In this document: piece after piece, positions 1 to 64,000 of the stretch
Position numbering within the stretch: position 1 is the stretch's first letter
How the letters are laid out: each line of letters opens with the position of its first letter
From: Mobula hypostoma
Taxonomy: Eukaryota
NCBI RefSeq assembly: GCF_963921235.1
Contig: NC_086097.1
Location: 73,658,001-73,722,000, forward strand
DNA length: 64,000 bases
Reading direction: 5' to 3'
Translations under genes and position numbers: made by a program
Notes under the pieces: model-generated
Told to the model about the DNA's origin: nothing
Seen by the model: the letters and a program-made list of their open reading frames with translations, nothing else
The model's database searches: none

Positions 1-117
1 CGTATATCTAAACAGTTTTCTCATTTATGAGTTTGGATAACTGTTTTATATCAAGATTACAGGATTTCTTAACATCATTTCCAGTACACAAGCATAAAGG
101 AGACTGAAATATTACTC

Positions 118-725
118 CTGAGAAAGCTAAAGAAATTTGGCCTGATCCCTAAAACCCTCACTAATTTTTATAGATGCACCGCAGAAAGCATTCTTCTAGG
201 GTGCATCACAACCTGGTATGGAAGTTGTCCTGTCCAAGACCAGAAGCTGCAGAAGAACGTGAATACAGACCAGCACATCACACAAACCAATCTTCCGTCC
301 TTGGACTCACTTTACACCGCACGCTTTCGGAGCAGTGCTGCCAGGATAATCAAGGACACGACCCACCCAGCCAACACGCTTTTCATCCCTCTTCCCTCCA
401 GGAGAAGGCTCAGGAGCTTGAAGACTCATACGGCTAGATTTGGGAGCAGCTTCTTTCCAACTGTGATAAGACTGCTGAACGGATCCTGACCCGGATCTGG
501 GCCGTACCCTCCAAATATCCGGACCTGCCTCTCGGTTTTTTGCACTACCTTACTTTCCCTTTTCTATTTTCTATTTATGATTTATAAGTTAAATTTTTAC
601 TATTTACTATCGATTTGTACCCCGGGGAGCGTGAAACACAGAATGAAATATCACTGTGAAGATTGTACGCTCTAGTATCAATTGTTTGGCGACAATGAAG
701 TAAAGTTAAAGTTAAAGTAAAGTTC
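118..725 (+). mobile_element. Rex1/Babar-type LINE 3' end
   Basis: Peptide IIKDTTHPANTLFIPLPSRRRLRS...SFFPTVIRLLN; (TAAAGT)n tail. Confidence 0.75.
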
Positions 726-1300
726 AATTTTGCCAGGACACGAGAACAACAAGTGGATTGATTCTCGGCCCCTTAGCGTGACTTCAGAAAATTCTTAATG
801 CAAGGAGCTAGGCTCAGACATCTTCAATTGCTTCATCAATGGTCTCTACTCAGTATTTGGTCAGAAGTGGTCATGTACACTGTACAATATTCAATTCCAC
901 TCACATTCCTCAGATATCTAAATGGTTCATATAACAGAAGCTAGACACCGTCTCCTGATGTAGTTAGCCAATTCATAATGGATCGCAGAGAGAGGCCAAT
1001 CATCACGTACTGACGTTCCCTATCTTCAACATCCTGGTTCAACTGAATACTATGGCTGCAAGTAGAAAGTAACTTAAAGAGTTTTAAAAGGTTAACTGTA
1101 TCTGTCACATGTACATTGAAGACTGAGACATCGAGGTGAATGCAGAAGGTGTGTGAGAGTTTCAGTGCTGACTGCCTGTCTTTTGATTGCTGCAGGAGAA
1201 AAAGTCTGGGAGCATCCTTTTGCTGTGTGTCTTTCTTGTGTAGTGTCCCGCTCTGTCGATGAATGTCGGTGAAATCGTAAGATGGGATCGTGGTTCTGTG

Positions 1301-1510
1301 TTTAGATTAGATTATGAGAACACTCAGTCCTCTTTTATTGTCATTTAGAAATGCATACATGCATTAAGAAATGATAGAATGTTTCTCCGGAGTGATAGCA
1401 CAGACAAACCAAAGACTAACACTGACAGAACCACATAATTATAACATATAGTTACAGCAGTGCAAAGCAATACCATAACTTGATGAAGAGCAGACCATGG
1501 GCACGGTAAA
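1301..1510 (-). mobile_element. 3' fragment of the non-autonomous element also seen at 28156-28800
   Basis: Near-identical to 28156-28375. Confidence 0.7.
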
Positions 1511-1894
1511 ATGTAAAGTTTATGGATTGAACTATTGTGTTTATGGACTGTGGTCTTTTTCAGACATGGTTTTTATATTCTGTGTTTTTTTATCACCCGT
1601 TCCTCTTCTGTTTTGTTGTGCGAGGGGGCGCAGTTGGGGGTTGATATTCTGTTAGTTTTTGTGTGGGGGGGTTGTTTTTTGGGGGAGGATCAAAGTTCCT
1701 GTTCCGTTTTATGTGGGAAGAGGTTGTTTTGAGGGTGTTGGTGTTGATGATTGGGATGCTGTTGTTTTTTATATGGGTGGCGGGTGATATTTCTCTCAGA
1801 ATGACTTTAATGTTCTTTTTTTTTGTTTTTGTGGCTACAAATTTACGAGTTGTATATGGATACATACTTTGATAATAAATGAATTAAAAGGAAT

Positions 1895-2120
1895 GAAAAA
1901 TGAAATGTGTTGTTTACATCAAATCAATTCAGCAAGAATCGTGCTGGGCAGCCCACAAGTTTCACCACGCTTCCAGTGGCAACATAGCATGCCCTCAGCC
2001 TACTAACTCCAACCATATGGGAGGAAACCAGAGCACCAGGAGAAAACAGGAAGAAAGTACAAACCCCGTACAGGTAGCAGCAGGAATCCCTGTCTTACAG
2101 CTAGCACTGTAATAGTGTTA
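1895..2120 (-). mobile_element. HE1-like SINE fragment
   Basis: gggaggaaaccagagcacc core; reverse-complement similarity to 33955-34255. Confidence 0.55.
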
Positions 2121-2297
2121 CCTTTCTAGCATCCATAAGACAGAAATCAGGAGTAATCTTGTCACTTGCTTAAAAAGATGTGAAGAAGTTTAAAATCATC
2201 TAGGATAAGGTAGGCCGCACACCTGATGTGACCTGGATTCATTATGTATATTAATATCATTACATGGCAGCACCCTGCTAAGTCTTCTTCAACAGCA

Positions 2298-2590
2298 CTT
2301 CTTCTCCTTCTTCTTAAGCCTTTCACCCCCACTGGGGAATAGGCTGCCAACAGCAGTGCACCATAGCCCTCCGTCCTGGGCCATAAGTTGTTCAGCCCTA
2401 TTGCTTCCTCTTTCACCTCATGATTTCATACGTCTTCTGGGCAAAGAGCCTTCCTCTCCCAGGGATGAGGTCTTTGAGCTTCTGTTGGTGTTTCTGTAGC
2501 ACTGGGATTTTATGGGATGGGACTGCTGGCCCCATGTCCAACCCTCCACTTTTCACAGTCAGGTTTGGGACCGCCCATAGCACAGTTTAA
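2298..2590 (-). mobile_element. RTE-type non-autonomous element with (AAG)n tail
   Basis: cttctccttcttcttaagcc terminus; related plus-strand copy at 19950-20190. Confidence 0.45.
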
Positions 2591-3404
2591 AAACACCTCA
2601 TGAGCCAATAACTCTACTTCCTTCTGACAACCTCAAGTAGCATGAAGATGGGATTCCTCGCCTGCAAATATAATGACATTTTTTCAGTGCCAGTTGTTTA
2701 AAATCTTGCAACACCCAACACCCTATTCTTTAGAGGTTCTTTGCCACCTAGAACACAAGAGTTCAAGTTTGCAACTCGTTCTCAGACAATAAGAGTTGGC
2801 CAAAAATGCTGGCTATATCCAGGTTGCCTGCATTCATAGAATAATTATTTTTATAGATGCCTTTACTTGCATTGCATATCTAATTCAATACTTTGCCTCC
2901 ATGGTTTCCTTGCCCCATCACTGCACTATGTAATAATTCATGGCAATGTCATCAGGAGCATCATAATAATAACTTTTGCAGATTATAAATATTTCAGATT
3001 TATTACCAATGAACCAATTATTTATTGCAGTTCTGAAGTTCTCTTCAAAACTTGTCTCAGGTGCATGGTACCTAATCATTTCAGGAAATAAGCCGGGTCT
3101 TTGTTATTCAATTGTGTGAATACAGTATCAGTAAAGCAAACGAACCAAAGAATTCAAATGGAATAATAAAGTTCACTTTTTAATGTCCCAGAATTTAATT
3201 ATCCCTTTCTCTTTCTCTCTCTCTCCTCCCCATATGAATGCATCAATGAAAACCAGCTGCTTTAGCTATTCTATTCAAACAGCATCTTAAATAGGACACC
3301 TTTTATTGTTATACATTGGAAGAAGTAGGGACATTCTGTATTACAAGCTTGGATGAGACAACTGACTTAAACTTTACTGGCTGAGAATTCCACAAAGTCA
3401 GTTC

Positions 3405-3935
3405 CGAATCAGAATCAGAATCAGGTTTATTCCCGCTGTCTTCCATGAAGTGAAATCAGTTGTTTCTTGGCAGCAAAACAATATTAATACATAAAATTAC
3501 TGCAATGAAAAGGAATAATGAGGTAGTGCTCATGGGTTCATGGACTATTCAGAAATCTGATAACTGAGGGGAAGAATCTGTTCCTGAATAGTCAAGTGTG
3601 GACCTTCAGGATTTTGTATCTCATCCCAGAAGAAAGCTTGTCACAGGTACTGAGGGCCCTTAATGATGAGTGCTATCTTCTTAAGACACCATATCTTATA
3701 GATATCCTTGATGGTGGAGAGGGTTATTGACTCCTGTGGTACACAGGTGACATGTTGGTGGTAGTTTGTCAAAGACTTCTTCCAGCTGGGCTGGTTGAAG
3801 TCCCCTCGAGTGACTAGGAGGGCATCAGAGTGTGTTATCCCTTGACTGTTGGCCACTGTGCTCAGATCCTCCAGTGCCAGCTTGACATTTGCCTGAGTGG
3901 AATGGACACTGCAACCAGGATGATGGATCAGCATA
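3405..3935 (-). mobile_element. Rex1/Babar LINE remnants (tail and APE endonuclease piece)
   Basis: (TCAGAA)n tail; peptide GDFNQ...YHQHVTC. Confidence 0.6.
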
Positions 3936-3939
3936 TAGA

Positions 3940-4830
3940 TATCTGGCTGAATGAAGCCACAACAACAACCACAATGTTAGCAAAATGAAGGAGCTGATTA
4001 TTGATACAGGAGGATGAAACCAAAGGTTCATGAGCCAGTCCTCATCAGGGGATCAGAGGTGGAGAGGGTCAGTAATTATAAATTCCCTAGCTTTATCATT
4101 TCAGAGGATCTGTCCTGGGTCCAGAATGTAACCAGCATTATAAAAGAGGCATGGCAGCACCTCTACTTTCTTAGAAGTCTTCTGAAACTTTGGCAAACTT
4201 TTATCAGCATGTGGTGAAGAGCATACTGACTGGTTGCACCATGGCTTGCTATGGGAGCACTTGAATGGAAAGTCCTATGAAAAGTAGTGGATATGGCCCA
4301 GTCCTTCACAGGGAAAGCCCTCCCCACCACCGAAACGCCTCTACAAGAATCACTGTCACAGGAAAGCGGCATCCATCATCAAGGACCCCTACCATTCAGA
4401 CCATGCTCACTTCCCGCTGCTGCCTCAGGAAGGAGGTACAGGGCTCTCACCTCCCACACTATCAGATTCAAGAACAGTTAATTACCTTTCACCATCAGGC
4501 TTTTGAACCAGAGGGAATAATCCACTCAACTTCACTCACTCCAACCTGAACTGGTTCCACAACCTATGGACTCACTTTCAAGCACTCTGCAACTCATATT
4601 CTCAATATTTATTGGTTATTTTATTATTATTTTTCCTCTTTCTGTATTTGTACTATTGGTTGTCTTTTTCACATTGTTTGTTTGCCCATCTTTGTTATGA
4701 GCAGTTTTGCATTTAGTCTGTTGTGATTTTTTGTATTTACTGTGAATGCTTGCAAGAAGATGAATCTCCGGATAGCATATGGTGACATACAGTGTATGTA
4801 TTTTTATCATGAATTTACTTTGAACTTTGA
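3940..4830 (+). mobile_element. Rex1/Babar LINE 3' fragment
   Basis: EVERVSNYKF...EDLSW...LYFLRSL; SGRRYR; (ACTTTGA)n tail. Confidence 0.78.
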
Positions 4831-5607
4831 TGGTAGAGAACTCCCTTGGCAGATAGGTCTACATTTCACTGTCAGATGTTTCAGGTCGAGGGAGCAGTAC
4901 TGAGACGGAGCCACTATATCTATGCACCACAATTAATTAATCACCATTAATTTCCAGTTGACATGTTCATTTCTCAGAAAGCAAGATCTTTTTTAGAAAT
5001 TTTGTAAATACATTTTGTTTTCTAGCAAAATCCCCAGAGATAAATCAATCCCCAAATCCTTTCCTTGAGCAAAACGACAGTCTAAAATTCAACAGCTCAG
5101 TTGTTTTTGTACTCAATTCTAAAGGAATATATGGGTCAATATCTATTTACGTTATGAAAAGCATTTTCTTTGAATTAATTCCAGTTGATAGCACTGCTTG
5201 AATTGACTTTAAAACTGTAATTTTGATGTGTTCCTGCTTTATAATCCTTTGTTGTTTGAAATTATTTCTATCCTGCCAAGCCAGGAATTACAATATGCTG
5301 CTTTGAATGCTTCTGTATTTAAACCTAACTCTAACATAACTTAGACATTACACAAATGAAGAGGAAATACAATTGACAGTAGAGTTCATTCTCAGTAAAT
5401 TGAGAAAGAAAGGTGCAGTGGTCACTTGTAGCTTGAAGGGCACAGTTTGAAATCTGTGGCAAGATGGTTGCTGTTGTTGGGAAAATTTACTACTGTGCAG
5501 GTTACTGAGCCCATTGTGTCAGTGCTGGTTCCTCCCTTTAGTGCTAGGCCAATGCATTGCTACTCATGGTCCTTCAAGTATATGACCATACCCTTTATCT
5601 TTTTAAA

Positions 5608-5900
5608 TGGGTGGCATGGTAGCATAGTGGTTAACACCACTTGTTTACGGTGCTTGCTATAAGATCTCAGTTCAATTCCCACTGCTATCTGCAAGGAATC
5701 TACCCATGATGTGTAGGTTTTTCTCCAGGCTCTTCGGCTTCCTTCCACATTCCAAAGACCTACAGTTTGGGTTAGTGAGACAGAGGCATGCACTATTGGT
5801 GGGCTGATCAGCACAATCCTCACTGATTTGATTTGATGCAAAAGATACATTTTACTGCATGTTTTAATGCACATGTGACAAATAAAGCTAATCTTCTTCT
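5608..5900 (+). mobile_element. tRNA-derived HE1-like SINE
   Basis: A-box-like ggtagcatagtggtt, B-box-like gttcaattccc, ttcggcttccttccacattccaaagac core. Confidence 0.7.
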
Positions 5901-6887
5901 TCTTAAACGTAATCATGGTTTCTGTCTTAAATAATCTCTTTGGATCTCTACCAGCCTCAGCCCTTCACTCTTTCTACAATGCTCTCTGTTTTACAACCTC
6001 CTGAATAAGGAAACAGGTTTTTCCTGTTTATTCTATTTCGGCCTCTCATCATTTTACACACCCCCGTTGTCCTCCCTTAGCCCCTCTATTCTGAAGAAAG
6101 CAACCCGAGCTTACTTTATCCTTCCTTGCTGCAAAAATTTTCCAGTCCTGGCCACATTCTAATAAATATCTTCTGCATTCAGACAGGTACAATTATATTG
6201 ATCCTGTCTCATGGAGACCAGAAGTCTAACCAGTGGTCTAATCAGTGCTGTGCAGTTTTAATAGAACTTCCTTGCTCTTATATTCTACGCCTTGTTTAAT
6301 AAAGGAAAGAATCCCATCTGCCTTTATAGCCACACTGCTGATCTGTAAGATTATGTGGATATTCCTTCAAAGATTCTTTACTTTTCCTCCACACCACCCA
6401 ATATTTTATTGCTGTTCTTCACTTCCCCAAACACATTATCTCATATTTGTCTGGGTTAAATTCTATTTATGATTTTTCTCTTTAACTGACCAAACCTACT
6501 ATATTTATATCTTCTTGCAATCTAAATCTTTCTTCCTATTGTCAAATAAGCAGTCAATTTTTCTATTACCCCCAGACATCTTTATCATGCTCTCTACATT
6601 CAGATCCATGTTGCTAATATTCATTATATAAAGAAGATTTATGGAACCCCACTTATGTTATGTTATGACGAATTGTGTACATTCATTAGATTCTGGCATG
6701 GCATTATCTGTACTGTAGTGTGTGCCTGATTCCCTGACTAATGTGAATTGGGAATGTACAAATTCACTGCATGCAGCTGAGAATGATACCAGGGAATACT
6801 GGAAATTATTTAGCAAAAAGCTATTGTTCCATTGAAAATTATTAGCCTGGGATTATCTTGCATTAGCCGACAAGGTAACAATCTTAA

Positions 6888-7440
6888 GGTTGTTACAGCA
6901 GAGGAGGTTATGGCGGCGGGGCAAGCTCCCACAACCTATTAAATGCTCCCAGTGGTGTGCGCCTCAAGTAGCCTCTGACAACCAAGTCCAGCTCCTGGCC
7001 TTCATGTGTAGTTTAGCTACTAAGCTCAGCGGAATCATTTCTACTGACAGGAGAATGGGCAAAGGTGGGTTACTGGTGCCTTGAAACCAGTCATTTCGGG
7101 CAGATGGAGCTCATCTAGAAGAAAAACTCTGATCTTAAACCTCCACTGCTTTGTAGTTATACCCACTCATGGGGAAGGCTTTGGGAATAAACCCCGAGGG
7201 AAAAATCCAGAACTGGAGTCCCTAAGGCAGTCCTACATTGACTTCAATGCTGACTGGCAACTCCTGCAACGCTGCAGGTACCAAATTGTAATGGTCTCTG
7301 CCGTTCCATTCCGTTCATCAGATGCTTGGGGGGGGAGATTTCTACATGGGCAACAACTTGCATATCTTACTGCCCTGGCTTGTGTTTCTATTCAAATGGT
7401 ACACAATATCCATAGTCAACTCTGACTGACAGAGGCCTCA
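6888..7440 (+). mobile_element. Probable RTE-related repeat (5' region)
   Basis: GC-richer block resembling RTE-type 5' UTRs; family assignment from recall only. Confidence 0.35.
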
Positions 7441-7589
7441 GACCAGACATGACAAAGCAGGGGTTCTGTTTGTTTCTTCTGCTCTATTCTAGATGAAGCT
7501 GTTTCTTTTTCCTGAACTCATGATGAACAAACACTTAAAACAGATTGCTTCATGAATAGATTCTCTTTTGTAAACTTTGAAACTTTGAC

Positions 7590-9578
7590 TTCATGAAAAC
7601 CTGTGTGGATGAGTGTGTGCCCAGAAAGACTTACTGCACATTCCCAAACCAAAAGCCGTGGATGAACCAGGAGGTACGTCGTCTGCTGAAGACTAGATCT
7701 GAGGCATTCAAGTCTGGCGACCCAGGCCTGTACCAGAAAACCAGGTATGATTTGTGGAGAGCTGTTTCAAGGGCGAAGAGACAATTTCGAATGAGGTTGG
7801 AGGTGACATCAGATGCACAACAACTCTGGCAGAGTTTGCAAGATATTACTTCCTGCAAAGCGAAACCCAATAGCATGAATGGCAGCGATGTTTCACTACC
7901 AGATGAACTCAACTTCTTCTATGCACGCTTTGAAAGGGAGAACACAACTACAGCTTTGAAGATCCCTGCTGCACCTGATGACCCTGTGATCTCGTCTCAG
8001 TGGCCAATGTTAGGCTGCCTTTAAAGAGAGTAAACCCTCATAAGGTGGAACGTCCCGATGGAGTACCTGGTAAAGCTCTGAAAGCTTGTGACAACAAACT
8101 AGCGGGAGTATTCAAGGACATTTTCTACGTCTCACTGCAACGGGTGGAAGTTCCCATTGCTTCAAAAAGGCAACAATTATACTAATGCCTAAGAAGAATA
8201 ATGCGGGCTGCCTTAATGACTATCGCCCAGTAGCACTCACATCGATAGTGATGAAATGCATTGAGAGGTTGGTCATGAGTAGACTGAACTCCTGTCTCAG
8301 CAAGTACCTGGACCCATTGCAATTTGCCTATCACCGCAATGGGTCAACAGCAGACACAATCTCAATGGCTCACCACACGGATTTAGACCACCTGAACAGA
8401 ACAAACACCTATGTCAGGATGCTGTTCATCGACTGTAGCTCAGCACTTAATACCATCATTCCCACAATCCTCAATCCTGATTGAGAAATTGCAGAACCTG
8501 GGCCTCTGTACCTCCCTCTGCAACTGGAATCTCGACTTCCTAACCAGAAGACCACAATTTGTGCAGATTAGTGATAACATATCTTCTTCACTGACGATCA
8601 ACACTGGCGCACCTCAGGGGTGTGTGCTTAGCCCACTGCTCTACTCTCTGTATACCCATGACTGTGTGGCTAGGCATAGCTCAAATACCATCTATAAATT
8701 TGCTGACGATACAACCGTAGTTGGTAGAATCTCAGGTGGTGACGAGAGGGCGTACAGGAGTGAGATATGCCAACTAGTGGAATGGTGCCGCAGCAACAAC
8801 CTATCACTCAACGAAAGAGCTGATTGTGGACTTCAGGAAGGGTAAGACGAAGGAACTCATACCAATCCTCATAGAGGGATCAGAATTGGAGAGAGTGAGC
8901 AGCTTCAAGTTCCTGGGTGTCAAGATCCCTGAGGATCTAACCTCGTCTCAACATGTCGATGTAGTTATAACGAAGGTAAGACAGCAGCTATACTTTATTA
9001 GGAGTTTGAAGAGATTTGGTATGTCAACAAATACACTCAAAAACTTCTATAGTTGTACTGTGGAGAGCATTCTGACAGGCTGCATCACTGTCTGGTATGG
9101 GGGAGGGTGTGTGGGGGCTACTACACAGGACCGAAAGACGCTGCAGAAGGTTGTAAATCTAGTCAGCTCCATCTTGGGTACTAGCCTACAAAGTACCCAG
9201 GACATCTTTAGGGAGCAGTGTCTCAGAAAGGCAGTGTTCATTATTAAGGACCTCCAGCACCCAGGGCGTGACCTTTTCTCACTGTTACCATCAGGTAGGA
9301 GGTACAGAAGCCTGAAATCACACACTTAGCGATTCAGGAACAGCTTCCGATTCCTAAATGGACATTGAATCTTTGGACACTACCTCATTTTTTTTTAAAT
9401 ATACAGTATTTCTGTTTTTGCACATTTACAAAAATCAATTCAACATATGTAATTGATTTACTTGTTTATTTATTAATTTTTTTTTCTAGGCTAGGTTATG
9501 TATTGCATTGAACTGCTGCTGCTAAGTTAACAAATTTCACGTCATATGCCGGTGATAATAAACCTGATTCTGATTCTG
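7590..9578 (+). mobile_element. Rex1/Babar LINE, 5'-truncated, frameshifted reverse transcriptase
   Basis: [45 protein letters not shown]; (CTGATT)n tail. Confidence 0.92.
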
Positions 9579-9599
9579 GACCACATTTTCCTTAATCTG

Positions 9600-10040
9600 T
9601 TGGCAGCATATATAATAAAAAAAACATCAGCTCCCACTTTGTCACAATGGTTCTCTCAAGTGATGCTATGTCTTAGTTTGGAGAAAATTAGAAGTCGAAC
9701 CTTTGAACCTATATTTGATTTTGAGAAAAGATGGGGTTCATTTGCTCGTTATTATCATTTGAGTTAATTGATAGATTTCCTCCATGATCTAATCGTAAAT
9801 TTTTAGTACATTTTTCTTTCTTGCTGGCCGTTTGATGATTATCTTTAGAAGCTTTTTGTATATCGCATGGCTCCAGGGTTGAACATCTAATGGGATTTTT
9901 CTGCTCACCTTTTCTTGCTTAGTAGGGTATTTTTATTATCACCAAAATTTTTTTTCAATCTTTAAAATAAAGTCTTTTTTTCTTGAGACATTGTAAGTGT
10001 TGCTTACTTCAATGTACTCGTGTTAATTTTGAATAATAAT
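9600..10040 (+). mobile_element. L1/Tx1-type LINE 3' end with poly(A)
   Basis: APTLSQWFSQVMLCLSLEKIR...FEKRWGSF; aataaagatt followed by poly(A). Confidence 0.65.
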
Positions 10041-11497
10041 AAAGATTAAAAAAAAAACAAGTGTAATATCTACACTCCAGCTGGCATCGACCTCATGACC
10101 AAAATTGCCATTATTCCTATGGCAGTTTGAACCTGTGACAGCAGCCATGTGTAAACAGGGGAAGCCCCAGTTATGAAGCTGGTGATAAAAATTTGACATT
10201 CAACTAAGCTGTTGCCTCTGATTCTGCAGATTCCCGAGTTGTAAACATTTTGAATGGTCTTAATATCTCCAATATTCAAAGATGTTTTAACATTATTAAA
10301 GAACAATAAATTATTTTTTTAAAAAATTGGATATTAAAAAATACCAAAATAAATTAAAATCCTTAAAACACAAAGCAATTAACAACAGTTAACTCAACGA
10401 TGTCCCCAGGTATTGAAAATGCATTAAAAATTAAAATAAAAATATGTAACTTCCCTTGTATTTACCTTTATTCTTTCATTGTGTTCCTCTGACTGTAGGT
10501 AATACTGTATTCCTGTACTGGAATATTTTTTGTCAGGTTAATTCCCTAAGTTGAATTGCTGCAGACGCAGACTCTGTTGCTTTTCACGTCAGTAAAAACC
10601 TGGCCAGCAGTTTCAGTACTTTCAAATTAAATTGCTGATATGCAGAGATCTCAAACAGTGGAATTCATGCATGAAAGAGTCAGTGTTCCTCACAAGAATT
10701 GGGCCATTGATAAAGTTAGTACCCATGACAAGTTTACTGAATTCTCAGCTTGAACCCATGAGAAAACCAAATGATACTGTCTTAACTGCCACTGAAAGAT
10801 AATAGCAATTTGAAATGTTGGCTTCATTTCAATTTACTTGAGATTACATTATTTCACCTGCACACATTATGTTACAAAATTCAATTAAATGCTATTAGTT
10901 TGATTCCAGAAATTGACTTAATCTTAAAATGAATATTTATGCCTCTGCTAACTTCTAAGCAAACAGCATTTCATATCCCTTCTCTACATTTTTAAGAGTT
11001 CCTTTGCTCTCTAATCACATGACCCGATTTGGTTTTACACACAATATATCAATGCCCATTTTTATATTATATTTCAGAAGTAAATACAGAAACTACTGGA
11101 AATATTCTGTAGATCAGGCAACATCTATGGAGAGAGAGAAAAAGTGAATATATGCTTCAGCTTAATGAGACATTAATTGTTCCCCTTGCCAGATCTGCTG
11201 CTGATGCTCTGGGCATTTTCCTTTTTGACAATATTTTACATCAGTGTTATTATGTTGCTTAGTGCATTAAGTTACTATCACTAATGTGAATTGGAACAAA
11301 TTTGTATTGGATAATGCTTGGTTTATAGATTGGTATATGTGAGAGCAGAACTCTTAATTACAATCTAAAAAATTCCAGGGTTTTTAAGAGTAGTTGTGGC
11401 AAAAGATGTTGAGGTTGAACTATTTCTCAAGCAAGCAGCCCCCGTCCCTCAAAACCCAATTAAGACATTAATCATAGATTGCAAGTCCCGGTCTTGT

Positions 11498-11503
11498 TTT
11501 ATT
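11498..11503 (-). terminator. ACTC1 polyadenylation signal AATAAA
   Basis: About 170 nt after the stop codon, preceded by an AU-rich TATTTATTG. Confidence 0.75.
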
Positions 11504-11671
11504 CATAGATCAATAAATATTATTGTCACAAATAAATTGCACATGTGTAAACAAACTGTACAATGAAAATAGCATAAAACTATTCCGTGTTTCCCAACAG
11601 CCTGTTGATTCAAAGTAACCAGAGGCACAACCTTGTCAACCTGAGATGAATCTAAGTTAAAATCGTGATGT

Positions 11672-16802
<5,131 letters not shown>

Positions 16803-17595
16803 TCATTGACAGTGTACGGTAAAATCAACCACCCTAGATCAATGTTCCTCTGCACCGAAGGGTGCAATTTAGCTTCTCGTGTAGGTATTATTTATTTTGC
16901 TGCTAGTTGACTATTCATCTGGTTTAATTGCAAAATCATCTTCAAACAAAAACAACTGTATGGTGCAGTTGAATTACTATTAATATTTTCAGCCACGATT
17001 ATAACGGGTTGTTGGGGCTGTATGTCTCTGCTTGGCTTGGCATTCTGCCCATTGATGCCAGAAAACATAATACATCATCACTTATATTTATTATGCAAAT
17101 AATAAACGTGAGCTGAATAGTAATTTCCGTATGGGCTACTAATTCATTTAAAGTTTTAAATTCCGCAAATGGTGACTACAAGCTCATGAATAGTTACACT
17201 TCCATCATTGTGTGTAACGCTATTCCCAAAGCTCGAGAAATCTGGCTTTCGAATTCAGGAAGATTTATGTATTTGAATCTTTCCAATTCCATGGGTGAAA
17301 CCTGATCAAGTAATGTTAAGTGAAAGGATTCCCACATGACTAGCATGGAAATTAGATGATAAATTTCCCTTCTCCGAAAGAATAGACCTAATATTTAACA
17401 TAACAGTCCAAGGAGCTGTTAATCCAATCCATTTTGTTTTAGCTCCAAAGTCGTAAGGACTTTTTTAAACTCTTAAATTCGGTTAAAGCTGTGCTTAAAG
17501 TTGACACCGAAGTTTGATCGGTTTCCACTGTAAGAACTTCCCTCTCTCTCTCTCTCACCCCACCCCCGTGACTTGGATCGGTTTGGAAAACTTAC

Positions 17596-17642
17596 CAGAT
17601 CAGCACCTTCAGTCGGGGGCTCCCGTGCGTTGCTGGGTCGAG
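17596..17642 (-). other. ACTC1: ACTC1 non-coding exon 1 (5' end approximate)
   Basis: Donor CTG|gtaagt at 17596/17595; TATA box about 25-30 nt upstream of the inferred start. Confidence 0.75.
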
Positions 17643-17664
17643 ACTAAGTGTGAGGGGGACTAGG

Positions 17665-17671
17665 ATTTATA
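17665..17671 (-). promoter_or_regulatory. TATA box (TATAAAT) of ACTC1
   Basis: Plus-strand atttata, lying between CArG1 and exon 1. Confidence 0.85.
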
Positions 17672-17727
17672 TTCCCCGATGTGTTGGTGAAACAGAAAGC
17701 CCCTTGAGGGAGAGCCCGGGACCTTGT

Positions 17728-17922
17728 CCTTATTTGGTAGCTCTCACGACACTGAGCGTGTGTGAAACCATTAATGGAGAGAGCGGCTGCGGGAGGGCAG
17801 CGGGCAGTGCCTGTTCGCACTCCCAGCCGCTCCTGCCGTAGCCCATGTAAGGAGACTCTTGTTGGCAGTCTGCACATCTGAAGCGGCACAGACTGAAACA
17901 TCAAAGGCATGGCCAAATAGGG
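17728..17922 (-). promoter_or_regulatory. Four CArG (SRF) boxes: CCAAATAAGG 17728-17737, CCATTAATGG 17768-17777, CCTTACATGG 17843-17852, CCCTATTTGG 17913-17922
   Basis: Read directly on the minus strand; order and sequence match the cardiac actin CArG1-4 array as I recall it. Confidence 0.88.
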
Positions 17923-18653
17923 AATTGGAACTGAAAACATTCGTGGCTGCCGATCGGTGGGAATGTTAGGGCAAGACAGCAGTCTTAACCGCAACACGGC
18001 AGCACGGCAGACGTGTGGACGGGCGATGGAGCCATCAAGGGTCAACTGCACGTGTCTTGAGGGATAACGTTCAAACTTGTGTTTTACAATCGGAAGTAAC
18101 CTGTTGTGTTTTTCTAAATAGGGTGTAACTGGCACAAAGGCAACCATTTTGGTGCTTGTTTCATTCAAAACTTTTGAATGATCCAAGCACGTTTCAGAGC
18201 CCGCTTTGGAATGACATCAATCATTGTCGTTCAGCAATGCTGTGAGCTTATTCGGCTGTTGCTTTTGCCCGGCACGCAGGTTTTTGCATATGCAGTATTC
18301 ACACAATAATAGTTGGCGTTATGCAGAAACAACTTTCATTTAAACCGCTTCGGATTGATAACTGGTGTTTATGGACAGGGCGGGATAAAATTGGCGAGAA
18401 TTTCTCGGGGGCAGAATTTCCCTGACGGCTGAAACAACCTGGGTGGTCGTAATGACAACCCCGGGAGAGCACCTTTCAGTATTATAGTAAATGGGGATCT
18501 CTGTAATATGTCATTGGGTAGTGTGTTATTACTTGAAAATTACGTGGCCCCTATGAAAGTTACGTTAAATGTACTCATTGATAGTGGGAGGCTGGATATT
18601 CTGAAAAGCCTCAAAGCCGCGGATGTGTTGATTGAAATGTTTCAGTTTGGTCA

Positions 18654-18663
18654 CTAAAAATAG
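18654..18663 (+). promoter_or_regulatory. Perfect MEF2 site CTAAAAATAG about 1 kb upstream of ACTC1
   Basis: Exact YTA(A/T)4TAR match in repeat-poor upstream DNA. Confidence 0.45.
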
Positions 18664-19949
18664 AAACGTATAAGAGGAATTTTCTGGGACCAGCAAACCT
18701 GGAAAAGTCTGTGAGCGGTGGTGAGAAGGATCCTGCTTTGGTAGTATCGATGCTATCTGGGAAATGCATTAAATGGGAACAATTTTTAATTTACATTTAG
18801 ATTTTTTAAAGATTGACAAATGTTAAGATATGTTTTCTAATAGTGAAATTAGAAGTACATTTATCCAACGTCTACTTTAATTCAGTGTGGTTTGACTGTT
18901 CATTTGATTTTCCGTAATTCCCCTTTCATGAATGTATCAGGGCGAGCCAAGTCTGGGATCATAAAACTTCGGGACGGAGTGGTGAAGGGAACGTCACCTG
19001 CGCATTTAATGCTTTGACAACCAAGGCAAAATGATATGGATTAGTAATGACCAATGTATACAGTCTACCATAGCAGTCACTGGGATTTCCTTTTAAAAAT
19101 AATTTATTGATTATTGAGTTGCTAAAAAACAAAAAAAATGGAGTTACTACTCCATCAAAATGATTAGAAATATAAAAGATTACATGTATTTTCCACTATT
19201 TGTTCACCCACTTTTCCCGTCAGATTCTAACACTTTCTGCTGAGTACAGTGAAAACATAAAAAGGTTTAAGTACTCAGCAGGTCAGGCAACATCTGTGGT
19301 GAAGCAGGGCTGGGATTTCAGGTTGATGACCTATCATCAGAACAGAGTGGATGACAGTTGAAGTGAAACATCGAATTTGATCCGATATGTTGTCTCAGCT
19401 GTCCTGGAGACAGCCTGTAAGGCAATGTTACTATTTGCATGATACAGTTGCTCCAGAATGCAGAAGCTATTTGGACCTGTATGTTTCTCCTGTGCAGTTT
19501 GATGAAAAGATTCAGAAACAATAATGTTGCACATTGCACTTGAACAAACTTTGCTCTCTGTTCTGCTAGCCATGCCTGCACTTGCCTATAAACTATCTGT
19601 AATTAAACTTACTGTAACCAGAGAACAAAACATGTAAATCCAAATGGAAATGTGTAATGAGCAGAAAAAAAATCTTAACCACTCCAACTGCAGTAGCCCT
19701 GACCAGCATTACAGAGATTCTGAAGCCGGAATATTTTAAAGTCAGTGTCACATTAGATAAAGCTAATGAAATAAAGTAAAAAGAAGCATTGGATTAAAGA
19801 TGGGCGAGAGGCAGAAAGTGAAGGGCAAGGAAAGTTGACGTATGCAATATAAATAAAATCTGAAGAAATGGAACTCCACATATGTAAAAGGCAAATTTCA
19901 GCGTCAGAGGACTCTTTTGGCAGTACAGTAACAAGATTTGCTAAAACTC

Positions 19950-20190
19950 CACCATGGATGGCCCCAGGCCTGGCCACGCAAGGGGGAGGTTTGGGTGTGG
20001 GGTCAGCAATCCCATCCTGTAAAAACCCAGCATTGCAGAAACACCAACAGATGCTCCAAAGACCTGGGAGAGGAAGGATCTAGAAAATGGGCTACAACTA
20101 ATGCCAACTTGAAAGACAGGCCAGGTTGAGGACTTGGCTAGCTGCTTTCGGTGGCCTATGCCCCAGCAGGGGTCATTGGCTTAAGAAGAG
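19950..20190 (+). mobile_element. RTE-type non-autonomous element
   Basis: Ends ggcctatgccccagcaggggtcattggcttaagaagag; related to 2298-2590. Confidence 0.45.
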
Positions 20191-22704
20191 GTGTTTACTA
20201 AACTGTTGATTTGGACAAGACGTTAAGTTTTCTGGTGAGTTTAATGCTTATCTGTCTGTAACATGCAACATCTTCGTGCTGTTCAATATATTTTGGAGAT
20301 GTATCATGTTTTGGGCAGCAATCTTTAGTTTCCCACTTGTATCTGCATGTATGCGGTTAAGGGCCAGCTATCTGAGTGGATTAAAAGACAACAAAGTGGA
20401 CTTCATTTATCCTGCACAGTATTAGTGTTTTTGAGCCTAGATATCCGGGCAAGTGGGTCCATAACCTTGTGGATGACAGCGAGACTTAGATGAGGCAGTA
20501 AATGATCCACTTCTTGTCGAACAGATAGTCCTGGATCCATTGTAAGTAATATATTATTTATGGGAGTCTTCCAGCTCAGTTTCTGGTCAGCGGTGAATCC
20601 AAACTGGTGATGAACGGGGACTCAGAATGATCACATCCTTGACCAGCAAAGTTAGTTGTTGGCTGGCACTTGTGACATGAATATTCCATTTGTAACATCT
20701 AGCTAAGGCTTGGATGTTGTAGAATTGTCTTGGACGGGAGGCTAATCATCTTACTTCATTATGATCATTCCCATCAGTCCAACCACTATAGCTGTTTGAA
20801 TTATTCTTTCTCAGACTGCCATCCCATTCTATTTTCAAAGCACCTAGAGATTCTGTTTCCACCACCTTTCCAGGTGGTGAATTTCTAAATTATCAGCTGC
20901 TCTCTGATATATAACATGTACAGCACTGTTGGAATGGATAGGAACTATATATTATGAAGCTCAGATGGTGAACAGTACAGACAATTGATGGCACAAATTT
21001 AATTCATTCAAGAGCGCTATGATCATCTAAAACCCAGATTGCTATCCAGACATTATCATCCAGCCCATGCCAGCTGTTCTGACCACCTGTTGATTCCTCA
21101 GGACAGAGACACAGGCAATTCAGTCAAGAATACATTTGTTGCAGTTGTTCAACAATTAATCCAAAACTTGTTGCATCATCTTTTTTGAAGCTGAATTAAA
21201 TCTTTCAGCTGGCTCCAGAAATAGGAAAGCAGGGTATCCTGCTTGGAAATTCAAAGACATTTCTACAGTAGATCTCAAATCTACATTTCAGAGGGCCGTT
21301 GGCAACATGTTTTTTTTCTGTCAGAATTCCAAAGCTGTAATTACACTGTCAATTAATGACGAACTGTATCCTGACATAATCTGGGAAAATAAAATTTTCA
21401 TTTGGCTGTTTTTCCATACGATTCCACAAGGTCCTGCCTGTCAGTCATGATCTGGTGTAAAAAAACACGACACATCAGAACAAGCATAACTGAAAACTGT
21501 TCGTGCTCTCACCTATAGTGTTACTAAATGTATAATTATGAGAGTAGCCAGTAATGTTAGAATTCACAGTACATTTCTGTTGTGTAAAATAATACTTGAG
21601 TGTCATCCCTAAAAACTCTGGAGGTCAGTACACCAAATTTCATGAGGGAAAATTAAAATTAGGATCAAGAATCAACTTTGTTTGCCATAACATTTGCATG
21701 TATTGGGAATTTGCTGTGGTTTGTAGTCACGGCATGCAATAAAATCAATATTCAACAATTATAAAGAATTACATAAGATAAAGTTAGAGGTTAAAGTATA
21801 GATATGGAATAAATTGTGCATAGGTACCAGCATGTATTTACAATGTACATTAATAAGTTGTAAATCTATGACATTGATCTTTAAACTTTTCAATACCAGT
21901 TGTAATGTATACTGTAATTTGCTCCTCTACCCAGCCCCCAGAATTAACATGAGCTCCAGCTTGTAACTGACTTTGAAATTCTGGCTAACATTTCTCAACA
22001 GGCTGCAGCTGGTGACCAAGCTTATGATAAGGTGTGGTGCCCTCTACAGGGCATTTGGTACCTGTGTCTATTAAAACTGCAGGCACTTCACAATTGTTTT
22101 TCTAGTGTGATTAATGAGCATTAGATGGGTAAGTATTGTAACTGAATTTTATTTTTGTATTTCAGCGGCAAATCTGTGGTGGGGTATATCTTTTTTTCAG
22201 GATCTGAGCACCTCTGGTAGGGCCAGCAATGCCAACCCGAATTGCCTGTGAGAAGGTGGTATTGAGTAACCTACATGAACCACCGCCACACTTCTGGTGA
22301 CTGTACTTCCATTGAGAAGTGAGAAAGGGAAATTTAAACCCAGCAACAATTAAAAACCAGTGAAATATTTCCAAATCATGATGACGTGAAACTTGGAGAA
22401 GACTCTGCTGGCATTACCTTGCACTTGAAGCTTTGTGCTTCTTGGTGGCTGAGATCACAGTGTCGTAGCCCAGGCAAGTAAGTCAGCTTGTTTTTTAAAA
22501 TTCTACACACCGTAGCCTCTGTCTGCTGCTGGAGGGAATCAGTGTGCAGCTTGTGAAGAAACACGGCAAATGAACCACAGTCTACAGATTTTCTTTTATT
22601 TCTGTGCATAGTCAGGCACAGGAAATAGACATTCAGTTTTCTTTTTTATAACGCCTGAAATACTCTTGTACATTTTTTACATGTACATTGCTTAAACTCA
22701 TTAG

Positions 22705-23322
22705 CTAAGTTCCCCTTAATGTGTTGACATGAACTGTTTCATGTTGCTGGGTACACATCACTTGAGAACACCGTGGCTGCTGGCTGAAGATAAAACAACA
22801 GCAAGCGTTGGAAAAGGGAGTACTTGTGAAAGAGGTTTCTAGTTCTTTGTGGGGAGTTTTCTTTAAGCTCAACAGTGAGCACCTTTGCAGCTGACTAAAA
22901 ATCTTGGAGCTTAAAATGTTCACGTGGAAATTTTGCTCTGTGTTGCTGGAAGTGATGGAATTTTGACTTGCTCGGATTGTAACCACTGCTTCAGCTGGCT
23001 TGCTAACTTCCATTGCTCCATCAGGGCAAACATACAACTTGAGTTCCTCACGCACTAGCCCTGAACTCACATTGTTGACAGTAATTATTGAAGATGCTTG
23101 CTCAGATGGAAAGTTGCATTTAATGTGCCTGTTAAACATTTGTAGTAATGCCATCAGACTTGCTATAGCCAGCTCATTTTTTTTTACATTGCTACAGTTT
23201 GATTTCTTCTTCACAATGAGAAAAAATATGTTGGCTCTTTTCTGAATCTGATTACAATAATGCTTGTTAGGTGTTGACAGTTTTTCAGAGTATGAAAAAC
23301 AATGGACAAAGGTAAGGAGATC
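22705..23322 (-). CDS. Candidate terminal coding exon of an unidentified gene (DLLTFVHCF...VNTLRGT*)
   Basis: 206 codons with no internal stop in non-repeat AT-rich DNA; phase-0 acceptors at 23322 (ttattcag|) or 23241; AATAAA at 22595-22600. Confidence 0.35.
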   Translation of the reverse strand, partial: DLLTFVHCFSYSEKLSTPNKHYCNQIQKRANIFFLIVKKKSNCSNVKKNELAIASLMALLQMFNRHIKCNFPSEQASSIITVNNVSSGLVREELKLYVCPDGAMEVSKPAEAVVTIRASQNSITSSNTEQNFHVNILSSKIFSQLQRCSLLSLKKTPHKELETSFTSTPFSNACCCFIFSQQPRCSQVMCTQQHETVHVNTLRGT

Positions 23323-23984
23323 CTGAATAAAGGTAGTGCCACTCAGATCCAGAGACTCTGGTTTGTCCCTGACCCCTGGTGCTGTGCTGTCAGTGTAGAG
23401 CTTTCGCTGCGTGCTCTGATTTCTCCCATTGTCCCAAAGATAGGTATGATTTATTAATTGACTGCTGTAAATGACTCCTTGATTAATCTAAGCAGGTGGC
23501 CAAAGAATCAGAAGGGAGCTTATGTTAGGGAGAATAAAGTAGCAGGATTACCTGAAAATTACCTGAGTGGAAGATTGGGACTGCAGGATTGATCGCTGAG
23601 TACTAACGTGAACAGGACTGGGACTACAGGAATGATCATCGAGTACCATCGTGAATTGGATTACCTGGAAATGAGGAGAGGAAAATTGGGACTGAAGAGT
23701 TAATCGTTGTGTGCCAACATGGACAGATTGAACTGAACAGGCTCTTCCAATGTTACAGTAAATCACTTCATCATTCTACTTTTTAATTATATTTATTAGC
23801 TAATAAATTAAAGATTACCAATAATTTTACCTGCTTCAAATGCCGACTTTTAAAGGAGCCTTACACCTGTCGATTTATAACCGCTGCCACCACAGAAACC
23901 CAGCATGGGCTCACTGGGCTGAATGGCTTTGTATATTGTAGTAATGATTCTATCAATGAAAACCTGCAATCCAGTGTAAGACCG

Positions 23985-24606
23985 AAAACAACAGGAATCT
24001 GAGCAGCACACACACACAATGCTAGCACCTGTGGAAAAGAGTAAACAGTCGATGTTTCAGGCCAAAACCCTTCAGTGGGACTAGAGAAAAAAGATGAGAA
24101 GTCAGAGTAAGAAGGTGGGGGGAGGGGAGGAAGAAATACAGGGTGATGGGTGAAACTGGGAGGGGGAGGTGTGAAGTAAAGAGCTGGGAAGTCGATTGGT
24201 GAAATAGATAAAGGGCTGGAGAAGGGGGTATCTGATAGGAGAGCACAGAAGGCCATGGAAGAAAGGGAAAGGGGAGGAGTGCCAGAGGGAGGTGATGGGC
24301 AGGTAGGGAGTTAAGGAGAGAGAGCAAAAGTGAATGGGGAATGGTGAAGGGGAGGTGAGGCATTTCCAGAAGTTTGAGAAATTGATGTTCGTGCCATCAG
24401 GTTGGACGCTACCCAGACGGAATATAAGGTATTGCTCCTCCAACCTGTGGCCTCATCGTGACAGTAGAGGAGGCCATGGACTGACATGTTGGAATGGGAA
24501 TGTGAAGTGGAATTAAAATGGGTGGCCACTGGGTGATCCTGCTTTTTTTGGTGGACGGAGCCTAGGTGCTCGGCGAAGTGGTCTCCAGATCTGCATTGGA
24601 TCTGAC
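23985..24606 (-). mobile_element. Penelope-like element 3' fragment
   Basis: ORFs ATHFNSTSHSH and EEQYLIFRLGSVQPDG; decayed hammerhead at 24047-24082. Confidence 0.82.
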
Positions 24607-24647
24607 AAACTTCTGCATTCTAACTACTGAAACCTTCCACAATAAGA

Positions 24648-25171
24648 TGGCCACTTTATTAGGTACACCTCTACACCTGCCAGTTAATGCAAATATCTAA
24701 TCAGACAAACATGGTAGCAACTGGATGCACAAAAGCATGTACACATGGTCAAGAGGTTCAGTTGTTGGTCAGACCAAACATCAGACTGGGGAAGGAACGT
24801 GAACTAAGTGACTGACTGTGGAATGATTTGTAACTGACAGATGGGATGGTTTAAGTATCTCAGAAACTGCTGATTCCCTGGGATTTTCACACACAACAAT
24901 CTCTAGAGTTTATAGAAAATGCTGCAAAAAATAACAGCCAGTGAGCAGTAGTTCTTTGGGTGAAAACGTCTTGTTAATGAGGGAGGTTGAAGGGGAATGG
25001 CCAGACTGGTTCAAGCTGACAGGAGGGTGATAGTAACTCAAATAACCATGTGTTATAACAGTGGTATGCAGAGAGCATCTCTGAGCGCACAGCGTGTCGA
25101 CCTTGAAGTGAGTGCGCTACAGCAGCAGCGGACCACACCGGGTTTCACTCCTGTACCGAATAAAGTGGCCA
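24648..25171 (+). mobile_element. Internally deleted Tc1/mariner DNA transposon
   Basis: TIRs TGGCCACTTTATTAGGTACA (24648-) and TGTACCGAATAAAGTGGCCA (-25171); transposase remnant MARLVQADRR..VTQIT.CYN. Confidence 0.82.
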
Positions 25172-26133
25172 CTGGGTGCATTTTATTGCTATTTGTGGGA
25201 TTTTACTGTGCACAAAATGGCCTTTGAGTTATTCATCTAACACGTGGTTTTGTTTAAAGCAATTCACTATACATGAAGCAGTAGATACTTTTTAAAGAGA
25301 TGCACTGTAGATCATTGGAGCCTTGGATTTCCTGGCGTTCATTACTTTTATGAATGGTAATTATCTGCCGTCATTCATTCTCATCAGCCCCTTTGTCTTC
25401 CAGTATTTCTGGTACTTTCATGGTCTGTTTTTTTTTCATAAAGACAAAATATCCTCCTTCAAAGAAAGGGGTTTCCCTCCCTCCACTATTGATGCTGTCC
25501 CTCACCCACATCTCCTCCATTTCCCATACATCCACGCACACCTCATCTTCCTGCTGCTGTAATAGTCCTTCTTGTCCTTACCTACCACCCATCAGCCTCT
25601 GCATCCTACACATTATCCTCCAACTTCCGCCATCTCCAAAGTTTTCCTACCACCAAACATACCTTTACCTTCCTCCTCTCCCACCCCCCCTTTCCACAGA
25701 GATTGCTCCCTTTGCAATTCCCCTTCCCACTTGTTCCTCCCCACTAATCTCCTCCCAGGCACTTATCCCCACATGTGGCCTAAGTGCTATACCTGTCCCT
25801 ACTCCTCCTCCCTCAACATCATTCAGGGCCCCAAACAGGCTTTCCAAGTGAGACAACACTTTACCGGTGAACTTGCTGGGGTCGTCTACTGCCTCCGGTG
25901 CTCCCGATGCAGCCTCCTCTACATTGGTGAGACCCGAAGTAAATTAGGGGACCGCTTCATCGAGCACCTCCGCACCATTTGTTGCAAGTGGGACTTCCGG
26001 GTGGCCAAACATTTTAATTCTGATTCCTATTCCTGTTCTGATATGTTGATCATTGGCCTCCTCTTATGCCAAGATGGGGCCACCCTCAGGGTGAGGGAGC
26101 AATGCCTTGTCTTCTGCCTGGGTATCCTCTAAC

Positions 26134-26338
26134 TTCCAAGGCACTTAACCACACACTGCTCCAGTCCACACAGCTGAAAATGGGTTCTGGCAAAATGCTG
26201 GGGGTTAACTTTGCAATAGACTGGCATCCTATCCGGGGGGAGTCTCATACTCTCAGTCGCTTCACGCCTCAGAAACCGGCATAAGCACCGGCCTGATGAG
26301 TCTATAAGGCTCAGGACAGACTTCTAACTTTTAACTTA
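26134..26338 (+). mobile_element. 5'-truncated SINE with a MetaSINE-like central domain, 10-bp TSD
   Basis: ATCCTCTAAC at 26124-26133 and 26339-26348; (TAACTT)n-like tail; core GACTGGCATCCTATCCGGGGGGAGT...AGTCGCTTCACGC...AGAAACCGG..ATAAGC.CCGGCCTGATGAG. Confidence 0.6.
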
Positions 26339-26518
26339 ATCCTCTAACCTAATAGCATGAATATTGATTTCTGTTTCCAGTGAACAAATTCCACCTGCCC
26401 CTCAACCTCTTTATTCCCCGCTCTGACGTTTCACTTGTCATCTGCCTATTACCTCCCCCTGGGTCCCCTCCTTTCCCCTCACCCCACCTTTTATTTTTGC
26501 ATCTTTCCCCTTCCTTCT

Positions 26519-26556
26519 CAGTCCTGAAGAAGGGTCTCAGCCTGAAACATCGACTG
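26519..26556 (+). ncRNA. Minimal hammerhead motif (AUC variant) in a Penelope-like terminal repeat
   Basis: CAGTC-CTGAAGA-AGGGTCTCAGCCT-GAAA-C-ATC-GACTG. Confidence 0.6.
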
Positions 26557-28155
26557 CTTACTCTTTTCCTTCGATGCTGCCTGGCCTGCTGAGTTCCTCC
26601 AGCATTTTGTGTGTGTTGCTCTAGATTTCCAGCATCTACAGACTTTATCATCTTTGTGCTTAATTTCTCCACTGTTTCCAAAATCATTATAATTAATTCC
26701 ATCTCTATCTGTGGGGCCCCCATTTGCTCTCACTAGTTTTATTCCCTTTCAGATACATAAAATCTGTTTTAATATTTCTTGCTGATTTATCCTCTCTGTC
26801 TTGCCTTTTTATTATCAATTTCCCGGTTCTCCTTTTATGAATTTATCTCAATCCCCAGCCTATTGCTATTTCTGGCAACTTCAGTTGACTTTAATTTCTC
26901 CCATAAACCTTGGGTGGAATATGTTCCATATGGACTTTTGTGCCTTAAAAGATTATCTGTTCAGATCATGTATTATTTCTTTACATGTTTGTAATTTAAA
27001 AAACAGAGCTTCGTGGCAGTTTTCTCTTGAGTTGAACAGTTCACACCAGGGGTGTGTGGAAAGAAGTACTTTTTAATCAAGGCGGCGATCGAGATTTTGA
27101 AGGCAGAGCTTGGCGGCAGTTTTTCTGAGTTGAGGAGCGACCAATCAGCAAGCAGGGTTCATTGGAAAGGGCCAATAAGAATAATTCAAGTGCAAGCGGA
27201 GCGACCATTCTTTTGGAGTGTGCCAGTCTTTAGAGAGGCTTTAGCGCATCAGACTTGAGTGAGATCAGGATTAGGTGAGGTACATTGTCTCGTAAGTTGC
27301 TCTCTCCTGCTGTCCTTATTTGTTCATTCCTCGTCTGTTACGGCATAGTAGATTAGTGAGAATGGTTCCCAGGGTAGTGTTTTGTACTGTGTGTGGGATA
27401 TGGGAAGTCTGGGAGAGCTCCATCTGCACCAGGTGCAGGGAGCTGCAGGTCCTGAGAGAACGAGCTAAGGCACTGGAGCTGCAGCTTGATGACCTTCAAC
27501 TCATTTGGGAGAATGAGGAGGTGATAGACAGGAGCTACAGGGAGAAAGTCACCCCTAGATTGCAGGAAACAGGTAACTGGGTGACTGTCAGGAGAAGGTG
27601 AAATGCACAACCAGTGCAGAGTACCTTTGTGGCTGTTCCCCCTCAATAATAAGTATAAAACTTTAGATGGTATTGAGGGGGATAACCTACCAGAGGGGGA
27701 GCCACAGTGATCGGGTCTCTGGAACTGAGTCTGTGCTATGGCTCAGAAGAGCAGAGAGGTGAAGAGGGCTGTGACGTTGATAGGAGATTCCTTAGTCAGA
27801 GGAACACAGACATCCGGTTGGTATGTTGCCTCCCTGGTGTCAGAATCAGGGATGTGTCAGATCCGGTCCATGGCACATTCTCAAGGGCAAGGGTGAGCAA
27901 TCAAAAGTTTTGGTGCATATTGGCACCAATGACAGGTAGACAAGGTAAGGAGGTCCTGAAGAGAGATTTTGGGGAGCTAGGTAGAAAGCTGAGAAACAGA
28001 ACTTCCAGGACCAGTTAGTCTGACCTCAGTGGTTGAGAAGATGTTGAAGTTGATTATTAAGGATGATGTTTCATGGTACTTAGAGGCACATGATAAAATA
28101 GGCTGTAGTCAGCATGGTTTCCTCAAGGGAAAATCTTGTTTCACAAACCTTTTTG

Positions 28156-28800
28156 TTTAGATTAGATTATGAGAACACTCAGTCCTCTTTTTATTGTCAT
28201 TTAGAAATGCATACATGTATTAAGAAATGATACAATGTTTCTCCGGAGTGATATCACAGAAAGCAGGACAAACCAAAGACTAGCACTGACAGAACCACAT
28301 AATTATAACATATAGTTACAGCACTGCAAAGCAATACCATAATTTGATGAGGAACAGACCATGGGCACAGTAAAAAAAAGTCTCAAAGTCCCGAGTCGAT
28401 CAACTCCCGAGTCCCTGATAGCAGGCGGCAAAAGGGCGAAACTCCCTGCCATAAACCTCCAGGCACCATCAACTTGCCGATGCCTTGGAAGCAGCCGACA
28501 CTGAGTCCATCCATCCGGAAACTTCGAGCTTTCTACCAGCCTCTCCGATACAGCCTCCCGAGCGCCATTCTCTGCCGAGCGCCTTCGACCTCTCCCCGGC
28601 CGCTGAAACATGCAAAGCCGAGGATTTCGGGGCCTTCACCTCTGGAGATTCTGGTTACCACACAGTAGCAGCGGCAGTGAAGTGGCATTTCAGAAGTTTT
28701 CCAGATGTTCCTCTGTGCTCTCATGTCTGTCTCCATCAAATCAGAATTGTGCATGGTCCCCGACTTGACAGATAACAGACATCATCACCAAAGTGGCCGT
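28156..28800 (-). mobile_element. Non-autonomous retroelement (~645 bp) inserted into CR1
   Basis: Interrupts CR1 between KSCFTNL and EFFE; GC-rich head, (TCTAA)n tail; second copy at 1301-1510. Confidence 0.7.
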
Positions 28801-29396
28801 GAATTGAATTGGAATTCTTTGAAAAATTTCAAGCAGGATAGACAAAGAAGAATTGGTTGATGTTGTATATTTGGATTTTCAGAAGGCCTTTGGCAACATG
28901 CCGCACATGAGGCTGCTTAAACAGCTACGAGCCCATGGTATTACAGGGAAGATTCTAGCATGGATAAAGCAGAGGCTGACTGGCAGGAGGCAAGGAGTGG
29001 GAATAAAGGAGTCTTTTCTGGTTGGGTGCTGGTGATCCACAGGGTCTGTGTTGAGACTGATTCTTTTACGTTATATGTCAGTGATTTGGATGATGGAATT
29101 GATGGCTTTGTTTGCAGACAATATGAAGGTAGGTGGAGGGGCAGTTAGTTTTGAAGAAGAAGAGAGGCTGCAGAAGGACTGAGACAGATTAGGAGAATGG
29201 GCAAAGAAGTGGCAAATGGAATACAGTGCTGGGAAGTGTGTGGTAATGTACTTTGGTAGAAGAAATGAAACGGGTTGACTATTTTCTAAATAGAAAGAAA
29301 ATACAAAAAACTGAGGTACATAATGACTTGGGAGTCTTCGTGCAGAATTCCTTAAAGATTAATTTGCAGGTTGAGTCTGTGGTGAGGAAGGCAAAT

Positions 29397-29778
29397 GAAT
29401 TGAATTGAATTGACTTTATTTCTTACATCCTTCACATACATGGGGAGTACAAATCTTTATGTTACGTCTCCATCTAAATGTGCCATATGCAGTCATAGTA
29501 ATTAATAATAAATAGAACAGTCAATGTAATATAGAGTACACTCAGATCAGTGTGAGTTCATCAGTCTGATGGCCTGGTGGAAGAAGCTGTCCCGGAGCCT
29601 GTTGATCCTGGCTTTTATGCTGAGGTATCATTTCCCAGATGGTAGCAGCTGGAATAGATTGTGGTTGGGGTGATTTGGGTCCCCAATGATCCTACGGGCC
29701 CTTTTCACACACCTGTCCTTGTAAATGTCCTGAATCATGGTCTGTCTGCACTACTCTCTGCAAAGTCCTCCGATTAAG
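29397..29778 (-). mobile_element. Rex1/Babar 3' end nested in CR1
   Basis: (CAATT)n tail; same subfamily as the 3' end at 44800-45110. Confidence 0.75.
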
Positions 29779-31779
29779 TGCAATGTTGGCATTCATTTCA
29801 AGATGAATATAAAAACATAGATAGGATGTTGAGACTTTATAAGGCCTCACGTGAAGTATTGTAAACAGTTTCGGGCCCCTTAGAAAGGAAGTGCTGAAAC
29901 TGGAGAGGGCTCAAAGGAGGTTCACAAAAATGATTCCAAGTTTGTACGTCTTGTCATATAAAGAGTGTTTGATGACTCTGGGCCTGTATTCACTGGAATT
30001 CAAAAGAATGAGGGGTGACCTCATTGAAAACTATCGAATGGTGAAAGGCCTTTATGGAGTGGATGTTTCATATGGTGGGAAAGTCTTAGACCAGAACACA
30101 GCCTCAGAATAGAGGAGTGTCGTTTTAAAATGGAGATGAGGAGGAATTTCTTTAGCTAGGGAGTGGTGAACCTATGGAATTTGTTGCCACAGGCATCTGT
30201 CTAGGCCAAGTCTTTATTTATATTTAAGGCAGAGGTTGATAAATTCTTTATTGGTCAGGGCATGAAGGGATATAGGAAGAAGGCAGGAGATTGGGGTCTA
30301 CTGAAATGGCAGAGGAGACTCAATGGGCCAGATGGACCACTTCTGCTCCTATGTCTTATGGTCTTATGTTACCCTTAGTCTGTCTGTCAATATAACTTTT
30401 TCTGTTATTTCCCATTCAGCCATACCCAACTCACTCCTTGTTCCTGCATGTTTTTGTTAGGGCCCTGGTTTCAGGTTGAAGAGGTTCAAACTCAATGTAA
30501 AATTCTATCACGTTATGATCACACTTCTCTAAAGACCATTTACAAAAAGGTTATTAAATAATCTGTCCTTGCAGAATACCGAATCTAAAATCCCTAGCTA
30601 GTTCCTCAACATAGTGACTTTTCGTTTAGATTCCATGAATTTATCCTCCAATTTTTGCTGCTATCTTGTCCAGCCTATATTTAGATTGAACTACCCTGTG
30701 ATTACTGTATTTCCTTGGGAATATACATTTTATTTTCCTAATTCCTGCTGTACTACTTGGTGGCCTCTAAACATTTATTTTTCATCAAACTTAGTTTCAT
30801 CCAACTGATCCCATCTCTGCATCCTGATCTGCTGAGCCAATTGTATTTCTCACTACTGTGCTGCACTTATCAACAGTGTAAGCCCACATTGTTTTCCTTC
30901 TCAAATGTGTAAAATCTTTGAGCATTCATCTACCAGTGCTAGTCACCCTTATCCTCGTTTACCTTCGCTTGTGTTAGTTAGCTGCATATGTTGTTTGGGT
31001 GTTGCTTGCATTTAGAATTTTTCCATACTTTAAACACACTTGCTGCTTACTTTTACGTCATGATTTCATGACTTGGATGCAGTCCTTTGGGATATTTGAT
31101 GATCTCGCATTGTAGTCAAAGTCAGTGAGCCCATCACAGAATCCATCCGTCCATCGACAACACCTACCACTGCATCCACACAATGGCTTCATGCACAATG
31201 CCTTCAATTAACAGCCATCCCCATAATCATTCATGGCCTTACCACAAACACTACATGCCACACCTTACACATAGGTTTAAGACTTTAGAGGGAATCTGCA
31301 AAGGAACGTAACAAAGCAGGGGTGGAAACTAGAAAAAGTAATATGTGATGTAAATCAGCAGGGGAAAATCCTGTGAGGGTAAATTAGTCCTTCCTGTTTA
31401 CGTTATCTTGGCATTTCATCGTGTATGTACCTCAATGGAGTCATAAGGACGAAAGAAGAGAGCAGGAGTAGGCCAATCAAGCTGGGAAGATACCCATGCA
31501 TTCACAGAGAGAACTCCATGCAGACAGCAATCACAGTCAGCATTTTACCTCAGTTCATTTGTGACCTATAAACTGCATCAGTGTGCTTCTTCTGCCATTA
31601 AAATCATTACTGCTCTACTCTTGGCCTCAAAGCCACATTTCCTTTTCCCTTTCCACATCCCTTTATCCCCATGCAATTCAAATGGTGTTAATATATTCAT
31701 TCAGCACCACAGCTCTCCAAGTATTCAAAACCATTTGAATGCATCATTGATGGACTCTTTGTTATTCTGAATAAGCACA

Positions 31780-32050
31780 GAGGTGCCACTGGAAGAACTG
31801 CTGCCTCACAGCGAAAGAGACTTGGGTTCAATCCTGACCTCAAATGCTGTCTGGATGGAGTTTGCCCATTCTCACTGTCATGTCATGGGTTTGCTACCCT
31901 ATCGGAAAAACATCTGCTTTGGTGGGTTAATTGACCATGGTAAACTGTGGATAAATGGTAGAATCTGGGGAGAATTGAAAAGAACGTATGGAGAGAATAA
32001 ATAGAAAATGTGATTGGTTTAAATGGGCAACCAACAGTTGGATATAAATA
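31780..32050 (+). mobile_element. Old HE1-like SINE
   Basis: ctgctgcctcacagc...gggttcaatcctgacc...ggagtttgcccattctc. Confidence 0.6.
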
Positions 32051-32859
32051 TCCTCTGCAGCTTTTCTCAAAAAGCACAACTTTCCTGTAATCTGTTAGCA
32101 AATTGCATGCAGTACTCAAGCTGTGGACAAATTAATGTCATGTACCATTCTAGTGTAAACTTTTCTTTTGCATTCTTTGCCTCAGCTAATAAAGAGAAGA
32201 ATTCAATGTGTTCTTCAACTCACTTTATTAACTTGTCTTGATACTTTCAGTAATTTAATTTGCAGAGACACCAAGATCTCTCTGGCCTCGCACCATCTCT
32301 ACTTGTTGCACTTTTGACTTCCCTGTGCCATCCTTTTGGCATGTCTCCTGGCATTGAGGTCTTTGAGCATGCAGGATTTCTCCCAGGTCTCCATCCTTTG
32401 CACTAATGTCTTCAATTTAAGAACTAGTAATGAGGAAGCCTTCTTAAAAAGACAACTTGCCAATGCTGTAGTGGGGGTTCCTAAAGATGCATATTTCAAG
32501 CACTGTTTGGAACCCACAAGGACTTCCTTCTCCAATTAATGCTTGGGTTGTGGCAATCATAAAATTAGTCTCTGCCATTGTGCATTCATCTGAAAAACAT
32601 CTCTGACCACACTGTTAAAACACCACAGTAATTGTATTAGGTGCAAGCCTGAATTTCAGGTGAGGTAACACTAGGTTAAATCACTTTTGGTACTTCACTC
32701 CTTGCAGTTCCTAGACATACTTCCCCTTTTTACTAAATTACTCAGCCTCATCTTTTCCTTGTTGTTTTGTCCCTCAGTTAGCCATACTGACTATTGATAT
32801 CATCCCAAAGCTTAATGCTCGCCTATGACAGATGTTCCGACAGTAGTCCTGCATCATAT

Positions 32860-33802
32860 TCCTTCCCCCACCTCCAACGGGATCCCACCACTAAGCACAT
32901 CTTTCCCTCCCCCTCCCACTTTCCGCAGGGATTGCTCCCTATGCGACTCCCTTACTCCCTTGCCCATTCGTCCCCACCGATCTCCCTCCTGGCACTTATC
33001 CTTGTAGCTGGAACAAGTGCTACACATGCCCTTACACTTCCTCCCTTACCACCATTCAGGGCCCGAGACAGTCCTTCCAGATGAGGCGACACTTCACCTG
33101 TGAGTCGGCTGGGGTGATATACTGCGTCCGGTGCTCCTGGTGTGGCCTTCTATATATGGATGAGACCCGACGCAGACTGGGAGATCGTTTCGCTGAACAT
33201 CTACGCTCTGTCCGGCAGAGAAAGCAGGATCTCCCAGTGGCCACACATTTTAATTCCACATCCCATTCCCATTCTGATATGTCTATCCACGGCCTCCTCT
33301 ACTGTAAAGATGAAGCCACACTCAGGTTGGAGGAACAACACCTTATATTCCGAATGGGTAGCCTCCAACCTGATGGCATGAACATCGACTTCTCAAACTT
33401 CCACTAATGCCCTACCTCCCCCTCGTACCTCATCCATTATTTATTTATATACACACATTCTTTTTCTCTCTCCCCTTTTTCTCCCTCTGTCACTATACCC
33501 CTTGCCCATCCTCTGGGCTTTTCCCCCCAATTCCCCTTTTCTTTCTCCCTGGGCCTCCTGTCCCATGATCCTGTCATATCCCTTTTGCCAATCAACTGTC
33601 CAGCTCTTGGCTCCATCCCTCCCCCTCCTGTCTTCTCCTATCATTTCGGATCTCCCCCTCCCCTTCCCACTTTCAAATCTCATACTAGCTCTTCTTTCAT
33701 TTAGTCCTGACGAAGGGCCTCGGCCCGAAACGTCGACTGTACCTCTTCCTAGAGATGCTGCCTGGCCTGCTGTGTTCACCAGCAACTTTTATGTGTGTTG
33801 CT
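32860..33802 (+). mobile_element. Penelope-like element, 5'-truncated: GIY-YIG endonuclease plus terminal repeat
   Basis: ORF 33081-33407 (GVIYCVRCSWCGLLY.DETRRRLGDRFAEHL...HFN...LQPDGMN), pyrimidine-rich tail, hammerhead motif. Confidence 0.88.
33703..33738 (+). ncRNA. Minimal type-I hammerhead ribozyme in a Penelope-like terminal repeat (intact core)
   Basis: AGTC-CTGACGA-A-GGGC CTCG GCCC-GAAA-C-GTC-GACT: stem I AGTC/GACT, 4-bp stem II, GUC cleavage triplet ending at 33734. Confidence 0.8.
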
Positions 33803-33954
33803 TCATATTCCTTTCTTCTTCACATCAGCTGCCTCTTTTCTCCTCCTGAGGAAAGATCAAAGTTGGTCCTCCCCACCTTTGCATACTGATGGTCCAACTC
33901 CAAGTGATAGTGTCATGCTGCTTCCTGGCATCACTTTAAAATTCTTACCCTTAC

Positions 33955-34255
33955 TTAGCACCATGATTGATATAATGCTTTATAGCACCAGCGACAGGGT
34001 CGATTCCTGCTACTGTCTGTAAGGAGTTTGTATGTTCTTCTCATGACCATAAGAATTTCTTGTGGATGCTCTGGTTTCCTCCCATATTCCAAAGGTGTAT
34101 GGGTTAGGGATAGCAAGTTGTAGTCGTGCTGTGTTAGTGTCAGAAGCATGGTGACATTTGCGAGCTGGCCCCAACACATTCTTGGACTGTGTTGGATATT
34201 GATACAAAAGATGTATCTCACTGTGTGATTTGATGTGCATGTGATAAATAAAACT
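33955..34255 (+). mobile_element. HE1-like SINE
   Basis: gggtcgattcc B-box, tctggtttcctcccatattccaaag core, gtgataaataaa tail. Confidence 0.65.
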
Positions 34256-34545
34256 TACCTTAAAATTTCTTTTTCTTTTAGATTCTTCCATGGTTTTATT
34301 TCCCCACCCATCATTATAATCATTTCTGGCCCTTAAATCCTTCATAGTGTCTGCCCTTTGAGTTTTGATCTCTTGTTCTCCCCTAAAATTAACCACTCCA
34401 CACTGGCAGCCAGGTAATTATCTAAACTACACTTCTTTCCCTAAATCTCTGGATTCCCTCCTCTTTTTCTATTTGACAAATTGCATCTTTCAATCACTTG
34501 CCCTTATTTTGCTTGATGTCAAATTCAGAAGTTTTGCTGCATTAA

Positions 34546-36930
34546 CGAGGAACCAACTAGAGAGCAGGCTATTCTAGACTGGGTATTGAGCAATGAGGAA
34601 GGGTTAATTAGCAATCTTGTCGTGAGAGGCCCCTTGGGTAAGAGTGACCATAATATGGTGGAATTCTTCATTAAGATGGAGAGTGACATAGTTAATTCAG
34701 AAACAAAGGTTCTGAACTTAAAGAAGGGTAACTTTGAAGGTCTGAGACGTGAATTAGCTAAGATAGACTGGCAAATGACACTTAAAGGGTTGACGGTGGA
34801 TATGCAATGGCAAGCACTTAAAGATCGCATGGATGAACTACAACAATTGTTCATCCCATTTTGGCAAAAGAATAAATCAAGGAAGGTAGTGCACCCGTGG
34901 CTGACAAGGGAAATTAGGGATTGTATCAATTTCAAAGAAGAAACATACAAATTAGCCAGAAAAAGTGGCTCACCTGAGGACTGGGTGAAATTCAGAGTCC
35001 AGCAGAGGAGGACAAAGGGCTTAATTAGGAAGGGGAAAAAAGATTATGAGAGAAAACTGGCAGGGAACATAAAAACTGACGGTAAAAGCTTTTATAGATA
35101 TGTGAAAAGAAAAAGATTGGTTAAGAGAAATGTAGGTCCCCTACAGACAGAGACAGGTGAATTGATTATGGGAAGCAAGGACATGGCTGACCAATTGAAT
35201 AACTACTTTGGTTCTGTCTTCACTAAGGAGGACATAAATAATCTTGTGGAAATAGTAGGAGACAGTGGGTCCAGTGAGATGGAGGAACTGAGCGAAATAC
35301 TTGTTAGTAGGGAAGTGGTGTTAGGTAAATTGAAGGGATTAAAGGCAGATAAATCCCCAGGGCCAGATGGTCTGCATCCCAGAGTGCTTAACGAAGTAGC
35401 CCAAGAAATAGTGGATGCATTAGTGATAATTTTTCAAAACTCTTTAGATTCTGGACTAGTTCCTGAGGATTGGAGGGTGGCTAATGTAACCCCACTTTTT
35501 AAAAAAGGAGGGAGAGAGAAAGCAGGGAATTATAGACCGGTTAGCCTGACATCGGTGGTGGGGAAAATGCTAGAGTCAGTTATCAAAGATGTGATAACAG
35601 CACACTTGGAAAGCGGTGAAATCATCGTTCAAAGTCAGCATGGATTTGTGAAAGGAAAATCATGTCTGACGAATCTTGTAGAATTTTTTGAGGATGTAAC
35701 TAGTAGAGTGGATAGGGGAGAACCAGTGGATGTGGTATATTTGGATTTTCAAAAGGTTTTTGACAAGGTCCCTCACAGGAGATTAGTGTGCAAACTTAAA
35801 GCACACGGTATTGGGGGTATGGTATTAATGTGGATAGAGAATTGGTTGGCAGACAGGAAGCAAAGAGTGGGAATAAACGGGACCTTTTCAGAATGGCAGG
35901 CGGTGACTAGTGGGATACCGCAAGGCTCAGTGCTGGGACCCCAGTTGTTTACAATATATGTTAATGACTTAGATGAGGGAATTAAATGCAGCATCTGCAA
36001 ATTTGCAGATGACACGAAGCTGGGCGGCAGTGTTAGCTGTGAGGAGGATGCTAAGAGGATGCAGGGTGACTTGGATAGGTTAGGTGAGTGGGCAAATTCA
36101 TGGCAGATGCAATTTAATGTGGATAAATGTGAGGTTATCCAATTTGGTGGCAAAAACAGGAAAACAGATTATTATCTGAATGGTGGCCGATTAGGAAAAG
36201 GGGAGGTGCAACGAGACCTGGGTGTCATTATACACCAGTCATTGAAAGTGGGCATGCAGGTACAGCAGGCAGTGAAAAAGGCGAATGGTATGCTGGCATT
36301 CATAGCAAGAGGATTGGAGTACAGGAGCAGGGAGGTACTACTGCAGTTGTACAAGGCCTTGGTGAGACCACACATGGAGTTTTGTGTGCAGTTTTAGTCC
36401 CCTAATCTGAGGAAAGACATCCTTGCCATAGAGGGAGTACAAAGAAGGTTCACCAGATTGATTCCTGGGATGGCGGGACTTTCATATGATGAAAGACTGG
36501 ATCAACTAGGCTTATACTCGTTGGAATTTAGAAGATTGAGGGGGGATCTTATTGAAACGTATAAAATCCTAAAGGGATTGGACAGGCTAGATGCAGGAAG
36601 ATTGTTCATGATGTTGGGGAAGTCCAGAACGAGGGGTCACAGTTTGAGGATAAAGGGGAAGCCTTTTAGGACCGAGATGAGGAAAAACTTCTTCACACAG
36701 AGAGTGGTGAATCTGTGGAATTCTCTGCCACAGGAAACAGTTGAGGCCAGTTCATTGGCTATATTTAAGAGGGAGTTAGATATGGCCCTTGTAGCTAAAG
36801 GGATCAGGGGTTAGGAAGGGAAGGCTGGTGCAGGGTTCTAAGTTGGATGGTCAGCCATGATCATACTGAATGGCGGTGCAGGCTCGAAGGGCTGAATGGC
36901 CTACTCCTGCACCTATTTTCTATGTTTCTA
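34546..36930 (+). mobile_element. Young 5'-truncated CR1 LINE; ORF2 RT intact except one nonsense codon
   Basis: 603-aa ORF (GNYRPVSLTS, VYLDFQK, GIPQGSVLGP, KFADD), TAG at 36395-36397, frame continues to ~36814; CR1 3' UTR; short ATTAA repeat at both ends. Confidence 0.95.
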
Positions 36931-37199
36931 TTAAAGTGCTATGTTTTTGTATGAATTGAAATCCTAAAATAAAAATTTAAAGATGTTTGTAGGTGAATAC
37001 TATTAGTGAGTTCAGGTCAAATTATTTGTCTTTGTTAAATAAGGCAGGCAATTCCAATGTTGATACAGTAAGGAAACCCCAGACATAAAAAAATAAATTC
37101 TATCAGTATATTTGTAGGTTCACAGTAAACTCTGTGGTTAAGTAGAGCTTTGTTCCGGCTGGGATTAAGTCTTTGAAGTTGACTGTTGAAGTGGTCCCG

Positions 37200-37461
37200 T
37201 TAGTCGGGACCTTTACCATCCATCATACATTCTATCATATATTTTGCACAACCTTTGCCTGGGTTTGTAACCTTTAGAAGATCAGCAAATTCACTGGGTC
37301 CTAAGTAAACAGATAGAAGAGAGAGGGAAAAAACAGAACCCACCTAGAAAAATAGCACTACAATGAACCCATAACAAAAACATGAGAAGATCTCTTCCAT
37401 CAGTCATGTTGATCTGTAGCTTGGAAAAGTTGATGAACTAGGTCTGAGTCAATCCCAAAAG
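37200..37461 (-). pseudogene. Frameshifted paralogue of the 72-aa membrane protein exon
   Basis: Acceptor tttctctttcttttttcag|; ccaagctacagatcaacATG vs ccaagcttcagaccaacATG in the intact gene; peptide pieces MTDGRDLLMFLLW / FIVVLF / FLGGF / LGPSEFADLLKVTNPGKGCAKYM lie in shifting frames. Confidence 0.7.
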
Positions 37462-38149
37462 CTGAAAAAAGAAAGAGAAAATTAAAAGGATTGCTTTAAC
37501 TATTTAGAATTGTGTGCACATAAGTGGGTGTATAATGTTCAGACTATAACGATTTAATAGGGGTGCATTGTACCAAATACTATCATTTACCTTTCCACCA
37601 GCTTCCATTGTTACCTATTTTGCATTTGTTCCTCCTGGGCTTTTAGAATGAGAGTAAAGATAAAATAGTACAGCTACTGGAAATACTCACAGAAAGTCAG
37701 GCAGCATCCATGGAGAAAGAAGAGCATCAATATTTCAAGTCGGTGACTTTCCATCAAAATGACTGTATTCACGAACCTTGGGGTGGGTTCTCAGTGGCTC
37801 TCCTTTCAGGTGTAAAAACAGAATCATGAAGCAATCTTTTGGGCAGCAGAGTTGGAACTGAGCTGGAGTTAGGGGTAGAAGTGGAAATGTGGAGTTAACT
37901 TGGATTTCAGACGAGTTGGAAGCAACAGAACAACTATAAAAACCTTACACGGGAGGGGGCAGTGCCGGGGCATTACCATGCTTTTGAATTTACCATTTTC
38001 TACTCAGCTGAGAATATATAATGAATGAGTTGTGACTGAAAATACAGGTTGGAGCGAAATATTGCCTCAGAAACGCTTAGTATCGTGGCACTGTGTTCAA
38101 TGGTCTCATTATTATGCATTATTGAAGTAATTTTAAAACAAATACCTGA

Positions 38150-38565
38150 ATGATTGAATAGGTTAAGACTTTTTTCCTTGGAATGTAGAAGATTGAGAGG
38201 AGATTTGACAGAATTATGAGAGGTATAGGTAGGGTAAAAGCAAACAGGCTTTTTCCACTGAGATTGGGTGGGACTATAACTAGAGATCATGGCTAAGTGT
38301 GAAAGCTGAAAAATTTAGGGGGAACATGAGGGCGAACTTTTTCATTCAGAGGTCATGAGAGTGTGGAATGAGGTGCCAGCACAGGTGGTGCATGTGAGCT
38401 CGATTTGAACATTTAAAGAGAAGATTTGATAGGTACATGGATTATAGGGCATGGAGGGCAATGGTGCCAGTGCAGGTCGATAGGAGTAGGCAGCTTAAAT
38501 GATTCAGCAAGAACTAGATGGGTCGAAGGGCCTGTTTCTGTGCTGTACTTTTTTTGACTCTGTGA
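38150..38565 (+). mobile_element. CR1 3' fragment
   Basis: tccttggaatgtagaagattgagaggag...gggcctgtttctgtgctgta. Confidence 0.75.
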
Positions 38566-39184
38566 CACTGAATGGTTCCCCCTTTGTTTAAAAAAGTATA
38601 AGATTTTAAGTTTGCACTAAAAACATTCAGCTTTTTCACTGGATAGCAGAACATGAGGGGGACATCCAAGGGAGTACTCAGTCATAGGTTGTCAGTGAAG
38701 GACCAATTCAAGAAGCCTAGAATTTTTGTTTAATGCTGATACCATGGTGAATTCAAATCCATACAATTTCCAGCATTCTGGGACTCCAACTCTACTTCCT
38801 TTTCTTTGAAAAATATAAGCCAATCAGACCCTTTCAATTTCAGGCTTCTTGGCATTAACAACTGCTGCAATATTTGATTCAAAGCAACAAGTTGTGCTCT
38901 GTAAAGGCAGTTAGCGTTTGCTGTCCAATGCATGCTATTAACTTTGAACCATCTGCAATTAGCTGAAGGCCCAGTAGGCTGGGATGGTTTTGAAGCTATA
39001 CCTCACTTTGTATTTTTGCTTCTGGCACTTGGATTTTCATATGTCATTGGTACTAAATTTCTTTATTCTTCCCACCAGTGTGAATGCCCTATAAGATGCC
39101 TTCAAATCCCACTGATAAAAGAAGCTTCTTCTTTACTCTCCTTTTGCAGTGTAGATATCTGGACGAAGGTTTTTGCAATCGACA

Positions 39185-39290
39185 AGTTCTGGTGAAGGGT
39201 CTCAGCCCAAGATGTTGACTGTTTATTTATTTCCATAGATGCTGCCTGACCTGCTGAGTTCCTCCAGCATTGTGTGTGTGTTGTTCTGGA
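39185..39290 (+). mobile_element. Solo Penelope-like terminal repeat fragment
   Basis: gatgctgcctgacctgctgagttcctccagcatt...; decayed hammerhead. Confidence 0.7.
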
Positions 39291-39859
39291 AGGAATTTGG
39301 GGAAAAAAACTTCTGAATATTACCATGAAGATATGGGAATGGTTAACTGACCAATGTCATGACCCTTTCAGAAACATACTCTCCATGTATTGCACAGAGG
39401 ATTCATAAGTAAATCAGAACTATCTTCTGTGGGTGAACTAAGTTAGGATTGAGGCTAAGTTGTCTGTGCCAAATTGTTCAGTCTCTTCTGCCTGCACACG
39501 GTCCGTATCCATCCATTTCCAGCATTCTGATGTACCTCTCTAAAAGCCTTAAAATGCCCCATAGAAACTGCCATCACTAAATTCCGTGTTCCCATCACTC
39601 TCTTTGTGAAATGACCTGCTTTGGACATCTTTAAACTTCTCTCCTCTCAGCTAAAATGCATGTCTTGAAGTATTTGACATTTCAGTCCGAGGAATCAGAT
39701 TCTGAATGGGTCCCCGCAAAATCTTTCAGAGTCTTCCCCAAACAGAAGCCCTGGTTGAACCAAGAGATCCATGATGTGCTGAGGGCCAGATCAGTGGTGT
39801 AAATGTAAGATACAAGAGGTCAGGTATGACCTCCATAAAGCCATGTCATCTCACATTTG

Positions 39860-40570
39860 AAGATCCCTTTATGGTCCCCTTAAACATTTTCACCTTTCAG
39901 CCTTAACCCATGACCTCTGGTTGTAGTCCCACCAAACCTCAGTGGAAAAAGCCTGCTTGCATTTACCCTGTTTACACCCCTCATAATTTTGTATACCTCG
40001 ATCATATCTCCTCTTAATCTTCAAGGTTCCAAGGAATAAAGTCCTAAGCTATTCAATCTTTCATTATAACTTAGGTCCTCCAGACCTGACAACATCCTTG
40101 TAAATTTTCTCTGTACTCTTTCATCTTTATTTACTTCTTTCCTATAGCTAGGTGAACAGAATTGCACACAGGACTCCAAATTTGGCCACACTGACATCTT
40201 ATACAACTTCAACATAATATCCCCTCTCCTGTACTCAATACTTTTGATTTATGAAAGCCAATGTGCCAAAAGCTTTCTTTACGACCCTATCTACCTGGGC
40301 CACTACTTCCAATGAGTTATGGACCTGTATCCCCATATCTCTTTGTTCGACCGCACTCATCACTGCCCTACTGTTCACTGTGTAAGACCTACCCTGGTTG
40401 GTCCTACCGAAGTGCAAAACCCTACACTTGTCTGCATTAAATTCCAGCTGCCACTATTCATCCCATTTTTCCAGCTGGTCCAGATCGCACTGCGAGCTCT
40501 GATAGTCTTCCTCATTGATCACTACACCCCCAATCCTGGTGCCATCTGCAAATTTGGTGATCCAGTTAAT
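39860..40570 (-). mobile_element. CR1 ORF2 3' fragment
   Basis: MHFGRTNQGR, LKLYK..V.PNLESCVQF, VQRKFTRML. Confidence 0.82.
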
Positions 40571-41721
40571 TTTCATGGATTCCATTGTCCTTGTGTGTAT
40601 TTATTGTGAATGCCTGCAGGAAAATGAATGTCAGTGTAGTATGTGATCACATATATGTACCTTACTTTGAATTTTGAACTTTGAAATTTAGAGAGTTCCT
40701 CCCAGCTATTATCATTTTTAGATCATATATTATTTATGACTTTGAATTTTTTGAACTTTGACAGTATAAGGTCCTGTTTGATTCAATGGTGAGTAAATTT
40801 TACACAGTTTTACACTGTTTATATTTATTTTAGACACCTACAGTCATTGCTGCATAATGCCTAACAGGTGTATGTAACAAGTTTAGGGTGTGAGTTTCCA
40901 ATCAACAACTTAACACTACTTACATGTTCGAGTCTTGCCTTGCAGTCAGACCTTGAAATTCTTGCTCTCAATGATATGTGCCTTCCTTTCCGGGACCTTT
41001 AATAAGGATAGCTTTTTGTAATGCCATCATTAAGATTAGTGTCAACAACCTGAGATAAATGCAAATTAAAAGATGACATGAATAAAGTGAAGAACAATAA
41101 ATGCTTAGCCTACTCTAAACTGTGGCTGTGTGATTTTCAAACACTGTTATCCCGCATTCAACTATTCATCACAATGTGTTACCTGAACAGTCAGCCGGGA
41201 GCAGTAGAATGACATAGACAAAATGCAATTGCACATGGCAAGAAAATCCCTGGCCTTGTAATATTCCCTAGAGGCCATGATGAATCAGAGATAAACTCAC
41301 ATTACTGTCACAAATTTTTATTTGTCATACTCCCTCCATGCTATTGCTGAATAATTTCACCACACTTGACAATCTGCTGTCAATTATTTTGGATTGATGA
41401 GTCGTTGCACGAAGTAATACCTCCTAACATCTTATGAAAGGATGTTGACCTCAGATATTAACTTCACAGATGCAGCCTGATCTGCATATTTATTGTATTT
41501 TTTTGTCTTACCTCCTAACATGCGGTTCTGTATGTGGCTGCCATTTTTTGATGCCTTTACAACTCCTTAACCTTTCTTAGAACACAGAACAGTATAGTGT
41601 AGGAACAGGTTTGTTGCCCCATTAGGTTGGTACTGATCATGATACTAATCTAAACTGACTCCCATCATTCTGCGAAATGGTCTGTATTCTTCTATTCCTT
41701 GCTTGTTCAAGTCTGTCTAAA

Positions 41722-44700
41722 TCATGGTTTCCACAATGTGTGATATCAGCCCTCTGGGGGTAGTGGGAGTTTCTAAGGAGAAGATAAAGATAAAGGAGGT
41801 GGTGGGGGTGGTGTTGAGGGATTACAGACTATATTTAAGAAGTGAATTACCTATTATAAGCATTTGATCATCAGTGCCTCATAAATGATTACGTAATCAT
41901 ATCTCTTGTTAACCCCCATTCTCTTAGACTTTGCTCAAAGTGTGTTATAATTATTAAAAAAACAATGTGACACATAAGTATTTTGCATATCATGAGAAAT
42001 CTGAACTGAAGAAGTTGTGTTATTCCTGGATGCAGCCCACGCATCATTGTCATTATCTACGGTAGTATAGTGTTATCTGGTAAGATTGGCGCCGGATACG
42101 GTAGCCATGTTGCGAGATCCGTACCAACTTTACAGTGTACTGCTAATTTCTGCACTTTCCTTCACACTTCTTGTTCAAGAAGCGGATAGTCACATCGGAT
42201 ATAATCAACTGAACAGCGGGAAGACGGCATTTACCCACAATGTGCCGCCTTTCCTACACTGGGAATCCCTGCTTACACGATCCATAGGAGGCTCATTTAC
42301 TACACCGTCACTACCTCAGAAGTGGCGCCAGGAGCAAGGGAGAAGGTCCAGCGTCCTGCTGAGGTTGAGATAGCGTGCTAATCGGCCACCGCTCTTGGCT
42401 AATGTTCAGTCCCTGGACAACAAGCTGTGTGAACTGAGACCCAGAATCTCCTGCCAGCGGGAAACAAAGGAATGTGCTTCATGGAGACGTGGTTGATGGA
42501 GGAGATACCAGATCACGCCATCGAGACCTCTGGGTTCTCCCTGTTCCATGTGGACAGGTCTAAAAACCTCTCTGGGAAGAGTAAAGGAGGTGAGGTATGC
42601 TTCATGGTCAATAATGCTTGGTGCAACCCCCAGAATGTGCATACCCTTAAATCCTTTTGTTCCCTAAATCTGGAGTACTTGGTGCTGCTGTGTAGGCTCT
42701 TCTGGCTGCCTAGAGAATTCACAGCTGTTATTATCACAGCTGTGTATATTCTGCTACAGGCTGATACTGACCTGGTTCTCAAGGAACTGTAGGAGACCAT
42801 CAGCACCCTGGAGACAGCACACCCGCAGGCTGCTATCATTGTCACCGGAGACTCTCATCGAGCGTCACTGATTAAAGTCCCTCCGAAGTTTCATCAACAT
42901 ATCTAGGTGAGCACTCGGAGAAATAGCACACTTGACCACTGCTGCTCTCCCTTCCGCATCGCTTACAAAGCGCTCCTCCATCTACCAATTGGGAAGTCTG
43001 AACACTACTCCGTCCTGCTTTTGCCCGTGTACAGGCAGAACCTGAACCAAGAGGCAGCCACAGTTAAAACTTCCAGTTTTGGTCTGATCAATCGGTCTCC
43101 AAGTGATAGGACTGCTTTGTTGATGTCAGCTGGAATGTCTTTCATGACGAGGGTGTCTCCGAGTTCATGGAAGGGGTCATGAGCTTCATCCAGAAATGCA
43201 TCGAGGATGTTGTTCCCCAAAAATTGGTCAGGGTCTATCGAAACCAGAAACCCTGGATCAACAGTTCTGTGTGTGCTGCACTCACTATGCGAGACAGAGC
43301 ATTCACCACTGGTAACACCAGGAACTCAAGAAATGCAGCTATGATCTGCGTAAAGTCTTCAAGGCAGGGAAACAACAATACAGCGACAAGATCAAGACAC
43401 AACTCTCCACCAACAACACACGCCGCTTATGGCAGGGTCTGCACACCATCGCAGACTTCAAAGCTAAACACAGTGGTGCTGCCAACATCGTTGCCTCTCT
43501 CTCAGATGAGCTAAATCTTTTTTACGCTCAGTTCGATGTCACCAACACTGAGTGCCCAAGGAGAGCCGCTGAAGCGAGCCGCACCTTGGTCATCTCTGAG
43601 GCTGAAGTACGCAGGTGTTTCCAACGAGTGAAGAGCCACAAGGCTTCGGGACCGGCCGGCATCCCAGGATGATGCTCAGAGTGTGCACGGCACAACTGGT
43701 TGCTGTGTTTACAGACATTTTTAATCTCTCCCTCTCCCAGTGTAGAGTGCCGTCCTGCTTCAAAACATCCACCATTGTCCCTGTACTTGAAAATACCAAG
43801 GTAACATGTCTGAACAACTGACGTCCTGTCACACTCACCTCAATAATAAGCAAATGCTTTGAGAGGCTGGTCAAGGACTACATCTGCAGCATGCTGCCAC
43901 CCACACTGGACTCCCTACAGTTCGCCTACCAACACAACTGATCAACAGATGACGCAATAACCACAGCTCTGCATACCATCCATACACATCTGGAGAAGAG
44001 GGATGCCTATGTGAGAATGCTGCTTTTGGACTACAATTCAGCATTCAACACCATAATTCCCTCCAGGCTCGACAAGAAGCTCAGAGACCTCAGCCTTCAC
44101 CCTTCCTTGTGCAGCTAGATCCTGGACTTCCTGTCAGATCACCAGCATGTGGTAAGAGTGGGCTCCCTCATCTCTGCCTCTCTGGCCCTCAACACAGGAG
44201 CCCCCCAGATCTGTGTCCTAAGCCTCCTCCTTTGCTCCCTGTATACCCATGACTGTATCACCACCCACAGCTCCAATGTTAATTAAATTTGCTGATGATG
44301 CGCCATTGATTGGCCTTATCTCAAATAATAACAAAGCAGCCTACAGAGAAGAAGTCATCACCCTGACACAGTGGTGTCAAGAAAACAATCTCTCGTTCAA
44401 TGTTGCAAAAACAAAGGAGCTGATTATGGACTATAAGAGGAACGGAGACAGGCTCACCCCTATTGACATCAATAGATCTGCAGTTGGGAGGGTGAGTAGC
44501 TTCAAGTTCCCCAGTATACACATCACCGAGGATCTCACGTGGTCTGTACACACCAGCTGTGTGATGAAAAGGCACAACAGCACTTCTTTCACCTCAGACG
44601 GTTGAAGAAGTTCAACATGAGTCCCCAAATCCTAAGGACTGTTTACAGGGGCACAATTAAGAGCATCCTGACTGGCTGTATTACTCTTTGGTATGGGATC

Positions 44701-45765
44701 TGAACTTTCCTCAATCGCAGGACTCTGCAAAGAGTGGTGCGTACAGCCCAGCGCATCTATGGATGTGAACTTCCCACATTTACAGCAACAGGTGCATAAA
44801 AAGGGCCTGAAAGATCATTGGGGACCTGAGTCACCCCAAACACAAACTGTTCCAGTGGCTACTATTTGGGAAACGGTACTATAGCATTAAAGCCAGGACC
44901 AACAGGCTTCGGGACACCTTCTTCCACCAGGCCATCAGACTGATTAATTCATGCAGACACAATTGTATTTCTATGTTATATTGCTGTACATACTATTTAT
45001 TACAAATTACTATAACTTGCACATTACACATTCAGACGGAGACGTAATGCAAAGATTTTTACTCCTCACGTTTGTGAAAGATGTAAGGAATAAAGTCAAT
45101 TCAATTGAATTCCCTTCCTCCAATCATGCAGTGACACAGTTCCTGTGAATTAGGGTATGGTATTGGATTCAATGAGTTAAAGTTCAGAATCTGCCTTTTC
45201 AAATTGTCTTGACCACATTTTTCTAGTCCACGGCCAACTAAGGTATTGCTGCCTCACTTCATGTATCTTCAGGCAGGCTGTGGGCTAGAGAAATGTGGTG
45301 AGCTGTGATGGCATCATAACTTTTCACTTTATTAACTGCAGTGCTTGAGGTTGGACTTAAACAATAGGCGATTGACAGCGGTCATTTATGCAGAATGAAA
45401 ATGGCAGAAACAGACCAAACGAAAAAGAAGTGTAGACAGTATAGTGTGGCGTATCCAAAATATTTTTTGCTGTATCCCAGCAGCAGCCAATGTGCCTGGT
45501 GTGTGAAAAGGTTTTTTCAAATGAGGTAATGAAACCATCCAGGCTCCTTGAACATTTGAAGAGAATACACTCTGATAAAGCAAACAAGAACTTGGCTTAA
45601 TTTTAGTCATTTTGTGAAAACTTTCAGAAACAAAAACACTTCTAAACAATTTTGCCAGCACTTCACAATGAAACAGTGATGGTTTGTGTGCTTTATAAAA
45701 TATTTTGTTGCTCACTGCTAATCCTGGAAAGCCTGATCCAATTTGAGAAGAGTGAAAACCATGCT
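41722..45765 (+). mobile_element. hAT (Charlie/Buster-like) DNA transposon remnant split by the Rex1/Babar LINE
   Basis: From 45401: MAETDQTKKKCRQYS...PMCLVCEKVFSNEVMKPSRLLEHLKRIH (BED-finger N-terminus); putative left end near 41722; 45112-45208 recurs at 63905-64000. Confidence 0.6.
42082..45110 (+). mobile_element. Near full-length Rex1/Babar LINE (APE and RT), decayed
   Basis: CFMETWL, GKSKGGEVC, TLDHC, NQKPWI, IKFADD; CpG-rich 5' end; (CAATT)n tail. Confidence 0.9.
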
Positions 45766-45859
45766 GAAAGTATGATTCAAGTGTTATTATTTTCAAGGGG
45801 GCTAGAAACAAATATGAAGGGTGAGTCAATATTTCAAAGAAAAGGCCATTCTGATCACC

Positions 45860-48800
45860 AACACCTTGCCCTTGTCTGCATTAAATTCCATCTGCCATTT
45901 TTCAGCCCATTTTGCCAGTTGATCCAGCTTCCCCTGCAAGCCATGATAGCCTTCTTCACTGTCTACTAAACCCCCATTCTTGGTGTTACCTGCAAATTTG
46001 CTGATCCAATTAACCACGTTATCATCCAGATTATTGATATAGATGACAAACAACAACATACCCAGCACCGGTCCCTACAGCACATCACTAGTCACAGTCC
46101 TCCAGTGAGAGAGGCAGCCATCTACTACCACACTGTGGCTTCTCCCACAAAGCCAATGTCTAATCCAAATTACTACGTCATCTTGACTGCCGAGCAACTG
46201 AACCTTGTCAAATCCCTTGCTAAAGTCCATGTAGTCAACATTCACTGCCTTGACTTCATCCACTTTCCTGGTAACTTCCTCAAAAAATGCTATAAGATTG
46301 GTTAGACGTGATCTATCATGCATAAAGCCATGCTGACTATTCTTAATCAGTTCACGTCTATCCAAATACTTATATATCCAGTCCCTTAGAATACCTTCCA
46401 ATAACATTCCCACAACTGATGTCAGACTCTCCAGCCTATAATTTCCAGGTTTATGTTTCGAACCTTTCTTAAATATCAGAACAACATATGATATCCTCCA
46501 ATCGTCTGGTACCTCTCCGGTTGCCAAGGATGTTTTAAATATCTCTGCTAGGGTCCCAGCAATTCAGCACTTGCCTCCCATAGGGCTGAGGGAATACATT
46601 GTCAAGCCCTGAAGATTTATCCACCCTGATTTGCCTCAGGACAGCAAACAACTCCTCTGTAATCTGTATAGGGTCCATGAAGTTGATGCTGCTTTGCCTC
46701 ACTTCAATAGACTCTGTGACTATCTCCTAAATAAATACAGATGCAAAAGAAATATTTAGAATCTCCCCCATCTGTTTTGGCTCCATACTTCAATTACCAT
46801 TCTGATCTTTCAGATGACTAATTTTACCCTTTGCAATTCTTTTTCTTTCAACATATCTGTAGAATCCTTTACAATTCTCCCTCACCTTGTCGGCCAGAAC
46901 AACTTCATGCCTTCTTTTAGCCCTCCTGATTTCTTACTTAAGTGTTCTCTGGCATTTCATATACTCTATAAACACCTCATTTGTTCTTACTGCCTATACC
47001 TGCTATGCACCTCCTTTTTTTCTTAACTAGGGCCTCAATATCTTGAAAATCAAGGTTCTCTACACTTGCTATCTTTACCTTTTATTCTGACAAATACATG
47101 CAATCTTTGTACTCTCAAAATTTCACATTTGAAGGCCTCCCACTTACCAAGTATACCTTTGCCAGAAAACAGCCTTTCCCAAACAATCCTTGCCAGATAA
47201 TTTCTGATACCATCAAAATCGGCCTTTCTCCAATTTAGAACCTCAACCCATGGACCGGACCTATCTTTTTGCATATTTACTCTGAAACTAATAGCATTGT
47301 GATCACTAGATGCAAAGTGTTCCCCTACACAAAATTCTGTCATGTGGCCTGTCTCATTCCCTAATAGCTGATGAAGTATCGCACACTCTCTTATTGGGAA
47401 TTCTACATCCTGATAAGGAAACTTCCCTGAACACATTTGACGTACTCTATCCCATCTAGTCCTTTTACAGTATGGGAGTCCCAGTCAGTATATGGAAAGT
47501 TAAAATTACCTACTGTAACAACCTTATGTTTCTTGCAACAGAGTGTGATCTCTCTACAAATTTGTTCCTCTAATTCCCTCAGAATGTTAGGTGGTCTGTA
47601 ATGTACTGTAGCCCCATTAACGTGATCATACCTTTCAAATTTCTCAGTCCACCCATACCGCCTCATTATAGGAGTTCTCCAGTCTGTCCTGATGGAGCAC
47701 TGCCATGATCTTTTTCCTGACTAGTAACGCCACCCCTCCTCCTTTAATCCCTCCCGCTCTGTCACGACTGGAATAACGGAAGCCAGGAATATTGAGCTGC
47801 CAGACCCGCCCATCCTGCAACCCAGTTTCACTAATGGCTATGATATCATAATTCCAGGTGTTGATCCATGCCCTGAGCTCATCAGCCTTTCCTACGATAC
47901 TTCTTGCATTAAAGTATATGCAGCTAAGGACACTAGTCGCACCATGTTCATCCTTTTGATTCCTGACTTTGTCTGAGGTCTTACCAACATCTGACTCCAC
48001 AACATCTCTACTAACTGTTCTGGTACTCTGGTTCCTGTGCCCCCTGCAACTCTAGTTTAAACCCCACCGTGTAGCATTAGCAAACCTTCCCATTAGGGTA
48101 TTAGTCCCCTTCCAGTTCAGGTGCAAACCATCTCTTCTGTGCAGGTCTCAACTTCCCTGGAAGAGAGCCCAATAATCCAAAAATCTTATGCCCTCCCTCC
48201 TACACCAACACCTTAGCCATGTGTTAAACAGTGTAATCTTCCTATTTCTGGCCTCATTAGCAAGTAGCATTAGTATCCTGAGATCACAACCCTGGAGGTC
48301 CTGCCCTTTAATTTAGCACCTAAGTCCTCGAACTCCCTTTGCAGAACCTTGTCACTCTTCCTACCCATGTCATTGGTACCTACATGGACCGTAACCTCTG
48401 GCTGTTCACCCTCCTGCTTAAGAATTCTGAGGACTCAATCCAAAAGATGTCCCAGATCCTATCACTGAGGAGGTAACAACAATCAGAGAATCTCATTCTC
48501 ATCCTCAGAACCTCCTTTCTGTCCCCCTAGCTAATGATTCCCCTATCACCACAGCGTGCCACTTCTCCCTTCTCTTCTGAGTCACAGAGCCAGACTCAGT
48601 GCCAGAGACTGGACCGCTGTGACTTTCCTCTGCTAGGTCATCCTTCCCAATAGTATCCAAAGTGATATGCTTGTTTTGCGGGATTGCCACAGGAGTACTC
48701 TGCACTGGCTCTTTATCTCTTTTCCCTTCCTGACTATCACCCAGTTTCTTGTGCCCTGCACCTTGGGTGTAACTACCTCTCTATGTTGTCCTATCTATTA

Positions 48801-48935
48801 TCCCCTCAGCCTCCTGAATGATCCAGAGTTCACCCGGTTCCAGCTCCAACTCCTTAACATGGATTGCTAGAAGCTGCAGCTGGATGCACTTCTCGCAGTT
48901 GTAGTTGTCAGACACTGGAGATCTTCTTGCCTTCT
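45860..48935 (-). mobile_element. Decayed CR1 LINE (ORF1 remnant, APE, RT)
   Basis: YFNARSIVGKADEL, IIAISET, GGGVAL, YRPPN, SDHN, PGNYR, SQHGF, SKFAG. Confidence 0.9.
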
Positions 48936-48989
48936 CACAACTCGCAAGAGAGATTTTTTCTTCTCTGTGCTGTACGTTTATTTTTGTCT

Positions 48990-50650
48990 GCCCAACATGC
49001 TTCTTGTATGTGTCCTATTTGTTGCATTTTCTACAAGTTTTGCCTCTAAATTTGCATTGGTCTGGTGTATGTGATCTCCTACCACAATGGTAACACAATT
49101 TGTTCAGCCAGGCTGGTTTCTGTTTAGACATTGCAATTTTGTTCACACTCACTTTTATTCCTGACTGCAAATCAGTTGTCTCTCTGTGGTTTCCATTGCA
49201 ACAGCGGTTTTTAGGAGCTGTTTTTGAATGCTCTCTTGCAAGATTCCACAAACTAAACAGTCTCTCAGTACATCATTAATCCCCTTACTGAATTGACAAT
49301 GCTTGGTCAATCTTTTCAATTCAGCCACGTATACTGAAGTGGACTCCCCTTCTTTTTGATTCCACTTATGAAAGTAAAAGCATTCTGCAATCAACGATGA
49401 CTATGGTTCTAAATGTTCCTGCATTACTTTGACAATATCAGCAAAACATGTTTCTGCTTCTTTGCTTGGAGCAGTTAAACTTTGAAGCAAACTGTATGCC
49501 TTTAAATCCAATGCACTCAGCAAAATTGGTATTTGCTTCTCATTGGTTATTTCATTTGCTTCAAAATGCTGTTGAATTTGCTCAGAACATAATATCCAGT
49601 TATCTGTTGTGTAATCAACTGCATCAATCTTCCCGATGTTGCCAACCATTTCGGCTTTTTGTTTCAATTATTATCATCACCCGGTAGTATACTGACCAAT
49701 ACTAAACTAGGCATGACAACCCACCTCAGAGTACTGAAATGTTACATTTATCCGGTTATGCTGTATGGCTCAGAATGTTGGACAATATCTAGTAACATGA
49801 GGAAATGAAGCAGCAGAGATGTGGTTTTTGAAGAGGATGCAAAGAATATCATGGACAAAATGAGTATCTAATGAGGACGTCATGAACAGAGCAAACATAA
49901 GAAGAAATATAATGTATGAGTTCATGAAAAGGCAATGTAACTTCATTGGACATGTGATTAGGAAAGAGGAGTTAGAATGCATGGTAATTATGGGAAAGAT
50001 TGAAGGGAAGAAAGCAAGAGGAAAACAAAGACAAATGGTGATGGAGACAGCAGCCAGAGAACTGGAAATGAATACCAATGAATTGATCCATGTGACCCGA
50101 AACAGGAGTGTGTGGGCCATGGCAGTCAAAGCTCACACTGGGCATGGTACCTGATGATGATGATGATGATGATCACCCGGTACTCACTCTTTATAAACCG
50201 GTGAATTCTTCCATTTTCTGTCTTACTTTTTAAAATATGATTGTGTCTTCCCTTCCAAAGAACAGGTGCTGTGCTGCACTGTTTTTAAACAACCATCTCT
50301 GCACGTGCTGGCCTGTGTTTTCCACTCAGTGTTCCTCGCTACATTTGTTTTGTACTCAAACTTCTTCAACATGTCGATAGCTGTCTCAGATTCATTTTAG
50401 AAATACCTTGTCACCGCTGTTATGTTTTGTAACTTTAAAACATTCAACTACTTCAAAGGAAGTCACAGGTGTCCATAATGAGAGTCCAACTTCATTTTTA
50501 CTTTAAGTGAAAGATGCACATATCATGTGGTAGTGTGATGATGTATGCAATTCATATATTTACACATATAACCTATAATGAATTATTTAAATGAATTGGA
50601 ATGCTTCATCAACTATACACACACACACACATTACTGAAATATTAAAGAA
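48990..50650 (-). mobile_element. Gypsy-type LTR retrotransposon 5' part (LTR ~50418-50650, PBS, gag)
   Basis: gag peptides IGKIDA.D...NW....EQ..Q.FEANEI...AYSLL.SL.AP and QKEGES.S.YVAELKRL..HCQF; zinc knuckles CYHCG...H...C; PBS-like gcggtgacaagg next to the LTR terminus. Confidence 0.8.
49687..50171 (+). mobile_element. RTE-clade LINE 3' fragment with (GAT)n tail and 11-bp TSD, inside the Gypsy leader
   Basis: FIGHVIRKEELE...GKIEGK.ARG; ATCACCCGGTA at 49676-49686 and 50172-50182. Confidence 0.85.
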
Positions 50651-50661
50651 GACAAAAGAGC

Positions 50662-50820
50662 TGTCTTCCCCCTTCCTTTCCAGTCCTGAAGAAGGGACTC
50701 GGCTAGGAACATCATCTGTTTATTCATTTCCACAGATGCTGCCTGACTTGCTGAGCTCCTCCAGCATTTTGTGTGTGTTGCTTTGGATTTCTAGCATCTG
50801 CAGAATTTCTTGTGTTTGTA
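50662..50820 (+). mobile_element. Solo Penelope-like terminal repeat fragment
   Basis: cagtcctgaagaaggg...cagatgctgcctgacttgctgag...gcatctgcagaattt. Confidence 0.7.
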
Positions 50821-51785
50821 TTTAGTGGAGTTGTGTTTTCAGTGTTGTTGTCCAACTTCTTTCAAAGCATTGAAGCAGACTGCAAGTTACTGAATGTGGG
50901 GATCTAAGACTTCTGAGTGATGTTCAGCCTGATGTCAAAATGATATCAGCTGCACCAAGCCCATCCGTCTCATTGAGAGTGAAAAAGTAATGAAGTAGTG
51001 AATAGTTGGACTACTAATGTATGCTCTGAAATTGTTGATAAAATTTGTTTTTACTATAATTAAATAAGTAATTTTATTTGGAGCTTTAAATAGATTTGAA
51101 TAATTTTTGCAATTATTTGTCGCTGCTTTGAATTTGCTGTTCCTATGTTCTTTTCACTGTGCATCATAAATCAAAATCCTTTATAGTTTTTATGTAAGGG
51201 CCGGATAGGGAGGGGGAAATGCCTGGGTCTGGGAGCCAAGAGGGCAGTAGCCCAAAAATACTTGTGAACCACTGGTCAACTGGTCAATGCTTCTCAATTT
51301 TTGCTATCCAGTCTGCCTCTAACACCTCCTCTGGGCAGCATGCTCCATGTACCCACCAGTATCTGTATAAAACATCTTGTGAATGTTCTTTAAATTTTTC
51401 CCCTCTCACCTTAAACCATGCCCTCTATTATTTCACATTTTCATCCCGGAAAAAGACTATCTATCCTCTGCCAATACTCCTAACAGGCCTTTCTTTGATG
51501 TGGCTTGATTTGCACAGTATTTTTAGCATTCTTTGTTCTACTGACCTAACTTGATTGAATAGCTCATTTACAAGGACTGAATTTAATACTGTCTTCAAAC
51601 ATCTTTATCTTTGCAAAGAGCCTCTCCTTTTCTAAACCTATTGGATTAACTGAATCATATCTGTGTATCTGTGTACTAGGCCCCTTCCAAATCCCCTTTC
51701 TCGAAAGAGAGGTTTGAAGAATGACCCTCTCTTGTACCAGGTCAGAATAATATTCCCACTTTTTTACTTGATCATCATGGAAAGA

Positions 51786-52980
51786 TCAGAATCAGAATCA
51801 CAATTAGGTTTATTATCACCGGCATGTGTCGTGAAATCTGTTAACTTAGCAGCAGCAGTACAATGCAATACATGATAATATAGAAAGAAAATATAATAAT
51901 AAGTAAACCAATTACAGTAATTATATATGTACATTGAATAGATCAAAAAGTGCAAAATCAGAAATAATATATATTTTTAAAAAGTGAGGTAGTGTTCATG
52001 GGTTAAATGTCCATTTAAGAATCAAATGGCAGAGGGGAAGAGGCTGTTCCTGAAACACTGAGTGTGTACCTTCAGGCTTCTATACCTCCTACCATATGGT
52101 AACAATAAGAAGAGGGCATGTTCTAGGGAATGGGGGTCTTTAATAATTGATGCCATCTTTCTGAGACACTACTCCTTGAAGATATCTTGGATACTACAGA
52201 GGTTAGTACACAAGGTGGAGCTGACTAATTTTACAAATTTCATAGCTTCTTTCAGTGCTGTGCAGTACCACCCCCACCGCCCCATATCAGACAGTGATGC
52301 AGCCTGTCAGTCAGAAAGTTCTTCATGGTGCATCTATAGAAATTTTCAAGTGTTTCAATTGACAAACCAAATTTCTTCAAACTCCTAATAAAATATAGCT
52401 GCTGCTGCTGCTGTCTTGCCTTCTTTATAGCTGCATCAGTATGTTGGGACCAGGTTGGATCCTCAGATATCTTGACGCCCATGAGCTTGAAATTGCGAAC
52501 TTTCTCCACTTCTGATCCCTCTATGAGGATTGGTATGTGTTCCTTCGTCTTACCCTTCCTGAAGTCCTCAATCAGCTCGTTCGTCTTACTGACGTTGAGT
52601 GCCAGATTGTTGCTGTGACACCACTCAGCTAGCTAGTATACCTCACTCCTGTACACCCTCTCATCTCCATCTGTGATTCTACCAACAACTGTTGTATCAG
52701 CAAATTTATAGCTGCTATTTGAACCATACCTAGCCACACAGTCATGGGTATAGAGGGAGTAGAACAGTGAGCTTAGCAGACACCCCTGAGGTAGCCAGTG
52801 TTGTCAGCAAGGAGGAGATATTATCACCAATCTGCACAGATTGTGGTCTTTTGGTTAGAAAATCGAGGATACAATTTCAGAGGGAGGTACAGAGGCCCAG
52901 GTTCTGTAGCTTATCAATCAGAACTGTGGGAGTGATGGTGTTAAATGCTGAGCTATATTCAACGAAGACATCCTGACAGA
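51786..52980 (-). mobile_element. Rex1/Babar LINE 3' fragment
   Basis: EKVRNFKLMGVKISED.TWS.H; (TCAGAA)n tail; same subfamily as 7590-9578. Confidence 0.85.
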
Positions 52981-55483
52981 GGTGTTATAGCACTTAATCA
53001 AGAGCTTTTGCTAATTCATGAGTGGTGTCAAAATGGTGTTCTTCTACTCAACAGTTTTAAGCATGGTAATTACCTACAGTAAGATGCAGTTATGAAGTTT
53101 GTTAGGAATAAATTTGCATACATGAAAGTCAAGTTTACTGTCACTTGCACAAGTACATATCTACCCAAATGCCTTGCCTGATGTTAGTTATGAAAGGATG
53201 GTTTGACCCAGATAGTTAGGGTCTTTGATGACAAATGTTTCCTTCTTGAGGCAGTGTCCAGTGGATACTTCCAATCGTACTAATTAAAATGATACCAATT
53301 AAAAGACAGACTTGCATCCAGTTCACTCATTTCACTTAGATATTTCTCCAATATTTGATTTCATTTAAGGGCCTTAGATGCCGACATATCTGATTGTTGT
53401 CTCTGAACTTGAATTGAATTTTTTAACACTTTCATCCAAGATCTACGATAAAGATGGTCAGGTTTTACCTGATGAAGACCCCAGGAAAGGAATTAATACC
53501 ATATAAGATCAGTTCCTAGCCCAACTCAAAATCTGCACCCAATAGATGTGTGTATTTGGGACAGGTTTTGTGAGAAACCTTGTTAGTTGTCTTGTAAATC
53601 AAGACACTGCCTATGCTTCTGACCACTGATTAATACTTTCACAAGGTTTGACAAGGTTCAACAGACAGGATATTTTGTTCCAAAAGTCAGATTGAAACTC
53701 ATTTATAATCTTTCCTCTGTTAAGATGGCAACTTATTGTCCGTTTATTGCTTTTTTTTCTGATAAATTGCCCATAACTTAATGTTTGATGTTTCCCTTTT
53801 TAAATAAACACACCATGTAAAACTTTCTCCAGTTCAATGGACCGTTCTATACTCTAGTGATCTGTTAGACATTCAAAACTCACTTCAATTCAATGCACCA
53901 TTAGTAACAAAGCCTCTTATTTAAATGTGCAAAGCTGATGCAGAAGGTAGACTATGCTATTGTAAGGTGCTCACCTGGCAAGTCTGGGATCAGAGTAGGA
54001 TTGAGAGATTATGTCAGATGAGAGGCAGTAACTGGGCTGAGCTTCCAGCAGAGGTTAAGGATGGGGATCAAGCTGATACCTCAGTCAGGAGCTGTCGTGG
54101 AATGTGCAACAGGTGGAGCCAGAATCAGGGTGGGGGGTGGGATTGGGACGGAGAGGAGATTATTGGAGTCAGGGGTGAGGCTGATTGATGGGGAGCCTGA
54201 AGGAGAGGAAGTGAGTAAGGAAGGCTCCCTAAGGGTGTTTCCACTCCTGGGCTGAGTCCTGCCCAGAGACAAGTTTGCTCTGTGAGTGTCCACTGACAGG
54301 ATGCATCAGAACAGTGTGAGTTAGTTTAAGTGGAGGCAAAGATCATATTATCAGTGCTAATTAATTACATTGATGCAAATTACATGATCACATTAACTTG
54401 ACTCTTGGCAGGAATTGGTTTGCACTTCCAGATATTGTGCAATTCAATGTGGAATGCATCACAACTACACTCCAAGATTGAACTATTTTTCAAACACTAA
54501 TAAAAAGAGGAAAAATTTAACCATTCTTCAGAATCCCTAGGCTTAGATTGACCGCAGAGACTCTGCTGTATGTAGGTGTGCAAACTGTTTGAAAGGCTTG
54601 ATCATTCTTGGTATAAAATAACTTTATTCTGTACAATTTGCTCCTATTTCTACCCTCTGCATCAATAGAATAAAAGACAATGTACCTTCTCAAAATGACA
54701 GTGACATTTCAGTGAACTTTCACATAGTTTGATCTTGAAGATTTATAAGCCATAAGAACTGCATTCCAATGGCCTGAGTTCACTTCCCATGTAGGATCTG
54801 TGAGGTAGTAGGCAGAAAGAGATTTGTACCTGGGTAGAACTGGCTGGGAATCCCCTCCCTAAATTAAAGTGCTGTGGGGCTAATGTCTGATATTGCACTG
54901 CCCAATATAATAAAAGCCATAACCTCTGTCAGAAGGGGGAAAATTCTGCTAACATTGAAAACCACTATTTATTTAGAAAATAACGTACTTAAGAGTGCTT
55001 TAATAATACTGTATTGGAGTAAGATATATTATGTCATACTTTAATTCATGATCTTCCTCGGATGATATTATCTGTTTTCTGATGAGACATCACCTTTGGC
55101 CATAATCGCCCAGTTATTCCTCCTGTTGGATCTGGAGCAAATGAAACCTTTTAAAGATCTTAATTATATTAAGATTTCATGGAAACAATAAGATAGTTTT
55201 TTTTTTCATAAATTAGGATTTTGAGAACCATTGAAGGCACCATTTGGTATATTTGAAAGGATGGCCATTTATTAGAATATTAATCAGAAGTAATTTAGAA
55301 TAGATTTTATTCTGCTTAAAATGCCATATAAGAAATAAGGAAAAACCTACACCCCTTTGTTGAGATCAGAAGCACAAGGGAGAGTTCTGTGACTGCATTT
55401 TGAATTGTGTGATCCACAGTAATCTGGGAGATGATGTGGACAGATCACAGTTGAGGTGAAATATCTTTTTCACTGAACACTTT

Positions 55484-55702
55484 TCAGCAGAGAGCTTTGC
55501 TTGATCTCATATTCTCAGCACAGGATTTGCCCACGTTTGCACCTTTTAGAAGTATATCCGTGACCTGGTCCAGTCCAATGCATGTAGTCAGTGGTGAGAA
55601 AAACCCATAGAAGCCCCCAAAGAATATGCTGAGCGGCCAGCCAATGAAGAGCAACACAACGAGCCAGAAAAGCGACCAGGAAATCTCCCTGCAGCTGACC
55701 AT
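55484..55702 (-). CDS. Uncharacterised 72-aa membrane protein MVSCREISWSLFWLVVLLFIGWPLSIFFGGFYGFFSPLTTCIGLDQVTDILLKGANVGKSCAENMRSSKALC
   Basis: ATG at 55702 in accaacATGG context; strong acceptor ttttctgttttccttactgcag| with exon starting at 55747; AATAAA at 55306-55311 and 55268-55273; no repeat similarity; decayed paralogue at 37.2-37.5 kb. Confidence 0.75.
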   Translation of the reverse strand: MVSCREISWSLFWLVVLLFIGWPLSIFFGGFYGFFSPLTTCIGLDQVTDILLKGANVGKSCAENMRSSKALC

Positions 55703-56718
55703 GTTGGTCTGAAGCTTGGTAGACTGGATCTGACTGAATTCCAAGTACTGCAGTAAGGAAAACAGAAAATTTTAATGCATATGAAATGCACTTGACACTA
55801 AATAATGACATGAATATCAAATCTTATACAAGTTATTATTATTCCTATAGGTAATGGAAGATACGTTTCTGAATGACCCATTCACTCACTAGTTTACACT
55901 GCCATTACTTTTCCCATAATTATTTTATTTAATTTAATAATTTATTTTTCCACAATATGTATAATGTCAACAGAACAGTAATATTTGAAGTTAAGATTTA
56001 TTTACTGATTCAAATCCTCCTACAAGGAACTGACCTGTGCATTTTCTTTGTTATATTTTCAATAGACCAGTAGCTATCTTTTATGTATTATACATGCAAA
56101 ACAAAGTAACTTGGTTTGGAATCTTGTCCAGGGAAGTTCTGTGATATCACATACATCATAATGTAAATTAACTCTACCACTTTCTCCAAGTAGCACCCCT
56201 GGAATCCTATGTGCTACTCTTGCTGAAATTACAATGACCAAATTGAAAATTATAATGTCATTAATTCACTATCATACTTAGTGATGCATTCACTTGATTA
56301 AGGAGAATATTTTGTAAAAGAAATCAAAATAAGATAAAAGGCTGACACCTTGCAGCCATGGCAAATGAGGAGAAAATACTTGTGGACTCGCGGAAAACAT
56401 TTAAAGTTCTTGAATCATTTTGTTCCACTCCCATCTCCATTCTGAAATTAGTTTGTTCTTTTATCATATCACCTATTTTCAGCCTTGCTGAATGACCTGA
56501 CTTTCATCATGCGTATTACTCTCAAGTTGGATCTACAAAACCCATTTAAATTTCTTCCACAAGCTTTAATATACAATTCAACTATGCATAGTAGTCTTTT
56601 CTATAAAGATAGCCAATAAAATCTCACATTCTAATTTAAGAAAAATCCAGCGTCCGAACTTCTTACAGTATAGAATCTATATTATTGAGGATCTAAGTGT
56701 AAGTTGCTAAGAATTTAC

Positions 56719-56830
56719 CTTTGACTAAATAATATACGAAAGATTCCAATGTCGCAATAGAGGTGGGGTTCCTTTGATGAAACTATGAAGTCAGTTCCTT
56801 CCTGATAATTTAATGACGGAAATTGAGACA
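56719..56830 (-). other. Probable non-coding 5' UTR exon of the 72-aa protein gene
   Basis: Acceptor gattttttttcactgcag-like tract ending at 56831; donor AAG|gtaaat; no ATG inside. Confidence 0.45.
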
Positions 56831-57275
56831 CTGCAGTGAAAAAAATCAACTAAAAGTAGAAGTAACACAACTTTACTGAAAGAGTTGGCTAATATACTGC
56901 TAACACTCGTGGCAATTTACAACTGAATCAAAAATATAATTATATCCGAGTCAGGATGTCACAGTAACAAAGTGACACAACAGCCTGACATCACAAAGCA
57001 AAATAAGAACATTTCTACAGACTATACACATACCTCTCAATGTTTTTTCGGCTGAAAAGTGAGCAAATATCATATATATCTTACAATTCTAAACCTGGAT
57101 TACTACACCTCCCCCCCACCCCCATTGATTTGCTTGGATGAAAGCAGTGAAAATGCCAGCGAAAGATCTTTTCCAAACAGATATCATAGTTTATGTGGGT
57201 TGGATAATAATTTAAAATTGTTCAAATCGCATCAACTATAACTTGGCAAATATAAAGCAGCTTACAAACACTCAC

Positions 57276-57450
57276 CAAGATGCTGGCAGAGGCTTGATCG
57301 GACAGACGTGGATTTTATGTCGCAGGCAATATAAGGAAGTGCAACTAAAAGCTTAGGCAAATATGTCGATTTCAAAGAGGTTTCTGAAGGAGAAGGGAGT
57401 GGAGAGGAAGTGACATTTGTTAAAGAAAACTCGTGTCGTGTCATGTAAAC
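57276..57450 (-). other. Probable first exon of the 72-aa protein gene (5' end uncertain)
   Basis: Donor TTG|gtgagt at 57276/57275; modest CpG enrichment; next to a long polypurine tract. Confidence 0.4.
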
Positions 57451-57464
57451 ATGCTAATGAAGGG

Positions 57465-57940
57465 ACGGGCGAGAGAAGGGAGAGGGTGGGCAGAAGCAAG
57501 ACAGACTGAGGCTGGGGGAAAGAGGGGGAAGAGGCGAGAGTAGGGATTAAGGAGGGTAAGAGATGGGGTTGAGGGAGAGGAGGAGAGACAGAAGGAGAGG
57601 AAGAAGAGAGGTGGGAGAAAGGGGGGAGAAGGCAGAGAGGAGGGAGAAGGTGGGAGAGAGGGGGTAAGATTGGGGGAGTGTGAGAGGTGGGAGTTGGGTT
57701 AGAGGAGGGTGGAGTGAGGGAAGGTGGAGAGGGAGAGGGGAGAGGGAAGGTAGGTAGATGGTGAGAGGGGAAGAGTGAGGGGGAAGAGAGGGGGAAAGGG
57801 CAGGGGAGGGAAGAGGGTGGAAGGAAGGAGAGGGGGAGAAGAGCAATGGGGAGAGACAGAGATTTAAGAGAGAGACAGATGGGAGGAGAGTAGAGAGATG
57901 GGGGGTAGAGAGAAAGGGAGAGATAGGGACAGAAACAGAA
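57465..57940. repeat. About 475-bp polypurine/polypyrimidine (GA-rich) low-complexity tract
   Basis: Plus strand almost entirely G and A, with many G3-G5 runs. Confidence 0.9.
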
Positions 57941-58984
57941 TAATTGAGAAACATTATTAATTATGGTACCGATTGTTTCAATTTGACAGTAAGAAAATAT
58001 GACTAGTAACAGTTAAGAATATTGTACTGGAAATTCAGACCAAGGGGACAGTAAGTATTAATGTCACATAAATTGTGACAAAACTTTTAACATTAAGGTG
58101 CAAATATGGGTTATGTTATTTACGTGCACAAAAAATATGAATTTCCAGGCGTTAACTGAAAGAAAACTAAGGTCAGAATTAGGGTGTGGAGTATGTCGGC
58201 AGGGGTGGTAGTGTGAATCATATGAGCTGATAGCAGCTGTAAAGTAGGGAAAGTGATTAGAAGGGCTTTCTGTAAATGCTGCTTGACCTGCTCAGTTCCT
58301 CCAGCATTTTGTTAGATAGGCTACATAGTGTATAAGAAGAAGTCAGTCATAAACAGTAAGGAATTAAGAAGATTCTCAGAAGCACTTACTTCATTTGAAA
58401 GTAAAAGAAAAATTGAAGGTCACTGTGGAATGAAAGCAGAAACGGCATGAAATGAATATTGGATATGAACATATTGTACTTTACAAATGTAGGTTGAAGT
58501 GAGATTATTGAGCTATGTTTTTTTGAAGTATGGAAAACAGATGTAATTGTAGGGAGCAAGTTGGTTTTGATATTAAAAAAAAGTGGATAAGCAATGAGAT
58601 GAGCCCTGGTGGCATGAATCCAAGTTTGTTTTAGTCAAAGATGAGAGAGAAGACACAAGCCTCAATCCTTCTTAGAGGAGCAAAGAACTCTATGAAACAA
58701 GATGATAATAGCTGTACTTAAGAAGGTTAATCTAGGTATTGAAACCTCAGTCAATTGAGGACAAACTCAGAAGATCATACTAATTGGCATTTGGAAGTGC
58801 ACAGAATCACTGGTTTGCATAAGATAAAGGCAAACAGTACTTGACAGATGAGATTCTTTCACAAAATGTATTATTAAAGCTATTTGTAAGGGGAAAAAGT
58901 GATGTAGTTCCCTTGATTTACAAACATTCTATTTATGAACTTTTCCTCAAGCACACAGACACTTTAGAGCTGTGTGACCTTAAC

Positions 58985-59473
58985 CAGAGCTGTGTTCAGT
59001 TCTGGTCACCTCATTACAGGTAGGATGTGGATGCTATAGAGAGTGTAGAGGAGATTTACAAGGATGTTGCCTGGATTGGAGAGTGTGCCTGATGAGAATA
59101 GGTTGAGTGAACTTGGCCTTTTCTCCTTGGAGTGACGGAGGATGAGAGGTGACCTGATCAAGGTGTATAAGATAATGAGAGACATTGATCGTGTGGATAG
59201 CCAGAGGCTTTTTCCCAGGGCTGAAATGGCTAACACGAGGGAGCTCAGTTTTAAGGTGCTTGGAAGTAGGTACAAGGGGGATGTCGGAGATAAGCTTTCA
59301 CTGCCAGCAAAGGTGGTAGAGGTGGACACAATAGGGTCTTTTCAGAGACTCTTAGAAAAATAGAGGGCTATGCGGTAGAGAAATTCTAGGCAGTTTCTAG
59401 AGTAGGTTACATGGTTGGCACAACATAAAGGGCGTAAGGGCCTGTAATGTGCTGTACATTGTCTATGTTCTAT
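58985..59473 (+). mobile_element. CR1 3' fragment
   Basis: CVQFWSPHYR, RGDLIKVYKIM; CR1 tail. Confidence 0.82.
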
Positions 59474-60149
59474 ATTTTTTTGTGTTTACAGCTCAACTTA
59501 CATTAACAAACTATTGTGTACCACTCTCCATTCATGGTGCATTTTGCTCAGCCTTCTCGTTTTACTATTTACCATTTAATATAACATTTTCCAAAAAGGG
59601 ATCCTGCAAATGAATTGTCAGAAGGCATATATTGTCCATTGTTTGAAGCAGATACATCAAATGCGTGAATATTTGTAATAAAAACAATAAGATTAGATAA
59701 AATATTAAATTAATTGGGCCATTCCTTCCCTATCATTTTGTAAGATCACAGCTGATCTGATGGTAACCTCAGTCTGCACTCCAGTCTATTGGTGGTGATT
59801 TTACAACCCCAAAATTATTCAGAGTCTGTCTTCCCCTGCCTTAAGCACTGCTTCCTTGGGTATTAAAAGAAACAACTATTGAGTAAATGATGCATTCAGT
59901 CTAGTAAACATTTGAACTGCAATACATTAACATCCATCCTTAAATTAAAAAAAGTCTAATATTATGCACTTCTGAGCAAACATCATTCTGTTAATTTGCT
60001 GCCCTTTGCTAATTACTTTCTTGCATAATAGCTTTTTGTGAATGATGCACTTGATCCCTCTGCACCTCAGTGTTCTGCAATCCCTCATCATTTAAACAGT
60101 GTACTTTGTTAGTTTTCCTGTCGGAGTGGACAATTTCACATTGTCACAT

Positions 60150-60930
60150 TCATACAGATCAATTCGTTACAACAGTGCTTTGAGGTAGTAAAAGGTAAAA
60201 TAATAACAGTGCACAATAAAGTGTTAGAGGCATGGAGAAAGCGTGGTGCAGGTAAGCAATAGATTAAAGGTCATGACGAGACTGAGAAGTCAAGAATCCG
60301 TCTTTTTTTGACTAGAGAACCATATATTAGTGGGAAATTAGTCTCATATTAGTGGGAAAGAAGCTGACCTTGAGCCTGCTGGACAAGCTGTCAAACTTTT
60401 TAATCTTCTGCTTGGTGGGAAAGGGGAGAAAAGAGCCTGCTGCACCATGCCAGTGAGGAGTGTAGTCATGGTCCATGGAGAGGAAGCTGGTTTCCATGAT
60501 CTGCGGGTCCTGTCCACAAATCTCTGCATTTCTTGCAGTTGCCAGATCAAGCCGTGATGCCTATGAATAGGATGCTTTCTGTGCTGCGCCAGAGTGGTGA
60601 ATCCGTGGAATTTGTTGCTACAGGCAGCTGTGGAGGCCAAATCATTAAGTATATTTAAGACAGAGGTTGATAGATTCTTGATTGGTCAGGGCAAGATTGA
60701 GGCTGAGAGAAAAACTGGATCAGTCATGATTAAATGGTGGAGCAGACTCAATGGGCCAAATGGCCAAATACTGCTTCTATATCTTATGGTCTTCTAAAAG
60801 TTGGTGAGGGTCAAAATCAGAAATAGAATTAGCTATAATATCACTGGCATATGTTGTGAAATTTGTTGTTGTGCAGCAGCAGAACATTATAACACAATAA
60901 TAAAACTGTGTATTATTGCAAGTATATATA
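60150..60930. mobile_element. Mixed LINE remnants: Rex1/Babar (minus), CR1 tail 60590-60795 (plus), Rex tail
   Basis: LFSPFPPSRRLKS; VNPWNLL..AAVEAKSLSIFK.EVDRFL. Confidence 0.6.
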
Positions 60931-61374
60931 GCTGATTATGCTAACTGGGTTGGCCCTGGAGCCCAGCAACAAGGTCAACTGTGGCATGAGCTTCCTTAAT
61001 GATCGGGTGGATTGGCTAGGGAGAACTTAACATTCTTGCAGACCTACATTTGCTGTTCAAATAAATGTGTTCATAATCATTGCCCCAGCTGTAACCTGAA
61101 GTTTCCTAGCTATGGATATGCTAGGGAACTTCCACAAATTCTTCGTTCAGTATTGGGCAACGTCGAGTTGAGCCATTGAGTGTAGCTGGAAACTGCTTGC
61201 AGTTACCAGGCAGCAAATTTCAGGACTTGCACTTCTTTCTTTGTTCTGAACTTTTGAGCACTATTTGGAAAACTCATCTCACTGGAAGTATTCAGGGTTA
61301 TGAATAAACTAACAACATACATCAAAGTTGCTGGTGAACGCAGCAGGCCAAGCAGCATCTGTAGGAAGAGGTGC

Positions 61375-61410
61375 AGTCGATGTTTCAGGCCGAGACCCTT
61401 CGTCAGGACT
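61375..61410 (-). ncRNA. Minimal hammerhead motif (AUC variant), left arm of palindrome
   Basis: Reverse complement reads AGTC-CTGACGA-AGGGTCTCGGCCT-GAAA-C-ATC-GACT. Confidence 0.6.
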
Positions 61411-61420
61411 AACTGAAGGA

Positions 61421-61456
61421 AGTCCTGACGAAGGGTCTCGGCCTGAAACGTCGACT
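61421..61456 (+). ncRNA. Minimal type-I hammerhead ribozyme (intact core), right arm of palindrome
   Basis: AGTC-CTGACGA-AGGGTCTCGGCCT-GAAA-C-GTC-GACT; predicted cleavage after 61452. Confidence 0.75.
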
Positions 61457-62744
61457 GCACCTCTTCCTACAGATGCTGCCTGGCCTGCTGCGTTCACCAG
61501 CAACTTTGATATATGTTGCTTGAATTTCCAGCATCTGCAGAATTCCTGTTGTTTGCGTTATGAATAAACTCCTGGGTTTGTGTGCTCCCTTGATTAGGCA
61601 TATCTGAACTGCTTTGAGCTTGGTTATTGAGTGATGGAAGCAGAAAGCCAAGGCCTACTGTAGCAAGTAGATCATATCAACAATACAGAAAGTCATAGCT
61701 CATCATATTCAGAGTGCTGGTAGTAGACAGCTGGCAACTTTCACTATTCTTTGTAAGAAATGATTTTATTCATTCAAAAGATTCTGGGCATTACTCTTTG
61801 GATAACTCTTTCCTCCATGGAGAATTGGGATTTCTGGTAATCTCTCCAATACACAGAAATTTATAGTCTAGTAGCATCTTTTCAATCTGTGAAATATCCA
61901 TGAAAAGTATTTTAAATGAAACTTATCTCCCTATTTGCAGTATCTATTAATTAATCTCAGTGTTCTGTAAATGTTATTGCAGCTGATAATCATAACTAAT
62001 TATTACAAAAAACTAAAAAAAATCATTTAAAATAGAGCAAAAATGCCATCCAGTTCATTATCTTTACCTAAATTGTTACTAAAGTAAACTCAATTGATGA
62101 TTAGAGTGTTATTTTTTAATGGGCTGGAATTGCAGGGACATGAAAGACAAGATTCTCATTGCTGATTATTTTAACAGTGGAAATCTAGCAGCAACCTCCA
62201 GAGTGTACACAACACATGCGGTTAAAAACCAGAGTTACACCTGTGATTTTCTCCTTCTCAGCAAACTGGTTTCAAGAGATTAGTGCACTATAGGGAACTT
62301 AATGTGTGGGGAGCAAACAAGATTGCACCCAAAAACTGTGCACAATGAGGGAGGAATACTTATGATATATATATAACCTGTATTTATTTGAGCTCATGCA
62401 CAAATGTAAGCTGTTTACTCACTTTAATGATTTCATCATCTTTGTGTCACCACACTGTCACATTGTCAAGTTTGCTAGAAGCTGGCATCAATTCAAGCTA
62501 TTTTGCCAGGATGCACTTATTAGGGAAGTGCATAATGGTCATATCTGGAAGTGACTGAGACTGAAATTGAAATATTATCTTAAAAAATGAAAATAACTAA
62601 CATTTGTTAAATGATTATGCACAAAAATGTTAAAATTTAAGGTCTAAATCATTGCCATGACAACTAAAATGCAAACATCGCAAAGGAACTGTCTCATTTA
62701 AATTGAACAAGAGTTAATTAAGAAAATAACTACACCATAAGGCA

Positions 62745-63708
62745 ATAAGACATAGGAGCAGAATTAGGCCATTTGGCCCGTCGAGTCTGTTCCACCATTC
62801 AATCATGGCTGATCCTATTTTCCCCTCCTCAACCCCTCTGCCTGACCTTTTCCCCACAACCTTCGATGCTATGTCCAATCAAGAACTTATCAAGCTCTGC
62901 CTTAAATACACCCAACAACCCGGCCTCCACAGCTGCCTGTGGGAATAAGGTCCACAAATTCACTTCCCTCCGGCTAAAGGAATTTCTCTACATCTGTTTT
63001 CAATGGACACCCCTCTATCCTGAGACTGTGCCCTCTTGTCCTAGACTCTCCCACCATGGGAAACATTCTTTCCACATCTACTCTGTCTAGGCCTTTCAAC
63101 ATTCAAAAAGGTTTCAATGAGATCCCCCCTCATTCTTCTAAATTCCAGTGAGTACTGACCCAGAGCCATCAAAGGTTCCTCGTATGATAACCCTTTCATC
63201 CCCAGAATCATCCTTGTGAACCTCCTCTGAACTCTCTCCAATGCCAGCACATCTTTTCTTAGATGAGGAGCCCAAAACTGTTGACAATACTCAAGGTGAG
63301 GCTTCACCAGTGCCTCATAAAGCCTCAGCATCACATTCCTGCTCTTGTATTCTCGACCTCTTGAAATGAATGCTACCAATGCTACTGTTGCACTTGCCAT
63401 CCTCACCACCAACTCAGCTTGCAAGTTAACGTTTAGGCTGTTCTGCACAACGACTCCCAAGTTCTTTTGCATCTCAGATCTTTGGATTTTCTCCCCATTT
63501 AGAAAATAGTCTGCACATTTATTTCTACTACCAAAGTGCATGACCATGCATTTTCCAACATTGTATTTGATTTGCCACTCTCTTGCCCATTCTCCTAATC
63601 TGTCCAAGTCCTTCTTCAGCCTACCCATTTCCTGAACACTACCTGCCCCTCCACCAATCGTCATATCATCTGCAAACTTGGCACCAAAGCCATCTATTCC
63701 ATTATCTA
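62745..63708 (-). mobile_element. CR1 ORF2 3' fragment with tail
   Basis: DLDRLGEWA..WQ.KYNVGKC, LVKPHLEYC.QFWAP, RGDLIETF. Confidence 0.9.
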
Positions 63709-64000
63709 ATTAAAGCAATGAACTATGTAAGAATGGAATGTTGTCAAGAGGGACTTTAACTTGCACAAAGATTAGCATGTTGTATTTGTTGAAAAGCAAC
63801 ATGACACGTCTGTATTTGGCATGTTATGAGAAATATGGACTGTAGAATGTGTGACTTCCTTAGCCAGCCCATACATTATTGTCGTAGTACAGTGTTAGCT
63901 AATATGATTCCCATACTCTAATCATGCAGCGACTCAGTTCCTGTGAATCAGGGTATGGTGTTCAATGGGTTAAAGTTCAGAATCCCTCCTTTTGAATGGT

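Follow-up and report, generated by a model that had tools for sequence, protein, structure and literature searches.

How could a 246-nt insert composed of two facing copies of one sequence, with a hammerhead motif on each strand, have arisen, and is it the product of a single integration or a unit that moves as such? The insert lies in a 64-kb stretch of Mobula hypostoma DNA, the whole of which is referred to here as the window. Its two 98-nt inverted arms (61313-61410 and 61421-61518) were 97% complementary, with 3 mismatches and a 10-nt gap between them, and formed the sole inverted repeat longer than 31 nt with arms no more than 300 nt apart in the 64-kb window. The 246 nt were flanked by an exact 14-nt direct repeat (61297-61310 and 61557-61570), a 14-mer with two occurrences in the 64-kb window and a chance probability at a fixed site of ~1e-8. 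The arms, the gap and the exact 14-bp duplication given in the preliminary description were all recovered by repeat and sequence comparison. The three mismatched pairs (61450/61381, 61480/61351, and 61511/61320) were all C:G to T:A transitions. The features of the insert are as follows, with element positions numbered from the first base of hammerhead stem I (position 1).

61297..61310, plus strand: left copy of the target-site duplication (TSD), 14 bp; exact repeat, present as a single copy at the empty site (run X9, record 25).
61311..61422, minus strand: left arm, an inverted tail-less pLTR fragment, positions -11 to about +100; 90% identity over 110 nt to 33691-33800.
61375..61410, minus strand: damaged minimal type-I hammerhead motif (G16.2>A; G10.1-U11.1 wobble).
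61421..61422, no strand: head-to-head junction with 2-nt microhomology, AG, fitting both arms; read from the sequence, with loose ends behind 61422 in four of four runs.
61421..61556, plus strand: right arm, a 5'-truncated pLTR fragment with tail, positions +1 to +136; 92% identity over 100 nt to 33703-33802.
61421..61456, plus strand: minimal type-I hammerhead motif with all core bases present (core scan; features in PMC4209133).
61519..61556, plus strand: Penelope 'tail' of 36-38 nt, on the right arm only (alignment with other copies).
61557..61570, plus strand: right copy of the TSD, 14 bp (exact repeat; empty site).

The symmetric arm-spacer-arm reading first given to this locus held for the arms but not for the rest. 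On the minus strand, the 10-nt 'spacer' (61411-61420) is the left arm continuing into native upstream pLTR sequence. BLAST aligned 61422-61313 to a sibling copy at 33691-33800, and beyond 61422 the contigs of all four runs shared one dominant continuation, which matched sibling positions 33666-33690 by eye with 1 mismatch in 25. The AG at 61421-61422 ends the left arm and also opens the right arm, which runs 36-38 nt past the inverted repeat, to 61556; the insert is an asymmetric palindrome. The tail is exclusive to the right arm and positions -11 to -2 are exclusive to the left arm, so neither arm is a plain copy of the other. The left-arm terminus coincided in the alignment with the ends of the copies at 33703 and 39185.

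The source of both arms was traced through related copies, several of which were found inside the window by BLAST. The closest, 90-92% identical to the arms, is the sibling:

32865..33802, plus strand: 5'-truncated, tail-less copy from a closely related subfamily, carrying a GIY-YIG remnant and a hammerhead at 33703 (BLAST, ORF, and homologs).

This copy is non-inverted, has its own 11-bp TSD (32854-32864 and 33803-33813), and carries upstream an ORF remnant (32895-33407) colinear with the pLTR; its hammerhead at 33703 (plus) lies on the coding strand, ~300 nt past the endonuclease stop. The best homologs of the ORF, among 10 matches, were unnamed proteins of Mobula hypostoma (89%), Hypanus sabinus (86%), and Rhincodon typus (64%). 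Pfam gave no match for the sibling ORF alone; in the Rhincodon typus homolog P0007, it placed RVT_1 at 1-121 (below cut-off) and GIY-YIG at 355-432 (23.2 bits; cut-off, 22.6). The ORF at 32895 and homologs P0001, P0003, and P0007 contained CX4CX2C followed by C-x2-C..H..H. A CX2-5CxxC motif upstream of GIY-YIG together with CCHH is given for Neptune, Nematis and Naiad (PMC8557442), and Naiad was excluded because the reverse transcriptase (RT) domain precedes GIY-YIG here. Among six older hammerhead-bearing copies that were aligned, four extended into the GIY-YIG endonuclease, and no RT of the insert's family was found inside the 64-kb window. Because a close copy continues into GIY-YIG, and given the CX4CX2C motif and the domain order, both arms very probably represent the 3' pLTR end of a Neptune-type Penelope-like element, as judged from sequence comparison. 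The earlier suggestion of a Penelope-like retro-insertion is thereby supported, as is that of a stub reduced to its inverted repeats: two 5'-truncated pLTR ends with no coding DNA between them.

The 3' ends of the family fell at two places only. In an alignment of both arms and six other copies (8 rows), three ends were tail-less, near the equivalent of 61518-61521 (left arm and the copies at 33703 and 39185), and five were tailed (right arm and the copies at 26520, 50682, 14706, and 24082, the last with an internal deletion). The tail is optional and 30-40 bp long in published Penelope elements (PMC3846280). Behind 61554, many contigs (249 in X1) departed from the reference into flanks of mixed sequence (agreement 0.39), which marks the family end. 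Five older copies yielded no convincing TSDs. One copy, an old Penelope-like remnant with a second tail in tandem, sits between exons at 13864-15964 (minus) and 14540-15318 (minus), which, judging by their sequence, belong to a muscle-type actin gene. More divergent hammerhead-like remnants at 19347-19255 (minus) and 39155-39184 (plus) probably belong to older Penelope-like families.

The empty site, which the preliminary description had proposed to look for, was found directly in run X9 (organism C), where a 205-nt contig joined 61209-61296 to 61557-61673 with 2 differences and a single 14-mer. Because a related species has the empty site, the 14-bp duplication is a true TSD. A contig of run X12 (organism D) covered 60927-61296 plus 73 unlisted letters; depth arithmetic predicted 9.01, the value observed, if these letters continue over 61557-61629, and 4.78 otherwise, and on this arithmetic the site would be empty in organism D as well. 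Run X5 (organism B) covered the flank patchily, with no listed piece across a junction. In X1, which may be the source sample, record 1 crossed the left junction with 0 differences. The A at 61513, present on both arms, accounted for 24% of depth in X1 and for 2.4%, 0.2%, and 0.8% in the other three runs, frequencies that suggest a source both young and specific to one lineage. The family is very large, with 82,053 X1 contigs placed and nearly all depth on the element, depth not being copy number. An assembly artefact was rejected on account of the three differences between the arms, the sequence exclusive to each of them, the existence of the TSD and the empty site, and the X1 contig that crosses the left junction. 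The insertion is real, young, and dead, belongs to a known kind, and can serve as a presence/absence marker among related rays.

How, then, were two ends of one family joined head to head? Each arm contains a stretch absent from the other, so reverse transcription would have to be primed twice, with opposite polarity; both target strands were probably primed separately. Both arms also cross the predicted cut site of the hammerhead, so their templates were uncut or religated. A cleaved-RNA template was rejected for this locus, as both arms span the cut site and no listed junction (n = 14) started at +33. The Poseidon protein of the anole offers a precedent: it nicks and extends both strands from two internal start sites that bound the tail, uses uncut RNA, prefers AT-rich DNA, and is modelled as a dimer (PMC11167929). 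We consider it probable, at roughly two chances in three, that the insert consists of two 5'-truncated Neptune-type ends joined head to head in one integration in which both nicked strands primed reverse transcription. The RT-endonuclease of the element, supplied in trans, would nick both strands 14 nt apart. Priming by the bottom-strand end would occur at the outer start site, at about 61554-61556 where the tail ends, and priming by the top-strand end at the inner one (equivalent to about 61519-61521), both on uncleaved pLTR RNA. Synthesis of the two cDNAs would end at the outer hammerhead edge, after about 136 and 112 nt, possibly because the template RNA begins there, and the cDNAs would then be joined at AG and filled in. 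The hammerheads would be passengers, and read-through RNA would form a 98-bp hairpin burying both. That each arm has exclusive sequence and ends at one of the two RT start sites argues that both target strands were primed in vivo. The two-strand biochemistry is known from a Poseidon element rather than Neptune, and the A shared at 61513 would follow from partial copying of one arm from the other, though also from a single young source of both.

A stem-loop conserved at the RT start sites received no support (z -0.4, -1.1, -0.3, and +0.25), and a near-symmetric target motif around the 14-bp TSD was rejected, being absent by eye at the TSD of the sibling.

The 10-nt overhang and 2-nt microhomology fit a fold-back of the top-strand cDNA equally well. 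Here, the AG of that cDNA would pair with CT 10 nt back and copy itself into most of the mirror half, and the tail would come from a short bottom-strand cDNA; in a variant, proposed for Penelope elements of rotifers, an antisense template serves for self-priming. The sequence does contain a short loop of 10 nt and the AG/CT pairing, the arms share the 61513 A, and their three differences, being C:G to T:A transitions, are compatible with later mutation. Divergence between the arms (3/98) did not differ from that of the flank from organism C (2/205; Fisher p 0.33), for which reason we also rejected an argument from arm divergence for two different source templates. Self-priming at inverted junctions has moreover been argued previously (PMC3846280). 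However, fold-back alone cannot yield the tail, and a second priming event is therefore still needed; in the predicted DNA fold of 61380-61422, the final 9 nt have no partner; and other listed junctions have overhangs of up to 96 nt, although near-perfect palindromes are under-sampled in contigs. We regard this route as unlikely.

In L1 elements, twin priming produces head-to-head geometry together with microhomology, and both match the insert. Transferred to this locus, one RNA with tandem pLTRs would serve both strands, its 3' pLTR giving the right arm and its upstream pLTR the inverted arm. Penelope-like elements are transcribed from partial tandems (PMC8557442; PMC11167929), and the copy at 14706 has a second tail in tandem. 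Still, one RNA and two are indistinguishable in the insert sequence, and a search by title or abstract found no report of twin priming in Penelope elements; we consider this origin improbable.

Other head-to-head junctions of the family bear on whether the insert is a one-off or a unit. Across the runs, at least 362 joints were counted, and 15 chosen for depth were listed. Fourteen of these were junctions of left to right arm, all different from each other and from the one studied here, with overhangs of 13-96 nt and microhomology of 0-3 nt; 12 of the 14 carried the flag 'between: not known'. When tested as colinear copies, none of the 14 exceeded 29/50, one side alone giving 25. Junctions of the head-to-head type are therefore frequent and diverse, in line with an origin of each one at insertion, and this copy is likely a dead, one-off product. 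Several listed junctions, however, reached a depth of 50-117 against ~8 for the single-copy flank, depth not being copy number, and three listed joints were present in more than one species; some junctions may accordingly be repeated. A tail-to-tail joint (61556 to 61313, that is, the tail end followed by an inverted tail-less end) was seen in X1 only, in 6 contigs, with the letters between flagged as not known.

Each arm has a hammerhead motif. The plus core (CUGACGA..GAAAC-GUC) lies at 61421-61456 and the minus core (..GAAAC-AUC) at 61410-61375. In the plus motif, stem I is formed by 61421-24/61453-56 and stem II by 61433-36/61441-44, with an extra A at 61432 and a predicted cut after 61452. 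Over the window, a strict scan for the hammerhead core with paired stem I found one motif in each arm and two more, at 33703 and 26520. Rfam gave no match at gathering score over the window; near the locus, its 13 weak, sub-gathering matches included no hammerhead family and were mostly miRNA-precursor models scoring the hairpin. Across the 8 aligned rows, 93.8% of 64 stem cells were paired, against 14-52% when the alignment was slid, and compensatory changes were no better than in shuffles (0 of 8 pairs changed on both sides).

The core motif is present on both strands, as first described, but the idea of two working ribozymes is not supported. In the minus motif, the CpG transition G16.2>A breaks the C15.2-G16.2 pair of the palindromic 15.1-16.1 tetramer and, by changing it to ACAU, removes the pair needed for the dimer; the tetramer self-duplex was calculated at +3.4 kcal/mol for this arm and at -1.7 kcal/mol for the ACGU of the plus arm. 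The two motifs cannot assist each other on one RNA because they lie on opposite strands. In both arms, 10.1-11.1 is a G-U wobble rather than G-C, C accounting for 18% of depth in X1 and 74% in X12. Minimal hammerheads of the Penelope type cleave weakly even as dimers (PMC4209133; PMC6765202). Stem pairing probability of the plus motif on its own arm was 0.07-0.13, compared with 0.87-0.99 for the sibling hammerhead. The 246-nt insert folded at -205.7 kcal/mol (z -25.6), a value equalled by 0 of 200 shuffles, the hammerhead stems within it had a pairing probability below 1e-19, and forcing a hammerhead fold on the whole insert cost 64.6 and 61.9 kcal/mol. These calculations support the earlier idea of a hairpin that competes with ribozyme folding and predict that both motifs would be locked inactive in read-through RNA by the 98-bp hairpin. 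The sibling hammerhead at 33703, which folds well alone, is a better candidate for a cleavage assay than either arm.

These results also bear on the proposal that the insert is a non-coding palindromic unit of MITE-like or retrozyme-like type, re-mobilised in trans, in whose cycle the ribozymes play a part. Such a unit would accord with the clean TSD and young age of the insert and with the presence of some other junctions at high depth or in two to three species; non-autonomous pLTR derivatives do exist, as retrozymes (bioRxiv 10.64898/2026.07.22.740005) or as host DNA between pLTRs (PMC3846280). Yet the repeats are not terminal on the right, and the ends of the insert are the two ordinary ends of the family, the left one being the tail-less end that a re-copied palindrome need not reproduce. 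The 14 listed junctions all differ from this one and from each other, stem pairing in the full insert is below 1e-19, the minus motif is damaged, and the layout is not tandem as in retrozymes. Because the repeats are not terminal and the listed junctions all differ, the MITE-like unit that the preliminary description had entertained is not supported, and we judge re-mobilisation in trans very improbable.

The right arm begins exactly at stem I, as had been remarked, and this seems to be a recurrent feature of the family. The start of the longer arm fell at positions 3-13 in 13 of 14 listed junctions (p 1e-7 under a naive null), in a sample biased in that the reference ends at -11 and trimmed alignments shift inward. 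Within the window, four of eight arms started between about -18 and +3. A pyrimidine tract and AG resembling a 3' splice site lie just upstream of stem I at 33691-33707, 26508-26524, 50670-50686, and 61422-61406 (minus), and in D. virilis an intron ends at helix I of a hammerhead (PMC4209133). As a tentative and rather doubtful extension, the ray Neptune machinery might copy a short non-coding pLTR RNA that begins at the outer hammerhead edge, its 5' end being set by a transcription start or by the 3' splice-site-like AG at stem I, and a dimeric enzyme might run two of these off from both target strands, mass-producing near-perfect hairpin insertions. If so, thousands of stubs would document in the genome how Penelope elements integrate and would serve as a permanent supply of dsRNA against the family, and a few junctions may be re-amplified as units. 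Should the 5' ends really cluster at the hammerhead edge, the large ray family allows a statistical test of how inverted ends form. The single locus matters little, being a dead stub of published architecture, and is useful as a clean example.

Other searches and neighboring features were as follows. Two patterns gave 0 matches in a viral contig collection. In a metagenome contig collection, the first pattern gave 0 matches and a 19-mer gave 114 loci, which we attribute to chance because none matched beyond 40 nt. No tRNA was found in the 64-kb window, and there is therefore no sign of a SINE head. At 55487-55702 (minus), a 72-aa hydrophobic ORF lies behind a clean 3' splice site near 55748; it had no Pfam match, and the ESM Atlas returned unnamed eukaryotic clusters of 72-76 aa, mostly arthropod, at 0.93-0.94. 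This ORF is probably a real conserved small membrane protein, and its ATG is 5.6 kb downstream of the insert, which possibly sits within the first intron. Two oppositely oriented LINE-like 3' ends, 70% alike, lie at 60597-60793 and 62739-62963, about 500 and 1200 nt from the insert; the same repeat, unrelated to the insert, also occurs at 30161-30365 and 36701-36782.

MITEs are short and non-coding, with inverted repeats at both termini and a TSD. In contrast, the inverted repeats here are non-terminal: 38 nt of tail, left unpaired, separate the right arm from the TSD. The duplication is also long and of variable length, and the sequence comes from the end of a retroelement. Animal non-LTR retrozymes (bioRxiv 10.64898/2026.07.22.740005) resemble the insert in being short, non-coding, and pLTR-derived with a type-I hammerhead; they form head-to-tail tandems with all ribozymes on one strand, whereas the insert is one inverted pair. 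A search by title and abstract, with subscription literature mostly outside its range, found no description of pLTR-only palindromes in rays.

The hammerheads share their core, the extra base between 9 and 10.1, and the lack of helix III with metazoan Penelope hammerheads (Cervera and De la Pena, 2014; PMC4209133), and the plus arm matches their palindromic 15.2-16.2. Those of the insert differ in having the G10.1-U11.1 wobble, a minus copy without the 15.2-16.2 pair, and motif starts 10 nt apart; in Schistosoma, minimal hammerhead pairs lie 100-700 bp apart on opposite strands (PMC4209133). Green anole Poseidon PAc (Frangieh et al., 2024; PMC11167929) is comparable in its tail-bounding start sites, the extension of both strands, the AT-rich target, and the use of uncut RNA. 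PAc belongs to the Poseidon clade, in contrast to the CX4CX2C linker of Neptune seen here, and the accessible portion of the PAc study does not model inverted junctions.

A close parallel was found in EN+ Penelope-like insertions (PMC3846280; PMC8557442; Schostak et al., 2008, PMC2377424), which have in common with the insert an inverted 5'-truncated copy, a tail at one end, a variable TSD, and overlap at the junction. Inverted pLTRs with a tail on one of them, TSDs of 8-10 bp, and mostly head-to-head junctions were reported by Gladyshev and Arkhipova (2013; PMC3846280), and the same architecture of inverted pLTRs and tail is given in general terms by Craig et al. (2021; PMC8557442) and in PMC8969392. 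The TSD is longer here than these 8-10 bp, at 14 bp in the insert and 11 bp in the sibling. Unlike the published insertions, this one has both arms cut down to 112-136 nt; coding DNA is consequently missing between them, and the insert in its entirety forms a near-perfect hairpin.
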